A model generated the notes under the pieces. It made no database searches. It saw nothing but the letters and a program-made list of their open reading frames with translations, and had not been told where the DNA came from. From positions 1-42,276 of the IMG/VR virus record IMGVR_UViG_3300020219_000004: a stretch of 42,276 nucleotides of DNA; one strand, written 5' to 3'. The DNA comes from a virus. The position numbers and the translations under genes are program-made. Each line of letters opens with the position of its first letter. Position 1 is the stretch's first letter. Positions 1-42,276 of the stretch are shown here, piece by piece.

Positions 1-109
1 GCTAAGAAGAGAGATGATATGAGTAAACTAAATAACAAGGAGGCAGAAATGTCAAAGCAAGAAACAATTACATTAAACGGAAAAGTCTATATGGAAATAG
101 ACCCCAACA
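1..109. repeat. Terminal direct repeat identical to 42168..42276 (circular-assembly overlap or terminal redundancy)
   Basis: Read directly: gctaagaagagagatgatatgag...ggaaatagaccccaaca is present at both window ends, 109/109 identical; unit length 42167 bp. Confidence 0.95.
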
Positions 110-368
110 ACAAAGAGATTAAACCAGCGGTAGAAACTGACCATGTAATCATCGTCGCACAACGAGGCTGGATATTTGAAGGTCATACTGACAAGTCTGT
201 AACGGACAAAATACAGCTATTAAATGCTAATGTGGTTCGTTCGTGGAGTAACGGTAAGGGCATTGGTGGACTTTGTAAAAAAGCATTAAAAGACGATTAT
301 ACGCTTGATGAAGTTGGTACAGTATCATTCCCAGCCGAGGGAGTAATCTGCACGCTTAATATTACCGA

Positions 369-375
<7 letters not shown>
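19..375 (+). CDS. Hypothetical early protein; same reading frame as 42150..42276 once the ends are joined
   Basis: 118-aa ORF. Possible starts: ATG 42150 after GGAGGA, ATG 19, or ATG 49 five nt after AAGGAGG. No recognisable motif. Confidence 0.55.
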
Positions 376-1007
<632 letters not shown>

Positions 1008-1142
1008 CCCCCAAACCTCAAGGAAGATACAGCTACTAATGTAAGGGTGCAAACATTGACATCAACTAGTAGCGCTATGATACCCTGTCATGGTAACCGA
1101 AAGGATTTACAGGACTCCTGCTGAATTGACCCGTCCACCATT

Positions 1143-1748
1143 TTGAAACTCACAACCGTTCTCATAACAGCACTAATCGTACTTATGCCCAAAGGGGTAG
1201 GGGCAGTTAGTGGTATTATTATAGATGCACCTCACGGTGTAGAAAGCCCTTTGGCCGCAGTTTTAACGCTGCCCAGCGAGAGGGCTTTTCTCAATCCCTC
1301 ACAAATTCTCCTAGACCAATTAGAACAAGTGAATAATGAGCGTGTGGCTGCCGTAGAAGCCGCTCAGGCTCGTTTAGACAGAGAGGCGCAGATAGAAAAG
1401 GCTAGAATAGCTCTTACAGAGCGTCTGCGAACGGCAAGAATCCAGCCTAATTCATTTTACTTTGGGAATTGTACATATTTGGTGGCTGGTATTTTAGCCG
1501 TACCTTGGCGTGGTAACGCAAACAGATGGGATAACAACGCCAGAGCTATGGGTTATGTGGTAGATAGTGTACCTAGTATTGGCGCTATTGCGCAGACCGA
1601 CAGAGGGCGTTGGGGACACGTTGCCCTGACCCTAAAGGTTGATGGCGACCAAATCCTAGCTAGAGAAATGAATTACGAGGAGTTTAATGTAGACTCAGAG
1701 CGCTGGGTTGATAAATCTGAGTTTGTATATATTCACGTTCCCCTGTAA
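1143..1748 (+). CDS. Secreted or membrane-anchored CHAP-domain peptidoglycan hydrolase
   Basis: Hydrophobic N-terminus KLTTVLITALIVLM. Catalytic-type Cys in FGNCTYLVAG and His in RWGHVALT, as in CHAP amidase/peptidases. TTG start with no clear SD, so the start is uncertain. Confidence 0.6.
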   Translation: MKLTTVLITALIVLMPKGVGAVSGIIIDAPHGVESPLAAVLTLPSERAFLNPSQILLDQLEQVNNERVAAVEAAQARLDREAQIEKARIALTERLRTARIQPNSFYFGNCTYLVAGILAVPWRGNANRWDNNARAMGYVVDSVPSIGAIAQTDRGRWGHVALTLKVDGDQILAREMNYEEFNVDSERWVDKSEFVYIHVPL

Positions 1749-1791
1749 AATATAGACGCATAAAATAAAACAGACCACTGGAGATTTGATA

Positions 1792-1959
1792 ATGAAAGAT
1801 AGTTACTGGCCTGATTTTACTTCTCAGTACCAAGACCTCGTCCCCCAAGATCTTAAAAAACTACGCTTAGAGGCAGCCAAATTACAGATGCGTAAATTCC
1901 GTTGGTTTATGAGGATTGTTAAGTCTGGTATACATAGAATGGGTGGTCAGTTTTTTTAA
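1792..1959 (+). CDS. Small hypothetical protein (55 aa)
   Basis: ATG 7 nt after GGAG; MKDSYWPDFTSQYQDLVPQDLKKLRLEAAKLQMRKFRWFMRIVKSGIHRMGGQFF. Below the ORF-track size cutoff. Confidence 0.3.
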   Translation: MKDSYWPDFTSQYQDLVPQDLKKLRLEAAKLQMRKFRWFMRIVKSGIHRMGGQFF

Positions 1960-2104
1960 TCTCCAGGTTTATGTCTGACGGGCAGACCACCGAGATAGAC
2001 CTTACGGCTTACGGACAGAGCCACCGACACATTGCTAATTCGTTACATTAGATGTTCACCCACGCACATTATACCTGATTGTGGGTAAACAGTTTCGATA
2101 CGGT

Positions 2105-2311
2105 TTAGGGTTGATGACTTCTTAGCCAGGCGATATGTCGTGCCTGGGCTTGCTCATCTGTCATTTCGCCAACTTCAACAAATATCTGCAAGTCACGCCA
2201 ATTATCTTCTTCTAGCGCCCTCTGGTGGTCGTATTCCAAGAGAGCTTCGTCTATTTGGTGCAGGATGCCCTCATCCTTGGGACTTGGTTCGTCTTCCATG
2301 TTCCCTGCCAA
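2105..2311 (-). CDS. Hypothetical acidic protein
   Basis: 68-aa ORF, last gene of the minus-strand block; overlaps the whiB 3' end. Confidence 0.45.
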   Translation of the reverse strand: MAGNMEDEPSPKDEGILHQIDEALLEYDHQRALEEDNWRDLQIFVEVGEMTDEQAQARHIAWLRSHQP

Positions 2312-2543
2312 TGTTCCTACTTAAGCGGTCACGTTCCCGTTCCGTAAGTCCTGCCCAAACGCCCCCTCGTTCCTTATGGGCTAGTGCTTCTGTTCTACAG
2401 AGGTCAATCACGCAGCAATTTTCGCAGATACTTTTGGCGATGGCAATAGCTTTTTTGTCCCCATCTTCAGGGTGCATCACCGAGACATCCACCAGGCGGC
2501 AATTTCCCTGGTCAGATAATATCTCTTGGGGTTTCATCGTCAT
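2271..2543 (-). CDS. whiB: WhiB-family (Wbl) Fe-S transcription factor
   Basis: Four Cys in WhiB spacing (C15 ... CENCCVIDLC) followed by the GVWAG turn and a basic tail (TERERDRLSRN). Confidence 0.8.
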   Translation of the reverse strand: MTMKPQEILSDQGNCRLVDVSVMHPEDGDKKAIAIAKSICENCCVIDLCRTEALAHKERGGVWAGLTERERDRLSRNIGREHGRRTKSQG

Positions 2544-2673
2544 CCTTATTATGTTCGCTCATATAATCAGGCGCTTCGTCGGGTAAAAATCTAAACCAAC
2601 CCATAACAATCTCACCTAGCTTTTTTATGCTTGGCAGAATCTCAATCTTGGGAAATGGTTCTTTGTCTACCAT
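2512..2673 (-). CDS. Small hypothetical protein (53 aa)
   Basis: ATG four nt after GAGGTG; its start overlaps the stop of the upstream 44-aa ORF (ATGGTAG). Confidence 0.3.
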   Translation of the reverse strand: MVDKEPFPKIEILPSIKKLGEIVMGWFRFLPDEAPDYMSEHNKDDDETPRDII

Positions 2674-2801
2674 ACTTCACCTCTAAACCATCCAGCTATC
2701 AAGAAACCAACCGCCAGAAAACCAACGGCAGGTACCACAAAACTAAACGTCTGTAAGATTACAAAGGTTATCGTAAAGATGATACCCACCAAGATGAACA
2801 T
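2667..2801 (-). CDS. Small hydrophobic membrane peptide (44 aa), lysis-cassette associated
   Basis: MFILVGIIFTITFVILQTFSFVVPAVGFLAVGFLIAGWFRGEVW; almost entirely hydrophobic and downstream of the endolysin. Confidence 0.35.
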   Translation of the reverse strand: MFILVGIIFTITFVILQTFSFVVPAVGFLAVGFLIAGWFRGEVW

Positions 2802-2805
2802 TTTT

Positions 2806-2988
2806 TTATGCCTTTCGGATAGCGTCGGCGTAACCAACACCGAGTAGAACGGTTATAGCTCGTTCTATGTCTACGTTGCGGTCAATAACTTGTGTAGTCA
2901 CTGCACCAGCGTAAACAATTAGAACCAGCTTGCCAAGTAAACGCTTTCGTCCATCCAGTCTTGCCCAGAATGATTTTAATAGACTCAT
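2806..2988 (-). CDS. Small membrane protein (lysis-associated candidate)
   Basis: 60-aa ORF with hydrophobic core LGKLVLIVYAGAVTT, immediately downstream of the M23 endolysin. Confidence 0.45.
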   Translation of the reverse strand: MSLLKSFWARLDGRKRLLGKLVLIVYAGAVTTQVIDRNVDIERAITVLLGVGYADAIRKA

Positions 2989-2998
2989 ATTTTCCTCC

Positions 2999-3679
2999 TT
3001 AAATTATTTCCCCATCACTATCTACGAATATATCGACCAATCCATATGTATCGGTACGGATAGTGACAGTATTGGGGTACTTACTCACAGCCTCTATCCT
3101 GTAGGTAAGACCAGGTTTTCCGCCTGGACCATGATAATAATTCTGAGGTATCAGGTAGCCAATTCGTTGTGAACGGATAGGTTGCTGCCCCACACGGTAA
3201 ACACTCCATTGTGGTACAGGGTGCAAATATAACATACGTCCAATTCTAGTGTCTCCAGTTGGTACGGGTGCTGGCGGTTGAGCCACAACTAATGCCTCGG
3301 TGTCTACATAGTTAGCGAATCCGTCACCAAAGCCTGTACCACCCTTACGTGCGTCCCAGTGGATGTGTGGCCCTGTACTTGATGAACCAGTGGAACCTGA
3401 CAGGCCTACTTGCTGACCTTCGGTAATATACCTACCGTTCGGTACGAGCCGTTGGTTTAGATGCAGCAAACGATGCCGCCTGCCGTCATCACCATCTATT
3501 TCGATATAATTGCCAACAGTATTTGACCAGCCTTGAGCCGCAATTTTCCCATTAACGGGGGCTACTATAGGGTTGTTACGCGACAGAGCATAATCCGTCC
3601 CTAGATGCTTACCATAAAAACCACCTGTGGGGCTACCGTGTTTGCTTGTGATGTTTGTGGATGAGCTTGGTCTGCGCAT
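2999..3679 (-). CDS. M23-family metallopeptidase endolysin
   Basis: HxxxD (HLGTD) and HxH (PHIHWD) zinc motifs in M23/LytM arrangement. The C-terminal ~90 aa may be a wall-binding module. Confidence 0.8.
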   Translation of the reverse strand: MRRPSSSTNITSKHGSPTGGFYGKHLGTDYALSRNNPIVAPVNGKIAAQGWSNTVGNYIEIDGDDGRRHRLLHLNQRLVPNGRYITEGQQVGLSGSTGSSSTGPHIHWDARKGGTGFGDGFANYVDTEALVVAQPPAPVPTGDTRIGRMLYLHPVPQWSVYRVGQQPIRSQRIGYLIPQNYYHGPGGKPGLTYRIEAVSKYPNTVTIRTDTYGLVDIFVDSDGEII

Positions 3680-3746
3680 TACTACTCCTTATTTCCTATT
3701 GAATTGTAACCAGCTTATTATACACTTAAAATTTAGCGCCATATTA

Positions 3747-3974
3747 CTAATCCCTCGCTTCCTTTTTCTTTTCTTCTACTAATTCGGGTAATTGACCGTT
3801 TAATTTACGCAGAAAGGTCGTAGCTTCACGGCTGGCGGCTGTTTGCTGCACGGCTGCTCTGGTATGTTCTTTCAGGTCTTTAGAGAGGGTTTTAGCAAGA
3901 TATTTAGCAAGCCAGATATTACCACCCATCGCAGTTGCAGCTAGGGCTATTGAGGCTAGGGCTACGGCTTCCAT
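3747..3974 (-). CDS. Holin-like small membrane protein
   Basis: 75 aa with an N-terminal hydrophobic helix (AVALASIALAATAMGGNIWLA) and a charged C-terminus, directly upstream of the endolysin. Confidence 0.45.
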   Translation of the reverse strand: MEAVALASIALAATAMGGNIWLAKYLAKTLSKDLKEHTRAAVQQTAASREATTFLRKLNGQLPELVEEKKKEARD

Positions 3975-4041
3975 TATAGTGTTCTCAATTTATTTCCTTT
4001 AGTTGGTTGGACTCGGTGGTCATGGTTATTCCTTATTAAAA

Positions 4042-4083
4042 AGACGACAATGGTATGCCGTCTGAGCTATGGGTATAGTAGCA
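4042..4083 (-). promoter_or_regulatory. Intergenic cassette copy 1: TGCTACTAT (-10-like), AGCTCAGACGGC, hairpin, U-tract
   Basis: Minus strand reads tgctactat-acccat-agctcAGACGgcataccattgtCGTCTttttaataaggaataaccATG. Paralogous to the cassettes at 10091..10129 and 15596..15645. Confidence 0.4.
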
Positions 4084-4085
4084 CA

Positions 4086-7000
4086 TTAGTTATCTCTCCA
4101 GGCTTTTCTTTTCCGCAACCCGCCTATCCTCACTTTGTTGTCCTCTACTTTCTCGCGTTCTTCTTTGTCTAATTTATAACCCTGTTTTTCCAATAATTTA
4201 TCCAATATATTGTTATATTCATAACTAATTGTCCGGGCCTTATCCATATCCCTCTGTTTTAGAGCTTCATTAATCCTGTCATCAAACCCACCCTTTGAGG
4301 GGTCACCAGTCAGCTTACTCCAAACACTATCGGGCTTATCCATTCTGTCTTTTCGTGACTGTACAAATTCTGGGTAACGAGCTTCAGATATGTGGGCCTC
4401 TCGGAGTATCATTTTAATAGTTTTCTTCTTAGATTCATCATACTTATCGTCACCTAAATTATTAACCATATTTTCAATTGCTTGACGAGTAGGCAACCCG
4501 TTAGCGGTTTTTAGTTCTGGAGCGAAGTAACTAAGTTCAACCATTCCCTCTTTGATCATATTAAAACGTTTAGGCACAAACCCTGCCCCGACCAGAGCCT
4601 TCTCCCAGTCCGATGGTTGGACTACTTGTTCTTCACCTAATTTTAGAAATTGGTACATATTCCATGCAGCCGGAGAGATGCGTATGGCTTTTGCTAAATC
4701 TTTAGGGTCTTTAGTTTCCGCGTATTTTTTTAGGTATTTCTGGATTAAGATTAGATCACTGCCACTCGGCCCCCCAACTATAGAGGCAAATTTAAGCCAA
4801 TCATTATCTTCAAACTTATCTCCAGTCGGGAGAACGTCCGCAGGGTTTACCCCCGCCCGCCTAGAAATATCTATATTCACAAATGATAAAACTCCCCTGA
4901 ACCATCCAGGTTCTTCTTGGTCTTCACCTCTAAGCAAAAGAAACATAACTATAGCAAAGAGGGGTGACAGAGCTACTCTAGCTCCTCCTATTGCGGCGTT
5001 TGTGCCAATAAACCTTGCCGCCCGCTTCATTTTAGCTTGTTTGGTGGGGAACATATCATCAAAATACTGCTCCATACCACCGACAGGCTTGCCAATTAAA
5101 ACGTTCGTGGCATTATATAAGTAACCAATTGAGAATGTCTTAAACTGTCCGAAAGTTTTACCTAATGGATGGCGATAGATTTTACCTAAATCAGAAGTAC
5201 CATAGACTAGGTTATGTGCACTATTCGCATCCTTGGCGAACTGTAAAGACTTATCATGGTCATATTTTAATTTTAGACGCGCATAATAATAAGAACCTAC
5301 GCCTAACTCTGAACGGTTGGCGACTTCTGCTTTACTGAATAGTCCTAATGGTTTTAGTAATCCTCTTAGCCCTTTTTGAGAACCTGGCCTGCTAACTCGG
5401 AAGCGTACTTGGTCGCCCACCTCAACCTTTGTTGGTTGGGTGTTTATCTTTAATTCTTCGATTATCTGCTTACCTTCTTTGGTGAGTACCTTGCCTGAAC
5501 CATAAAATAACCAACTACCTATATCCGAATACCCCATCTGTAGGTTCTGAAGGCGGTTTATGAGTGCCGTACTTGGTCGATAACCTAATTTTAGGGGAGC
5601 TTGGATACGGTTGAGCCTCTTAGCTAGGGTATTGATATTTATACCCAAGAAATAAACTGGGTCAATATACTTACCACCGACTGTATCTATGTAGTCTTGA
5701 GTTTCTTGTTTTAACCATTGAGTTTTTATCTTACCCACCTCATTCTGAGCTTTTTTAGCAAATGGCTCTAAGTAGCGTTTACGAGAAATCCTGTCCCAAA
5801 GAAATGTATAGGTAAGTTCGGGGTCAGTAATGTATCCTTCTAAATTAGCTTTACGTTGTTTGAACGCACCAACAAATTTAGGACGGGGTTTAGTTGCAAC
5901 AACACCTTGTATCTCATTTAATATTTCAGTAGAACTAACCTCTAGTTTATCGGCCATTTTAGTAACAAAAGACCAAAACCCTTTCTGCGATAAAAGAGTA
6001 GTAGGTGCGTTCTCTTTCATGAACTTAGGTTTAATTGTTATATTTTTCGGGTCTACTCCACTGTTAATTAGCTCCTCTGCTTTTTGGAGGGCTGGGCCAC
6101 GACGACCAATAAATTTAACGTGTCCGTCTACTACAACTGCCTGGTCGCCTATGAATAAGTGGTGGAAGTAATTAAAAGTATCAAACCGCCACTGGGAGGT
6201 GTCAATATCAAACTCGGTTTCAGCAATCTTACGAATTTCAGCATTGAACCAACGCATGCCCTCTATAGCTTTGCGATATTTAGGTTTAAGTTTCTTGACC
6301 TCAGCCTCACTAATGCCTTCTTCTTGAAGTTTAACCAATTCTGTTTTCTCGGCTTCTTTTAGCCCCTTGAAAGATTCAGCAGAATGTTGGCGACCTTCAT
6401 CTACCATTGCCTCGTAGTCTGTTTGAGCATTACGTCCAGCTTGGAATATTTGACCAGCCACAGGGTCTTTTTTGCCTAGCTCACGCATAGGCGTAACTCC
6501 CAAAACAGAACCAAGGGTACGACGTGGCTGATCTACAACTTCCACACCCTTTTTTCTGAGTAATCTACCTAGCCTAGATTTGTTGACTGGCTTGGGGATA
6601 GTACCAACATAACCACCTGATTCTACGCTCAGGCGGGCTTTGTCTAGGCGGTCTTGGGCAGTTTCGGCGGTGGGGCCTTCTTCTTTGGCTATATCAGCCC
6701 TGCTTAGGGGCTTCGGTGTGCCTTTGGGTTTAGCTTGTGTGGGTGGGGTGGTTTTCTGCGGTGTTACTTTTGGTTTAGGGGTTGGGGATGCTTGTTGATA
6801 CTCTGCACGGAGTTGGGAGGTGGTTTTAACTGCACTTGGTTCAAATACAAAGGTTGCATTAGTTCCAAGTTCTGTACTTTTTACTCCAACAAAGCCGTCT
6901 CTTTTAAGCTGTGCAATTATTTTAGGGTCTTTCGCTATCTCTTGTGTTTGAAGGTCATCTTCCCATCCATATTTTGTTTGAGTGTTTGCATCATAGACCT

Positions 7001-9026
7001 TGCCATTAACTTTAGTTTCAATAGTTGAAGCACTTTTAAAGTTTTTCCCGAAGGTATCAGCACTGGATTTTTTGTCATACAAGAATACACCCTTTTCCAT
7101 TTTACCCCCACTTGCCTGACTCATTTTTCCAATATCTCCAGAAAAACCGTTTGCTTCTATTTTAGAAACATTTTCTACTGGTGTGGAGTGAAAGTAAGTT
7201 CCCTGCCCCTTCATAAACTGCTCCTCTGTGAGACCGTCTTTAACGGCTTGTTTAGCAGGACTTACTTCTGGTACAGAGGGTTTAGGGGTTATAGGCTTCA
7301 ATGAACCTTTGGGTTTTGGTGTAGGCTTCTCAACAGTTGGTGGAGCGACTTCAGGTTTTGTCTCTGTTGCAGGTGGTTTTACTGTGTCAGGAAAAGACTT
7401 TTTGAACTTATCTATGGTGTAGTTTAATTGAGTTGGTGTCAGTTCTGTCCCTGCTTCTTCTATGTACTTAGTAAAGCCCTCTACTGTAGGTTCTTCCCCT
7501 GTTTTTATATACTCAGCTATCTGATTCTCAACAGTGACATGGGGAGTTTCTGTGGCCTTCTCCGCACCTTGATCTTCAGCTAACTGTTGCTCTGCTGAAC
7601 CAGCCATACGGTTAGCTATCTTATCGGCTAGTTGTTGAGGCAAACCAGCCTGTACTAGTTTAGGGCTAATCTCTAAGGCAATATCTCCACCTCCACCAAC
7701 CAAAGCTCCATACATGCCCTCTGTGGCCGCCTGTTGAACTACTTTGGTCCAGTCAGTGTCTTTATAAGTAGCACCAATAGTAGACTGGGCTGCGCTCTGA
7801 GTAAGCTCCTGTGCGCCTTCTGTGACCATACGAGTAATAAACTTCCTAACGGGACTACCGCCAGCACCCAGGAACTTATCTAGTCCAATCTTCTCAAGTC
7901 CGGCCTCAGCTATTCCAGCTGGTATAGCTGTTACCAGTCCCTGCAAGTTGGACTTGCCCTCTTCCCTCACAGCACGGTACTGTTCTGCGCCGGCTTTAAC
8001 TCCAAACAGGGTAGCAGCAGTTGTTGGACTCCCTAGGGTAGCAGCGGCTAATGAAAAGGCCAATGATCCAGCACCGGAACCTAGGTTGACTACAAAGGAG
8101 TTTTCACCCGGACGCGCCCCAGTACTGTAGCCAGACAGTACGTCCATAGTTTCATCAGAGGCTTTACCTACTTTTTGTAATCTTTGACCGGCGCTGTTGA
8201 ATGGTGTAGTAGCTTCTATGGCACCACCGGCAAGAGAAGCTACATCTCCGGGGATGCTTAGTACGCTAGTACCAACTGAGCCTCCGAAAGCACCAAGAGC
8301 CTGTCCTACTGAACTTCGTGGATTGTCCGGCCTCAGGAGGTCCTGTGCTGTCAACTGCTTCTCGTCTACGCTAGTAATGCCTTCAATAATAGCTACAGCC
8401 TGAGGTTGGTTAATCTTTCCAGCCCTTAGTTTCTCACTGACCTTCTGTACTTCGGACTGTTTCCATGCTTGTATGTCTTCTTTGGTTGGCGTGATTTCAC
8501 GCCTAGGGTTAGGCCTGTCAGCCAGTGTCTTAGTAAACTCTTTGGCGTAGCCAGCTTGGTCTATTTCTCCTGACTTGAGCCTCTGATTGAGAGCTTCGTG
8601 CATAGCAACAGTTTCGTCCCTGTCAGCATTAGTAGTCTGAGGAGGGTTAATTTTATCCTTCTGTTGCTGTTCGTAGGTCTTAGCTTCCCCCCTATCCATC
8701 CTTTTCTGCTGGTCTTGCGGTGAGTTAGCCTCAAACACATCACCAAATTTTTCCCAGACACTACGCTTGCGGACAGTCTCTTTGGCACGGTCTCCGGCTT
8801 CTTTTTGGACTTTCTTTTTTTCAGCTTCTTTATCGGCGGTTGCTTGGGCTAGTAATGAACGTGCGTCTTCTTCAGGTGTAATATGGCGTTCTTCATCATC
8901 ATCCCAAACCCAATCGTCATCAGGGCGCTTTCTATTTGTGCGGTAATTTCTAGTCCACTCAACGTACTTATTCCCTCCACCAGAAGTGCTTTGCTTGCTG
9001 GTCCAGGCGGTATATTTATTGGCCAT
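4086..9026 (-). CDS. Very large virion-associated protein (1646 aa; ejection/internal-core-like or tape-measure-like), multidomain
   Basis: Uninterrupted 4.9-kb ORF at the distal end of the structural block. Gly/Ala-rich hydrophobic segments at aa ~240-450. A ~140-aa module is flanked by Pro/Thr/Lys linkers at aa ~549-776. Confidence 0.7.
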   Translation of the reverse strand: MANKYTAWTSKQSTSGGGNKYVEWTRNYRTNRKRPDDDWVWDDDEERHITPEEDARSLLAQATADKEAEKKKVQKEAGDRAKETVRKRSVWEKFGDVFEANSPQDQQKRMDRGEAKTYEQQQKDKINPPQTTNADRDETVAMHEALNQRLKSGEIDQAGYAKEFTKTLADRPNPRREITPTKEDIQAWKQSEVQKVSEKLRAGKINQPQAVAIIEGITSVDEKQLTAQDLLRPDNPRSSVGQALGAFGGSVGTSVLSIPGDVASLAGGAIEATTPFNSAGQRLQKVGKASDETMDVLSGYSTGARPGENSFVVNLGSGAGSLAFSLAAATLGSPTTAATLFGVKAGAEQYRAVREEGKSNLQGLVTAIPAGIAEAGLEKIGLDKFLGAGGSPVRKFITRMVTEGAQELTQSAAQSTIGATYKDTDWTKVVQQAATEGMYGALVGGGGDIALEISPKLVQAGLPQQLADKIANRMAGSAEQQLAEDQGAEKATETPHVTVENQIAEYIKTGEEPTVEGFTKYIEEAGTELTPTQLNYTIDKFKKSFPDTVKPPATETKPEVAPPTVEKPTPKPKGSLKPITPKPSVPEVSPAKQAVKDGLTEEQFMKGQGTYFHSTPVENVSKIEANGFSGDIGKMSQASGGKMEKGVFLYDKKSSADTFGKNFKSASTIETKVNGKVYDANTQTKYGWEDDLQTQEIAKDPKIIAQLKRDGFVGVKSTELGTNATFVFEPSAVKTTSQLRAEYQQASPTPKPKVTPQKTTPPTQAKPKGTPKPLSRADIAKEEGPTAETAQDRLDKARLSVESGGYVGTIPKPVNKSRLGRLLRKKGVEVVDQPRRTLGSVLGVTPMRELGKKDPVAGQIFQAGRNAQTDYEAMVDEGRQHSAESFKGLKEAEKTELVKLQEEGISEAEVKKLKPKYRKAIEGMRWFNAEIRKIAETEFDIDTSQWRFDTFNYFHHLFIGDQAVVVDGHVKFIGRRGPALQKAEELINSGVDPKNITIKPKFMKENAPTTLLSQKGFWSFVTKMADKLEVSSTEILNEIQGVVATKPRPKFVGAFKQRKANLEGYITDPELTYTFLWDRISRKRYLEPFAKKAQNEVGKIKTQWLKQETQDYIDTVGGKYIDPVYFLGININTLAKRLNRIQAPLKLGYRPSTALINRLQNLQMGYSDIGSWLFYGSGKVLTKEGKQIIEELKINTQPTKVEVGDQVRFRVSRPGSQKGLRGLLKPLGLFSKAEVANRSELGVGSYYYARLKLKYDHDKSLQFAKDANSAHNLVYGTSDLGKIYRHPLGKTFGQFKTFSIGYLYNATNVLIGKPVGGMEQYFDDMFPTKQAKMKRAARFIGTNAAIGGARVALSPLFAIVMFLLLRGEDQEEPGWFRGVLSFVNIDISRRAGVNPADVLPTGDKFEDNDWLKFASIVGGPSGSDLILIQKYLKKYAETKDPKDLAKAIRISPAAWNMYQFLKLGEEQVVQPSDWEKALVGAGFVPKRFNMIKEGMVELSYFAPELKTANGLPTRQAIENMVNNLGDDKYDESKKKTIKMILREAHISEARYPEFVQSRKDRMDKPDSVWSKLTGDPSKGGFDDRINEALKQRDMDKARTISYEYNNILDKLLEKQGYKLDKEEREKVEDNKVRIGGLRKRKAWRDN

Positions 9027-9034
9027 ATACCCTC

Positions 9035-10066
9035 CTACCTTTTATAAAATGGGTCTTTGTATGGGGATGGGGGTCTGTTCCAGGTTGTATTGAATATATC
9101 CCATAATACTTGTCTGTCCTTGGTACTGGTTATCTTGTTGGTAGCGAAGTAATTATTAGCCCATGAGTCTTGAACCTGCCTTGAAGAGTATGGCGATGCC
9201 TTCATTTGTCCTTTGATGTAGTTAACGAAGTCCGCGCCAACATCAAAGCCACCACTGTCACCGCCACCACCGCCTGAAGAAGCCGCTGGCTTATTAGCCT
9301 GTGCTACATTAAAGGCATAGGTCTGGTCATACTGCCTTCTATCTTCAACTATCTTATCTCGTTCCATCTGAATTTTAACCTCCCACTGGCGTTTCTCTTC
9401 AGCAGTTTTGGCATTATCTCTTTGTATGGTCATTCGGTCTATTAAGCCTTGGCGTTTGGTCTGTTGGCCTTGGAAGCCATAGTCGGCTTGAATTTTACCT
9501 TCGCCTAGTATCCTACCGTAGCTACCTTCTGCAACTTCAAACTCACGGCCACGGTCACGAAGTTGTTCTGCTATAGGTGCAGATTCCATGGCTACTAACC
9601 TTCGGCGCTGGGCTTCGGTAACTAAAGAGTTTTGTGTACGTCCAGTGACATCACTATCCACATTACGGAGTAGATTTTCAGTATTCATAAGTTGAGTTTT
9701 TAATCCTGTTACACGGGTACGCGCATCAGATATCCCTAGCGATTCCAAGGCAGAGTTATAAATATCCAAAGGAGATTGAGCGGCTTTATCAAATTCCGTG
9801 AGGTCGCCGTAGAGTTGGTCGGCTTGCTGTTGGTATTGGTTGCCTACGGGGGCTGCGGCGGGAGCGGCTTGGGGGGCGGCTGGAGCAGCTTGCTGTACGG
9901 GAGCTGGAGCTGCTTGTTGACGAGATGTTGCTATCGGTCGGAAGCCCGCTACCGAAGCTGAATACGTCCTGTTAAAATCAGCAACTGACATTCCGCTTGT
10001 TAGTGAGCTACGCATAGCAGGAGAGAGGTCTAGTCCGCTAATCTCTACGTTTCCTAGTATTGCCAT
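9035..10066 (-). CDS. Virion structural protein (putative)
   Basis: 343-aa ORF with a Q/A/P-rich low-complexity stretch and coiled-coil-like middle; sits in the structural block. Confidence 0.6.
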   Translation of the reverse strand: MAILGNVEISGLDLSPAMRSSLTSGMSVADFNRTYSASVAGFRPIATSRQQAAPAPVQQAAPAAPQAAPAAAPVGNQYQQQADQLYGDLTEFDKAAQSPLDIYNSALESLGISDARTRVTGLKTQLMNTENLLRNVDSDVTGRTQNSLVTEAQRRRLVAMESAPIAEQLRDRGREFEVAEGSYGRILGEGKIQADYGFQGQQTKRQGLIDRMTIQRDNAKTAEEKRQWEVKIQMERDKIVEDRRQYDQTYAFNVAQANKPAASSGGGGGDSGGFDVGADFVNYIKGQMKASPYSSRQVQDSWANNYFATNKITSTKDRQVLWDIFNTTWNRPPSPYKDPFYKR

Positions 10067-10090
10067 AACTATATCCTTATAAAATTAAAA

Positions 10091-10129
10091 CTCAGAGGCA
10101 AAGCCGTCTGAGCTGGTTTTATTATATCA
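10091..10129 (-). promoter_or_regulatory. Intergenic cassette copy 2: TGATATAAT, AGCTCAGACGGC, hairpin, U-tract
   Basis: Minus strand reads tgatataat-aaaaccag-CTCAGACGGCtttGCCTCTGAGttttaattttataaggatatagttATG. Confidence 0.4.
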
Positions 10130-10576
10130 CGAAGTCGTGCTTCTCGTACCATCATAGATAACGTCACGAAAACTGTCTAGGTATATTTTTACATGAAAAT
10201 AAACATGATAAGTCCCTGTTGTAGCAGTCTCATGCCAAACCATAATATTGATATTAGTGCTATCGGTATAACAGTAATAGGCATCATTTAGGGAGCGTGT
10301 GGTCGGTACGCCAGAATATAGCTGAGTAGGAGAAATATAAACACTATCCAGTGTGGGGCTATAGTCAGCCACGGCATTACCAGATAAACTAGCCTTTTTG
10401 GCTACCCACATATCATGCAGGGGAATCCCACTCATACCATGAGGGATACTAAGCGTTTTAACAAACGCCGCATCAGCAAAGTTATAAGTGTAGTAGGTTA
10501 CGAATGAATTAGCGGCATGACGCTTTAGGAATGGATAAGACCGAGGTAAAACTTGATGTGGTAGTATACGCCCCAT
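10127..10576 (-). CDS. Small structural protein, paralog family member
   Basis: LPRSYPFLKRHAANSFVTYYTYN matches LPAPYPFWTRHAAFTGMTYLDYN in 11032..11544; the C-terminal VYFHVKIYLD matches VYIKFFLFDD. Confidence 0.6.
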   Translation of the reverse strand: MGRILPHQVLPRSYPFLKRHAANSFVTYYTYNFADAAFVKTLSIPHGMSGIPLHDMWVAKKASLSGNAVADYSPTLDSVYISPTQLYSGVPTTRSLNDAYYCYTDSTNINIMVWHETATTGTYHVYFHVKIYLDSFRDVIYDGTRSTTS

Positions 10577-11035
10577 TTAAGTTACCGTTGGCTTTATTAA
10601 CGGAGCGTCAAAAGTATCATTGAAGATTGTTACTCGCAGATAATCTTGAAACGTATCAGCTATTGGGCCATATAGTGCATCATAACGAACATAATAAGTA
10701 TTTTTATCCATACGGATAGAGTAGTTGTCATAGGCGGCTGATGCTAATGTATCTACCTTGGGGTCGGGGTCAGTATCATACAACACATATCTAGCATGGG
10801 GCAGGGCATGAACCACTCCACCCACATCAAAAGTCAAGCCATTACCCTTCTGAGCCTGATCAGCATCCACCGCCCAGACCATAAATAAGTTTGCATTACC
10901 TATATAGTGGTTGCCTGTAAATGTTGTCGTTGAAAGTTGATTAAGATAATTAAACTTCTGAGTAGTTATATAGTTAACCTGCCTAGTTAGGACAGCTAAT
11001 GCTCCAGGGTAAACTTGATATTGAGTACCTATCAT
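10577..11035 (-). CDS. Small structural protein, possible third paralog
   Basis: Similar size and position; only weak similarity (LRVTIFNDTFD vs VYIKFFLFDDDPF). Confidence 0.55.
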   Translation of the reverse strand: MIGTQYQVYPGALAVLTRQVNYITTQKFNYLNQLSTTTFTGNHYIGNANLFMVWAVDADQAQKGNGLTFDVGGVVHALPHARYVLYDTDPDPKVDTLASAAYDNYSIRMDKNTYYVRYDALYGPIADTFQDYLRVTIFNDTFDAPLIKPTVT

Positions 11036-11544
11036 AATAAAGCCGAGGTTGAAGTTGTATTAGGGTTAAGGAAAGGGTCATCATCAAACAGGAAAAACTT
11101 TATGTAAACTCGTTTAGTAGCCGAGGTGCCAAAGGCAGTAATTGAGTGCCGTACAAAATACAGTTGGTTGGTAGCTGAGAAGAAACTGGTATTAAAACTT
11201 TCTATGGCTACCCCCGAAGAATTACGCCGAATAATAGGGAACTTATATATTGCAGTTGAGGTAGTATAATTAAGAGAACTATCGGAGTCGCGCACCCAGG
11301 TTAGTACGAGCGGGGTCTTTGCAAAGTTATGACCACCATCGGTGGTATCAATAACTACACTAACCCGACTAATCACCGAACTATTATAATCCAAATATGT
11401 CATACCAGTAAAAGCCGCATGACGAGTCCAAAACGGGTAGGGAGCGGGTAGGAAGTTTAGCGAACTAGGACGGGCGTTTTCTTCCAGCGACTTCCATAAG
11501 GGGCGGTTAGGTATGGTGCGAAAACCCTTAACTTTTCTAGGCAT
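11032..11544 (-). CDS. Small structural protein, paralog family member
   Basis: Shares the LPxxYPFxxRHAA...TY..YN motif with 10127..10576. Confidence 0.6.
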   Translation of the reverse strand: MPRKVKGFRTIPNRPLWKSLEENARPSSLNFLPAPYPFWTRHAAFTGMTYLDYNSSVISRVSVVIDTTDGGHNFAKTPLVLTWVRDSDSSLNYTTSTAIYKFPIIRRNSSGVAIESFNTSFFSATNQLYFVRHSITAFGTSATKRVYIKFFLFDDDPFLNPNTTSTSALL

Positions 11545-11545
11545 A

Positions 11546-13420
11546 TCAGTCCTTTTCTGATTCTAATGGGTCGTATATGAGGGTTACAGATATTATTTCA
11601 GGCGTAGCAGTGGTCGCTACGGCATCAAAACTTAGTTGTATTTCTTTGTAGCGTTTGTTTATATTTAATTTAATTACAGTGTCGGTGGCTACTGCGGCAG
11701 TCCCCGAAGTATAACTAGTAGCTCGGTCTATCTTATACTTCGGTGTAATGGTTGCCCCCGTAGGTAGGGCCTTGAAGGTAATTTCTAATTTAGTTGCTTG
11801 TTTGGTTTTGTCTGGCCTACCGTTATCTACAATTAGACTCTCCCAAGTAGCTGTGCTAAAGGGGTCAGAGTCAGGACTGATCTTATCCACTCCGTAGTTA
11901 GCCCCGTCTCTCCAACTGAGGAACATCTTATCCCCAAAGCTCCACACACCCCCCAAACGTAATGTACCATTAACGATTGTACCTGTTGACATAGTATAGG
12001 AATACCCAAAGGCATCTGGATAATTCCTATTACGAGAACCGTAGGAATAAACTCCATGCTGAACAGCCGTAGAACTTGTTATAGACGGGAAAGCCCCCAT
12101 GAGGATTCCGTTACGGATAGCTTGGGTGTGAGGGTTGTTTACGAAGTAGGTAGCGGTATCTGTAAACTCAGTATCTGTATTGGGCATTTGGAATATCTTA
12201 ACTGGGTCACCACCAGACCAGGCATACCAACTCCCACCAGCAAAGTAATATAATACATTTTTATGCACTCGTAGGCCGTAGGGCGCACCTTCTGGCACAT
12301 CTATTACAAAGTTATAAGTCTGTGACGTTCCATCCCATAGGAATATCTTACCTTCCTGAAACTCGTTTGTGGCACTCGTAGAGCGCTTCTCAGCCGCTAT
12401 AGCGAAATACTCGGTATATTGCGCTCCTGAAGTAGCTTCGTAGCCCTCAGGGAACGTCAGACGGTGCTGGACAAACTCTAACGCCGTTGGAGTTGTTTGA
12501 GATATTGGCTCCCATGCTACTACGTGTCTTTCGTTTAAGATTAGGTAATACTGTAGAAATCTATAAATAGGGTGGAAGTTATTTACTGGGTCTACCAGTC
12601 TATTACTCCAACTTTCATATCTTGCAGTCGAGAAATCCGAGGCAGTACCACTACCAATAGTTGAAGCCGTCCCCGAAGGATGGGTTATGTGAAAGTGATA
12701 ATTAGCTGGGTTAGGTCTGACCAGCATCCTGACGGGAGTGGTGAATACAAACTCGTTTAAGGCTCCATTAGTGACAGAAGCATTTAGTATTGTCTGAGTA
12801 GCTAGAGTATTGTTAGCCTGGTCGTGCATAGTTATAACTAAATTACCCGTACCCTTAGTAGTAACCCAAACTTTAACAGAGTAAAGCGGTTCTATGGTTG
12901 GTGATAATAACAGTTTATGTGTAGCGGTTTCAGTTATTGAACCAGTGGTTGTATAGGTACTCGTTGATACGGTGGCACTCTGGTCTACTAAGGCTGAGAA
13001 AGTATTGTTGACAGGAGTCAGTGAACCACCAAACACCCCGTCAGCTCCCGTTATGGAGTGTATCGCCGTCAAACCTGGAACATAAATAGTATCGTGTTGT
13101 AGGTTATAGACCATACCACAGGCTGTATTAGTTAGGGTTGTGCCGTGCTTAGACCAACTTCCTGCGGTAGTCCGTACATACACGCCCCCTGCGTCTCCTA
13201 CCGCTACAATCTTTCCCGAAGGGAGTTGTATCATATCGGTGATCAGGTCTGTGACTGTGGTGCTGGACTCTTTAACGGTTGCTGGGAGGATAGATAACAA
13301 ATTAGGGTCTTTACGAAAATCTATGTGTTTGGAATAAGCAAAGGAATGTGGAACCCCTTCTTTTGTGGACTGACTTTGGCCACCGCTGTTTCTAACAATG
13401 GTTAAGGGTATTTTCATCAA
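11546..13420 (-). CDS. Large tail/virion structural protein (putative)
   Basis: 624-aa ORF, beta-rich composition, start/stop-coupled to its neighbours in the tail region. Confidence 0.65.
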   Translation of the reverse strand: MMKIPLTIVRNSGGQSQSTKEGVPHSFAYSKHIDFRKDPNLLSILPATVKESSTTVTDLITDMIQLPSGKIVAVGDAGGVYVRTTAGSWSKHGTTLTNTACGMVYNLQHDTIYVPGLTAIHSITGADGVFGGSLTPVNNTFSALVDQSATVSTSTYTTTGSITETATHKLLLSPTIEPLYSVKVWVTTKGTGNLVITMHDQANNTLATQTILNASVTNGALNEFVFTTPVRMLVRPNPANYHFHITHPSGTASTIGSGTASDFSTARYESWSNRLVDPVNNFHPIYRFLQYYLILNERHVVAWEPISQTTPTALEFVQHRLTFPEGYEATSGAQYTEYFAIAAEKRSTSATNEFQEGKIFLWDGTSQTYNFVIDVPEGAPYGLRVHKNVLYYFAGGSWYAWSGGDPVKIFQMPNTDTEFTDTATYFVNNPHTQAIRNGILMGAFPSITSSTAVQHGVYSYGSRNRNYPDAFGYSYTMSTGTIVNGTLRLGGVWSFGDKMFLSWRDGANYGVDKISPDSDPFSTATWESLIVDNGRPDKTKQATKLEITFKALPTGATITPKYKIDRATSYTSGTAAVATDTVIKLNINKRYKEIQLSFDAVATTATPEIISVTLIYDPLESEKD

Positions 13421-14310
13421 ACCACCTTATAATCTCTGTGATGGTGTACGTATCCTTGTCGTAATCTGATTGGTCGGAAGTATTGTGAACCTGTCTTGGA
13501 AGAGTAATCAGCCATACACTCCGCTAGGGATTCGTCAAACGCTGACTTCATATCCCTAGCTAGAACAGTATCCCTACGTCTACGGTAGTAACGATAGCAA
13601 GCATAGTCTACTAGGGATTCATGGAACTCCTCAGGGATATCAGGTAATTCACCTATCGTATAGGCTAGGGAGGCTAGGGTTGCCCCAGAGTAAGTATTCT
13701 CCAGCGTTATAACTGTCGTACTTGTAAAGGCCGATATTTTATACCACTCACCGTCTCCTGTAGCGGTAGTGACGTTCAGCCATCTTCCAACCATAGCCAC
13801 CGTAAAGGTCGTACCAGAGCCAGTCACCGTTGCTGAGTTAATCGTCATCGTTACCGTACCCGTGGTGTAATCAGCTTCTACCATATCTCTCATTCGCCGT
13901 TCGTAATTCAATCTACCAGCGTTGGCTGTGGTAGCTGAAGGGATTGGCCAGATGCCAAACTCATCATTCCCTCTGACGTAATAATACTCAGGTACGGTAG
14001 AGGTAGTGGAGGTACGCATGTTCAGATGTTGCCAGGTTTCGTAATCAGCTATTTCTGTTAATGGGTAGGCTATGTTACCTATTGTTATAGTTACCCATTT
14101 CATACGGATAGAGTTTTCAGGCATTTGATAGTACTGTTGGGCAGCTACTATACCAAAGGTCTTTTCACTGGTTCGCCATTCTCTATTTAGGATAGCGCCG
14201 AACTTTTTCATTCCCTGATTTATGGCTCTCTTGATGAGTGTCAAACTACTGGCGTCAGAGTCCTGCGTTTGAAGGACTGCTTCATCATATATGTTTTGGA
14301 ATGTCAGCAT
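13417..14310 (-). CDS. Virion structural protein (putative)
   Basis: 297-aa ORF; its stop overlaps the start of the next gene. Confidence 0.6.
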   Translation of the reverse strand: MLTFQNIYDEAVLQTQDSDASSLTLIKRAINQGMKKFGAILNREWRTSEKTFGIVAAQQYYQMPENSIRMKWVTITIGNIAYPLTEIADYETWQHLNMRTSTTSTVPEYYYVRGNDEFGIWPIPSATTANAGRLNYERRMRDMVEADYTTGTVTMTINSATVTGSGTTFTVAMVGRWLNVTTATGDGEWYKISAFTSTTVITLENTYSGATLASLAYTIGELPDIPEEFHESLVDYACYRYYRRRRDTVLARDMKSAFDESLAECMADYSSKTGSQYFRPIRLRQGYVHHHRDYKVV

Positions 14311-14326
14311 TGTGTTTGTCCTTTCA

Positions 14327-15289
14327 TTATGCTGTCCTCTTGTACATTCTCACGACTATGTATGGCTGTAGGTTATTGTGAGCGCCACCACCACCAGTAT
14401 TTTGATTAGTGGCTGCCGTAGCGCCAGTATTTACGGTAGCTGCGCCATCCATTCCACTTCCTCCGGCAGCACCGAAGACACCGACACCAGAGTTTGCTGT
14501 TTCGGTATGTTGGTGAGCATCTTGGGTATGAGTGTGACTTGGCATTTCAGTAGTCGTTAGCGTATGTGTCTTAGCACCACCAGTTTCCTCGTCAGTATCA
14601 AACTCTGTCTGACCAGAATCAAACCCAACGGGTACTCTACCAGCTCCAAAGGCTGACCAAGTGCCGAATCCTAAAGACGTAGCAGGGTTAGTGCTATTCA
14701 CAGAGAAATATATACAGCCTATGGGGTAAACTTTTTTAAGCACTTCCGTAACAGTGACATTAGTATCGATTACACTGCCAGTTGAGAGGGTTTTATTAGT
14801 CACAGTCTGCGTAGCATCAGTCGTCAAAACATTAGTCGTGGCATTACCAGGACTAACAACCTTTAATGTACCATCTAGTAATGATACGTTGAGCACAGCG
14901 GCACCGCTACCGAAAACTGCTAACGTACCAGTTGTGTCAACACCAATGTTATATTCTCCGCCATCAGTATTGGCATTTATCCGCAAGATTCCATTAGCAC
15001 CAGATATGTCCACTATACCGTTAGTAACCAATGGGGTAGTCATTGATGGGGTGGTAAGAGTCAACCCAGCCAGCGTAGCCGTCCAAGTAGAAGTCCCCGT
15101 ACCATCTCCAACCAAAACTTTATTTAAGGCAGGCGTAGCTGAGCCAGTACCAATTTTAGTTTCAATAGCCAATAGATCAACACCAACAAAATCAAGGTAA
15201 GCCGATATACCAATACCACCCCCCGCAGTCCCTAAGACCTCTCCAGCGGTAGTATCTGGCAAAGTAGTCAAAGCACTAGGATAAGCCAC
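14327..15289 (-). CDS. Tail fibre protein with C-terminal tail-collar / MdpB-like domain
   Basis: YPIGCIYFS...GFGTW...GGAKTHTLTTTEMPSHTHTQDAHQH...GGGGAHNNLQPYIVV is the characteristic collar-domain signature. Confidence 0.7.
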   Translation of the reverse strand: MAYPSALTTLPDTTAGEVLGTAGGGIGISAYLDFVGVDLLAIETKIGTGSATPALNKVLVGDGTGTSTWTATLAGLTLTTPSMTTPLVTNGIVDISGANGILRINANTDGGEYNIGVDTTGTLAVFGSGAAVLNVSLLDGTLKVVSPGNATTNVLTTDATQTVTNKTLSTGSVIDTNVTVTEVLKKVYPIGCIYFSVNSTNPATSLGFGTWSAFGAGRVPVGFDSGQTEFDTDEETGGAKTHTLTTTEMPSHTHTQDAHQHTETANSGVGVFGAAGGSGMDGAATVNTGATAATNQNTGGGGAHNNLQPYIVVRMYKRTA

Positions 15290-15583
15290 CTACACCTCCG
15301 CATAGGCTGTCGTAGCCTTGGTACTAAGTTGATTAGGAACATCAGCGGTTAGATAACCATGTAGATAAACTACCAAACTACCTAGTGTAACTGTAAGACT
15401 ACCTAAGGTTACGGATGTGGCACTATCAGCATCCGAGTCTATGTAGGAAGTGTTATTTTTAGTACCATTAGTATAACTAGTACTATTTTTAGCTGGCGTA
15501 GTATAAGCAACAGCATTTTTAGAAGTAGCAGTATAGGCAGTGGTAGGTTTGGTTGTTGATGCGTAGGCTGTGGTATTCTTCAT
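15290..15583 (-). CDS. Thr/Tyr-rich repeat protein abutting the tail-fibre gene
   Basis: Five tandem decapeptides K-[NP]-x-[TV]-[AS]-Y-x-x-x-x plus a VTLGSL duplication. Its stop is directly adjacent to the tail-fibre start. Confidence 0.55.
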   Translation of the reverse strand: MKNTTAYASTTKPTTAYTATSKNAVAYTTPAKNSTSYTNGTKNNTSYIDSDADSATSVTLGSLTVTLGSLVVYLHGYLTADVPNQLSTKATTAYAEV

Positions 15584-15595
15584 ATTATTCCTTAT

Positions 15596-15645
15596 TAAAA
15601 AAACGGCAGTAATACTGCCGTTTGAGCTATACCCAAATTATACCA
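15596..15645 (-). promoter_or_regulatory. Intergenic cassette copy 3: TGGTATAAT, AGCTCAAACGGC, strong hairpin, U7
   Basis: Minus strand reads tggtataat-ttgggtat-agctcaaACGGCAGtattaCTGCCGTttttttaataaggaataatATG. The 7-bp GC-rich stem plus U7 looks like an intrinsic terminator. Confidence 0.5.
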
Positions 15646-15711
15646 TATTTACTTTTAGTATCTACCCGACACCCAGTAAAGCAAAATGTTTAAGTCCCGA
15701 AACTGTAGCCG

Positions 15712-15972
15712 TTATACAATCTCTAACTTCACCACAGCAATCATCGCAATCTCAGCGTTCATAGAATCAGATGCTATTTTTTGTTGAGTAGGCAAGTTTA
15801 ATATCCCTGTATTTAATTTTGCCTCCTGTCCATCAAGCCACACGCTGAAAGCCGCTTTGGTAACTCCACCATCGGTAAAATACTCAATGATAGATGTGAT
15901 AGCTTTCATTGCATCATTTTGGTTTAATTCCGCGACATATGCGAGCAATAGTTTTTTTGTATCTTCAGTCAT
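15712..15972 (-). CDS. Hypothetical protein
   Basis: 86-aa ORF in the structural block. Confidence 0.5.
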   Translation of the reverse strand: MTEDTKKLLLAYVAELNQNDAMKAITSIIEYFTDGGVTKAAFSVWLDGQEAKLNTGILNLPTQQKIASDSMNAEIAMIAVVKLEIV

Positions 15973-16108
15973 AGTTTTATCATACCATATTAGGCAAGTT
16001 GTTCCAGTGACGCTGAAATAAATGATGCTGTTGTTCCTGCTGCGGTCATCGTAAGGGTTATAGCCGCCGCGGCAGTATTGATACTAAAATACATAACTGA
16101 GGAGAAAC

Positions 16109-16909
16109 TCAATGACGCTCCTGTAGTGGTAGTACGCAGTGTAGCGCTTCCCGTTTGCGTAACTGTTCCTGGCGCTTGGCTATTTCCTCAGATTTCTCAT
16201 CTAGTTCTTTTTCTTTAGTGTTCGCTTTTCGTTCACGTTGGCTTACTACTTTTTCGCGCATTTCTATTACAGTATTAGCTTCTTGGACTTTTTCTAGTAT
16301 TCCTTGGGCTTCTGTACGGTCTTTAGCCACTGATTGATATAATTCATCAACTTCAAGCAAACGTGGTTCTAGGGTGGTTTCACGTACGTTGATAGCCTTT
16401 TCTCGTTTATTTAACTCTTCTTCTGCTAACTTTAGGGTATTTTTACGATTGTTCAGTTCTCCTTCTGTTGCTTCAACATTTTTCTCACGTTTCTCGGTAT
16501 CTGTTTCTCTTAGACTAACATCAGTTTCACGGTCATCAGCTTCTTCATATCTAACGTCTAGTTCATTCTGTTGACTATCCAATTCATCATTACGCCTATC
16601 AGCCTCTAATTCACGCTGTTCAAGAATATAAAGGCTAGTAGTGTATTCTTTTTCCCACTTGGCTTCACTGACTTCTATGGCATCGGTTCGTTCTTTTGCC
16701 TCGACGTTGAATGTAATCTTTGCATCTCGTATTTTATCTGTGGCGCGTTCCATGTCCGCCATCACATTAACTGTTTGTCTATTCAGTGTGCGGACTTCTA
16801 GCTCCTTAGCCTCAACCTGTAATTTTAGCTTCGGAAGTTTCCTCACTAATTCTTTATGCTCAAATTGAAGGTCAGCTATCTTTTTTTTAAGTACCTCAAA
16901 GTCGTCCAT
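16109..16909 (-). CDS. Highly charged coiled-coil protein
   Basis: 266 aa, E/K/R-rich with heptad-like pattern throughout; ATGA-type overlap with the upstream gene. Confidence 0.6.
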   Translation of the reverse strand: MDDFEVLKKKIADLQFEHKELVRKLPKLKLQVEAKELEVRTLNRQTVNVMADMERATDKIRDAKITFNVEAKERTDAIEVSEAKWEKEYTTSLYILEQRELEADRRNDELDSQQNELDVRYEEADDRETDVSLRETDTEKREKNVEATEGELNNRKNTLKLAEEELNKREKAINVRETTLEPRLLEVDELYQSVAKDRTEAQGILEKVQEANTVIEMREKVVSQRERKANTKEKELDEKSEEIAKRQEQLRKREALHCVLPLQERH

Positions 16910-17466
16910 TAGTCGTCTATGACTTTAGAGGTAGGGAGTTTGCTCGTAGTGGCAGAGGCAACCGCTAGGGCTTCTTTTTGGGCTGATGCTTCTTTGGGGT
17001 TTAGGGCTGGGAACTCTTCTTCGTCTGGGACATTATAGCCAGTACCAGGAGGAGGGGTTGTAGGGGGCTTAATATCTTCTTCAACTTCTTTGGTTTTAGA
17101 CATAGACAAATCTATCTCTCCACCGCCGGCCTTAGCCTCGCGCATAGGCGCGTCTTTAATTCTCATTATAATCTCATCTTCGTATTTTGCCCTTACCGCA
17201 GGTTCGTAAATCCGGAGCAGGTCACTTTTATTATTTTGGATTAACTCATCTACAAGGGTTTTTACACCTAGCGTAGCTACAGCTCCACCAGGTAATTCGC
17301 TTATTTCACCGGACTTCATACGGTAGGCGTATGAGTTATCGTGTTCATCTGCTACGTTAAATACTACATCGTGATCTAAAGGATTCTGTGCCCAAACAGT
17401 TGATTGGGTATGGAAATGTCTCCAGCGGGGCGTATATCCATCTGGTCGATTAGTTTTAGGTTGCAT
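16909..17466 (-). CDS. Hypothetical structural-block protein
   Basis: 185-aa ORF preceded by AATAGGAGTCAATA, the same initiation region as the scaffold gene. Confidence 0.55.
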   Translation of the reverse strand: MQPKTNRPDGYTPRWRHFHTQSTVWAQNPLDHDVVFNVADEHDNSYAYRMKSGEISELPGGAVATLGVKTLVDELIQNNKSDLLRIYEPAVRAKYEDEIIMRIKDAPMREAKAGGGEIDLSMSKTKEVEEDIKPPTTPPPGTGYNVPDEEEFPALNPKEASAQKEALAVASATTSKLPTSKVIDD

Positions 17467-17513
17467 ATATTATTGACTCCTATTAGTTATAACAGGAGTA
17501 TACCATAAGTGCA

Positions 17514-18830
17514 TTATGCTGCCGTTCTAGTTGTGGCGGTGGTGGGCTTTAATACTAGGTCGTCAAACCAAGCGTCTGATATTTTACCAGCTGTGCCATT
17601 TTTTAATAGTATAAATACGTAACGAGCTGTTGAGGCTGTTGTGAAAGTTTGAGTAAGATTAGTCCAGTCATTTGTTCCTGAGAGTTTGTTTGTTGTATTC
17701 GTTACACCGGCACTTAATGCCCCCGAAAACTCACGAGCATCCGCAAACACTGAGTTTGTGACAACATTATTAGTTTTAACCCATACACTCAAAGTATAAC
17801 TAGTACTCGGTAATACAGGGATGACATCTCTCCGTGCTGGTGCTGAGCCGCTTGTTGAATTTGACACAACCACCGTCCCCGAAGCATCCAGTGTACTTAA
17901 TTTCATACTATAGACACCACTCCGAGTATGGTCAGTAGCAAATCTTGCTCCTGATGAAGGTGCTAGACCTCCACCTGGTATTGCCCACGCACCAAAGTTT
18001 GTGTTTGTAGTAGAGCCTCCTGATGTCCCGTCAATGTATCGGCTTATTGACGTAGTCGCAGCCGTAAAAGCTGGAGCAGACTCAAAGTCCCCATTCTTTA
18101 TTAGGTTTTGGTTTACGAGAGGGCGTGTTTTCATGGGCACATCAGCAGTGTAGGTTGCTCCTGTTATGGTGCCGTGATTAGCGTTACCTGATGTGTCGTT
18201 TGCAGTTGTGCCAGAGCCTTCGTTGAATTTGTATTCAGCTACTAGACCTGTGGTTGGTACTGTGCCTTGTTGGTAGAGGGCGGTTATTTGGGCTTGAGTT
18301 AGGGCTACGTTCCATATTCTTGGTTCGTCTATTGAGCCGTTGAAACTTCTGGTTGTATCTGTTCTGTCTCCTATTATTAGGTTATCGGTAGTGGTGATGT
18401 TTGATAAAGCAGATGTAGTTGCTGGTGTACCAGACGCTACCCCGTTAATGTAAAAGGTTACTGTTGCGCCTGAGGCTACTGTCACTAAAGCGTGAGTCCA
18501 TTGTCCGAGTGGGACACTACCAGAGGCACAAGATATTTCTGTGCCTGCATGTATAGCAAGACCAACTCTACCCAGAGTGGAATATTTGAAATAATATCCA
18601 TCTGCACCTGCAGCTGTAGTTTTATCAAATATTCTGCCAGCATTAGAGTCTCCAGTAGTCCTCGGATTTATCCAAGCACTCAAGGTAAAGCCAGTAGTTA
18701 GTAATTGGTTGGCGTGATGTGTGACTGTGACTAGGTCATCTACCCCATCAAATACTAATGCCGTCCCCATATCCCGTACCACTAACCTGCCAGAGGCGGC
18801 TATGCGACCTGTTGCTGTAGAGCGTGGCAT
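17514..18830 (-). CDS. LamG (concanavalin-like lectin) plus carbohydrate-binding-module protein; receptor-binding or decoration candidate
   Basis: LVFDGVDD...FTLSAWINP...WTHALVT...FNGSIDEPRIWN is typical of Laminin_G_3. The C-terminal half (LIKNGDFES...WFDDLVLKP) resembles CBM4/9-type modules. Confidence 0.7.
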   Translation of the reverse strand: MPRSTATGRIAASGRLVVRDMGTALVFDGVDDLVTVTHHANQLLTTGFTLSAWINPRTTGDSNAGRIFDKTTAAGADGYYFKYSTLGRVGLAIHAGTEISCASGSVPLGQWTHALVTVASGATVTFYINGVASGTPATTSALSNITTTDNLIIGDRTDTTRSFNGSIDEPRIWNVALTQAQITALYQQGTVPTTGLVAEYKFNEGSGTTANDTSGNANHGTITGATYTADVPMKTRPLVNQNLIKNGDFESAPAFTAATTSISRYIDGTSGGSTTNTNFGAWAIPGGGLAPSSGARFATDHTRSGVYSMKLSTLDASGTVVVSNSTSGSAPARRDVIPVLPSTSYTLSVWVKTNNVVTNSVFADAREFSGALSAGVTNTTNKLSGTNDWTNLTQTFTTASTARYVFILLKNGTAGKISDAWFDDLVLKPTTATTRTAA

Positions 18831-18831
18831 G

Positions 18832-19107
18832 TTAAATCTCCTTGGCAGCTAGTTCAGCTTCGGTCTTAGCTGTTTTGGACACTCCTACCATCTTAGTAAC
18901 TTCTGCGTCTACTATCCGAGTAACCTTGTCAGCTAGTACATCATTCGCAAATTTACTTAGAATTGCGTCTAGTTCTTTGTCATCTCCAGCACTTTCAAAA
19001 GGTAAGTCCCCACGAGTATCAGTCATTACAACTGTTGTACCGTCTAGTATTTGAAAGGTTACTTGTCCTTTTACTGCGTCTACATTCGTAATTTTATATT
19101 TATTCAT
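18832..19107 (-). CDS. Hypothetical protein
   Basis: 91-aa ORF. Confidence 0.5.
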   Translation of the reverse strand: MNKYKITNVDAVKGQVTFQILDGTTVVMTDTRGDLPFESAGDDKELDAILSKFANDVLADKVTRIVDAEVTKMVGVSKTAKTEAELAAKEI

Positions 19108-19115
19108 ATCTACTC

Positions 19116-19550
19116 CTACTTCCAGAATATAGTTATATCTAGTGTTCCTGCTATCGTGGCGTATAAGCCAGTTGAGAACTCTACATCGGGCAGGCTAGTC
19201 ACAGAAGGACCAGCAGCAAACGAAACAGTGTTTAATAGAGTAGTTGTGGCAGCCGATGTATTATCCCATAGCTTCAGAGTTCCTGAGCTGTGAGAGTTGA
19301 CTGACCATCCCTTTACTCGTCCAGCACCAGTTTTTATGAGGGCGCTTGCAGTAAGGTTGGTATATGAAGAACGATCTTCTACTTTTAGAACATCGTTGAC
19401 AAGATCTTCACCAGCCGAGAGGGTACTAGCGGAGGTTAGAAGATTACCACTAGCATCAACTTCTAAAGCTGACGGATCCTCGTCATTACGAGTAGCTGGG
19501 GTTGTATTATAATTAGCTGGGTTTCCGTATTTTGCTTGTCGTACTGTCAT
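19116..19550 (-). CDS. Hypothetical structural protein
   Basis: 144-aa ORF. Confidence 0.55.
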   Translation of the reverse strand: MTVRQAKYGNPANYNTTPATRNDEDPSALEVDASGNLLTSASTLSAGEDLVNDVLKVEDRSSYTNLTASALIKTGAGRVKGWSVNSHSSGTLKLWDNTSAATTTLLNTVSFAAGPSVTSLPDVEFSTGLYATIAGTLDITIFWK

Positions 19551-19609
19551 ATATTCCGTCCTTTCAGACCGTGACTATTAGGGGTACTTATTGTATAGGG
19601 TTAAAAGAC

Positions 19610-19720
19610 CTACGAGCTTACGGCTTTTATGACTGCAAAGTTAATTATGATAGCACCAGTTTCAGCTGTGCCAGCAGCGACATTACCGTTATCATCTCGT
19701 GGTAGGGGTACTCCAGGCAT
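19610..19720 (-). CDS. Small hypothetical protein (36 aa)
   Basis: ATG five nt after AAGGAG; MPGVPLPRDDNGNVAAGTAETGAIIINFAVIKAVSS. Below the ORF-track cutoff. Confidence 0.35.
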   Translation of the reverse strand: MPGVPLPRDDNGNVAAGTAETGAIIINFAVIKAVSS

Positions 19721-19729
19721 AATTACTCC

Positions 19730-20272
19730 TTAAGCGAAGATACCTGATTGAGACACACATCGCCATACAGTACCGTCACAAACGAATACAATGTGATCGT
19801 TTACAACCGCTGTACCTTGAGTGTTTGTACAGGTTGTGGTTGAGAGAGTAGTACCTGTGGCTGTTGTCTTATACTTCATCGTTCCACCCGTGATGGTGAA
19901 GCCTGCTGTAACGTTAGAAACGGTGAATGAGTACCATAAACCGTTTGATGCGGTTGGTAGTGTCCACGAAGGACTTCCACTCGTTGATGCGTTGTTAAAT
20001 GTTTGTCCGTTTTGTGCTGCGGTAAGAACTACTGTTGCTCCTACTGCTGCACTATCGGTAACTGTTCTCAGCGTACTGGCACCACTAGGAGCTGCGGAAA
20101 ATACTGGAGCTACTGTAAAGTTTGCTACTCCAGTGAATGTCTGCGCACCAGTAACGGTCAACGTACCACCGACAGCTAATGTTGCAGCTGTACCATTAAG
20201 AATGACCGGCTTATCAGTTTGGATACCGTCTTCTTTAACTACTTGGACATAACCTTCTAATTTACGAGCCAT
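19730..20272 (-). CDS. Structural protein (putative head or fibre component)
   Basis: 180-aa Thr/Ala/Gly/Val-rich beta-type sequence; ATGA overlap with the upstream gene. Confidence 0.55.
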   Translation of the reverse strand: MARKLEGYVQVVKEDGIQTDKPVILNGTAATLAVGGTLTVTGAQTFTGVANFTVAPVFSAAPSGASTLRTVTDSAAVGATVVLTAAQNGQTFNNASTSGSPSWTLPTASNGLWYSFTVSNVTAGFTITGGTMKYKTTATGTTLSTTTCTNTQGTAVVNDHIVFVCDGTVWRCVSQSGIFA

Positions 20273-20487
20273 TATTTTTTACCTTTTTTAGATTTCTTTA
20301 CTTTAACAATTTCCTGATCTTCAGAGGCTTCTTCGGCTTCAGGTTCGGCTTCTTCAACGTCACCACGCTTTTCAGCTAGGCTACGCTTAGCTGCGGCTAG
20401 ATTTCCTTCAGCTTGCACCAAAGCAGCTTCAGCTTCTTGTACGTCTACTACATAAGCGTTAACGTCTGTTTCTTGTACTTCAGCCAT
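20272..20487 (-). CDS. Small acidic helical protein
   Basis: 71-aa E/A-rich ORF with a Lys-rich C-terminus. Confidence 0.5.
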   Translation of the reverse strand: MAEVQETDVNAYVVDVQEAEAALVQAEGNLAAAKRSLAEKRGDVEEAEPEAEEASEDQEIVKVKKSKKGKK

Positions 20488-20496
20488 ACTAACTCC

Positions 20497-21222
20497 TTAA
20501 CCTAAGTTTAGATTGACTAACTGATACTGAGTGGATATTCCGAGTTGTGCGGCAACACCGTAGATAGGTTGTGCATCTATACCCAGGGTTCCGTTTCCAG
20601 CGGTCTGGGTACTCTGGGTGACCGTTTCACCCAAGGTATAGACCGTAGCTGCACACTGCAAGGGGGCAGGGCCTCGGACTTGGAGCCAACCGAAGTAGGC
20701 AGCGGTCAGGGAAGCGCCTGTAAAGACACCGACAGGGACAGCGGCTGATGCAGCAGCTGGGGCTACGATTGCCTTATTATACTGAGAAGCGAAAAGGTTA
20801 ATCTTTGTAGTAGCAGTAAAAGCTACGACGATTGGTTCATCTAATTGAACTACTAGCGTAGCTGAAGCGTCAGCGGCAGGGTTGCCCTTGATGCGATAAC
20901 CAATACCGAGTCCAGTTGAGGTTACGTTGCCGTATAACACACCACCGGCATACTGGTTGGCGGTAGCGGCTGTAGCACCTAAAGTGACGGTTACGGAAGT
21001 TGCACCGACAGCGGCTGCGGCGGTTACTAAGTTAACGTGGTCGGGGACAACTGGTGGGCCAACATTCATTAGCCCTGGAGCTAATGCCGACACTCCAGCT
21101 TTACCATAACGAAACTCACGTCCGTCTGATGTCGGTGCTATTTGCCCTAGTGGCATCTGCTGATCTACGCTAATATCTCTAAAATCTTGTCCGAGTACTA
21201 CTGACTGTGTTCCTAATCCCAT
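20497..21222 (-). CDS. Capsid-associated structural protein (decoration-type candidate)
   Basis: 241-aa ORF immediately downstream of the putative major capsid gene. Confidence 0.6.
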   Translation of the reverse strand: MGLGTQSVVLGQDFRDISVDQQMPLGQIAPTSDGREFRYGKAGVSALAPGLMNVGPPVVPDHVNLVTAAAAVGATSVTVTLGATAATANQYAGGVLYGNVTSTGLGIGYRIKGNPAADASATLVVQLDEPIVVAFTATTKINLFASQYNKAIVAPAAASAAVPVGVFTGASLTAAYFGWLQVRGPAPLQCAATVYTLGETVTQSTQTAGNGTLGIDAQPIYGVAAQLGISTQYQLVNLNLG

Positions 21223-21243
21223 AATATTCTCCTATTACCTTTC

Positions 21244-22311
21244 TTATACTGTCGTCACACCGGTTCGCTTGCTGTGTCGGCGAGTAGAACCAGAGATTAA
21301 GTTACCTAAGCACATGAATTGACCAATGTCAGAGTACTGAGCGTGTGGTTTCTGGAGACCAGACCATTGGATTGGGTAGTTACGTCCGTATTCTGAGTAA
21401 ACTGAATCGACTTGTCCTGATACTTTGTAGGATGTCAGACCAACACCCTTTAGGTTGTACCAGTGTAGGTATTCCTCGTTCAAGTAGTACACAACACCTG
21501 AAGTACATTTCTCATCAGCAACGATTGGGATACCGCGCCACACAAGTGTTTCAAAGCCGTAGTTGCCCTTGAGACTGTCTTGGCCAGAAAGCGTAACACC
21601 AGGCTTACTATAGGTAGTAATTTGACCCCGTGATAGCGAGTCGTAGTTAGAGCTAATAGCTGGAGTGAACAGGCTTTCCAATAGGTCCCAAGCAACTTCC
21701 GTAGTAACGATAATCGAAGGTCGTTGTCTCTTAGAACTTGCGGCACTTGCGCCTCTCATATCTACTGCCATACCAGCGAATGTCAATGCTCCACCTGAAG
21801 CGGCAGTAACAGTTGAGTTCAACTGAGTGTAAGTAGTACGAGTAAGTCCAGCGTAAGTTGAGGTGTTAGCCCCAGCATCTACAATTTTTTCCAGTCCAGT
21901 AAAGTCATCACCAGCGCCAACTCCGTAAAGTTGGTCACCGATAGTATCAAGCATAGCGTTCTGTGCTTCCTCTAAAGTGATCTTCGCAAGGTCAAGCACT
22001 TCGGCATCAGTCTTATTAAGAGATACTTCTGTACCACTAAGTGATACGTTCTGGTAGAAATAAGCAGTTTCAAATGCCTGACGGATACGAGTGTCCTGTA
22101 GAGCAGTATCAAAGGCACCAAGACCAGAGAATGAACCACCTGATGTTGGTTTAGCGAACTGTAGTGGAATCATTAGCTGACGGCCACCCCAGTTTTTGTT
22201 CTCACGCATAAACACACGGGATGTGAATACATTAGAGTTCAAAATACCATCTATACTAACCGGTACGTATTTTTCTTCTGTGATTGTCTTTACTCGTTCT
22301 GATAATACCAT
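21244..22311 (-). CDS. Major capsid protein (putative)
   Basis: 355 aa, in the portal-scaffold-capsid order, with a strong SD (TAGGAGACAGAA-ATG). Assigned from position and size only. Confidence 0.6.
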   Translation of the reverse strand: MVLSERVKTITEEKYVPVSIDGILNSNVFTSRVFMRENKNWGGRQLMIPLQFAKPTSGGSFSGLGAFDTALQDTRIRQAFETAYFYQNVSLSGTEVSLNKTDAEVLDLAKITLEEAQNAMLDTIGDQLYGVGAGDDFTGLEKIVDAGANTSTYAGLTRTTYTQLNSTVTAASGGALTFAGMAVDMRGASAASSKRQRPSIIVTTEVAWDLLESLFTPAISSNYDSLSRGQITTYSKPGVTLSGQDSLKGNYGFETLVWRGIPIVADEKCTSGVVYYLNEEYLHWYNLKGVGLTSYKVSGQVDSVYSEYGRNYPIQWSGLQKPHAQYSDIGQFMCLGNLISGSTRRHSKRTGVTTV

Positions 22312-22400
22312 TTCTGTCTCCTAGTTACTTTATATAAAAAACCCGCCAGCTGACTGCCGACGGGCGTATTACTTAGAAGTTAAGCACACTTTATCTATTT

Positions 22401-22429
22401 TTGCAATCGCTGAACGTGATGACTATGAT
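22401..22429 (+). promoter_or_regulatory. Sigma-70-like promoter TTGCAA-N17-TATGAT
   Basis: Read directly; points into the plus-strand ORF 22469..22756, antisense to the late operon. Confidence 0.4.
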
Positions 22430-22468
22430 GACGACACGAATCGTAACTGGTTCAACAACCGACTAAAC

Positions 22469-22756
22469 ATGCTAAAGCATCATGGTTTGGTCAAACCAGC
22501 TAAAGAGTTTGATAAAGCGAGTAAACGGCATAAAACTGTTGGCGTTGTACTTACTTTAGCTGGTAAAGAGGCATTGGGTTATGTTGATGTTACAAGTAGC
22601 GAGATGCCCGAACACCCCAATGTGTATCGTACGGTGCCTACAAATAAGGCTTCACTTAACGATGTTGCTGCAGCTGTTAAGACGTTTCAAGAGAGTCACC
22701 CAGAGTTTGATGTGGTATTTGACGTGAAGTTTAAGGGGGTACAACCGAATAAATAA
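22469..22756 (+). CDS. Winged-helix-like small protein, probably 5'-truncated
   Basis: LNMLKHHGLVKP...VGVVLTLAGKEAL resembles a wHTH recognition region. The frame stays open for 48 codons upstream (from 22325) with no ATG/GTG/TTG. Confidence 0.45.
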   Translation: MLKHHGLVKPAKEFDKASKRHKTVGVVLTLAGKEALGYVDVTSSEMPEHPNVYRTVPTNKASLNDVAAAVKTFQESHPEFDVVFDVKFKGVQPNK

Positions 22757-22857
22757 AAAAGATAGCGTATTTACGCCCGAGTTAGGAGCCTTGGAAAGCT
22801 TCAGTCTCCATATAAGACACTGATAACCCTAACTCGGACGCAAGCACACTATCATCT

Positions 22858-22952
22858 GGTGTACCGGAAGTGGGGGTGTGAATGGCTAGGTGAGCCTTAA
22901 ACCCCGAAACCTGTCTTTGGTCGTAAGACCTCACCCTCACTTCTAGTACACC
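22858..22952 (+). ncRNA. Long-hairpin structured RNA candidate, element A
   Basis: 22858..22878 pairs with 22932..22952 over 21 positions (18 WC, 2 G-U, 1 mismatch). The apical region contains GGTC-GTAA-GACC (GNRA-type loop). Confidence 0.4.
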
Positions 22953-23020
22953 AACAAGTGCATAGTATAACCCGAACCTATTAAATTGTCAATGTACTTT
23001 CCCTGTTACGGTCATGTTTC

Positions 23021-23029
23021 TGTTATAAT
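23021..23029 (+). promoter_or_regulatory. Extended -10 promoter TGTTATAAT
   Basis: Exact TGnTATAAT; the same 9-mer recurs at 30255..30263. Confidence 0.35.
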
Positions 23030-23090
23030 GATAGCATAACTTAAATAAAGGACAATTCAGTCGTGGGTAAAAAGAAGTTCTTAGAATTTA

Positions 23091-23261
23091 TCAAACTGGC
23101 TTCCCAGCCCTTGCCAAAAGGAGCGAAAACACGTTTTCGTCTTGATATAATTCCCCTGACTTCTCTGGGTGAAATTTAGCACCTAAAGGGTCACCATTAA
23201 CTTGCCACATCTTATAATGTTCAGCACACCAACCTCGTGCTATATACTTTTTCCAACATCC
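23091..23261 (-). pseudogene. Remnant of an HNH-type homing-endonuclease gene
   Basis: Open frame with no usable start: GCWKKYIARGWCAEHYKMWQVNGDPLGAKFHPEKSGE... The CxxHYxxWxxxGDP motif is typical of actinophage HNH-associated zinc modules. Confidence 0.45.
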
Positions 23262-23385
23262 TTAGAGAAAGACGTGAAGTTACGCTAGAGACGCTGGCTC
23301 AGGACATCAAAGAGTATGAGCGCATTAACCCTAGTATTGAATTGAACCTAGAAGTGAAAATCAAAAAAGAGGCTGTGCCTATGGT

Positions 23386-23511
23386 GTAGACAATAGTGTG
23401 TATGCGGGTGCTATGGGATTGTCTATGACCTTAGCAAGTCGAAAACCCTGCAGGTTGGACATGAAAGGTTCGCCCCTAGAAAACCATAGTACCCGTATCT
23501 ACACTATCTAC
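23386..23511 (+). ncRNA. Long-hairpin structured RNA candidate, element B (paralog of A)
   Basis: 23386..23416 pairs with 23484..23511 over 28 positions (24 WC, 3 G-U, 1 mismatch, one 3-nt bulge). Apical motifs are shared with element A. Confidence 0.4.
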
Positions 23512-23549
23512 TAAAAGATAGCACAGTATCTAAAATAAACCTATTCGGT

Positions 23550-24452
23550 TTACAGAGAGTCCAAAACAGACATGTGAATATCATCTAAAGTTAGACCCGA
23601 TGGTGGAGCTTCCATAATCTTAGGCTTATTAGCTGCACCGCCACCAGTCCCAGCACCAGATACCATAGCTCCACGTTTCTTTTTATCTTCAGCAACCTTG
23701 GCTTTAGCTTCAGCACCAGTATCCTTGCCTTTACGACCTTCATGCAGTTCATATCCCGTGGCAAAGTCTATTACCCTACCTTCTGCGAGCTTTTCGTTCA
23801 TTATAGCGAACACAGCATCTGTAACAACTTTCTTTTCTGTTTCATCACTAGGCAGACTTTTAGCATCAGTTAAGATTTTTATGTCCTTATCCCAGTCAGC
23901 TTTTATGGCATCTATCCTAGCGGAGCGTTCTGCTTCCTCAGCTTTAGTTTCAGCGTCAGCTTGAGCTACGCGGTCACTAGCAGACTTCTCGGTAAACTTT
24001 TGAACAACTTGTCCCCAGTGTTTATAAGTAGCTGGTTCAAAGTCATCAGGCACTTCATCCAGGTTATTAAAATAGTGAATCCCACCATCCACGTCTTTAA
24101 CGGTAATCTTGCCTGGGCCTTTTTTGGTGGTGTCTTCGTTTAGTTCAGGGGCTGGTTCATCTTCTTCGGGCTTCTCGGCTGGAAGCTGTTTGTCAGGAAT
24201 TGCAGCTCCCACGGGTGCTTCTCCAGCGTCAGCGTCCTTGGATTCATCCTCATCACCGGCCTTATCGTCGCCATCGGCTGCATCTTTATCAGCCCCGGCG
24301 TCTTTATCGCCGGTATCGGAATCGTCTTTGGCACTATCATCATCATCCCCCTCATGTTCTAATTTAGCTATAGTTTGGTCATGGACCTGTGCGAGTGTTA
24401 GTACTTCTTCTTCTTTTTTGGCTTCATCTTTTTTCTCCTCTTTATCTGCCAT
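23550..24452 (-). CDS. Scaffolding protein (putative)
   Basis: 300 aa, strongly acidic D/E/K/A-rich and helical, located between the portal and capsid genes. Confidence 0.55.
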   Translation of the reverse strand: MADKEEKKDEAKKEEEVLTLAQVHDQTIAKLEHEGDDDDSAKDDSDTGDKDAGADKDAADGDDKAGDEDESKDADAGEAPVGAAIPDKQLPAEKPEEDEPAPELNEDTTKKGPGKITVKDVDGGIHYFNNLDEVPDDFEPATYKHWGQVVQKFTEKSASDRVAQADAETKAEEAERSARIDAIKADWDKDIKILTDAKSLPSDETEKKVVTDAVFAIMNEKLAEGRVIDFATGYELHEGRKGKDTGAEAKAKVAEDKKKRGAMVSGAGTGGGAANKPKIMEAPPSGLTLDDIHMSVLDSL

Positions 24453-24482
24453 ATTGACTCCTATTTTAATTGACTACCGTTC

Positions 24483-24491
24483 AATATAACA
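24483..24491 (-). promoter_or_regulatory. Extended -10-like promoter TGTTATATT upstream of the scaffold gene
   Basis: Minus strand reads ctaTGTTATATTgaacggtagtcaattaaaataggagtcaatATG. Confidence 0.35.
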
Positions 24492-24495
24492 TAGT

Positions 24496-26757
24496 TTACT
24501 TCTTTTTGGTAGGCTTCTTTTTCTTCTCAGAGTCTTTCTTGGCTACTTGCTTTTTCTTTATTTCATGGTCATCTTCTACCATGGTTTGTGAGTGCTGTTG
24601 CTGTTGAGCCTTCAGCTTCGTATCTATAGCCGATTGCTGGGCTTTCATTTCCAAAGTCTGCTGGATGGGTGAAGGAGTTTTAGACGGTTGGTAGCCATTG
24701 GCGGCTTCCATCTGGCGTTTAATTTCCTCAGGGGCATCTTTGTAATTCACGATTTGGTCGGGAGGTATAGGTTCCTGAGGAGCTTGTTGTTGCTGAGGAG
24801 GTTGAGCATTAGGGTCTAGGAGGTTCTGCTGGGGCTGATTGCCCTGATTAGTCTTATCCATGTCCTCCTGAGTAGGTGCTTGGGTCTGGAAGGCTTCCAT
24901 TTGCTTCTGAGCCTGAGCCTGGACTATCTTCATCCACTCCATATACATCTGTTTTACAAGGTCGGGTTGTTTTTCAAACGAACCAGTCAGAATGTAGTTA
25001 TTCATAAATTTAAGGTATTCTTCGCCTATTTCATCCCTAGGAAGTGGCATCTCACCACGGTTCAGAATCTGAACATCTATAAAGGCTTCGCGTGAAAACT
25101 CGTCTTGCTTAGCCTTGCCCATGAAAGCAATCGGGTCAGTCTTGAATAATATAAACCTCTCAAGTAGTTTCTGGGGACTAGCGAGATTGCCTCCAGAAAG
25201 CACCTCATAAACCGACAGAGGGTCTATCAAACCTTGCTGAATCAAGGATTCCATAGCCTCCTGCTGGCGTTGCTTATTAACAGGCAGCATAGACCCTACC
25301 CCAACTTTAAGATCAATACCATCTTCTATAGCATCTTGTTTCATTACTAGGTAATCAAACTTCCCGTCCTCACCAACGGCTTTGAAGTAGTGTTCTTCTG
25401 TGTAATAGACTTTCATCATCTGAATGAGGTATCGGTAGTAATTCGTGGCGGTACGCTCTATAGCCCTAGCTATGTCGTCCATACGGGTGTAATTTTGCTC
25501 ACGTTGCATTTGGTCTTGGCCCAGAGTTTTATTACCACTGCGTTCGCCACGGGTAACTTCCTGCGTAGCAAAGATATTATCTATTTCATTCCTAGCATCT
25601 AGCTTATCCTCAATGACGTAGCTCGGAAGAGGTGGAGGAGCAATCCGAGCCACGGCATCACGGACAGAACCTTTGACACCGATTCTCTCATCCGGACTTC
25701 CAACTAATTTACCTATATCAGCCTTATCTATCATTTGGGTATTAAAGACTAAACCAGACCCAGCCATCTCGGCGTTCTCCATAATCTGGAAACCCCGACG
25801 GTCAAGTATTCTTTGTAGTGGAGCCGCCTGCTCAACCATCGAGGTCAAATCAATGTATGAAGTACCATCATTCAGATAGTTAATCGGAAAGAATGGTGGG
25901 ATAGGAATATCTAAAAAATTACCCGTAAAGCCTTCTTCGTCTTCATAATTCCAGTTAGGGTTACGAATCTTACCTAATACATATTGAGACTTAATATCCG
26001 TCAAGGCCACGCCAGACTTATACCCATCTTCAAAATAATGGAACCAGGTTTCCCATATATCGTGCTTCTTGGCTAATTGAGACTTATAAGCTACGCGCTT
26101 ACCTTCTTTATCCCTGCGGTCTACGCCAGCCATTTCTAAAATCTTTTCCTTAGAGTCTGGGAACATTGATAGTAATTCTTCTACTGTTTTGTTTCTGATC
26201 TTATGAGAGGTGAACCGAGGGTTATCACCCCAACGAGCGTCTTTATCTACGACAATATCTTCAGGAGGAATAGCTTCAGGGACAATCTCACCATTTTTAC
26301 CCGCCAAAGGGTCCCAACGTAACTTAACAAAGCCTATGCGTTTTAGCAGAAGATTTCGCGCCCCAATCCTAAAAATATCAAGAGCACGGAACTTATCACT
26401 GTGAGCATGTAAGACTTTAGATAAATCTTTAGCAGCCTGTTCGCTTATAACTGTATCCTGGGCTGGCATAATGTCTACAACCGGAATACGGGAGTTTACA
26501 ACTGAAATAATTGTCTCTACAGAAATGAAAATTCGAGGGTCTTGGTATAAATATTCTTCTTGGAAGTCATAGACGTTTTTATCTCCCCAGTGGTTAGGCA
26601 TCCACAGGTTCATATTATCTTCACGGGCAGCTTTTAAGCCGTTGAAATTATCCCAGTAAGTTTCAGACTCTTCTAGGGGTTTTTTGATAAGAGCTAGTAA
26701 GTCGTCGTCTTCTAGTTCAAGGTCAAATATGCTGCCTTCGTCTGATGTATCTTCCAT
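24496..26757 (-). CDS. Portal protein (putative)
   Basis: 753 aa, immediately downstream of the terminase block, with a Q/P/K-rich C-terminal tail. Assigned from position and size. Confidence 0.65.
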   Translation of the reverse strand: MEDTSDEGSIFDLELEDDDLLALIKKPLEESETYWDNFNGLKAAREDNMNLWMPNHWGDKNVYDFQEEYLYQDPRIFISVETIISVVNSRIPVVDIMPAQDTVISEQAAKDLSKVLHAHSDKFRALDIFRIGARNLLLKRIGFVKLRWDPLAGKNGEIVPEAIPPEDIVVDKDARWGDNPRFTSHKIRNKTVEELLSMFPDSKEKILEMAGVDRRDKEGKRVAYKSQLAKKHDIWETWFHYFEDGYKSGVALTDIKSQYVLGKIRNPNWNYEDEEGFTGNFLDIPIPPFFPINYLNDGTSYIDLTSMVEQAAPLQRILDRRGFQIMENAEMAGSGLVFNTQMIDKADIGKLVGSPDERIGVKGSVRDAVARIAPPPLPSYVIEDKLDARNEIDNIFATQEVTRGERSGNKTLGQDQMQREQNYTRMDDIARAIERTATNYYRYLIQMMKVYYTEEHYFKAVGEDGKFDYLVMKQDAIEDGIDLKVGVGSMLPVNKQRQQEAMESLIQQGLIDPLSVYEVLSGGNLASPQKLLERFILFKTDPIAFMGKAKQDEFSREAFIDVQILNRGEMPLPRDEIGEEYLKFMNNYILTGSFEKQPDLVKQMYMEWMKIVQAQAQKQMEAFQTQAPTQEDMDKTNQGNQPQQNLLDPNAQPPQQQQAPQEPIPPDQIVNYKDAPEEIKRQMEAANGYQPSKTPSPIQQTLEMKAQQSAIDTKLKAQQQQHSQTMVEDDHEIKKKQVAKKDSEKKKKPTKKK

Positions 26758-26792
26758 AGGTTCCTTTGTTTAAGCCTATGGGCGTTGAAAAC

Positions 26793-26801
26793 ATTATACC
26801 A
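26793..26801 (-). promoter_or_regulatory. Extended -10 promoter TGGTATAAT upstream of the portal gene
   Basis: Minus strand reads gactaTGGTATAATgttttcaacgcccataggcttaaacaaaggaaccATG. Confidence 0.4.
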
Positions 26802-26818
26802 TAGTCCCAACTAGCAAC

Positions 26819-26917
26819 CTACCCCTGATAGGTTTCGCCATAATGATATATTGCAGCTTCTCTATATGCATCAATAGCTTTGTTTTTATCATTATACTTA
26901 CCTAAACTATACCTAAT
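26819..26917 (-). pseudogene. 3' remnant of an AP2-domain homing-endonuclease gene
   Basis: A stop-bounded 32-codon frame reads IRYSLGKYNDKNKAIDAYREAAIYHYGETYQG-stop. LGxF/Yxxxxx-A-xxAYxxAA-xxxxGE is the AP2 C-terminal signature. There is no N-terminal part. Confidence 0.45.
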
Positions 26918-27164
26918 TCATATTAATCAACAACCGATAGTGAGCGTGGCATAACTTACAACGTATATTGATAGCTACCCCAAAGTCTATCAAAGGCATT
27001 GGAGTTGAGATAATCTTGTCTACTGTCCCTTTCACGTCAACTATCGTTCTTTTGCAAAACAAGCAATTCAACGGCTCCATCTCCGGTGTATCATCGCTCA
27101 ATAAATAAATAGATATTGGCGGCGAGTACCTATGGTCCTTAAATGGCTTTTCGTAATAACTCAC
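26913..27164 (-). CDS. Small zinc-ribbon protein
   Basis: 83 aa with CLFC...CKLC; its start overlaps the TerL stop. Confidence 0.5.
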   Translation of the reverse strand: MSYYEKPFKDHRYSPPISIYLLSDDTPEMEPLNCLFCKRTIVDVKGTVDKIISTPMPLIDFGVAINIRCKLCHAHYRLLINMN

Positions 27165-29716
27165 GTTACTCTCCGTCTTTTATTCTTAACTAAACTGCGT
27201 TCTATAAAAGCATCAAAATCCATACCCAAAGCATTCTTCGTACTAACGGTATTATGCTTACTATCTACAATAATACCAGAACTCTTCCTGGTAGCCGAAG
27301 GTCTCACCCCGCCTGCGGAGTCTGGCCCCATAGAAAAAGATTGCCCAACACGGAAATAAGCCAGCGCATGACAATTACTAACTAAAATACCGTTAGCATA
27401 GTATTCGTGTTCACCTTCAACCGTTAAGTTGTAAACGTTTCTTTTCCCTAAACTTTCGGGCGTGGATACGATTGCTACAGGCTTTTGAACACCACTTATT
27501 ATTTTGTCGCCAATGAGAAGTAACCTTCGTACCACATCCAATACAGTCAAAAATAATTGGTTCTTCCAAATAGAAAGCTTTTTGCGCATTATCTCGTAAG
27601 TGTTGCTTCCCCTTTTTGGATGCCAACCAAGCATGCGATTTGATACGAACCTCGTCCAAGTGTTCCCTGTTCCGCTTGACATATTCTGGGTCGGTAAATC
27701 GCTCCAAGTTATGATGCGTACGGTGTTCGCTATCTTTAATAAGGATGAGATTACCAAGGGAGTTGTTGAGAGGATTGTGGTCTTTGTGATGGACGACAAA
27801 CCCCATGGGGATGCTGCCATTGTGCGATATCCAAAACTCTTGGTGATAACGTTTCCGTCCCTTGCCCCGTTCCGTACTTCCTGAGGTAAAGTAAACTCTA
27901 TCGCTTCTATTTTTTGAATCTGGATATCTACGATATATAACGCCTTGAAAAATAATTGCTTCGGCTTTTGCCATGTTTTAATTCTATCAGAGTATGCCAA
28001 AGCATGCAACTCTACGAAACCTTTTTCTGTAGCCACTTTATGATTAGGTGTAGCAATAAGCTCCGCACCATTACTGAATTTATATTTATTAACTGCCGCG
28101 TTTTTCTTAGTCATCCATGCCCGACTAACCCTCCTGTAACCCTTGCTAGTCAGGGCATAATCACCAACTTGAACATTTTTTATCTTAATATCCCCTCGTA
28201 AAGTTTTAATAAGCGAATCCCCAGAAATGCACCAGTGGTCAGGTTTATTCTCCTTCGTGAGCCATCTAGCCTTAGGGATACCCCTAGTATCAGGCACCAC
28301 TACCCTATATACATTTTCGACATGCTTTATCAAATCCTCTAAATCTTTTGGCTCCTGGAAAAACCTCATCTTCCCACTCGTCACATCAGCTGCCAAAAGG
28401 TCAAAAAGTTTAGTCCTATCAGACTGTAAGACCCCAAAATCCATCCCTTCCTTGCGTTTGCTCACTTCCATGCTCGTAGAATTATCTGGTGAATAATAAT
28501 GCACATAGACGCGTCCAGGGTACTTCCTGGATAATTGTTCGGGAATGGTGAAGTCCGGTAGGGCATCTATTACGGCGGTAGCGTTATACATCGTTATAAG
28601 TCTCTCAATATCCTCCCAGTCGGTAGTCTTCCCATAACTGAATATTCCTGAAGGATTGCCCATCACCCAATGTTTTTCTTTCCCTGAGTCACAGCCTATA
28701 ATCACATCCCGCTTCTCCGCGAGGGCAGGTTGGCAAGCCCGTAAGACAGACTCTCTATTGATAAGAAATTCAGAGGCCTGATAAGGTAAACCGAGAACGA
28801 AGTTATGAAACACCTCAATATTCATAGAAGCCTTCTGCTGTAGAATCTTCCGCGCGCTCACCCAAGGAATCATCAACTGAGACAACCAGTAACCCCTCCG
28901 ACCTATCATATGCCCCTTAACCCACCTCGGCCCCCTTTGAGGGAATCTAGGTAGCCAGCGGCCCTTCTGACGGTCATGCTCCATCAATTCCTCGTTACAT
29001 GACCCACAGGCATAAACTTCCCTCTCCTCATCTATATAGTGATTCTTCTCACCTTTTTCAAAATCCATAAACCACTCATGCCCACAATGCCCGCAGGTAA
29101 CAAACCAGTGCATCTGATCTGAGTCCTGATAAAGCTCATGCACCCCGAAGCCTGGTATGCTCGGATTGCTAAACCTCCAAAACCACCCATAATCAGAAGC
29201 CTGTAGCCTAGACTGATAAACCGTAAGAACCCCCTGGTCACACCTATCATACTCATCGGCCACAATAAGGTCGGCAGTTGTGCTTATCGCTTCTTTTTCA
29301 GTAAACGCTCCCCTAAAATATATCCACCTATCACCAACATTTTTAAGTGAAACCGAGTCATCGCCCTTGACCATCTTCCGTATCTCCGGATTCCTATCAA
29401 TCATCGGATTAACTTTCGGCCTTACGAAATCATTCACAACATTTTTCGTCGGTAAAACGTAAATAACATTTAATTTCAAAAAATTAGCAGCATGGATGCT
29501 TTTTAAGATGGCCGCCACACTCCATCCCACCTGAGCGGACTTCATAATCACCTGGTCTGGGGAAGAGTCAGAATAAGGCTGAAGCATAAATCTATGCTTA
29601 GAAAACTCAAAAAGTTTCTGATTCTCATTTATAAGGTTTGAATCTAACACCCACATAGCGGGGTTAATCATGTGAGTTTTGGCTCTTAGCTCTTCTCTAT
29701 TTAACTCTGGCTCCAT
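27161..29716 (-). CDS. terL: Terminase large subunit (lambda GpA-like), interrupted by an intein
   Basis: Walker A-like KSAQVGWS, Walker B LIVADEYD, and GpA-type zinc ribbon CGHCGHEW...CGSCNEEL. After the intein, the C-extein resumes CHALAYF. Confidence 0.85.
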   Translation of the reverse strand: MEPELNREELRAKTHMINPAMWVLDSNLINENQKLFEFSKHRFMLQPYSDSSPDQVIMKSAQVGWSVAAILKSIHAANFLKLNVIYVLPTKNVVNDFVRPKVNPMIDRNPEIRKMVKGDDSVSLKNVGDRWIYFRGAFTEKEAISTTADLIVADEYDRCDQGVLTVYQSRLQASDYGWFWRFSNPSIPGFGVHELYQDSDQMHWFVTCGHCGHEWFMDFEKGEKNHYIDEEREVYACGSCNEELMEHDRQKGRWLPRFPQRGPRWVKGHMIGRRGYWLSQLMIPWVSARKILQQKASMNIEVFHNFVLGLPYQASEFLINRESVLRACQPALAEKRDVIIGCDSGKEKHWVMGNPSGIFSYGKTTDWEDIERLITMYNATAVIDALPDFTIPEQLSRKYPGRVYVHYYSPDNSTSMEVSKRKEGMDFGVLQSDRTKLFDLLAADVTSGKMRFFQEPKDLEDLIKHVENVYRVVVPDTRGIPKARWLTKENKPDHWCISGDSLIKTLRGDIKIKNVQVGDYALTSKGYRRVSRAWMTKKNAAVNKYKFSNGAELIATPNHKVATEKGFVELHALAYSDRIKTWQKPKQLFFKALYIVDIQIQKIEAIEFTLPQEVRNGARDGNVITKSFGYRTMAASPWGLSSITKTTILSTTPLVISSLLKIANTVRIITWSDLPTQNMSSGTGNTWTRFVSNRMLGWHPKRGSNTYEIMRKKLSIWKNQLFLTVLDVVRRLLLIGDKIISGVQKPVAIVSTPESLGKRNVYNLTVEGEHEYYANGILVSNCHALAYFRVGQSFSMGPDSAGGVRPSATRKSSGIIVDSKHNTVSTKNALGMDFDAFIERSLVKNKRRRVT
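27374..28231 (-). mobile_element. Intein (286 codons, TerL aa 496-781)
   Basis: Block A CISGDSLI, block B ELIATPNHKV, block F VYNLTVEGEHEYYANG, block G ILVSN followed by Cys+1. The penultimate residue is Ser, not His. Confidence 0.8.
27417..27974 (-). CDS. HNH homing endonuclease, encoded inside the intein in a different reading frame
   Basis: 185 aa: YRRYPDS...VVHHKDHNPLNNSLGNLILIKDSEHRTHH plus a C-terminal CIGCG...WCSKACSNR zinc ribbon. Start 27974 is 2 mod 3, while TerL codon starts are 1 mod 3. Confidence 0.8.
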   Translation of the reverse strand: MAKAEAIIFQGVIYRRYPDSKNRSDRVYFTSGSTERGKGRKRYHQEFWISHNGSIPMGFVVHHKDHNPLNNSLGNLILIKDSEHRTHHNLERFTDPEYVKRNREHLDEVRIKSHAWLASKKGKQHLRDNAQKAFYLEEPIIFDCIGCGTKVTSHWRQNNKWCSKACSNRIHARKFREKKRLQLNG

Positions 29717-29723
29717 TTATGTA

Positions 29724-29732
29724 AGTGTATCA
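29724..29732 (-). promoter_or_regulatory. Extended -10 promoter TGATACACT, 7 nt before the TerL ATG (leaderless geometry)
   Basis: Minus strand reads gcaTGATACACTtacataaATGgag. Confidence 0.4.
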
Positions 29733-29734
29733 TG

Positions 29735-30079
29735 CTATACATCTAGGTAGGCTTTGCTTTTTGGATTGCTCTTAGGATAGGGCGAGTAACTACCAGCTCC
29801 ACTGCCATACTTTAGACGGGGGAAGTTCTTTAATGTGTAATGGGCTTCAATCTCTAACTGGGTTTTATGACACGCTGAGTGTGACCATTCATCGTTTGGG
29901 TCGTAATTAGCATAATCACAAGTCGGACAAATTGTGTTCGGGTTCTGTTCGGGTTCTACTTTGTTCGGGTTATGGATAGGTGCTGGATTATCCTCAAAGG
30001 TACGTTTATAGGACATTCTACATTTATCTGAACACCATCTACCCCTGTTGATTGGCTTGGCACAGTTGGTACAAGTCAT
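29735..30079 (-). CDS. Zinc-finger protein
   Basis: 114 aa; N-terminal CTNC...RWCSDKCR zinc ribbon plus a second CPTC...H..CH cluster. Confidence 0.55.
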   Translation of the reverse strand: MTCTNCAKPINRGRWCSDKCRMSYKRTFEDNPAPIHNPNKVEPEQNPNTICPTCDYANYDPNDEWSHSACHKTQLEIEAHYTLKNFPRLKYGSGAGSYSPYPKSNPKSKAYLDV

Positions 30080-30253
30080 CTATCCTCCTTTAATTATGTC
30101 TATACATCGTATAACAAAGGCGAACACCACCACTGTTAAAATAAAAAAAAGAAATATGAAAATGGGAGTGTGTGTGTATGGTGTACTCAGTGAAACTTCG
30201 GGTGGGCGATAGCACCTAATCAGCGTGGCAGGGGTGGGGGTGGGGGTATACCC

Positions 30254-30367
30254 CTGTTATAATACATACCATACCCATGTTAATTCAATCAATCGAACAC
30301 ATCTATCCAGCCCATGCTATGTATATGTATGATGACCTCTGTTATACATACATACTATACCATGTTA
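30254..30367 (+). repeat. Two imperfect ~29-bp direct repeats (30254..30282 and 30339..30367)
   Basis: CTGTTATAATACATACCATACCCATGTTA vs CTGTTATACATACATACTATACCATGTTA. The first copy is preceded by the palindrome GGGGTATACCCC and by G4/G5/G5 runs. Confidence 0.6.
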
Positions 30368-30461
30368 CCACTATTGGTGCACAATGTAGATTGTGCGACG
30401 TGTCAGGGGTCAGAAGCCCTTATTCAGCCTATGCGTAATCGGGTACGCTATATATGGTGTG

Positions 30462-31025
30462 CTAATCCTCTTTAGTTTGGGACATAAGTAGGTCAAGCGT
30501 ATTATCTACTACGGATGATACAGCAGGCTTGTTCGGGTCCAGTTGATTGACCTGGACGAAGGTTGTGTAGTTGTTCCCGGAGGGTTTGGCATCTGTTGAA
30601 TAGCCCATAAGTTTGGCAACTATCTCGGCTGTTTTGACCCTAAACGCTACGTCAGGGAGATCACTTGGTTCAGATTTACCATTGATAATATCAACCCTGT
30701 TAGCTTCTAACCCACTATGAAACACTTCAGCTAGCTTAAACTCATTAACTCCAATCTCTCTTAATGCTTGTTTTACGCCCTGACTCTCTATTACTCTGCT
30801 TGGGTGTTCAGATATTGATTTCTTATAACCTACCGATTTCAATACTTGCCCTAAAGGTTTATTCGTTCGGACATTCTCGACTAAGGCTATGGCAGTTGCT
30901 CTTTGTTTACCTGTTACTATGATTTTCTTTTCTTTTTTAATGACGCGCGATTTGTTTTTAACCACGTTGACCCCTGTTATAGCGTTATTTTGCGACACGC
31001 CATTCTTATAATTAGTTGAGTTCAT
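30462..31025 (-). CDS. terS: Terminase small subunit (putative, HTH-containing)
   Basis: 187 aa upstream of TerL; KQRATAIALVENVRTNKPLGQVLKSVGYKKS looks like a TerS-type HTH. Mainly a positional inference. Confidence 0.45.
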   Translation of the reverse strand: MNSTNYKNGVSQNNAITGVNVVKNKSRVIKKEKKIIVTGKQRATAIALVENVRTNKPLGQVLKSVGYKKSISEHPSRVIESQGVKQALREIGVNEFKLAEVFHSGLEANRVDIINGKSEPSDLPDVAFRVKTAEIVAKLMGYSTDAKPSGNNYTTFVQVNQLDPNKPAVSSVVDNTLDLLMSQTKED

Positions 31026-31030
31026 ATACC

Positions 31031-31261
31031 TTATTTTGGGGCAACCACAGCCGGGGTATCAACCGCTAACTCTAGTTCGCTCATAGTTAGCTCTGTTAGA
31101 TCGTCTTTAAGTGTGAACTGTGTTTTATCTGTCACCGTATAACCTAGGTCCATAGCTATAGTTGAAAGTATCCCGGAGAATATCGCTTGTTGATGATTGC
31201 GAACGAAGTGCAATAGACTTGCTTGGGTGTCTTTTAGCTTATGAGTTTTTGCTTTTGCCAT
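31031..31261 (-). CDS. Hypothetical protein
   Basis: 76-aa ORF, first gene after the divergent promoter region at 31.3 kb. Confidence 0.5.
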   Translation of the reverse strand: MAKAKTHKLKDTQASLLHFVRNHQQAIFSGILSTIAMDLGYTVTDKTQFTLKDDLTELTMSELELAVDTPAVVAPK

Positions 31262-31366
31262 GTGATTTGCTCCCTTTATTGATGTTTATAGTATAACACA
31301 ATGTAATATATACTACATCTAACAGAGGTACAGCACTACTATTATACTCATTATGTATGTAATCTA

Positions 31367-31394
31367 TTGACACCCTATACAATAAGAGTATTAT
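31367..31394 (+). promoter_or_regulatory. Sigma-70-like promoter TTGACA-N16-TATTAT
   Basis: Read directly; drives the plus-strand island 31590..32864 through a ~190-nt leader. Confidence 0.5.
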
Positions 31395-31589
31395 AAGGGA
31401 GTAAGACCGAGAGCGTTAGAGCCTCCGGCAGCTTGAGACACTTACCAGGGCGCAAGTGAAAGCAAGTGGGCAATACTCTTGCATAACACTAAGCGATTAG
31501 CTTGTGCCTACGGTGGGACTTAACAATTCAATCAGATGTAGATTCCTGTATCGTAGATAATCAATAAACTTATAGAAAGGCAACCAACT

Positions 31590-31694
31590 ATGACACCAGA
31601 TGAACTTATTAGGTACCTAAAAGACCACGCACTGAACGATGAAGAAATTGAAACACTCTGCCGTATAGTGATTGAATACGTTGAGGAGGTGTAG
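31590..31694 (+). CDS. Small hypothetical protein (34 aa)
   Basis: MTPDELIRYLKDHALNDEEIETLCRIVIEYVEEV; weak SD (AAAGG). Confidence 0.35.
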   Translation: MTPDELIRYLKDHALNDEEIETLCRIVIEYVEEV

Positions 31695-31700
31695 CCAACT

Positions 31701-32168
31701 ATGAATAACTGGCAAGAATTAACCACCGCACGGAATGGCTACATCCGTAATCTCGCAGCCGAGAACAAGAGAATAAAAACCCTCTCAGAAGAACAGCATG
31801 ATATGATTGGCGATATATGCTCGATGCGACACGAATTGCACATGGGCGGGAATGCATTAGCCAACCCCGAACACAGCGACAATGGCAAAATTAGCTCATA
31901 TCTGTACTGCTCATCAACTGATGGCGATGGACTCATCATGGATACCGCCAAAGCTACAGGTATAGATGGGCTGGATATCTACTTCTGCGATGTCTTGGAA
32001 CTGGCGGACATAGACGGGATAGACGGGGAAGAAGACGGAGACCCAGACGCAGTACAGACTAATTCAGCCGTACTTCGGCGAGTCAATGACACCGTAGAAG
32101 AATGGCTGGCTAGCATTGACCGCGAGCACGGTACATCATATTGCCCAACGGGTGGGCAGAGGATTTAG
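31701..32168 (+). CDS. Strongly acidic early protein
   Basis: 155 aa, GAGGAGG SD, with Asp/Glu/Gly-rich patches (ADIDGIDGEEDGDPD). Confidence 0.6.
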   Translation: MNNWQELTTARNGYIRNLAAENKRIKTLSEEQHDMIGDICSMRHELHMGGNALANPEHSDNGKISSYLYCSSTDGDGLIMDTAKATGIDGLDIYFCDVLELADIDGIDGEEDGDPDAVQTNSAVLRRVNDTVEEWLASIDREHGTSYCPTGGQRI

Positions 32169-32206
32169 CAGCCCCCAAGTAATAATAACTAATAGGAAGG
32201 AACAAT

Positions 32207-32461
32207 ATGACTAATCTAAACAAAGGTGCGGTTATAGCAGTCGTTGTACTGATTGTGACTAACCCGTTGAGCGGTCAGTATATCTGGATTGGATTGGAAG
32301 CCATGTTTACGTGGATATTCCAGCAAAGTGGATATTTTAGTGCCCTAGGTACGCTGTATATGATGGGCTTCATCGCTCATAACATGTACAAAAACCGTGA
32401 ACAGGTCAAAGTGCCTGGTAAGTCTAAAAAGACCGAAGCACAAAAATACTTGCTAACTTAA
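32207..32461 (+). CDS. Membrane protein (two predicted TM helices)
   Basis: 84 aa with GAVIAVVVLIVTNPL and YFSALGTLYMMGFIAHNM hydrophobic segments; AGGAAGGA SD. Confidence 0.55.
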   Translation: MTNLNKGAVIAVVVLIVTNPLSGQYIWIGLEAMFTWIFQQSGYFSALGTLYMMGFIAHNMYKNREQVKVPGKSKKTEAQKYLLT

Positions 32462-32523
32462 TATGGACAGGGTAGCTTCGGGCGAGCTGAAGTCCTGTCC
32501 CAAACTAAAGAAAGGATAACAAT

Positions 32524-32613
32524 ATGGGACACTACGACGAATGTACAGCATCCGAATATCCGTACAACGATGACTGCATTTGCAGTGACATTGACGAATA
32601 TTCAACATTGTAG
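32524..32613 (+). CDS. Small Cys-containing acidic peptide (29 aa)
   Basis: Preceded by a hairpin plus AAACTAAAGAAAGGATAA, the same cassette that precedes 40081..40179. Confidence 0.3.
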   Translation: MGHYDECTASEYPYNDDCICSDIDEYSTL

Positions 32614-32684
32614 ATAAACCACAAACACTGTGTATGCAATAATTGTTATGCGCATTTGGTACAATCAATAATAGGAAGGAGTTT

Positions 32685-32864
32685 ATGAATATAACAATCA
32701 AACGCATCATAGTCAGAGGTACAAAAGGCAAGGAGCGCGACTGGATTGAGCCTGGAACATATAAAATAGTTAGAGAATTCGATAAAAAAAGGTGGTTGAT
32801 CAATGTTGGGGGGAGTAGAGGGTTGACCATAGTACATAAGTACATGGGGATTGTTGGGCATTAG
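32685..32864 (+). CDS. Small basic protein (59 aa)
   Basis: ATG 4 nt after AGGAAGGAG. The ORF track extends it to 32643, but that start has no SD. Confidence 0.5.
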   Translation: MNITIKRIIVRGTKGKERDWIEPGTYKIVREFDKKRWLINVGGSRGLTIVHKYMGIVGH

Positions 32865-32886
32865 GTTGGGTTTGGTCGGTGTTTAG

Positions 32887-32912
32887 AAGAGGGTTAATAG
32901 CCCTCTTTTTTT
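32887..32912. terminator. Bidirectional intrinsic terminator at a convergent gene junction
   Basis: AAGAGGG-ttaatag-CCCTCTT followed by a T-run, between the plus-strand island end (32864) and the minus-strand gene end (32894). Confidence 0.6.
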
Positions 32913-33076
32913 ATTTTTATACCACAATCTTTTAATCTTTTTACATAAAATGCCATGCGCTTATCATATCCACCAGAGGGTTCTCCCCCACTAGCTTTAA
33001 TTTCTTTGACGCTCTTTATGCCTGATAAACAATAACTGATGGTTGTTTCTTTGGTCCAGCCATTAAATTTAGCCAT
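32894..33076 (-). CDS. Hypothetical protein
   Basis: 60-aa ORF. Confidence 0.5.
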   Translation of the reverse strand: MAKFNGWTKETTISYCLSGIKSVKEIKASGGEPSGGYDKRMAFYVKRLKDCGIKIKKEGY

Positions 33077-33099
33077 ATTATCATACTTCTTGAAATAAA

Positions 33100-33414
33100 C
33101 TAAGAGAATTCGGCAAGTTGGGCGGGCGTGAAATAGTCTAACGCTTGCTCTGGATAGGCAAGTATAAAATCACGTGAGGGCTTGCCATTACTCCATGGTT
33201 GGATTAAGTCTTTTTGGTGATCTTCTCTATCCCTATCACGCAAGTACTGAGCGGACAGAGGCGAGGCTTGCCGGTTTAATTTATCCCTACACTCTCTGCA
33301 ACCTTGACCGAATACATTATTAAGAATGACAGCTGTGGTCGGTTTTTTTTTATGACAGAAGTCACATTTTATAATTGTTTTAATTTTATATCTCGTTCTT
33401 TCATAGCGTTTAAT
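33100..33414 (-). CDS. Four-Cys zinc-ribbon protein with no canonical start codon (open frame given; true start unknown)
   Basis: Hand translation gives ...KCDFCHKKKPTTAVILNNVFGQGCRECRDKLNRQASPLSAQYLRDRDREDHQKDLIQPWSNGKPSRDFILAYPEQALDYFTPAQLAEFS-stop. There is no ATG/GTG/TTG upstream of the CxxC. The frame is -1 relative to the upstream ORF, which it overlaps. Confidence 0.4.
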   Translation of the reverse strand: MKRYERTRYKIKTIIKCDFCHKKKPTTAVILNNVFGQGCRECRDKLNRQASPLSAQYLRDRDREDHQKDLIQPWSNGKPSRDFILAYPEQALDYFTPAQLAEFS

Positions 33415-33632
33415 CTATGTTGGTCGGGAGTTGGGCGCATTATTGAGCCTGATTGTGTGGTGAGGTCAATAGGTATATTTCTAGTTACTTGGTGACGTTC
33501 GGGTCGGACTACACCGGACTGTGAGGCTTGTTTGCGCTCGCTGTAGTCGTCAAAGACTGTTTTGAGCATGGTGTAGACCTTTTGAGCGTAAAAGCCCGTT
33601 AAAAGCCCTACAATGAGCCATAAAGGGGTCAT
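33369..33632 (-). CDS. Membrane-anchored hypothetical protein
   Basis: 87 aa with N-terminal TM helix PLWLIVGLLTGFYA. Confidence 0.5.
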   Translation of the reverse strand: MTPLWLIVGLLTGFYAQKVYTMLKTVFDDYSERKQASQSGVVRPERHQVTRNIPIDLTTQSGSIMRPTPDQHRLNAMKERDIKLKQL

Positions 33633-33832
33633 TGTTCTATAACTTTCATGCCATTTTTGGGGTCGCCCCTAAAAGCCATAACAACACAGTCTTTTATGCC
33701 CATTTGATTTAATTCGTGAAACAAAAGCTGGGCATCTGTATTAGATACCATACGAGTATCAAGCCCAATAATATATTTCTTACCAGCTTCTAACTTAAAA
33801 ACTTCTGCGTTTACTAATTTAATTTTAGTCAT
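33629..33832 (-). CDS. Hypothetical protein
   Basis: 67-aa ORF, overlap-coupled to the GroEL-like gene. Confidence 0.5.
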   Translation of the reverse strand: MTKIKLVNAEVFKLEAGKKYIIGLDTRMVSNTDAQLLFHELNQMGIKDCVVMAFRGDPKNGMKVIEQ

Positions 33833-35466
33833 GCACTTGCTCCAGTCATCTGATTAATTTTTAATTGTTCTAATTGCCAAGCACGGTCAAAAGTTATTGA
33901 GCCATTGAGTGTGATAGCTATGCCCGCAACGTCTGTAGAATTTTCCACGACTGACTTCAATACTTTTACTGGGTCAATTACTCCGGCTTTGATTAGGTCT
34001 ATCGGTTCATCAGTCATGTTCATCACATTAAAGCCGTAACCTGGTTTAGCTTGTAGGACTTGGGATAGGTGGTAGCCTGGGTCTTGTCCGGCGTTGATCA
34101 TTAGTTGTTTGAAGGGTTCGGATAAGGCTTCACAAACTACGTTAAAACCCTCAAGTTCATCCTTATTCATATTTTCTAGTTTAGAGTCTTTGAATATACT
34201 AAACCTTGCCAACACAACAGCCCCACCAGCCACAATACCCTCATCTTTAGCGCATCGGGTGGCATGCACACTATCGTCTACACGAAATTTAGCTTCACGA
34301 CGAGTTGCTTCAGTTGCGCCACCAACTTTGATTATGCCTATTTTACCTTGTAATTTTGCGAGGCGCATTTCCATGCGTTCTTTTTGGTACTGGTTATATT
34401 TATCAGACTTGAGTTGTTTTTTAAGCGTGGTAATTCTTAAATTTACATCTTCAGTGACAGCATTGCCCCCGATTATGGTTGTACTATTTTGAGTAACAAT
34501 AATTTTTTCTGCGTCACCTAGATATTCTTTGGTTACTTTATCGGCCGGTAGGTTATTAGGTACTATCTTACCACCAGTCATGCAGGCTACGTCTTCTAAA
34601 AAGCCTAAAACTTGGTCGCCATAAACCGGAGGGTCTACTACACATACCTTTACTTTGCCAGCTTGATTGGTTAAAGCACAAACTTCTAACGCTTTAGCGC
34701 CTATATTGCCAATGATTAAAACTGTTTTATGTTCGGTGTCTTTGAATACCATTTCTAACATCGGAGCAATATCTTGGACGGAGTTTATTCTTTTCTCGGT
34801 GATCAAGATACTTACGTTGTCGTGGATAGCTTCTTCGGTTTCCCTGTCGGTCACGAAGTGGGGCATTACCCAGCCCTTTTCAAAATACAACCCCTCTACA
34901 ACGTCTTGTATCACGCCAAGGCCGTCGTATTCTTCTACTGTGATGCCTATACCACCAACTTTTATAACTGTATCAGCTACGAGTTTCCCTACTTCGGGGT
35001 CGGTAGCGGATATGGTGGCTACTTCGTGTAGTTTATTATCCGGCACAGGCGTGGCTAGTTTATCTAGTTCGCTTTTTATCCATATTGAGGCTTTGTCTAT
35101 TCCTTTGCGGAGGCCCATAGGGTTATAACCGGCGGCGATGCGCTGGTTAGCTAGACGCATGATGTGATAGCCAAGTAAAACTGTCGCGGATGTCCCGTCA
35201 CCGGATACATCATTACTCTTTTTACTGGCTTCGTGTAGTAGGTCAACGCCAGTGTCCATGAGTTCATCGGCTAGGTTAATTTCTCTTATGATAGATACGC
35301 CATCATGCGTTATGACTTTAGAGCCGTAGGACTTCTGTAAGGCTACATTACCACTTAACGGGCCATAAGCGCAGGCTACGGCTTCATAGGCTATCTTAGC
35401 GCCTGCTAAGGCCTTTATTCGGACTTCATCGCCTGTTGTTACTATTTTACTATCTCCCCTGCTCAT
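33829..35466 (-). CDS. groEL: GroEL-family (Cpn60) chaperonin
   Basis: SGDGTSATVLL (cf. AGDGTTTATVLA), IIKVGGATEATRREAKFRVDDSVHATRCAKDEGIVAGGAVVL and GVIDPVKVLKSVVENSTDVAG are the canonical GroEL blocks. ATG 35466 follows GGGAGGAG; the track start 35478 is less likely. Confidence 0.85.
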   Translation of the reverse strand: MSRGDSKIVTTGDEVRIKALAGAKIAYEAVACAYGPLSGNVALQKSYGSKVITHDGVSIIREINLADELMDTGVDLLHEASKKSNDVSGDGTSATVLLGYHIMRLANQRIAAGYNPMGLRKGIDKASIWIKSELDKLATPVPDNKLHEVATISATDPEVGKLVADTVIKVGGIGITVEEYDGLGVIQDVVEGLYFEKGWVMPHFVTDRETEEAIHDNVSILITEKRINSVQDIAPMLEMVFKDTEHKTVLIIGNIGAKALEVCALTNQAGKVKVCVVDPPVYGDQVLGFLEDVACMTGGKIVPNNLPADKVTKEYLGDAEKIIVTQNSTTIIGGNAVTEDVNLRITTLKKQLKSDKYNQYQKERMEMRLAKLQGKIGIIKVGGATEATRREAKFRVDDSVHATRCAKDEGIVAGGAVVLARFSIFKDSKLENMNKDELEGFNVVCEALSEPFKQLMINAGQDPGYHLSQVLQAKPGYGFNVMNMTDEPIDLIKAGVIDPVKVLKSVVENSTDVAGIAITLNGSITFDRAWQLEQLKINQMTGASA

Positions 35467-35762
35467 TTCTCCTCCCAAGCTATTACACGGCTTATTAAAA
35501 CTAACGACAAGCCTTGCTGTTCTAATTCTATAGGCGTATTGGCCTCGGAGTGTTTTTCAACATAGATAATCTGCCCGATGTCATAGTGAGTGTCTACCAG
35601 CACACCATATTCAAGATAACCTTGATGTTTGTCCATTAATGGTATTGGCGTTTCAATTATCTCAAACCGTTGATGAGTATCCTCAATATCCGCGGCAAGA
35701 CTAAGCCCAGTATCACGCTCTAACTTCTTAACTAACAGATAATTATATGCTGGTTTTATCAT
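35463..35762 (-). CDS. GroES-like co-chaperonin (divergent)
   Basis: 99 aa. IKPAYNYLLVKKLE vs GroES IRPLHDRVIVKRKE, GQIIYVEKHS vs GDIVIFNDGYG, and a C-terminal LVLISRVIAW. ATGA-coupled to the GroEL gene. Confidence 0.55.
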   Translation of the reverse strand: MIKPAYNYLLVKKLERDTGLSLAADIEDTHQRFEIIETPIPLMDKHQGYLEYGVLVDTHYDIGQIIYVEKHSEANTPIELEQQGLSLVLISRVIAWEEK

Positions 35763-36135
35763 AAGTTCCTTTCGTTAATTGCAGCCTCCAGTATAACTTT
35801 TCGGCTTCTCTATTTTTCTCACAATATGTATGAGCCTGTAGGATCAGTTTATCAGTAATCTCTTTACCTTTTCTTTCTACTTGCCACGCATCGTGTTCGG
35901 TTTTATGTTCACCAAACCATTTATGGTCTGGGCGGCATAGTGCATCTACGTTCAACGGTTCAAATCTCGTACCCTCTTTGCCTCGACTTTGCCAGTGTGA
36001 GGCATCCAGGCCAGTGATACCTTTGTCCCCGTAGCCAGGCTTACCACACTTCTGACAAACCTTATCCCTGCGCCTTATCCATTCAGAGAAGGCATCATCA
36101 GCAGGGTCTCTTTTAATCTTATACCACGACATCAA
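35743..36135 (-). CDS. NinG/Rap-like structure-specific nuclease
   Basis: FSEWIRRRDKVCQKCGK...LDASHWQSRGKEGTRFEPLNVDALCRPDH matches the NinG pattern (FxxxIRxRD..CxxC...H...RG...RF...N...C). Confidence 0.5.
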   Translation of the reverse strand: MMSWYKIKRDPADDAFSEWIRRRDKVCQKCGKPGYGDKGITGLDASHWQSRGKEGTRFEPLNVDALCRPDHKWFGEHKTEHDAWQVERKGKEITDKLILQAHTYCEKNREAEKLYWRLQLTKGTYDKTSI

Positions 36136-36620
36136 AGCTTTCCCGTGTACTTAATTGAATTGTCTTGTACTGTCGTCCAGCGCATATTGTTAGCTACATA
36201 GCCAATGGCATTGTCAATACGGTCTATTGATGGCGTTAGCTTTCGGGTAAATCCGCTAGTTTCCCATTGTTTGTAAGTTTGCTCAAAATTATCCATGTTA
36301 TTTTTGAGCCAGATGCAGTAGTCGGCATAAGTTAGCATTTTTGTGCCTTCGATTTTGTATTTACGAATTGCACGACCTTCAACCCTCTGCCTGATTTGGC
36401 TGTAGCGATGATTAAACATCCGTTTTCGGCTTGTGCGTTGTCTAGTCTTGTCATATTCATGGTACTGGTCTTTCCTGATATTGTAATTTTGTCTGACATC
36501 TAACTTGTTACATTCTTTACACTTATTTACATGACCATCTGGCATCCGGGGGTGTTCGTAAAAGGCTGTTAGGGGTTTTTCTTTTCCACATTTGAAACAT
36601 ATTTTATTCATATGTTCCAT
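36132..36620 (-). CDS. Zinc-ribbon plus DRID-motif (HNH_3-like) endonuclease-like protein
   Basis: CFKCGKEKPLTAF...NKCKEC at the N-terminus and PSIDRIDNAIGYVANNMRWTTVQDN at the C-terminus. Confidence 0.55.
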   Translation of the reverse strand: MEHMNKICFKCGKEKPLTAFYEHPRMPDGHVNKCKECNKLDVRQNYNIRKDQYHEYDKTRQRTSRKRMFNHRYSQIRQRVEGRAIRKYKIEGTKMLTYADYCIWLKNNMDNFEQTYKQWETSGFTRKLTPSIDRIDNAIGYVANNMRWTTVQDNSIKYTGKL

Positions 36621-36651
36621 TCTAAGGACAGTTTAAGGAGTTGTCAAGCTC

Positions 36652-37239
36652 CTAATTAAAAGGTATGTCGTCAAGGTTAATCTTTTCTTCCACCTCCTCA
36701 TCACTAACCTCAACAGCATCAGGAAAGGCTTTATTAGCACCAGATTTTATATCAGCTGCAACTGCCTTGGCCTTATCATATCCACTGGTCTGATCTATTT
36801 CATCTTGTGGCTTGTAATAGGTCATACGTTGACCTTCTTCAATCTTTGCATCTAAATCAATCTCACGGAGTTTGCCAATCATTTCGTTGGTTAGCGTCTC
36901 GGATGTTGGTAATGCCGTAACTGTATGTCGGCTTTCAATCCCCGTCCCAGTGGTAGTAATTTTAATATCAGTATTTTTAATGTTTGCCCCAAAATCTTCA
37001 TCTTGGTGGATAGCCTGGACTTGCTTGGCTACGCCTGGGGTAGTATTAAGAATACCAGCCTTATCATTATTGTAATCCCAGGCAATAAACCCAAAACGGG
37101 TATTACCGAATTTATCCATTGATACTACGGGGTCGGTTGTCACTATCCGTAACTTACGCGGGCTGTCATCGCTGTTTAATTTGATGAATAGTCCACCTGC
37201 AAACTTGAAATCTCGAAGACCATCTTTTTCACTCATCAT
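36652..37239 (-). CDS. ssb: Single-stranded DNA-binding protein with acidic DDIPF tail
   Basis: The C-terminus EEKINLDDIPFN resembles the bacterial SSB tip (DDDIPF). AAGGAGG precedes ATGATG at 37239/37236. The GTG-start extension to 37356 in the track is unlikely. Confidence 0.65.
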   Translation of the reverse strand: MMSEKDGLRDFKFAGGLFIKLNSDDSPRKLRIVTTDPVVSMDKFGNTRFGFIAWDYNNDKAGILNTTPGVAKQVQAIHQDEDFGANIKNTDIKITTTGTGIESRHTVTALPTSETLTNEMIGKLREIDLDAKIEEGQRMTYYKPQDEIDQTSGYDKAKAVAADIKSGANKAFPDAVEVSDEEVEEKINLDDIPFN

Positions 37240-37363
37240 CGTCCTCCTTATAATTATTATCTTCTTCGTCTGTATGCGTACAATCTCCATCTGAGCATTG
37301 ATGATGTAAGAAGCAGGTTGTCTGCCCATCATCTTTGCCCTGGGTATCACATTCACATTTCAT
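37229..37363 (-). CDS. Possible small Cys/Asp-rich peptide (44 aa)
   Basis: MKCECDTQGKDDGQTTCFLHHQCSDGDCTHTDEEDNNYKEDDDE fills the gap between 37353..37673 and the SSB start. Weak SD. Confidence 0.25.
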   Translation of the reverse strand: MKCECDTQGKDDGQTTCFLHHQCSDGDCTHTDEEDNNYKEDDDE

Positions 37364-37673
37364 ATTCGCTTCTCTCAGCATACTCTAGTGGCTGAAACTT
37401 ACCCCACGGCACCACAAAACATTCCATGCCATTATTATCGAACTTTGTCCTCTTCGGTACGTCCTTTCTTCTTAAAAACCAGTCTCCAGCAAATATACTA
37501 TCCTCACCGACCCTGGTAAAAACTAATTTAATATCTCTTATGTTGCGGTTGATCTTCCGCTTAGCTATGTAGACTTCTACCATGTCTGTCGAGCCACCTC
37601 TTATGTAGCCCGCATAATGGGGCTCCCAGATGTCTCCGATGTAGTTTAACTGGGTGAATTTATCTACTAGCAC
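37353..37673 (-). CDS. Hypothetical protein
   Basis: 106-aa ORF. Confidence 0.5.
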   Translation of the reverse strand: MLVDKFTQLNYIGDIWEPHYAGYIRGGSTDMVEVYIAKRKINRNIRDIKLVFTRVGEDSIFAGDWFLRRKDVPKRTKFDNNGMECFVVPWGKFQPLEYAERSEYEM

Positions 37674-38110
37674 AGTAATTGCTCCTCGGCAGCCATTCGC
37701 ATCATTATTGCATCTTCTTTGTTAGTGAAAGTGCCTAAATGATAATTAATACTACTAAAAGCAATCAAAGTTCGCCAAGTATTATAACCGGTATCATAAA
37801 CACCTTGGTAGCTTGACGTATTATTTCTATTCATACGCCTATTCCTCCGCTGTTCCGTTGGCGTGGCCCACCTACAATTAGATGGTTCATAGTTACCGTA
37901 GGGGTCTATTCTATCTAAGGTTTTATCTATTGGTCTGATGCCCATATCCTTTAAGAAATTGTTAAAAATTAACCAAGGTTCATAAATTTTTATCCCCACT
38001 TTTCCGTATTTCCAATAGGAGGTAGCTGTAGGGCTGAGACAACGGGCTTTCATTGACTTCCATGAGTAGTAAGTGGGTGTATTAGTCATCTTGTGTTTTA
38101 TTTTGCCCAT
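37667..38110 (-). CDS. AP2-domain homing-endonuclease-like protein
   Basis: The N-terminal half has TPTYYSWKSMKARC...LDRIDPYGNYEPSNCRWATPTEQRRN. The C-terminal half has YQGVY...WRTLI...LGTFTNKEDAIMMRMAAE (AP2 fold signature). Confidence 0.6.
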   Translation of the reverse strand: MGKIKHKMTNTPTYYSWKSMKARCLSPTATSYWKYGKVGIKIYEPWLIFNNFLKDMGIRPIDKTLDRIDPYGNYEPSNCRWATPTEQRRNRRMNRNNTSSYQGVYDTGYNTWRTLIAFSSINYHLGTFTNKEDAIMMRMAAEEQLLC

Positions 38111-38973
38111 TCTTTTTTCCCTTTCTCCTTTTTTATGTAAAGTTGAACAGAATCAGGGTAACGTGTAAGAGAAGGGGGGGCAGGAAAGTTACCTAGATAT
38201 TCAATAGCTGTTTCGTAAATACGTTTGAAAGACTTATAGGTTAATAAACTCTCCGAAAAATCAAAGCCATGTTTATGTTTTGGGCTGTATCGCCAAGTAA
38301 ACGCTCTAGTAACTGGGCTACCTTTACGAGTTTTATTGTTCATCGTTTTATAGGCTGCGACCTGGATTTTATGACTATAGGCATTCCTTGCACTGAATTT
38401 CCAATCGATGATGATGTGAACTCGTTTTTTACTAGGCAAGTCCAACCACTTTTCCTTGAGTTGAACGTCACCCTCTGAATCAATATTTAGGTACTTATTA
38501 GGGTCTAGGAGGCATTCTAAGCGCCACTCCTCAACATAGCCCTTAAAGTCCAGCGTACCGGCTACACGTAGGTCTGGGTCGGCTACAATTAACTCAGTGA
38601 AATACTTGCCAGGGTCTAAAAATCTTATGAAACGTATGAACATAGCTATCCCAGCTTTTTCAAAAGTAGACCGATAATCATTTTTTAAGTCAAGCTTTTT
38701 GGCTCGCATTAATTGGTCTAGCGCATCATGTAGCTTAGAACCTCTATCACCAGTCATCTGTAATCGTTCTTTTGATTCTTCATACGAAGTAACGCGCCAA
38801 TATTCTCGCAAACCTTCTGGTACTGGCCCACCAATATCTATGGTCTGAGTAACAGATAAATAATATTGCTTTTCCTCTCCAATAAGCCCTCCGTAGTAAA
38901 AATGCTCTGAATCTGTTTCATAGCGCATAATCTCACAATTACTTAGTTCGTAGAGGGTTTCGGTGTCGCTCAT
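38098..38973 (-). CDS. PD-(D/E)XK (RecB/Cas4-like) exonuclease
   Basis: GSKLHD, AGTLD, IIIDWKFS and QVAAY occur in the order expected for PD-(D/E)XK motifs I-IV. Confidence 0.6.
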   Translation of the reverse strand: MSDTETLYELSNCEIMRYETDSEHFYYGGLIGEEKQYYLSVTQTIDIGGPVPEGLREYWRVTSYEESKERLQMTGDRGSKLHDALDQLMRAKKLDLKNDYRSTFEKAGIAMFIRFIRFLDPGKYFTELIVADPDLRVAGTLDFKGYVEEWRLECLLDPNKYLNIDSEGDVQLKEKWLDLPSKKRVHIIIDWKFSARNAYSHKIQVAAYKTMNNKTRKGSPVTRAFTWRYSPKHKHGFDFSESLLTYKSFKRIYETAIEYLGNFPAPPSLTRYPDSVQLYIKKEKGKKEWAK

Positions 38974-39125
38974 AAACGCTCTCCAAACTTAAACCACTTT
39001 ACAACTCTAAACTTAATAACACGCCGTTGCTGTTTGTTACATCCTTCGCACCACCTAATTTGGTAGCCCTCAGCAGTACCGTTCCAATCAGACCATTTAT
39101 GAAATACTGAGCAAAATAATATCAT
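38970..39125 (-). CDS. Small zinc-ribbon protein (51 aa)
   Basis: MILFCSVFHKWSDWNGTAEGYQIRWCEGCNKQQRRV...; ATGA overlaps with both neighbours. Below the ORF-track cutoff. Confidence 0.45.
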   Translation of the reverse strand: MILFCSVFHKWSDWNGTAEGYQIRWCEGCNKQQRRVIKFRVVKWFKFGERL

Positions 39126-39400
39126 ATTTTAGTAACCTTATCGCGCGGTATCAAAAAACCCTTCAGTGTCAAAGCCGCCAAAATAGCCACAACCTTCTGG
39201 GGATGATCTAGCCCGCAGTCTTTGGCTAACTGACGCTGAGATACTATAGGCTTGCCACTAACTAAATAGTCATAGACAGACTGTTGCTGTTCCGTAAGCC
39301 CTATCTGCTTGCGCGTACGGTCAAATAAGCCTACAACTTTCTTAGCCATATCCTCAGAGCCGGTGGCTTCTATCAATTCTTCGAAAAAACTATCAGTCAT
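39122..39400 (-). CDS. Winged-helix DNA-binding protein (putative)
   Basis: 92 aa; SQRQLAKDCGLDHPQKVVAILAALTLKGFL resembles a wHTH. Confidence 0.5.
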   Translation of the reverse strand: MTDSFFEELIEATGSEDMAKKVVGLFDRTRKQIGLTEQQQSVYDYLVSGKPIVSQRQLAKDCGLDHPQKVVAILAALTLKGFLIPRDKVTKI

Positions 39401-39720
39401 TACTTACCCCCCCACTCGCTGAGTTCTGGCTCGGTGGCAGGCTCAGGGGCAGGCACGGTGGGTTGCCAAGGTTTAAGTTGCTCTTCAGTAAGTTTTTCGC
39501 ACCCTGGGTCGTTTGCCGACACTGCTTCAGTGTATGGGCAGGCGTTATACCAACTAAAGCCACATATTACGTTGCCGTCTTTGCCTATACCTCGCTCAAA
39601 GTAAGCACCTTCACTTGTTGCCGTGGGGCATTTTATTACTGGCACACTCGCGCTGACTGACAAAATACTAAATATACTAAATATTAAAACACTTAGGGTA
39701 ACTAATAATAACCTTTTAAT
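39400..39720 (-). CDS. Secreted Cys-rich small protein, probable AUU start
   Basis: AAGGAGG lies 5 nt before ATT 39720. The N-terminus is signal-peptide-like (IKRLLLVTLSVLIFSIFSILSVSASV). The track ATG at 39855 lies upstream of the predicted promoter. Confidence 0.45.
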   Translation of the reverse strand: MKRLLLVTLSVLIFSIFSILSVSASVPVIKCPTATSEGAYFERGIGKDGNVICGFSWYNACPYTEAVSANDPGCEKLTEEQLKPWQPTVPAPEPATEPELSEWGGK

Positions 39721-39745
39721 CTGTTCCTCCTTATTTAATACCTGT

Positions 39746-39774
39746 ATTGTATAGCATGGTGGGGGGGGTGTCAA
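39746..39774 (-). promoter_or_regulatory. Minus-strand promoter TTGACA-N17-TACAAT
   Basis: Minus strand reads ctaTTGACAccccccccaccatgctaTACAATacagg; drives the minus-strand replication/recombination block. Confidence 0.55.
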
Positions 39775-39795
39775 TAGCCAGAATGTAATCCACGG

Positions 39796-39824
39796 TTGAC
39801 ATACACGTATTAGGCGTGTACTAT
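39796..39824 (+). promoter_or_regulatory. Early plus-strand promoter TTGACA-N17-TACTAT, 6 nt before the RHH ATG (leaderless)
   Basis: cggTTGACAtacacgtattaggcgtgTACTATacctgtATG. The inverted repeat TACACG-N7-CGTGTA lies in the spacer. Confidence 0.6.
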
Positions 39825-39830
39825 ACCTGT

Positions 39831-40010
39831 ATGAAAAGAGAGCCAACAATAGCAATCCGTCCTGATATATACGAACTATTAAAAGCTGAAGCTAAAAAAG
39901 ATAAACGCTCAGTCAAAGTATATTTAGAGTTACTGTTAGAGGAAGCATTGAATAGAGACACCATCGCTGGGGGTAAAGCTTCCTCTCTACCCTTGGCGGT
40001 GGGCGCATGA
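39831..40010 (+). CDS. Ribbon-helix-helix (CopG/Arc-type) regulator
   Basis: MKREPTIAIRPDIYELLKAEAKKDKRSVKVYLELLLEEAL has a beta-strand plus two-helix pattern. The track start 39816 lies upstream of the predicted transcription start. Confidence 0.6.
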   Translation: MKREPTIAIRPDIYELLKAEAKKDKRSVKVYLELLLEEALNRDTIAGGKASSLPLAVGA

Positions 40011-40056
40011 GTTCGAGTCTCCTGCCACAGGTTGATTTGTGAACTAGCTCATGCGC
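40003..40056 (+). promoter_or_regulatory. Stem-loop (9-bp perfect stem GCGCATGAG/CTCATGCGC) preceding a conserved initiation cassette
   Basis: Read directly. Followed by AAACTAAAGAAAGGATAA-ATG, as at 32465..32526. Confidence 0.4.
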
Positions 40057-40080
40057 TCTCTAAACTAAAGAAAGGATAAT

Positions 40081-40179
40081 ATGATTATGAGCAACAACAT
40101 CTGTTCCGACTGCGGATATGACGTATTCGATATGACGCTCAGTGAGCATATTAAAATTCATAAACTGAAAGGGGAGTGA
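40081..40179 (+). CDS. Small CxxC peptide (32 aa)
   Basis: MIMSNNICSDCGYDVFDMTLSEHIKIHKLKGE; the conserved cassette lies upstream. Confidence 0.35.
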   Translation: MIMSNNICSDCGYDVFDMTLSEHIKIHKLKGE

Positions 40180-40463
40180 TGAGCCAAGACATACTTACAG
40201 AGCTAGATATTGAATGGGCGAAGGTGGTTTCATTAGCATACATACCCAGGAAAAGAGGTGAACCAGTCACTTTTGATTTAGTTGAATTAAGGTCGTTTAT
40301 CCAAGACCTTATAACAGGAGCAGAAGAAGCTACTGCCAGTAAGATTTTTAACCTAGCTCACAAATATGCCCAAGAGGATAAAACTATGATAGGCTCAGAA
40401 GAATTGAGAGCGTACCACTACTACAACGCAATACATATAATAGGAAAGTTTGAGGGGAGATGA
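40176..40463 (+). CDS. Hypothetical early protein
   Basis: 95-aa ORF (likely ATG 40179). Confidence 0.5.
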   Translation: MMSQDILTELDIEWAKVVSLAYIPRKRGEPVTFDLVELRSFIQDLITGAEEATASKIFNLAHKYAQEDKTMIGSEELRAYHYYNAIHIIGKFEGR

Positions 40464-40564
40464 ATGAAATGACCTACACCACCATAGCTTTACTGGGTTT
40501 AATTTTGGCTCTGATGTTATTGCTCGTCCCCCAAGTGAGTAGTTTAATAGTGGGGGGATTGTGA
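40460..40564 (+). CDS. Small hydrophobic peptide (34 aa)
   Basis: MNEMTYTTIALLGLILALMLLLVPQVSSLIVGGL; ATGA overlap with the upstream stop. Confidence 0.3.
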   Translation: MNEMTYTTIALLGLILALMLLLVPQVSSLIVGGL

Positions 40565-40683
40565 AGCTTAAAATTAGATTCTGTCAAAGGTGCAAGCATC
40601 GTCATACCATAGACGAAGGTTGCCTGTAATGTTTATATGCTTGATTATTTTCGGGTGAGAGTTTAAGCTTATAGAGACTAATT

Positions 40684-40757
40684 TAGTTTCACTTCAGAAA
40701 TTAAAATAGTTGTTTAACAATAGAAAACCCCTCTTTTGGAGGGGCTAGTTTCACTTC
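40684..40757 (+). repeat. 12-nt direct repeat TAGTTTCACTTC (40684..40695 and 40746..40757) flanking a hairpin
   Basis: Read directly. The hairpin CCCCTC-ttttg-GAGGGG (40728..40744) lies between the copies. Confidence 0.5.
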
Positions 40758-41043
40758 GCTTTTGATTATACACGATAGCGTTGCTGTTAGGCAAATACAT
40801 TTTTACTTTGGTTGTTCTCAGCCAACCAGAAAACAAAACTGAATGTTAGTAGGTAGAGTTAAATTGCTCGCTCTGACCAACCGCCTGTCAACGAGCAACC
40901 TGCTCTGCTTACTAAGACCCAACACAACGTAGATTTCAGGGGGTTTACGTTTGAGGGTAAGTGACAATTATCACAACCATCCCAGTGCAGGGGGATAGAG
41001 GCGGTCGTGTCTTTCGCCTAAACAGTGGATAGACTCAATGGGC

Positions 41044-41072
41044 TTGACAAAGCGTTTCATTACCGTTACGCT
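41044..41072 (+). promoter_or_regulatory. Promoter TTGACA-N17-TACGCT, 6 nt before an ATG (leaderless geometry)
   Basis: ggcTTGACAaagcgtttcattaccgtTACGCTagagacATG. Confidence 0.5.
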
Positions 41073-41078
41073 AGAGAC

Positions 41079-41186
41079 ATGGTAATAAAGTGTTTGTATT
41101 GCAAGGTAAAGTTACAAAGTCCTAGACGCAACAAGAAGTATTGTTCATCCAAACATAGGTTATACGCATGGAGGGACGCAAGATGA
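41079..41186 (+). CDS. Small zinc-ribbon protein (35 aa)
   Basis: MVIKCLYCKVKLQSPRRNKKYCSSKHRLYAWRDAR. The CxxC...YCSxxxR motif is shared with 29735..30079 and with the HNH C-terminus. Confidence 0.4.
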   Translation: MVIKCLYCKVKLQSPRRNKKYCSSKHRLYAWRDAR

Positions 41187-41213
41187 ATACAGCTATAAAA
41201 CTAATGGGAGGTA

Positions 41214-41591
41214 GTGATGAGTGAAGAATGTCAATGGCCAGACCACCCAAACAACATTAAATGCCTGACGCGTCATATACCACCACCACTATTTATGAGT
41301 AATAATAAGACTATAGATGAGATATTTGTAAACTTTCGCATAAAGTGCGATGTGGCAGTTTCGGAAAGAGATGATGGTTTCTATACTCAAAAACAATACG
41401 AGGAATCTATCCAGTGGGAATTAGACCAAGCCACCAAAGCCATCCAAGCCCTCATAACAGAAGCGAGGATAGATGAGCAGACAAATACTGGTGGTGACTT
41501 GGACGGTTCAGTCTACTTTAGAACTAAAAAGGGCTGGAGTAGCCAAGAGGATCGCCTAGCCGAACTAAAGAAAAGAGGTAGTGATGAATAA
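41214..41591 (+). CDS. Hypothetical early protein
   Basis: 125-aa ORF; likely ATG 41217 within the conserved AGGTAGTGATG junction. Confidence 0.55.
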   Translation: MMSEECQWPDHPNNIKCLTRHIPPPLFMSNNKTIDEIFVNFRIKCDVAVSERDDGFYTQKQYEESIQWELDQATKAIQALITEARIDEQTNTGGDLDGSVYFRTKKGWSSQEDRLAELKKRGSDE

Positions 41592-41796
41592 ACGAATAAC
41601 ACTGACAGATTATGAGATTGAACAGATTGTAGCTAGTCTCAACACTGCAATTAATACTCCAGCCTGGGACTATCAAGTAATTGAGGTTGGTAAGCACACA
41701 CTCCAGTCACTTGTAAACAAACTACAAGCACCTGTAACAAGTGCCGAACCAGGGTTTGATAAGCTTCCGCTAAAGAGAGGTAGTGATGCTGAGTAA
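41581..41796 (+). CDS. Hypothetical early protein
   Basis: 71-aa ORF; likely ATG 41584 within AGGTAGTGATG. Confidence 0.5.
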   Translation: MMNKRITLTDYEIEQIVASLNTAINTPAWDYQVIEVGKHTLQSLVNKLQAPVTSAEPGFDKLPLKRGSDAE

Positions 41797-41977
41797 TAGA
41801 AAACTAAAAGATGGTTACTATCATTTTTACTGGAATGGGCAGGATATTACTGGCCTGTGGATGGACTTTTTTTCGGGGCTGACGATGGGACAGGAACGCA
41901 CAGCCCACCTAATCTTTACTAAAAGATACCAAAAGAGACTTAACGAGCTTTACGGCAAGCCAACTAATAGGAGGTAG
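41783..41977 (+). CDS. Hypothetical early protein
   Basis: 64-aa ORF; likely ATG 41786 within AGGTAGTGATG. Confidence 0.5.
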   Translation: MMLSNRKLKDGYYHFYWNGQDITGLWMDFFSGLTMGQERTAHLIFTKRYQKRLNELYGKPTNRR

Positions 41978-41979
41978 TG

Positions 41980-42153
41980 ATGAGTAAAAAAGTCAAGTTT
42001 ATCAGAAACGGAGACGCTAATTGGGTAGGCATAAAGTTTCCATCAAGAAAAGGTGCAGTATGGGTGAGCCAGAGTGATTTTGATACACTGGTCGATACTG
42101 TAATAAATGGATTAGTTCTGACTGAGAACCTAGCCCCAGAGGAGGAATTATGA
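41980..42153 (+). CDS. Hypothetical early protein (57 aa)
   Basis: ATG within AGGTAGTGATG; MSKKVKFIRNGDANWVGIKFPSRKGAVWVSQSDF... Below the ORF-track cutoff. Confidence 0.45.
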   Translation: MSKKVKFIRNGDANWVGIKFPSRKGAVWVSQSDFDTLVDTVINGLVLTENLAPEEEL

Positions 42154-42276
42154 CCCCCAAACCCCAGGCTAAGAAGAGAGATGATATGAGTAAACTAAAT
42201 AACAAGGAGGCAGAAATGTCAAAGCAAGAAACAATTACATTAAACGGAAAAGTCTATATGGAAATAGACCCCAACA
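42150..42276 (+). CDS. 5' part of the ORF that continues at 110..375 after circularisation
   Basis: ATG 42150 follows GGAGGA and overlaps the upstream stop (ATGA). The frame is continuous with 19..375 through the 109-bp repeat. Confidence 0.45.
   Translation, partial: MTPKPQAKKRDDMSKLNNKEAEMSKQETITLNGKVYMEIDPN
42168..42276. repeat. Second copy of the 109-bp terminal direct repeat
   Basis: Identical to 1..109. Confidence 0.95.

What the first reader, a model, noticed from the sequence alone, without database searches (positions are those of the whole stretch)
22312..23549. Antisense island between scaffold and capsid genes with two paralogous long-hairpin RNA candidates
About 1.24 kb between the scaffold stop (23550) and the capsid start (22311) has no minus-strand ORF, although it sits inside the late operon. 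It contains:
1. A TTGCAA-N17-TATGAT promoter, plus a plus-strand wHTH-like ORF whose frame is open for 48 codons upstream with no start codon. This indicates 5' truncation.
2. Element A: 22858..22878 pairs with 22932..22952.
3. A TGTTATAAT extended -10 at 23021.
4. Gene debris: an HNH-type fragment on the minus strand (23091..23261) and an HTH-like fragment ILRERREVTLETLAQDI on the plus strand (about 23259..23388).
5. Element B: 23386..23416 pairs with 23484..23511.

Elements A and B share these features:
- Apical motifs TG[GT]CTA, TGA, CCTTA, CGAAA(A)CC(C)TG and TTGG.
- A small hairpin that changes compensatorily: GGTC-GTAA-GACC in A versus GGAC-ATGAAAG-GTTC in B.
- A 3' flank: GCATAGTAT..AACCTATT in A and GCACAGTAT..AACCTATT in B.

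Their long stems are unrelated in sequence but both pair, which is within-genome covariation. The non-WC positions are mostly G-U on the plus strand and would be C-A on the minus strand. That favours plus-strand RNAs antisense to late transcripts.

Possibilities include an accessory RNA module, RNase III-type processing sites, or the ends of a decayed mobile insertion.
Basis: partly seen in the sequence, partly recalled or inferred. Interest (0 to 1): 0.75.

Follow-up and report, generated by a model that had tools for sequence, protein, structure and literature searches.

The report
Decayed host transposon cassette with hairpin RNAs
The 1.1-kb gap between the phage scaffold and capsid genes is a broken piece of bacterial mobile DNA: two truncated copies of a small DNA-binding-protein gene, each followed by long hairpin RNA elements, around a dead IS1595-type transposase. 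The hairpins are real and conserved elsewhere, but they most likely belong to the opposite strand from the one first proposed and were imported with the insert rather than evolved by the phage.

Summary
Hairpins A (22856-22955) and B (23386-23511) exist and fold far better than shuffled sequence. A third hairpin, C (22761-22853), was missed. Six related phages have only about 90-170 bp between scaffold and capsid, so 22407-23549 is an insertion.

The insert holds:
- a 5'-truncated winged-helix gene from an unannotated ~150-aa family;
- hairpins C and A;
- a minus-strand sigma70 promoter, TTGACA-N17-TATACT;
- a truncated small basic ORF;
- hairpin B;
- a promoter remnant cut by the insert edge.

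At least 12 metagenomic loci with intact cassettes show the same order: gene stop, A-run, one or two long hairpins, then a promoter on the antisense strand. Some of these loci lie in Saccharibacteria genomes, and most are next to an IS1595-family transposase. Both hairpin types show compensatory changes. Type C has conserved G-U pairs and a U-run on the antisense (window minus) strand.

A-B paralogy is weak; B resembles type C more than type A. No Rfam, Pfam or defence-database family matches. Whether the RNAs do anything for the phage is untested.

The parts
22312..22406 (-). Ancestral scaffold-capsid intergenic block. Reading 5'->3' on the minus strand: a promoter-like block starting with TTGCAA (22406->22401), a terminator-like hairpin (22365->22341) with a U-run, an AGGAGA RBS, and the capsid ATG at 22311.
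   Evidence: The same block lies directly after the scaffold stop in relatives L001-L006. The hairpin was found by the terminator scan.
22407..23549 (.). Inserted island of 1,143 bp, absent from related phages.
   Evidence: Relatives have 90-170 bp between scaffold and capsid. The flanks align up to TTGCAA on one side and the scaffold stop codon on the other.
22407..22756 (+). 5'-truncated winged-helix gene, copy 1. It belongs to an unannotated ~150-aa family. The frame is open from the insert edge, and the internal ATG at 22469 gives 95 aa.
   Evidence: 46-61% identity to P0002-P0005 across the full retained length. The family has 217 clusters. The AF2 model is a winged helix with pLDDT 82, with weak MarR/PadR-like matches.
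22750..22760 (-). U-run (UUUUUUAUUUA) directly 3' of hairpin C on the minus strand. On the plus strand it is the A-run after the winged-helix stop codon.
   Evidence: Read from the sequence. The same A-run is present in L007, L016, L017, L018, L032 and L034.
22761..22853 (-). Hairpin C (type hp1): a 25-bp stem capped by two small apical hairpins.
   Evidence: Minus strand -52.5 kcal/mol against -37.0 for plus. Across 6 loci, 9 pairs show compensatory change and 96% of cells are paired, with 0 of 500 shuffles as good. G-U pairs are conserved on this strand. Model R2 scores it 101 bits.
22856..22955 (-).
   Evidence: z -5.1 on plus and -4.4 on minus. Homologous hp2 hairpins occur in L016, L032, L034 and L035. 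10 pairs show compensatory change and 92% of cells are paired. An A.C mismatch is conserved on the minus strand, which is a G.U on the plus strand.
22964..22992 (-). Sigma70-type promoter TTGACA-N17-TATACT. It points into hairpin A, then C, then the U-run, predicting an RNA of about 200 nt.
   Evidence: 11 of 12 consensus matches. An equivalent promoter lies in the same place in L015, L016, L017, L018, L025, L030, L032, L034 and L035 (and read).
23021..23179 (+). Extended -10 TGTTATAAT (23021-23029), SD AAGGA (23048-23052) and a small basic ORF MGKKKFLEFIKLASQPLP... (23063-23179). The ORF is truncated here by the transposase deletion.
   Evidence: The promoter, SD and ORF (34-67 aa, starting with ATG, GTG or TTG) are conserved in L015, L016, L017, L030, L032 and L033. 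The ORF overlaps the transposase 3' end in antisense.
23091..23261 (-). Internally deleted remnant of an IS1595-family DDE transposase. The C-terminal peptide YQDENVFSLLLARAGKPV** lies at 23147-23091. A Zn-ribbon-like piece, LGAKFHPEKSG, lies at about 23154-23186.
   Evidence: The position relative to the hairpins and spacer is the same as for the intact transposases of L016, L017, L030 and L032. DNA alignment A6 supports this. Peptide matches to the L018 and L030 transposase ends are statistically weak on their own (E 0.07-0.3).
23273..23389 (+). C-terminal stub of a second, divergent winged-helix gene copy (..VTLETLAQDIKEYERINPSIELNLEVKIKK..).
   Evidence: hhalign against the family profile aligns it to profile columns 118-149 of 154, with E 4e-5 and probability 70%. 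As in all cassettes, it is followed at once by a long hairpin.
23386..23511 (.). Hairpin B, the single hairpin of cassette copy 2. The strand of action is unresolved.
   Evidence: z -5.2 on plus (-51.7 kcal/mol) and z -3.7 on minus (-43.9 kcal/mol). The closest hairpins are those of L015 and L025 (z 6.4-6.6). R2 (C-type) scores it 30.9 bits and R1 (A-type) 16 bits.
23521..23549 (-). Promoter remnant for B: a -10-like GATACT (23530->23525) and the spacer AATAGGTT (23545->23538). The -35 position is occupied by the end of the scaffold gene, so the insert edge cuts the promoter.
   Evidence: Read from the sequence. The spacer and -10 are shared with the A promoter. The scaffold stop lies at 23550-23552.

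Best explanation
The interval 22407-23549 is a horizontally acquired, partly decayed fragment of bacterial mobile DNA, probably from the phage's Saccharibacteria-like host.

Source structure (shown by comparison). In its source the DNA is built from a recurring cassette with these parts:
- a ~150-aa winged-helix protein gene;
- directly after its stop codon, one or two long hairpins;
- a sigma70 promoter on the opposite strand that fires back into the hairpins, ending at a U-run that abuts the stop codon;
- a divergent extended -10 promoter with a small basic ORF;
- usually a convergent IS1595-family transposase.

What the window keeps:
- Cassette copy 1 without its 5' end: the truncated gene, hairpins C and A, and both promoters.
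- A transposase with most of its body deleted.
- Only the tail of cassette copy 2: a gene stub, hairpin B, and a promoter that has lost its -35.

Mechanism in the native cassette (inferred). The antisense promoter makes a short, highly structured RNA of roughly 100 nt with one hairpin or 200 nt with two. That RNA is fully complementary to the 3' end of the winged-helix mRNA, so it would act as a cis-antisense regulator. Its hairpin plus U-run would also terminate the convergent transposase transcript.

In the phage (inferred). The hairpin-RNA strand is the late-gene strand, so the A+C unit can still be made from its intact promoter. B, A and C would also be copied as part of any read-through from the scaffold gene. 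Hairpin C plus its U-run would stop such read-through. The capsid gene is unaffected because it keeps its own promoter block downstream of the insert. The island is most likely tolerated cargo rather than a phage-evolved RNA module.
For: Insertion:
- Six relatives with capsid proteins 68-86% identical go from the scaffold stop straight to the capsid promoter block.

Cassette identity:
- Full-length homologues of the truncated ORF exist.
- In L007, L015 (two hairpins, one on each side), L016, L017, L018, L021, L025, L030, L032, L034 and L035 the stop codon is followed by a long hairpin.
- L032, L034 and L035 carry the same tandem hp1+hp2 pair as window C+A.

Structure:
- hp1 has 25 pairs, 96% of cells paired, and 9 pairs with double changes against 2.8+-1.3 in shuffles (0 of 500).
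- hp2 has 23 pairs, 92% of cells paired, and 10 pairs with double changes against 5.5+-1.5 (2 of 500).

Strand:
- The hp1 alifold energy is -38.8 on the antisense strand and -26.6 on the sense strand for the same alignment, with 15 G-U cells against 6.
- G-U pairs are conserved at three stem positions.
- A U-run follows on the antisense strand in the closer relatives.
- An antisense promoter with 9-12 of 12 matches lies 6-22 nt from the hairpin base. In the window, where hairpin A intervenes, it is 45 nt from the base of C.

Transposase link:
- A Pfam DDE_Tnp_IS1595 gene is adjacent in L015, L016, L030, L031 and L032. Transposases identified by peptide similarity rather than Pfam lie next to L017, L018 and probably L033.
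- The window spacer and transposase end align to L016 and L017.

Host link:
- L030's ribosomal protein L10 is up to 82% identical to Candidatus Saccharibacteria genomes.
- The capsid's best GenBank phage hit is a TM7 phage.
Against: - No transcript data exist. The promoter, terminator and RNA product are consensus-based predictions.
- The strand signal is mixed. The B-type hairpins (window B, L015, L021, L025) fold 8-9 kcal/mol better on the ORF strand and lack an adjacent U-run on the antisense strand.
- hp2 carries a conserved A.C mismatch on the antisense strand, which is a G.U on the sense strand.
- The transposase-remnant assignment rests on synteny plus an 18-residue peptide match that is weak by itself (E 0.07).
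- No terminal inverted repeats or target duplications were found, so the limits of the mobile unit and how it entered the phage are unknown.
- The retained 118 codons of the winged-helix gene contain no stop or frameshift. This could mean a recent arrival, or that something is still under selection.
- The closest cassette homologues lie on short contigs of unknown taxonomy.
Confidence: 0.65

Rival explanations
1. A and B are paralogous plus-strand small RNAs, antisense to late transcripts, and form an accessory RNA module of the phage.
For: - A and B fold somewhat better on the plus strand: -46.4 against -44.5 kcal/mol for A, and -51.7 against -43.9 for B.
- hp2 has a conserved G.U on the plus strand.
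- A conserved plus-strand extended -10 at 23021 could drive a transcript through hairpin B.
- There is weak apical similarity between A and B.
Against: - No plus-strand promoter lies upstream of A. The native one was lost with the gene's 5' end, and the 'TTGCAA' -35 belongs to the minus-strand capsid promoter block.
- A is physically coupled to C, which clearly prefers the minus strand and carries the minus-strand U-run.
- B matches the C-type model better than the A-type model.
- The A-B apical similarity has p about 0.035.
- The shared flank is a minus-strand promoter.
- The island is absent from six relatives.
Confidence: 0.1
2. The hairpins are only unusually long, bidirectional transcription terminators or insulators between the convergent winged-helix and transposase genes. 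No separate RNA gene exists, and the 'promoter' is incidental or serves another purpose.
For: - The hairpins sit exactly between convergent genes in L016, L017, L030, L032 and the window.
- A U-run follows hp1 on the transposase strand.
- The scan calls part of C a terminator.
Against: - The stems are 23-30 bp with branched apical domains, far beyond terminator needs.
- Two hairpins in tandem occur in 4 loci.
- Hairpins persist where no convergent gene exists, in L007 and L025.
- A near-consensus promoter sits within about 6-22 nt of the hairpin base in about 10 loci, including cassettes with only 24-27% protein identity.
- Distant members lack any U-run.
Confidence: 0.17
3. The hairpins act at the DNA level. 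They could be transposon ends, MITE-like inverted repeats, cruciform recombination sites, or binding sites for the winged-helix protein or the transposase.
For: - They are strongly associated with IS1595-type transposases in varied orientations.
- The palindromic stem base ATAGYGT...ACRCTAT recurs in window C and B and in L015, L018, L025 and L035.
- The mixed strand preference of G-U/G-T pairs fits a strand-neutral DNA role.
- The L024/L030 homology breaks inside the hairpin loop.
Against: - Stem sequences differ almost completely between copies, even within the window, whereas transposon ends and MITE copies are conserved.
- The position is fixed at the gene's stop codon, indicating co-inheritance with the gene rather than independent insertion.
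- No terminal repeats or target duplications were found.
- hp1 keeps three conserved positions that pair only as RNA G-U on one strand.
Confidence: 0.08

Closest known systems
Convergent cis-antisense RNA pairs that overlap at their 3' ends and share a terminator hairpin (for example the par locus RNA I/RNA II of plasmid pAD1, and B. subtilis txpA/RatA or bsrG/SR4). This comparison rests on my own knowledge.
   Same: - A small structured RNA with its own promoter is transcribed towards the 3' end of a protein gene.
- It is complementary to the 3' end of that gene's mRNA.
- The hairpin plus U-run lies at the overlap.
   Different: - The partner here is a 150-aa winged-helix protein, not a short hydrophobic toxin.
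- The stems are much longer and often tandem.
- No toxicity or RNA interaction has been shown.
- There is no sequence or Rfam relationship.
Antisense control RNAs of insertion sequences (IS10 RNA-OUT, the IS200 antisense RNA). This comparison rests on my own knowledge.
   Same: - A stable long-hairpin RNA is encoded inside or next to a transposase-bearing element.
- Divergent or overlapping promoters sit in a compact control region.
   Different: - Those RNAs pair with the 5' translation-initiation region of the transposase mRNA. Here no excess complementarity to either gene's initiation region was found (z -0.01 to +1.8).
- The RNA here overlaps the 3' end of an accessory gene.
IS1595-family insertion sequences that carry passenger genes (the ISfinder groups ISNwi1, ISSod11 and ISNha5, recalled from memory).
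   Same: A DDE_Tnp_IS1595 transposase with a Zn ribbon lies next to an extra gene. It occurs in many genomic contexts, and here in a phage.
   Different: - The ends and target duplications were not identified.
- The transposase orientation relative to the cassette varies.
- The cassette also occurs without a transposase (L007, L025).
- In the window the transposase is a non-functional stub.
Phage capture of a host antitoxin RNA (phage PhiTE acquiring ToxI repeats to escape ToxIN; Blower et al. 2012, recalled from memory).
   Same: A phage carries a fragment of a host protein-plus-RNA locus in which the RNA part is intact and the protein part is not.
   Different: - There is no evidence that the cassette is a toxin-antitoxin or defence system. 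PADLOC gave nothing.
- The RNA here is antisense-encoded, not a tandem-repeat pseudoknot.
- No phenotype is known.

Membership tests
Any Rfam family (including HEARO, hammerhead, 6S and known sRNAs) | Covariance-model score at or above the family's gathering threshold | tested here: not met
   - Window 22000-24000 at E<=10 gave only chance-level hits: sroD at 22 bits against a threshold of 50, and a miRNA at 17 against 79.
- Six cassette loci gave only sub-threshold miRNA-precursor-like hits on the hairpins.
   - There was no Pfam hit at E<=10.
- The only hit was PHROG 5351 at E 0.003, over 24 N-terminal residues outside the catalytic core.
- Synteny assigns the segment to a transposase instead.
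IS1595-family insertion sequence | An intact DDE_Tnp_IS1595 transposase with an N-terminal Zn ribbon | tested here: not met
   - The window has only about 57 codons of debris, carrying the C-terminal peptide and a Zn-ribbon-like piece.
- Intact genes with both Pfam domains exist in L015, L016, L030, L031 and L032.
IS1595-family insertion sequence | Terminal inverted repeats flanked by 8-bp target duplications | tested here: inconclusive
   - Inverted-repeat searches in L015, L016, L018, L030 and L031 found no convincing pair bracketing the transposase, with or without the cassette.
- The window insert is truncated at both edges, so no ends are expected there.
Intrinsic (rho-independent) terminator | A G+C-rich stem-loop followed directly by a U-run on the transcribed strand | tested here: met
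   - On the minus strand hairpin C is followed by UUUUUUAUUUA, and the same holds in L007, L016, L017 and L018.
- This is not met for A or B, nor for the distant cassettes L015, L021 and L030.
- The stem length and branching are atypical for a terminator.
Independent small-RNA gene (cis-antisense) | Own promoter immediately upstream and a terminator downstream, conserved across homologous loci | tested here: met
   - The window has TTGACA-N17-TATACT with 11 of 12 matches.
- L018 has 12 of 12, L030 11 of 12, L015 10 of 12 and L007 9 of 12.
- Promoters were read by eye in L016, L017, L025, L032, L034 and L035.
- These are consensus matches only. No expression has been shown.
Independent small-RNA gene (cis-antisense) | A detected transcript and a demonstrated effect on the overlapping mRNA | not testable with these tools
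   This needs strand-specific RNA-seq or northern blots, plus genetics.
Conserved structured RNA (covariation criterion) | Base pairs maintained by compensatory substitutions beyond the shuffle and register-shift controls | tested here: met
   - hp1 has 9 pairs with double changes against 2.8+-1.3 (0 of 500). Slid registers give 27-46% of cells paired against 96%.
- hp2 has 10 pairs against 5.5+-1.5 (2 of 500), and 92% against 31-48%.
- Only 5-6 sequences were available, and the shuffle control is not a probability.
MITE / repeated palindromic element | Near-identical copies, especially the terminal repeats, dispersed in a genome | tested here: not met
   - A, B and C have unrelated stems, with pairwise z 0.8-3.5.
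- No further copy exists in the 42-kb window or in about 190 kb of Saccharibacteria loci.
MarR/PadR-type winged-helix regulator (for the ~150-aa protein) | A significant profile or fold match to the family | tested here: inconclusive
   - HTH_34 matched in 6 of 70 members, best E 2e-4.
- TcaR (MarR family) matched at E 0.01.
- Foldseek gave a winged-helix core only, with E>=5e-3 and TM about 0.35.
- The fold is a winged helix, but family membership is not established.
Known anti-phage defence or toxin-antitoxin system | A match to a PADLOC or NCBIfam model | tested here: not met
   No consistent hit was found among 70 family members.

The most novel reading that the evidence does not exclude
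The winged-helix/hairpin-RNA cassette may be a host-encoded regulatory, addiction or defence module of Saccharibacteria-like bacteria in which the antisense hairpin RNA neutralises or tunes the protein's expression. On this reading the phage has kept precisely the RNA half (an intact promoter, hairpins A+C and a terminator) while losing the protein half, and it uses the RNA as a molecular mimic to disarm the host's own cassettes during infection.

A wilder variant, which I rate at no more than 0.03, is that the variable hairpin RNA works together with the adjacent IS1595-type DDE transposase.
Probability: 0.1. Interest if true: 0.75.

Novelty: new variant of a known kind. Interest (0 to 1): 0.4.

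Why it matters
For this phage the result is deflationary. The 'antisense island' is imported, broken host DNA and not a native late-operon RNA module.

The work does expose a recurrent, unannotated cassette with four components:
- a winged-helix protein family with 217 clusters at 50% identity;
- one or two covarying long hairpins with their own antisense promoter;
- a small basic ORF;
- usually an IS1595-type transposase.

The cassette occurs in uncultivated bacteria, including Candidatus Saccharibacteria. That gives a concrete candidate for a new cis-antisense RNA family in CPR bacteria. It is also a marker of gene flow between a probable Saccharibacteria phage and its host, and a testable case of a phage retaining only the RNA part of a host protein-RNA locus.

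Tried and rejected
- blastn of the island against 50,697 phage records: no match.
- tRNA/tmRNA scan of the window: none.
- Rfam at permissive thresholds on the window and on six cassette loci: nothing real.
- Protein-pattern scans for the winged-helix family in GTDB genome representatives and in IMG/VR: no relatives.
- tblastn of the winged-helix protein against PLSDB plasmids and GenBank phages: none.
- Pfam, PHROG, PADLOC, NCBIfam and PDB sequence searches: only weak winged-helix signals.
- A possible fourth element at 27243-27404 (an inverted repeat plus GCATAGTAT): rejected, because it lies inside the terminase/intein coding sequence and the motifs are codons.
- MITE or attC-like readings: rejected, because the stems are not conserved between copies and there are no R'/R'' boxes.
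- Hammerhead-like reading of the CUANGA...GAAA motifs: rejected by Rfam.
- Trans-antisense pairing of the hairpin RNA with the translation-initiation regions of the winged-helix or transposase genes: no excess complementarity in 5 loci.
- Search for IS terminal repeats and an empty site: none found. Thirty-three Saccharibacteria loci around rplJ lack both the cassette and the transposase but gave no clean boundary.
- Literature searches for IS1595 with passenger genes or ncRNA: nothing relevant.
- A second contig carrying the window's ORF (L029): 100% identical, so uninformative.
Full report
CONTEXT
The window is a tailed-phage genome with its late genes on the minus strand:
- large terminase, 27161-29716
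- portal, 24496-26757
- scaffold, 23550-24452
- major capsid, 21244-22311

The capsid's best GenBank phage match is a TM7 (Saccharibacteria) phage at 37% amino-acid identity.

CHECKING THE OBSERVATION
The interval has no long minus-strand ORF. Both hairpins are real:

| Hairpin | Plus strand | Minus strand |
|---|---|---|
| A | -46.4 kcal/mol (z -5.1) | -44.5 kcal/mol (z -4.4) |
| B | -51.7 kcal/mol (z -5.2) | -43.9 kcal/mol (z -3.7) |

None of 200 shuffles does as well in any of the four folds.

The one other case, 27243-27396, is inside coding sequence.

THE ISLAND IS AN INSERTION
Six related phage contigs were found, with capsid proteins 68-86% identical. In these, the scaffold stop is followed within 0-80 bp by three features:
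- a promoter-like block (for example TTGCAAAAATATGTAAAGTGTGCTTAACT in L004 and L006);
- a terminator-like hairpin;
- an RBS and the capsid ATG.

The window keeps that block on its minus strand at 22406->22312. It is nearly identical to L004, reading TTGCAAAAATAGATAAAGTGTGCTTAACT.

The foreign segment is therefore 22407-23549 (1,143 bp).

WHAT THE INSERT IS MADE OF

a) A truncated winged-helix gene.
- The plus-strand ORF is a 5'-truncated member of a ~150-aa protein family. It is 46-61% identical to P0002-P0005 over all 118 retained codons, and about 35 N-terminal codons are missing.
- A profile search of 1.84 billion representative proteins finds 217 clusters, 140 of them at E<=1e-10.
- None has a Pfam, NCBIfam or PADLOC assignment beyond weak winged-helix signals.
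- The AlphaFold model (pLDDT 82) is a winged helix followed by a C-terminal helix. Its Foldseek matches to MarR/PadR/forkhead-type domains are only weak.

b) Hairpins follow the stop codon in the intact cassettes.
- In 11 of the 14 full-length or near-full-length homologue loci examined, the stop codon is followed at once by a long hairpin, usually after a short A-run.
- These loci are L007, L015, L016, L017, L018, L021, L025, L030, L032, L034 and L035. L019 and L020 show no clear hairpin. In L024 only the 5' arm remains.
- In L032, L034 and L035 there are two tandem hairpins, exactly as in the window.
- The first (hp1) is homologous to C. The second (hp2) is homologous to A and shares a mid-stem AGTGGG/CTCACT motif.
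- L007 and L017 have only hp1. L016 has only hp2.

c) A conserved promoter on the antisense strand.
- Beyond the hairpin or hairpins, on the strand antisense to the ORF, lies a near-consensus sigma70 promoter pointing back into them.
- The window has TTGACA-N17-TATACT at 22992->22964, with 11 of 12 matches.
- Other loci scored by the scan: L018 12 of 12, L030 11 of 12, L015 10 of 12 and L007 9 of 12.
- The promoter can also be read directly in L016, L017, L025, L032, L034 and L035.
- For B the same flank is present, but the -35 position is occupied by the last codons of the scaffold gene. The insert edge therefore cuts that promoter.

d) A small basic ORF.
- Next comes a divergent extended -10 (TGYTATAAT), an SD, and a small basic ORF reading M(G/S)KKKFLEL..LAAQPLP.
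- It is 34-67 aa long, starts with ATG, GTG or TTG, and overlaps the 3' end of a convergent gene in antisense.
- The window copy (23063-23179) diverges after about 26 codons.

e) A transposase remnant, not an HNH.
- The convergent gene is an IS1595-family DDE transposase with a Zn ribbon in L016, L030, L031 and L032. A partial copy is seen in L017 and probably in L033.
- In L015 the transposase lies upstream and divergent. In L018 it lies downstream in the same direction. L007 and L025 have none.
- The window's minus-strand debris ends in YQDENVFSLLLARAGKPV**. Compare CPVLLELAGKPV in L018 and IFPLLVARAAQQV in L030.
- The debris also contains LGAKFHPEKSG, which resembles the Zn-ribbon VGVKFHPITGRQG of L018.
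- The peptide statistics are weak (E 0.07). However, the DNA from the hairpin to the transposase stop aligns with L016 and L017.
Pfam finds no HNH.

f) A stub of a second winged-helix gene.
- It is followed immediately by hairpin B.
- It is therefore the stub of a second, divergent cassette copy.

g) Overall layout. On the plus strand the window reads, in order:
1. truncated gene 1
2. hairpin C
3. hairpin A
4. antisense promoter
5. small-ORF promoter
6. truncated transposase (minus strand)
7. truncated gene 2
8. hairpin B
9. truncated promoter

This is what one gets by joining the L016/L032-type arrangement to the L015-type arrangement.

ARE THE HAIRPINS STRUCTURED RNAs, AND ON WHICH STRAND?

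Covariation:

| Type | Loci | Pairs | Cells paired | Pairs with compensatory change | Shuffled controls | Register-shifted pairing |
|---|---|---|---|---|---|---|
| hp1 | 6 | 25 | 96% | 9 | 2.8+-1.3 (0 of 500 reach 9) | 27-46% |
| hp2 | 5 | 23 | 92% | 10 | 5.5+-1.5 (2 of 500 reach 10) | 31-48% |

Strand evidence for hp1:
- hp1 clearly favours the strand antisense to the ORF, which is the window's minus strand.
- The same alignment gives alifold -38.8 kcal/mol on the antisense strand and -26.6 on the sense strand. The G-U cell counts are 15 and 6.
- Three stem positions are conserved G-U/U-G pairs that would be C-A on the other strand.
- Single-sequence energies agree. Window C folds at -52.5 kcal/mol on the minus strand against -37.0 on the plus strand.
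- In the closer relatives a U-run follows on that strand.

Strand evidence for hp2 and the B-type hairpins:
- hp2 is nearly strand-neutral and carries one conserved A.C mismatch on the antisense strand, which is a G.U on the sense strand.
- The B-type hairpins (window B, L015, L021, L025) fold 8-9 kcal/mol better on the ORF strand and lack an adjacent antisense U-run. L015 and L025 nevertheless keep the antisense promoter.
- The strand evidence is therefore strong for C, follows for A because A lies between C and the promoter, and is unresolved for B.

ARE A AND B PARALOGUES?
Only loosely.
- Their apical similarity gives z 2.4, and 69 of 2000 shuffles reach it. Over full length, A against B gives z 3.5, while B against the L015 and L025 hairpins gives z 6.4-6.6.
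- With default filters, covariance models built from hp2 (R1) and hp1 (R2) recover only their own type, plus L021 (E 4e-8 with R2) and L016's hp2 hairpin (E 0.039 with R2).
- With filters off on the island, B scores 30.9 bits with the C-type model and 16.0 bits with the A-type model.
- Any long hairpin gains some score with such models, so these numbers rank similarity rather than prove homology.
- The best description is that C is hp1 of cassette 1, A is hp2 of cassette 1, and B is the single hairpin of a divergent cassette 2.

ORIGIN
- L030, L031 and L024 place a distant cassette (24% protein identity) between a tRNA-Leu gene and rplL/rplJ on contigs of up to 950 kb.
- L030's ribosomal protein L10 is up to 82% identical to Candidatus Saccharibacteria MAGs.
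- Together with the TM7-phage-like capsid, this suggests the island was picked up from a Saccharibacteria-like host. That is an inference.
- The closest cassette homologues (49-61% identity) lie on short contigs of unknown taxonomy.
- Thirty-three representative Saccharibacteria loci around rplJ lack the cassette.

MECHANISM

Shown:
- The architecture is conserved down to 24-27% protein identity.
- The stems covary.
- The promoter and U-run consensus elements are positioned as described.

Inferred for the native cassette:
- The antisense promoter produces a structured RNA of about 100-200 nt.
- That RNA is complementary to the 3' end of the winged-helix mRNA, which has no terminator of its own before the hairpin.
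- This gives cis-antisense control, and it doubles as the terminator for the convergent transposase.
- No excess complementarity to either gene's translation-initiation region was found. A trans-acting mechanism like IS10 RNA-OUT is therefore not indicated.

Inferred for the phage:
- The RNA strand is the late-gene strand.
- The A+C unit retains its promoter and terminator and may be expressed.
- Read-through from the scaffold gene would be stopped at C.
- The capsid gene keeps its own promoter block.
- I put about 0.9 on 'decayed insertion of this cassette DNA'.
- I put about 0.6-0.7 on 'minus-strand RNA gene in the native cassette'.
- I put about 0.2 on any function for the phage.

COMPARISON WITH KNOWN SYSTEMS
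- By layout, the cassette works most like convergent cis-antisense pairs that overlap at a shared 3' hairpin (pAD1 par, txpA/RatA; from my own knowledge). It also resembles the antisense control RNAs of insertion sequences.
- It fails membership of type I toxin-antitoxin systems because the protein is a winged-helix protein, not a small toxin.
- It fails membership of every Rfam family.
- The window copy fails the IS1595 test for an intact transposase, and no ends were found.
- It is not a MITE, because the stems are not conserved between copies.

VERDICT
- The sequence features are real.
- The preferred interpretation (plus-strand paralogous RNAs of the phage) is not supported.
- The 'decayed mobile insertion' alternative is supported and can now be named.
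- The underlying cassette and its hairpin RNAs appear to be undescribed, which gives the finding moderate interest (0.4).

Noticed in passing
window 27161-29716 (minus), nested ORF 27417-27974 (minus): The large terminase gene carries an intein (CISGDSL...YANGILVSN|C). Inside the intein region, in a different frame, there is a free-standing 185-aa HNH endonuclease ORF containing HHKDHNPLNNSLGNLILIKDSEHRTHH.
   Followed up: partly
window 22312-22406 (minus); L001 5911-6000; L003 5885-5991; L004 5757-5836: All relatives and the window place a promoter-like block upstream of a terminator-like hairpin with a U-run, directly before the capsid RBS. The capsid leader therefore begins with a terminator-shaped hairpin. 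This could be a 5' stabiliser or an attenuator.
   Followed up: partly
window 23063-23179 (+); L016 877; L017 1411; L030 3682; L032 971; L015 164: A conserved small basic ORF (34-67 aa, M(G/S)KKKFLEL..LAAQPLP) has its own extended -10 and SD. It lies antisense to the last codons of the IS1595-type transposase. Start codons vary (ATG, GTG, TTG), but the reading frame is kept.
   Followed up: partly
L030 2833-2922, L024 3809-3898, L025 3782-3872: In three distant cassette loci a tRNA gene (Leu-taa or Arg-tct) lies divergently about 80-130 bp upstream of the winged-helix gene start.
   Followed up: no
L024 4521 / L030 3521: Homology between two syntenic Saccharibacteria-like loci breaks inside the hairpin's apical loop and resumes at the rplL stop. 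L030 has the hairpin 3' arm, the promoters and the transposase there. L024 instead has an unrelated 218-aa ORF.
   Followed up: partly
L007 7000-12462; L008-L014: One cassette variant (P0004, found on 17 contigs) sits between an HD-domain gene and a type I restriction-modification operon. It has no transposase, and the neighbourhood looks like a defence island.
   Followed up: no
window 27243-27263 / 27376-27396 and 27396-27404: A 21-nt inverted repeat with 112 nt between the arms is followed by an exact GCATAGTAT. It looked like a fourth element, but it lies within the terminase/intein coding sequence and is probably chance.
   Followed up: yes

Follow-up and report, generated by a model that had tools for sequence, protein, structure and literature searches.

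The terL gene studied here raises the question whether one stretch of viral DNA encodes two proteins at once, an intein read in the frame of the terminase and an endonuclease read in another frame of the same strand, and, if so, whether the second gene is maintained for homing or is an artefact, a relic or an accessory of packaging. The window, that is, the whole stretch of DNA analyzed, comprises 42,276 nt (positions 1 to 42,276 of IMG/VR record IMGVR_UViG_3300020219_000004); Rfam and tRNA scans across it were both empty. As the initial annotation had it, the terL open reading frame (ORF) is broken after ...KENKPDHW by 286 codons (27374..28231), which can be read directly from the sequence, and the locus is composed of the following parts.

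27161..29716, minus strand: terL ORF, an 851-aa precursor of N-extein, intein and C-extein, taken from the ORF list and matching GpA_ATPase (E=1e-23)
28232..29716, minus strand: N-extein, TerL residues 1-495, ending in ...KENKPDHW, delimited by alignment to intein-less alleles and by the DNA junction
27374..28231, minus strand: intein of 286 codons (Cys1 ... Ser-Asn286), followed by Cys+1; matches Intein_splicing (36.2 bits), and the insert is precisely missing from the 120 closest TerL homologues
27962..28231, minus strand: N-terminal splicing (Hint) domain, intein residues 1-90, blocks A and B (T61-x-x-H64 in ELIATPNHKV); AlphaFold2 pLDDT 79-94
27494..27961, minus strand: intein-frame linker, intein residues 91-246; no Pfam match, AlphaFold2 pLDDT 25-48
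27417..27974, minus strand: nested HNH endonuclease gene, 185 codons plus TGA, with its own ATG at 27972-27974; HNH_3 match, frame offset +2 (= -1) relative to terL
27723..27848, minus strand: HNH catalytic core, HNH residues 43-84 (...VVHHKDHNPLNNSLGNLILIKDSEH), the stretch matching Pfam HNH_3
27477..27545, minus strand: C-terminal zinc ribbon of the HNH protein, C144-x2-C147 ... C162-x3-C166; all four Cys invariant in alignments A1 and A4
27374..27484, minus strand: C-terminal splicing domain, intein residues about 250-286, blocks F and G: VYNLTVEGEHEYYANGILVSN; AlphaFold2 pLDDT 88-95
27161..27373, minus strand: C-extein, TerL residues 782-851 (CHALAYFRVGQ...) plus the stop codon, aligning to intein-less AHALAYFRVAQ...

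In the terL frame, the insert has the anatomy of an intein. It starts with CISGDSLI and ends with ...ILVSN, followed by Cys, and once excised it matches the Pfam profile Intein_splicing (PF14890) marginally, with a score of 36.2 bits against a cutoff of 35.8. The features of a class 1 intein are all present in the window (Cys1, the block B Thr-x-x-His in ATPNH, the C-terminal Asn and Cys+1), and blocks A, B, F and G with a Cys+1 and a C-extein resuming at CHALAYF were found as originally assigned. These splicing residues are conserved across the family, with Cys1 in 59/59, the terminal Asn in 59/60 and Cys+1 in 56/60 sequences, while in alignment A2 (65 sequences) C496 and H559 are invariant and T556 is nearly so. 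The penultimate residue of block G in the window is Ser (VSN) instead of the usual His; among 60 relatives this position holds Ser in 15 and His in 40, and inteins lacking the penultimate His are known to splice. BLASTP recovers the N-terminal Hint domain from nearly all related loci and detects the C-terminal splicing part in related loci as well, and both Hint halves are modeled by AlphaFold2 with a pLDDT of about 90. Between blocks B and F the linker gave no match in a Pfam search, in keeping with the earlier remark that it contains no recognizable motif.

The other frame of this segment encodes an HNH protein. Its ORF matches HNH_3 (PF13392) with E=1.1e-12 and 47.7 bits (cutoff 24.8), so that profile searches with the two translations, which had been proposed as a check, returned Intein_splicing for the intein and HNH_3 for the nested ORF. 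The gene is delimited on both sides: its frame is closed by stops 2 and 4 codons ahead of the ATG, the nearer one being TAA, and its TGA arises from GTT-GAA (Val-Glu) in LTVEGEH of block F. Thus the second-frame gene with its own ATG and stop, the position of that stop inside block F and the CxxC...CSKAC zinc ribbon were all confirmed. Residues H62, H63, D65, N70, N71, N75, H84 and H88 are invariant in alignment A1, and the zinc ribbon shows weak structural matches to YacG-type zinc fingers. The HNH product is confidently predicted to fold, with a mean AlphaFold2 pLDDT of 87.2 as opposed to 25-48 for the linker read from the same DNA. The top Foldseek match of the model in the PDB is I-HmuI (1u3e), which is weak (E=0.16, TM 0.25), and phmmer found no significant match of the HNH among PDB sequences.

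Is this arrangement peculiar to the window? Relatives were gathered mainly by DNA-level scans, which were far more informative than protein database searches: the latter returned 7 matches with the HNH query (against 5.8 billion proteins) and 11 with the intein query, because the nested ORF is not called by gene callers and the index requires shared words. The same +2 nesting is present in 79 of the 80 best IMG/VR relatives, in host ORFs of 400-1100 codons with intein halves on either side. Of 80 loci on bacterial and archaeal genome contigs, about 30 show it too. Four published phages, TJE1, Highwayman, phiCDHM19 and LS06-2018-MD07, carry the HNH at +2 inside an annotated terL, and their records list a "terminase large subunit" only, leaving the nested gene unannotated. 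Among 65 host ORFs, 54 match Intein_splicing and none contains an in-frame HNH; by Pfam terminase family they comprise Terminase_3 (31), Terminase_6N (30), GpA_ATPase (4) and a T7-type (1). In all, this nested HNH_3/zinc-ribbon family has hundreds of members in bacterial and archaeal viruses, spread over several Pfam terminase families. Its gene boundaries are also shared, since an ATG stands 5-12 codons ahead of a conserved ETIxYxGxxYRRYP strand in almost all relatives and the HNH stop falls in or just before block F; the HNH gene of the window is full length, with start and stop at these usual positions.

The same endonuclease lineage occurs in other states. It is found in fractured terL genes with split inteins (Vibrio phage 1.245.O and many Firmicutes loci), which, as in L169, have 14-15 stops in the intein frame, unlike the continuous frame of the window, and as free-standing genes beside terminase genes, of which the homologue in Acinetobacter phage BP10 is 51% identical to the nested HNH of Highwayman. 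Three loci (L026, L099 and L114) have decayed HNH copies within intact inteins. In-frame HNH_3 inteins related to the HNH core are present in the ribonucleotide reductase (RNR) and RtcB genes of cellular genomes.

Across the HNH overlap, the intein frame has 0 stops and the third frame 14, so that both coding frames are open throughout, as first noted. Conditioned on the HNH amino acid sequence and on extein codon usage, an intein frame free of stops has a chance probability of 4.2e-6 in the window and of 1.8e-8 in phiCDHM19. The nested loci (n=65) together show 0 intein-frame stops in 13,209 codons, compared with 3-13 stops in the equivalent frame of each free-standing relative (n=20; 3.7 per 100 codons), 0/20 of which are stop-free. 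In 12 close pairs, 73% of the extein substitutions fall at host codon position 3, whereas within the overlap host position 2, equivalent to position 3 of the HNH codons, takes 57%. This shift to HNH third positions is evidence of purifying selection on the HNH protein, and the frame-specific constraint suggested as a check on homologues was thereby found, on the HNH side. As far as sequence comparison can tell, the HNH frame is under purifying selection and the intein-frame linker does no more than avoid stops, demonstrated for the family and not for the lineage of the window. The linker is thus a passenger translation of the other frame of the HNH gene, maintained only as stop-free. That the dual coding is maintained and not a stage of decay, as the initial annotation proposed, is borne out by the recurrence of the +2 offset, the stop-free frames, the switch in codon phase and the predicted fold contrast.

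Since the window has no close intein-bearing relative (best HNH identity 49%, in IMG/VR), purifying selection is shown at the level of the family and not of its own lineage, which leaves room for the view that its HNH gene is an intact-looking but silent relic, with the intein a recent invader, the endonuclease barely or not at all expressed and only the intein frame selected. Such a relic would suit the start region, where no Shine-Dalgarno motif precedes the HNH ATG, though most genes of the window have one, and no internal promoter for the HNH rises above background in terL; relatives with a broken HNH yet an open intein frame point the same way. RNA structure at the HNH start is unremarkable (z = -0.57). 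However, the window has kept every family-invariant catalytic and zinc-binding residue and a full-length ORF with the customary start and stop, and the predicted minimum-free-energy fold leaves the 15 nt before the HNH AUG unpaired. We therefore consider a silent relic unlikely.

Does the element move? None of the 120 closest TerL homologues (55-85% identical, 511-631 aa) has the intein (0/120), and in these intein-less alleles the gap is exact, between PDHW and (A/L)HAL, giving the empty site PDHW/AHALAYF (slash, insertion point); the +1 residue is Cys in the TerL of the window and Ala or Leu in the empty alleles. At the DNA level, the empty site in one of them (L086) reads ...AAGCCTGATCACTGG directly followed by GCGCATGCCTTAGCC.... 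Two related pairs carry much less diverged inteins than exteins, with 181 extein versus 5 intein substitutions (L054/L057) and 110 versus 6 (L020/L023), a pattern that, on sequence grounds, indicates recent horizontal transfer in these pairs. A sporadic distribution combined with an element less diverged than its flanks is a signature of homing, read here from the family and not directly from the copy in the window. HNH identity nevertheless tracks extein identity (Spearman 0.61), while the HNH and the splicing domain co-diverge only weakly (rho 0.23), probably an effect of saturation in the short Hint blocks.

That correlation with the extein would also be expected if the nested HNH were mainly an accessory nuclease of packaging, held in terL for co-expression and not for homing. 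HNH proteins assist terminases in HK97-like phages, and some free-standing homologues of the window's HNH adjoin terminase genes, the BP10 copy lying just upstream of terS. Nevertheless, the HNH is missing, along with the intein, from all 120 closest TerL relatives and is therefore dispensable for packaging in the lineage of the window, in which it differs from the small packaging HNH proteins of the HK97 gp74 type, which are needed along with the terminase and conserved with it. The Pfam family to which it belongs, HNH_3, is of the I-HmuI type, intein and HNH are at least 15-fold less diverged than the extein flanks in some pairs, and HNH copies have decayed while the surrounding inteins stayed intact. 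A predominantly packaging role is, on balance, distinctly unlikely.

A further possibility concerns how the HNH protein is made. Its frame is the -1 frame of terL, the ATG of the window lacks a Shine-Dalgarno motif, and some relatives have an HNH frame that stays open well upstream of the start (94 codons in TJE1), all of which would be compatible with programmed -1 ribosomal frameshifting that produces an N-intein-HNH fusion in place of a protein with its own start. In the window, though, the HNH frame is closed by the TAA two codons before the ATG, with no slippery heptamer in between. The ATG is moreover conserved in almost all relatives, about half of which have a Shine-Dalgarno-like motif, and the free-standing and fractured relatives carry the same protein as an independent gene. 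As the main route we rejected frameshifting on account of the upstream stop, the lack of a slippery site and the family-conserved ATG, and hold it to be very improbable.

Finally, although in-frame HNH_3 inteins do exist, a sequencing or assembly artefact, in which two compensating indels moved such a domain into another frame (a refuting scenario named in the initial annotation), was ruled out for all practical purposes by the recurrence of the layout in independent IMG/VR contigs, the four isolate phages and the genome contigs and by a separate Logan assembly, of run SRR6448206, that holds an identical 3321-nt stretch, besides which the HNH has its own ATG, upstream stops and stop codon and a stop-free linker is improbable without selection. 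The exact 851-aa terL protein is present on 4 contigs.

The reading we prefer, to which we assign a probability of about 0.8, is that the window contains a mobile terL intein whose homing endonuclease has a gene of its own, overprinted on the intein's coding strand at an offset of -1 (+2). From this anatomy we infer splicing, internal initiation and cleavage specificity as follows. Ribosomes translating terL in frame 0 would make the 851-aa precursor, in which the Hint halves (intein residues 1-90 and about 250-286) would fold together, with the ~155-175 residues between them, the other-frame reading of the HNH gene, looped out without a defined fold. Self-excision through Cys1, Asn286 and Cys+1 would then yield a 565-aa TerL with its nuclease motif, joined as PDHW-C-HALAY. 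Because the essential TerL requires an uninterrupted precursor, stops would be purged from the linker frame. A few ribosomes may instead initiate at the internal ATG (27974) and produce the 185-aa HNH_3/zinc-ribbon endonuclease, which would cut or nick the intein-less terL of co-infecting relatives, and repair would copy intein and endonuclease gene jointly into the empty site.

How does this arrangement compare with known systems? The initial annotation knew of no endonuclease nested out of frame inside an intein, which proved too strong, as several have been published, including antisense LAGLIDADG genes and the actinophage TerL inteins of Gosselin, Arsenault and Gogarten (bioRxiv 10.1101/2025.01.02.630785), in which an endonuclease VII-like gene occupies "reading frame 3" (e.g., Keitabear, Sedona and Affeca) in an architecture that these authors call rare. 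The likeness is close: in the Keitabear intein, as translated here, the endonuclease ORF also shares the strand of the intein and is placed between blocks B and F, at an offset of +2, the intein frame is open and the linker has no recognizable predicted structure, and those authors, too, take the arrangement to have arisen when a free-standing endonuclease gene entered an intein. We considered whether the two belong to one family and rejected this, since the Keitabear protein is of the Endonuclease VII type despite the same offset. Specifically, the nuclease of Gosselin et al. is Endonuclease_7-like (IPR004211; CDVCG...LCVDHDHETGRVRGLLCNDCN) and that of the window is HNH_3 with a zinc ribbon; the Endonuclease_7 profile found no match in the window's HNH ORF even at E<=1, with HNH_3 the only hit, and tblastn with the TJE1 HNH matched none of the Gosselin phages. 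The two also differ in abundance, the HNH family being far more common. Out-of-frame nesting as a type was therefore already reported in 2025, and the version in the window is one with a different nuclease family, which is widespread.

Fractured genes (Dassa et al. 2009, PMC2677866), in which split inteins lie on either side of a free-standing homing endonuclease gene, resemble the window in that an essential phage gene, terminase being among those affected, has its two intein halves separated by an endonuclease gene. There the downstream intein part and the 3' end of the endonuclease gene share 6-69 bp (PMC2677866), and in the window the C-terminal splicing domain (27374-27484) covers the last ~68 nt of the HNH gene, up to its stop at 27417. 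Precisely this fractured state is found among relatives of the window's HNH, as noted above. The halves of fractured genes, however, are on separate ORFs, whereas the intein frame of the window is unbroken, so that the precursor is a single contiguous chain and splicing would be in cis; moreover, the endonucleases of Dassa et al. are GIY-YIG and Vsr-like, not HNH. A hidden HNH gene in an alternative frame of a stop-free host frame was also described for ShiLan (2025, PMC11855218), again with no obvious ribosome-binding site and with a distribution suggestive of homing. Because that insert has no splicing domains, it is thought to be retained in the mature protein; in the window, by contrast, the insert is enclosed in an intein in which every splicing residue is present, and splicing would remove it. 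Canonical in-frame HNH inteins and inteins with antisense LAGLIDADG genes, the latter known since Gorbalenya 1998 as cited in preprints of 2025-26, share with the window an endonuclease that mobilizes its intein, but in-frame HNH inteins are single fusion proteins and the HNH of the window has its own start and stop. In cyanobacterial DnaX, an overlapping-frame endonuclease under purifying selection persists widely (Phillips et al., bioRxiv 10.64898/2026.09.14.751524); as Gosselin et al. mention it, that endonuclease is on the opposite strand, while the one in the window shares the strand of its intein, at the -1 offset.

It is tempting to speculate that the overprinted state is old, stable and widespread, with one HNH_3/zinc-ribbon lineage persisting at the -1 offset in TerL inteins of both bacterial and archaeal viruses and diverging to ~30% protein identity while the intein frame stayed clear of stops throughout; we put this forward tentatively, as a possibility somewhat short of even odds. 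If true, the lineage would offer a living series of the intermediates that the gene-breaking model proposes for how split inteins and intein-endonuclease fusions originated: contiguous-overprinted, fractured and free-standing states coexist in one endonuclease lineage, and the steps of gene breaking thus become comparable and testable. Competition with terL-translating ribosomes may also keep expression of an endonuclease nested at the -1 offset low. For intein biology, the out-of-frame endonucleases include a large, phylogenetically broad HNH family and not only rare actinophage cases, and a single DNA stretch displays clean signatures of two different kinds of selection. Public records miss the nested gene, which gene callers rarely report. 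A last observation bears on the design of intein insertions, where it is relevant that an arbitrary linker of ~155-175 residues, predicted from the structural models to be unfolded, is apparently tolerated between blocks B and F.

The terL gene of the window is interrupted by an intein whose reading frame overlaps that of a second, complete gene. The initial annotation had described an HNH endonuclease gene overprinted out of frame inside a terminase intein, and each element of this description was borne out when ORFs, frames, motifs and stop positions were re-derived and Pfam returned matches to a GpA-type ATPase, Intein_splicing and HNH_3. The features are as follows:

27161-29716, minus strand: terL ORF, 851 codons, with a GpA-type terminase ATPase match in its N-terminal part (E=1e-23)
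27374-28231, minus strand: intein, a 286-codon insert (Pfam Intein_splicing, 36.2 bits; cutoff 35.8)
27417-27974, minus strand: HNH ORF, 185 codons, ATG start, entirely within the intein at offset +2 relative to terL (HNH_3, E=1.1e-12)

After ...KENKPDHW, the terL translation runs through the insert as CISGDSLI...ELIATPNHKV...VYNLTVEGEHEYYANGILVSN and continues with CHALAYF. In the HNH frame, the ATG is preceded by stops at distances of 2 and 4 codons, and the terminating TGA is formed from the GTT-GAA (Val-Glu) of intein block F. Across the overlap the intein frame contains no stop, and the third frame contains 14.

The nested HNH gene is real and reflects neither error nor chance. The exact 851-aa TerL protein is present on 4 contigs, and a Logan assembly of run SRR6448206 matches the window without a difference over 3321 nt. 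Under a model in which the HNH amino acid sequence is held constant and synonymous codons are sampled from extein (flanking TerL) usage, the probability of a stop-free intein frame in the window is 4.2e-6. In agreement with this low value, the equivalent frame carries 3-13 stops in each of 20 free-standing relatives (mean 3.7 per 100 codons), none of which is stop-free.

The same layout recurs widely. Searching with the HNH protein (tblastn) gave matches within the annotated terL of Tetrasphaera phage TJE1, Acinetobacter phage Highwayman, Clostridium phage phiCDHM19 and Rhodobacteraceae phage LS06-2018-MD07. Each of them combines an HNH at offset +2 with an open terL frame and an intein ending in ...VYNLTVEGEHEY(F/Y)A...N↓C (arrows mark junctions), and all four public records list only a "terminase large subunit", leaving the nested HNH of 170-230 codons unannotated. 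Stop-free-frame probabilities in the four published phages range from 1.8e-8 to 0.11, varying with G+C content. A scan of IMG/VR confirmed at least 462 relatives of the HNH; among the best 80 of these, it sits at +2 inside a 400-1100-codon ORF in 79, with N- and C-terminal intein parts recognisable on either side in nearly all. The IMG/VR nested loci cluster into 66 groups at 98.5% nucleotide identity. Pfam matches among 65 non-redundant host ORFs (the terL frames carrying the intein) comprise Intein_splicing in 54 and Hint_2 in 45, together with Terminase_3 (31 ORFs), Terminase_6N (30), GpA_ATPase (4) and a T7-type terminase (1), and no HNH domain was matched in the host frame of any of the 65. 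Over these nested loci together, not one stop interrupts the 13,209 codons of the intein frame, against 1,319 in the third frame. A scan of genome contigs added about 30 nested cases in cellular genomes, assigned to Bacteroides, Corynebacterium, Chloroflexia, Planctomycetales, Patescibacteria, Halobacteriales, Thermoplasmatales, Woesearchaeota, Thorarchaeota and others. Far from being rare, the out-of-frame HNH family is abundant, wide in its distribution and stable over evolution.

We then considered which of the two frames is under selection, assigning each substitution to its place in the host codon.

Share of substitutions at each host codon position (12 pairs of relatives, 80-95% identical)
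Extein: position 1, 17%; position 2, 10%; position 3, 73%
Intein outside the overlap: position 1, 21%; position 2, 17%; position 3, 62%
HNH overlap: position 1, 19%; position 2, 57%; position 3, 23%

Within the overlap, substitutions concentrate at host position 2, which is position 3 of the HNH frame, so purifying selection acts on the HNH protein. In the linker between the splicing halves, the intein frame varies freely in its amino acids, with the avoidance of stops as its sole constraint. AlphaFold2 models agree with this contrast: mean pLDDT is 87.2 for the HNH-frame product, whereas the intein-frame product reaches about 90 for residues 1-90 and 250-286 and only 25-48 for residues 91-246. 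When the HNH model was compared with the PDB by Foldseek, the homing endonuclease I-HmuI came first, although weakly (E=0.16). Given recurrence, the stop-free intein frame and purifying selection on the HNH, the initial interpretation of a dual-coding HNH nested in a terL intein was right.

The HNH ORF is a gene in its own right. Almost all relatives have an ATG 5-12 codons ahead of the conserved strand ETIxYxGxxYRRYP, a Shine-Dalgarno-like motif is present at the HNH start in about half, and the stop falls within or just ahead of block F (at -19 from the last intein residue in 26 loci, -15 in 9, including the window, and -14 in 8). Acinetobacter phage BP10 carries a free-standing homologue upstream of terS, with no intein, that is 51% identical to the nested Highwayman copy. 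A Shine-Dalgarno motif is absent at the HNH ATG of the window, though present for most window genes, and no promoter-like site above background was found within the window's terL; the 15 nt preceding the HNH AUG are unpaired in the predicted RNA fold. The manner and strength of HNH initiation are inferred. The terL ATG itself, 18 nt past the stop of the upstream ORF, likewise has no Shine-Dalgarno-like motif (29717-29746), unlike most window genes.

Several observations bear on mobility. None of the 120 closest TerL homologues, at 55-85% identity and 511-631 aa in length, has the intein. The insertion point is precise, with PDHW↓AHALAYF in empty alleles and PDHW-[intein]-CHALAYF in the window. 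The empty site in L086, a related locus, reads ...AAGCCTGATCACTGG↓GCGCATGCCTTAGCC.... Between the relatives L054 and L057 the extein differs by 181 substitutions (about 14%) and the intein plus HNH by 5 (about 0.5%); for L020 and L023 the figures are 110 in the extein and 6 in the intein. Low intein against high extein divergence of this kind is a hallmark of recent movement into alleles that had already diverged. The family retains its splicing residues, with Cys1 found in 59 of 59 sequences, the terminal Asn in 59 of 60 and Cys+1 in 56 of 60; at the penultimate position 40 of 60 have His and 15, the window among them, have Ser. For the window's element, splicing, internal initiation and cleavage are predicted activities. 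Across 51 nested loci, pairwise HNH identity correlates with extein identity (Spearman 0.61) and far less with intein splicing-block identity (0.23). Either co-evolution of the endonuclease with the gene it targets or plain saturation of the short Hint blocks would account for this.

The HNH lineage also exists in other states. In Vibrio phage 1.245.O (L169, MG592610.1), terL is fractured:

within 27-3389, ending at 2537: terL N-part plus N-intein
2423-3133: 236-aa HNH gene, unannotated
3060-3389: C-intein plus C-extein

N-part, HNH and C-part are three separate ORFs here and in hits H74-H77, and with 14-15 stops in its linker frame the Vibrio phage locus appears to be a naturally split intein on either side of an HNH related to that of the window. 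Its region 27-1000 also holds LAGLIDADG-like motifs (GDGSIDK..., LMDTDGTV) ahead of ...DFIVTHN↓T, which suggests a second, canonical intein in this terL. A second fractured class, apparently common and in prophage-like regions, is formed by mostly Firmicutes genome contigs (L106, L108, L109, L111, L117, L118, L122, L124, L125, L138 and L151), where N-intein, HNH and C-intein each occupy a separate frame: the N-intein frame has 5-36 stops, the HNH frame can be any of the three with respect to it, and the C-intein is usually shifted too. Three further loci have a broken HNH frame and a fully open intein/terL frame (L026, HNH stop 120 codons early; L099, 13 codons open; L114, 22 codons open), and by their sequence look like the endonuclease-decay stage of a homing cycle. 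Mini-intein relatives of the same Hint family (P0129, P0130, P0131, P0134 and P0135; alignment A5) have only a short loop from block B to block F, with no space for an endonuclease, and more distant relatives are in-frame HNH_3 inteins in RNR and RtcB genes. Through such living relatives the window's element is linked to split-intein and free-standing states. The fractured loci share the arrangement of the "fractured gene" of Dassa et al. 2009, including an endonuclease 3' end overlapping the downstream intein part.

That no endonuclease was known out of frame inside an intein, as the initial annotation had held, is out of date, since the general type is described by Gosselin, Arsenault and Gogarten (bioRxiv 10.1101/2025.01.02.630785), who report inteins of actinophages, many of them located in TerL, that carry an endonuclease VII-like gene "in reading frame 3"; antisense LAGLIDADG and VSR-like genes in inteins are reported there too. 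Our translation of their Keitabear intein places the endonuclease at +2, as in the window; however, the protein is of Endonuclease VII type and, at the Pfam level, unrelated to HNH_3, and tblastn recovered none of their phages. What is new here relative to that type is the different endonuclease family. An out-of-frame HNH insert without splicing domains has been reported (Arsenault et al. 2025, PMC11855218), and a DnaX intein and its overlapping endonuclease have been re-examined (Phillips et al. 2026); the literature searched contained no description of out-of-frame HNH genes in terminase inteins outside actinophages.

Three other ORFs of the window deserve mention:

26913-27164, minus strand: 83-aa Cys-rich ORF downstream of terL, two CxxC pairs, 4-nt overlap with the terL stop
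29735-30079, minus strand: 114-aa Cys-rich ORF upstream of terL, starting MTCTNCAKPINRGRWCSDKC
33829-35478, minus strand: 549-aa ORF, PHROG "chaperonin groEL" match (E=7e-108)

Neither small Cys-rich ORF has a PHROG match. The start of the 114-aa ORF is a CxxC...WCSxxC ribbon closely resembling the C-terminal ribbon of the HNH protein, and the relatives L086 and L087 have an 88-aa gene at the position of the 83-aa ORF. The groEL match suggests that the phage has a GroEL-like chaperonin of its own. Finally, positions 1-2000 have a G+C content of 0.51, against about 0.41-0.48 elsewhere in the window, and at 369-1044 both strands carry overlapping ORFs of roughly 200 codons; the segment could be of different origin (host flank, genome end) or non-coding DNA.
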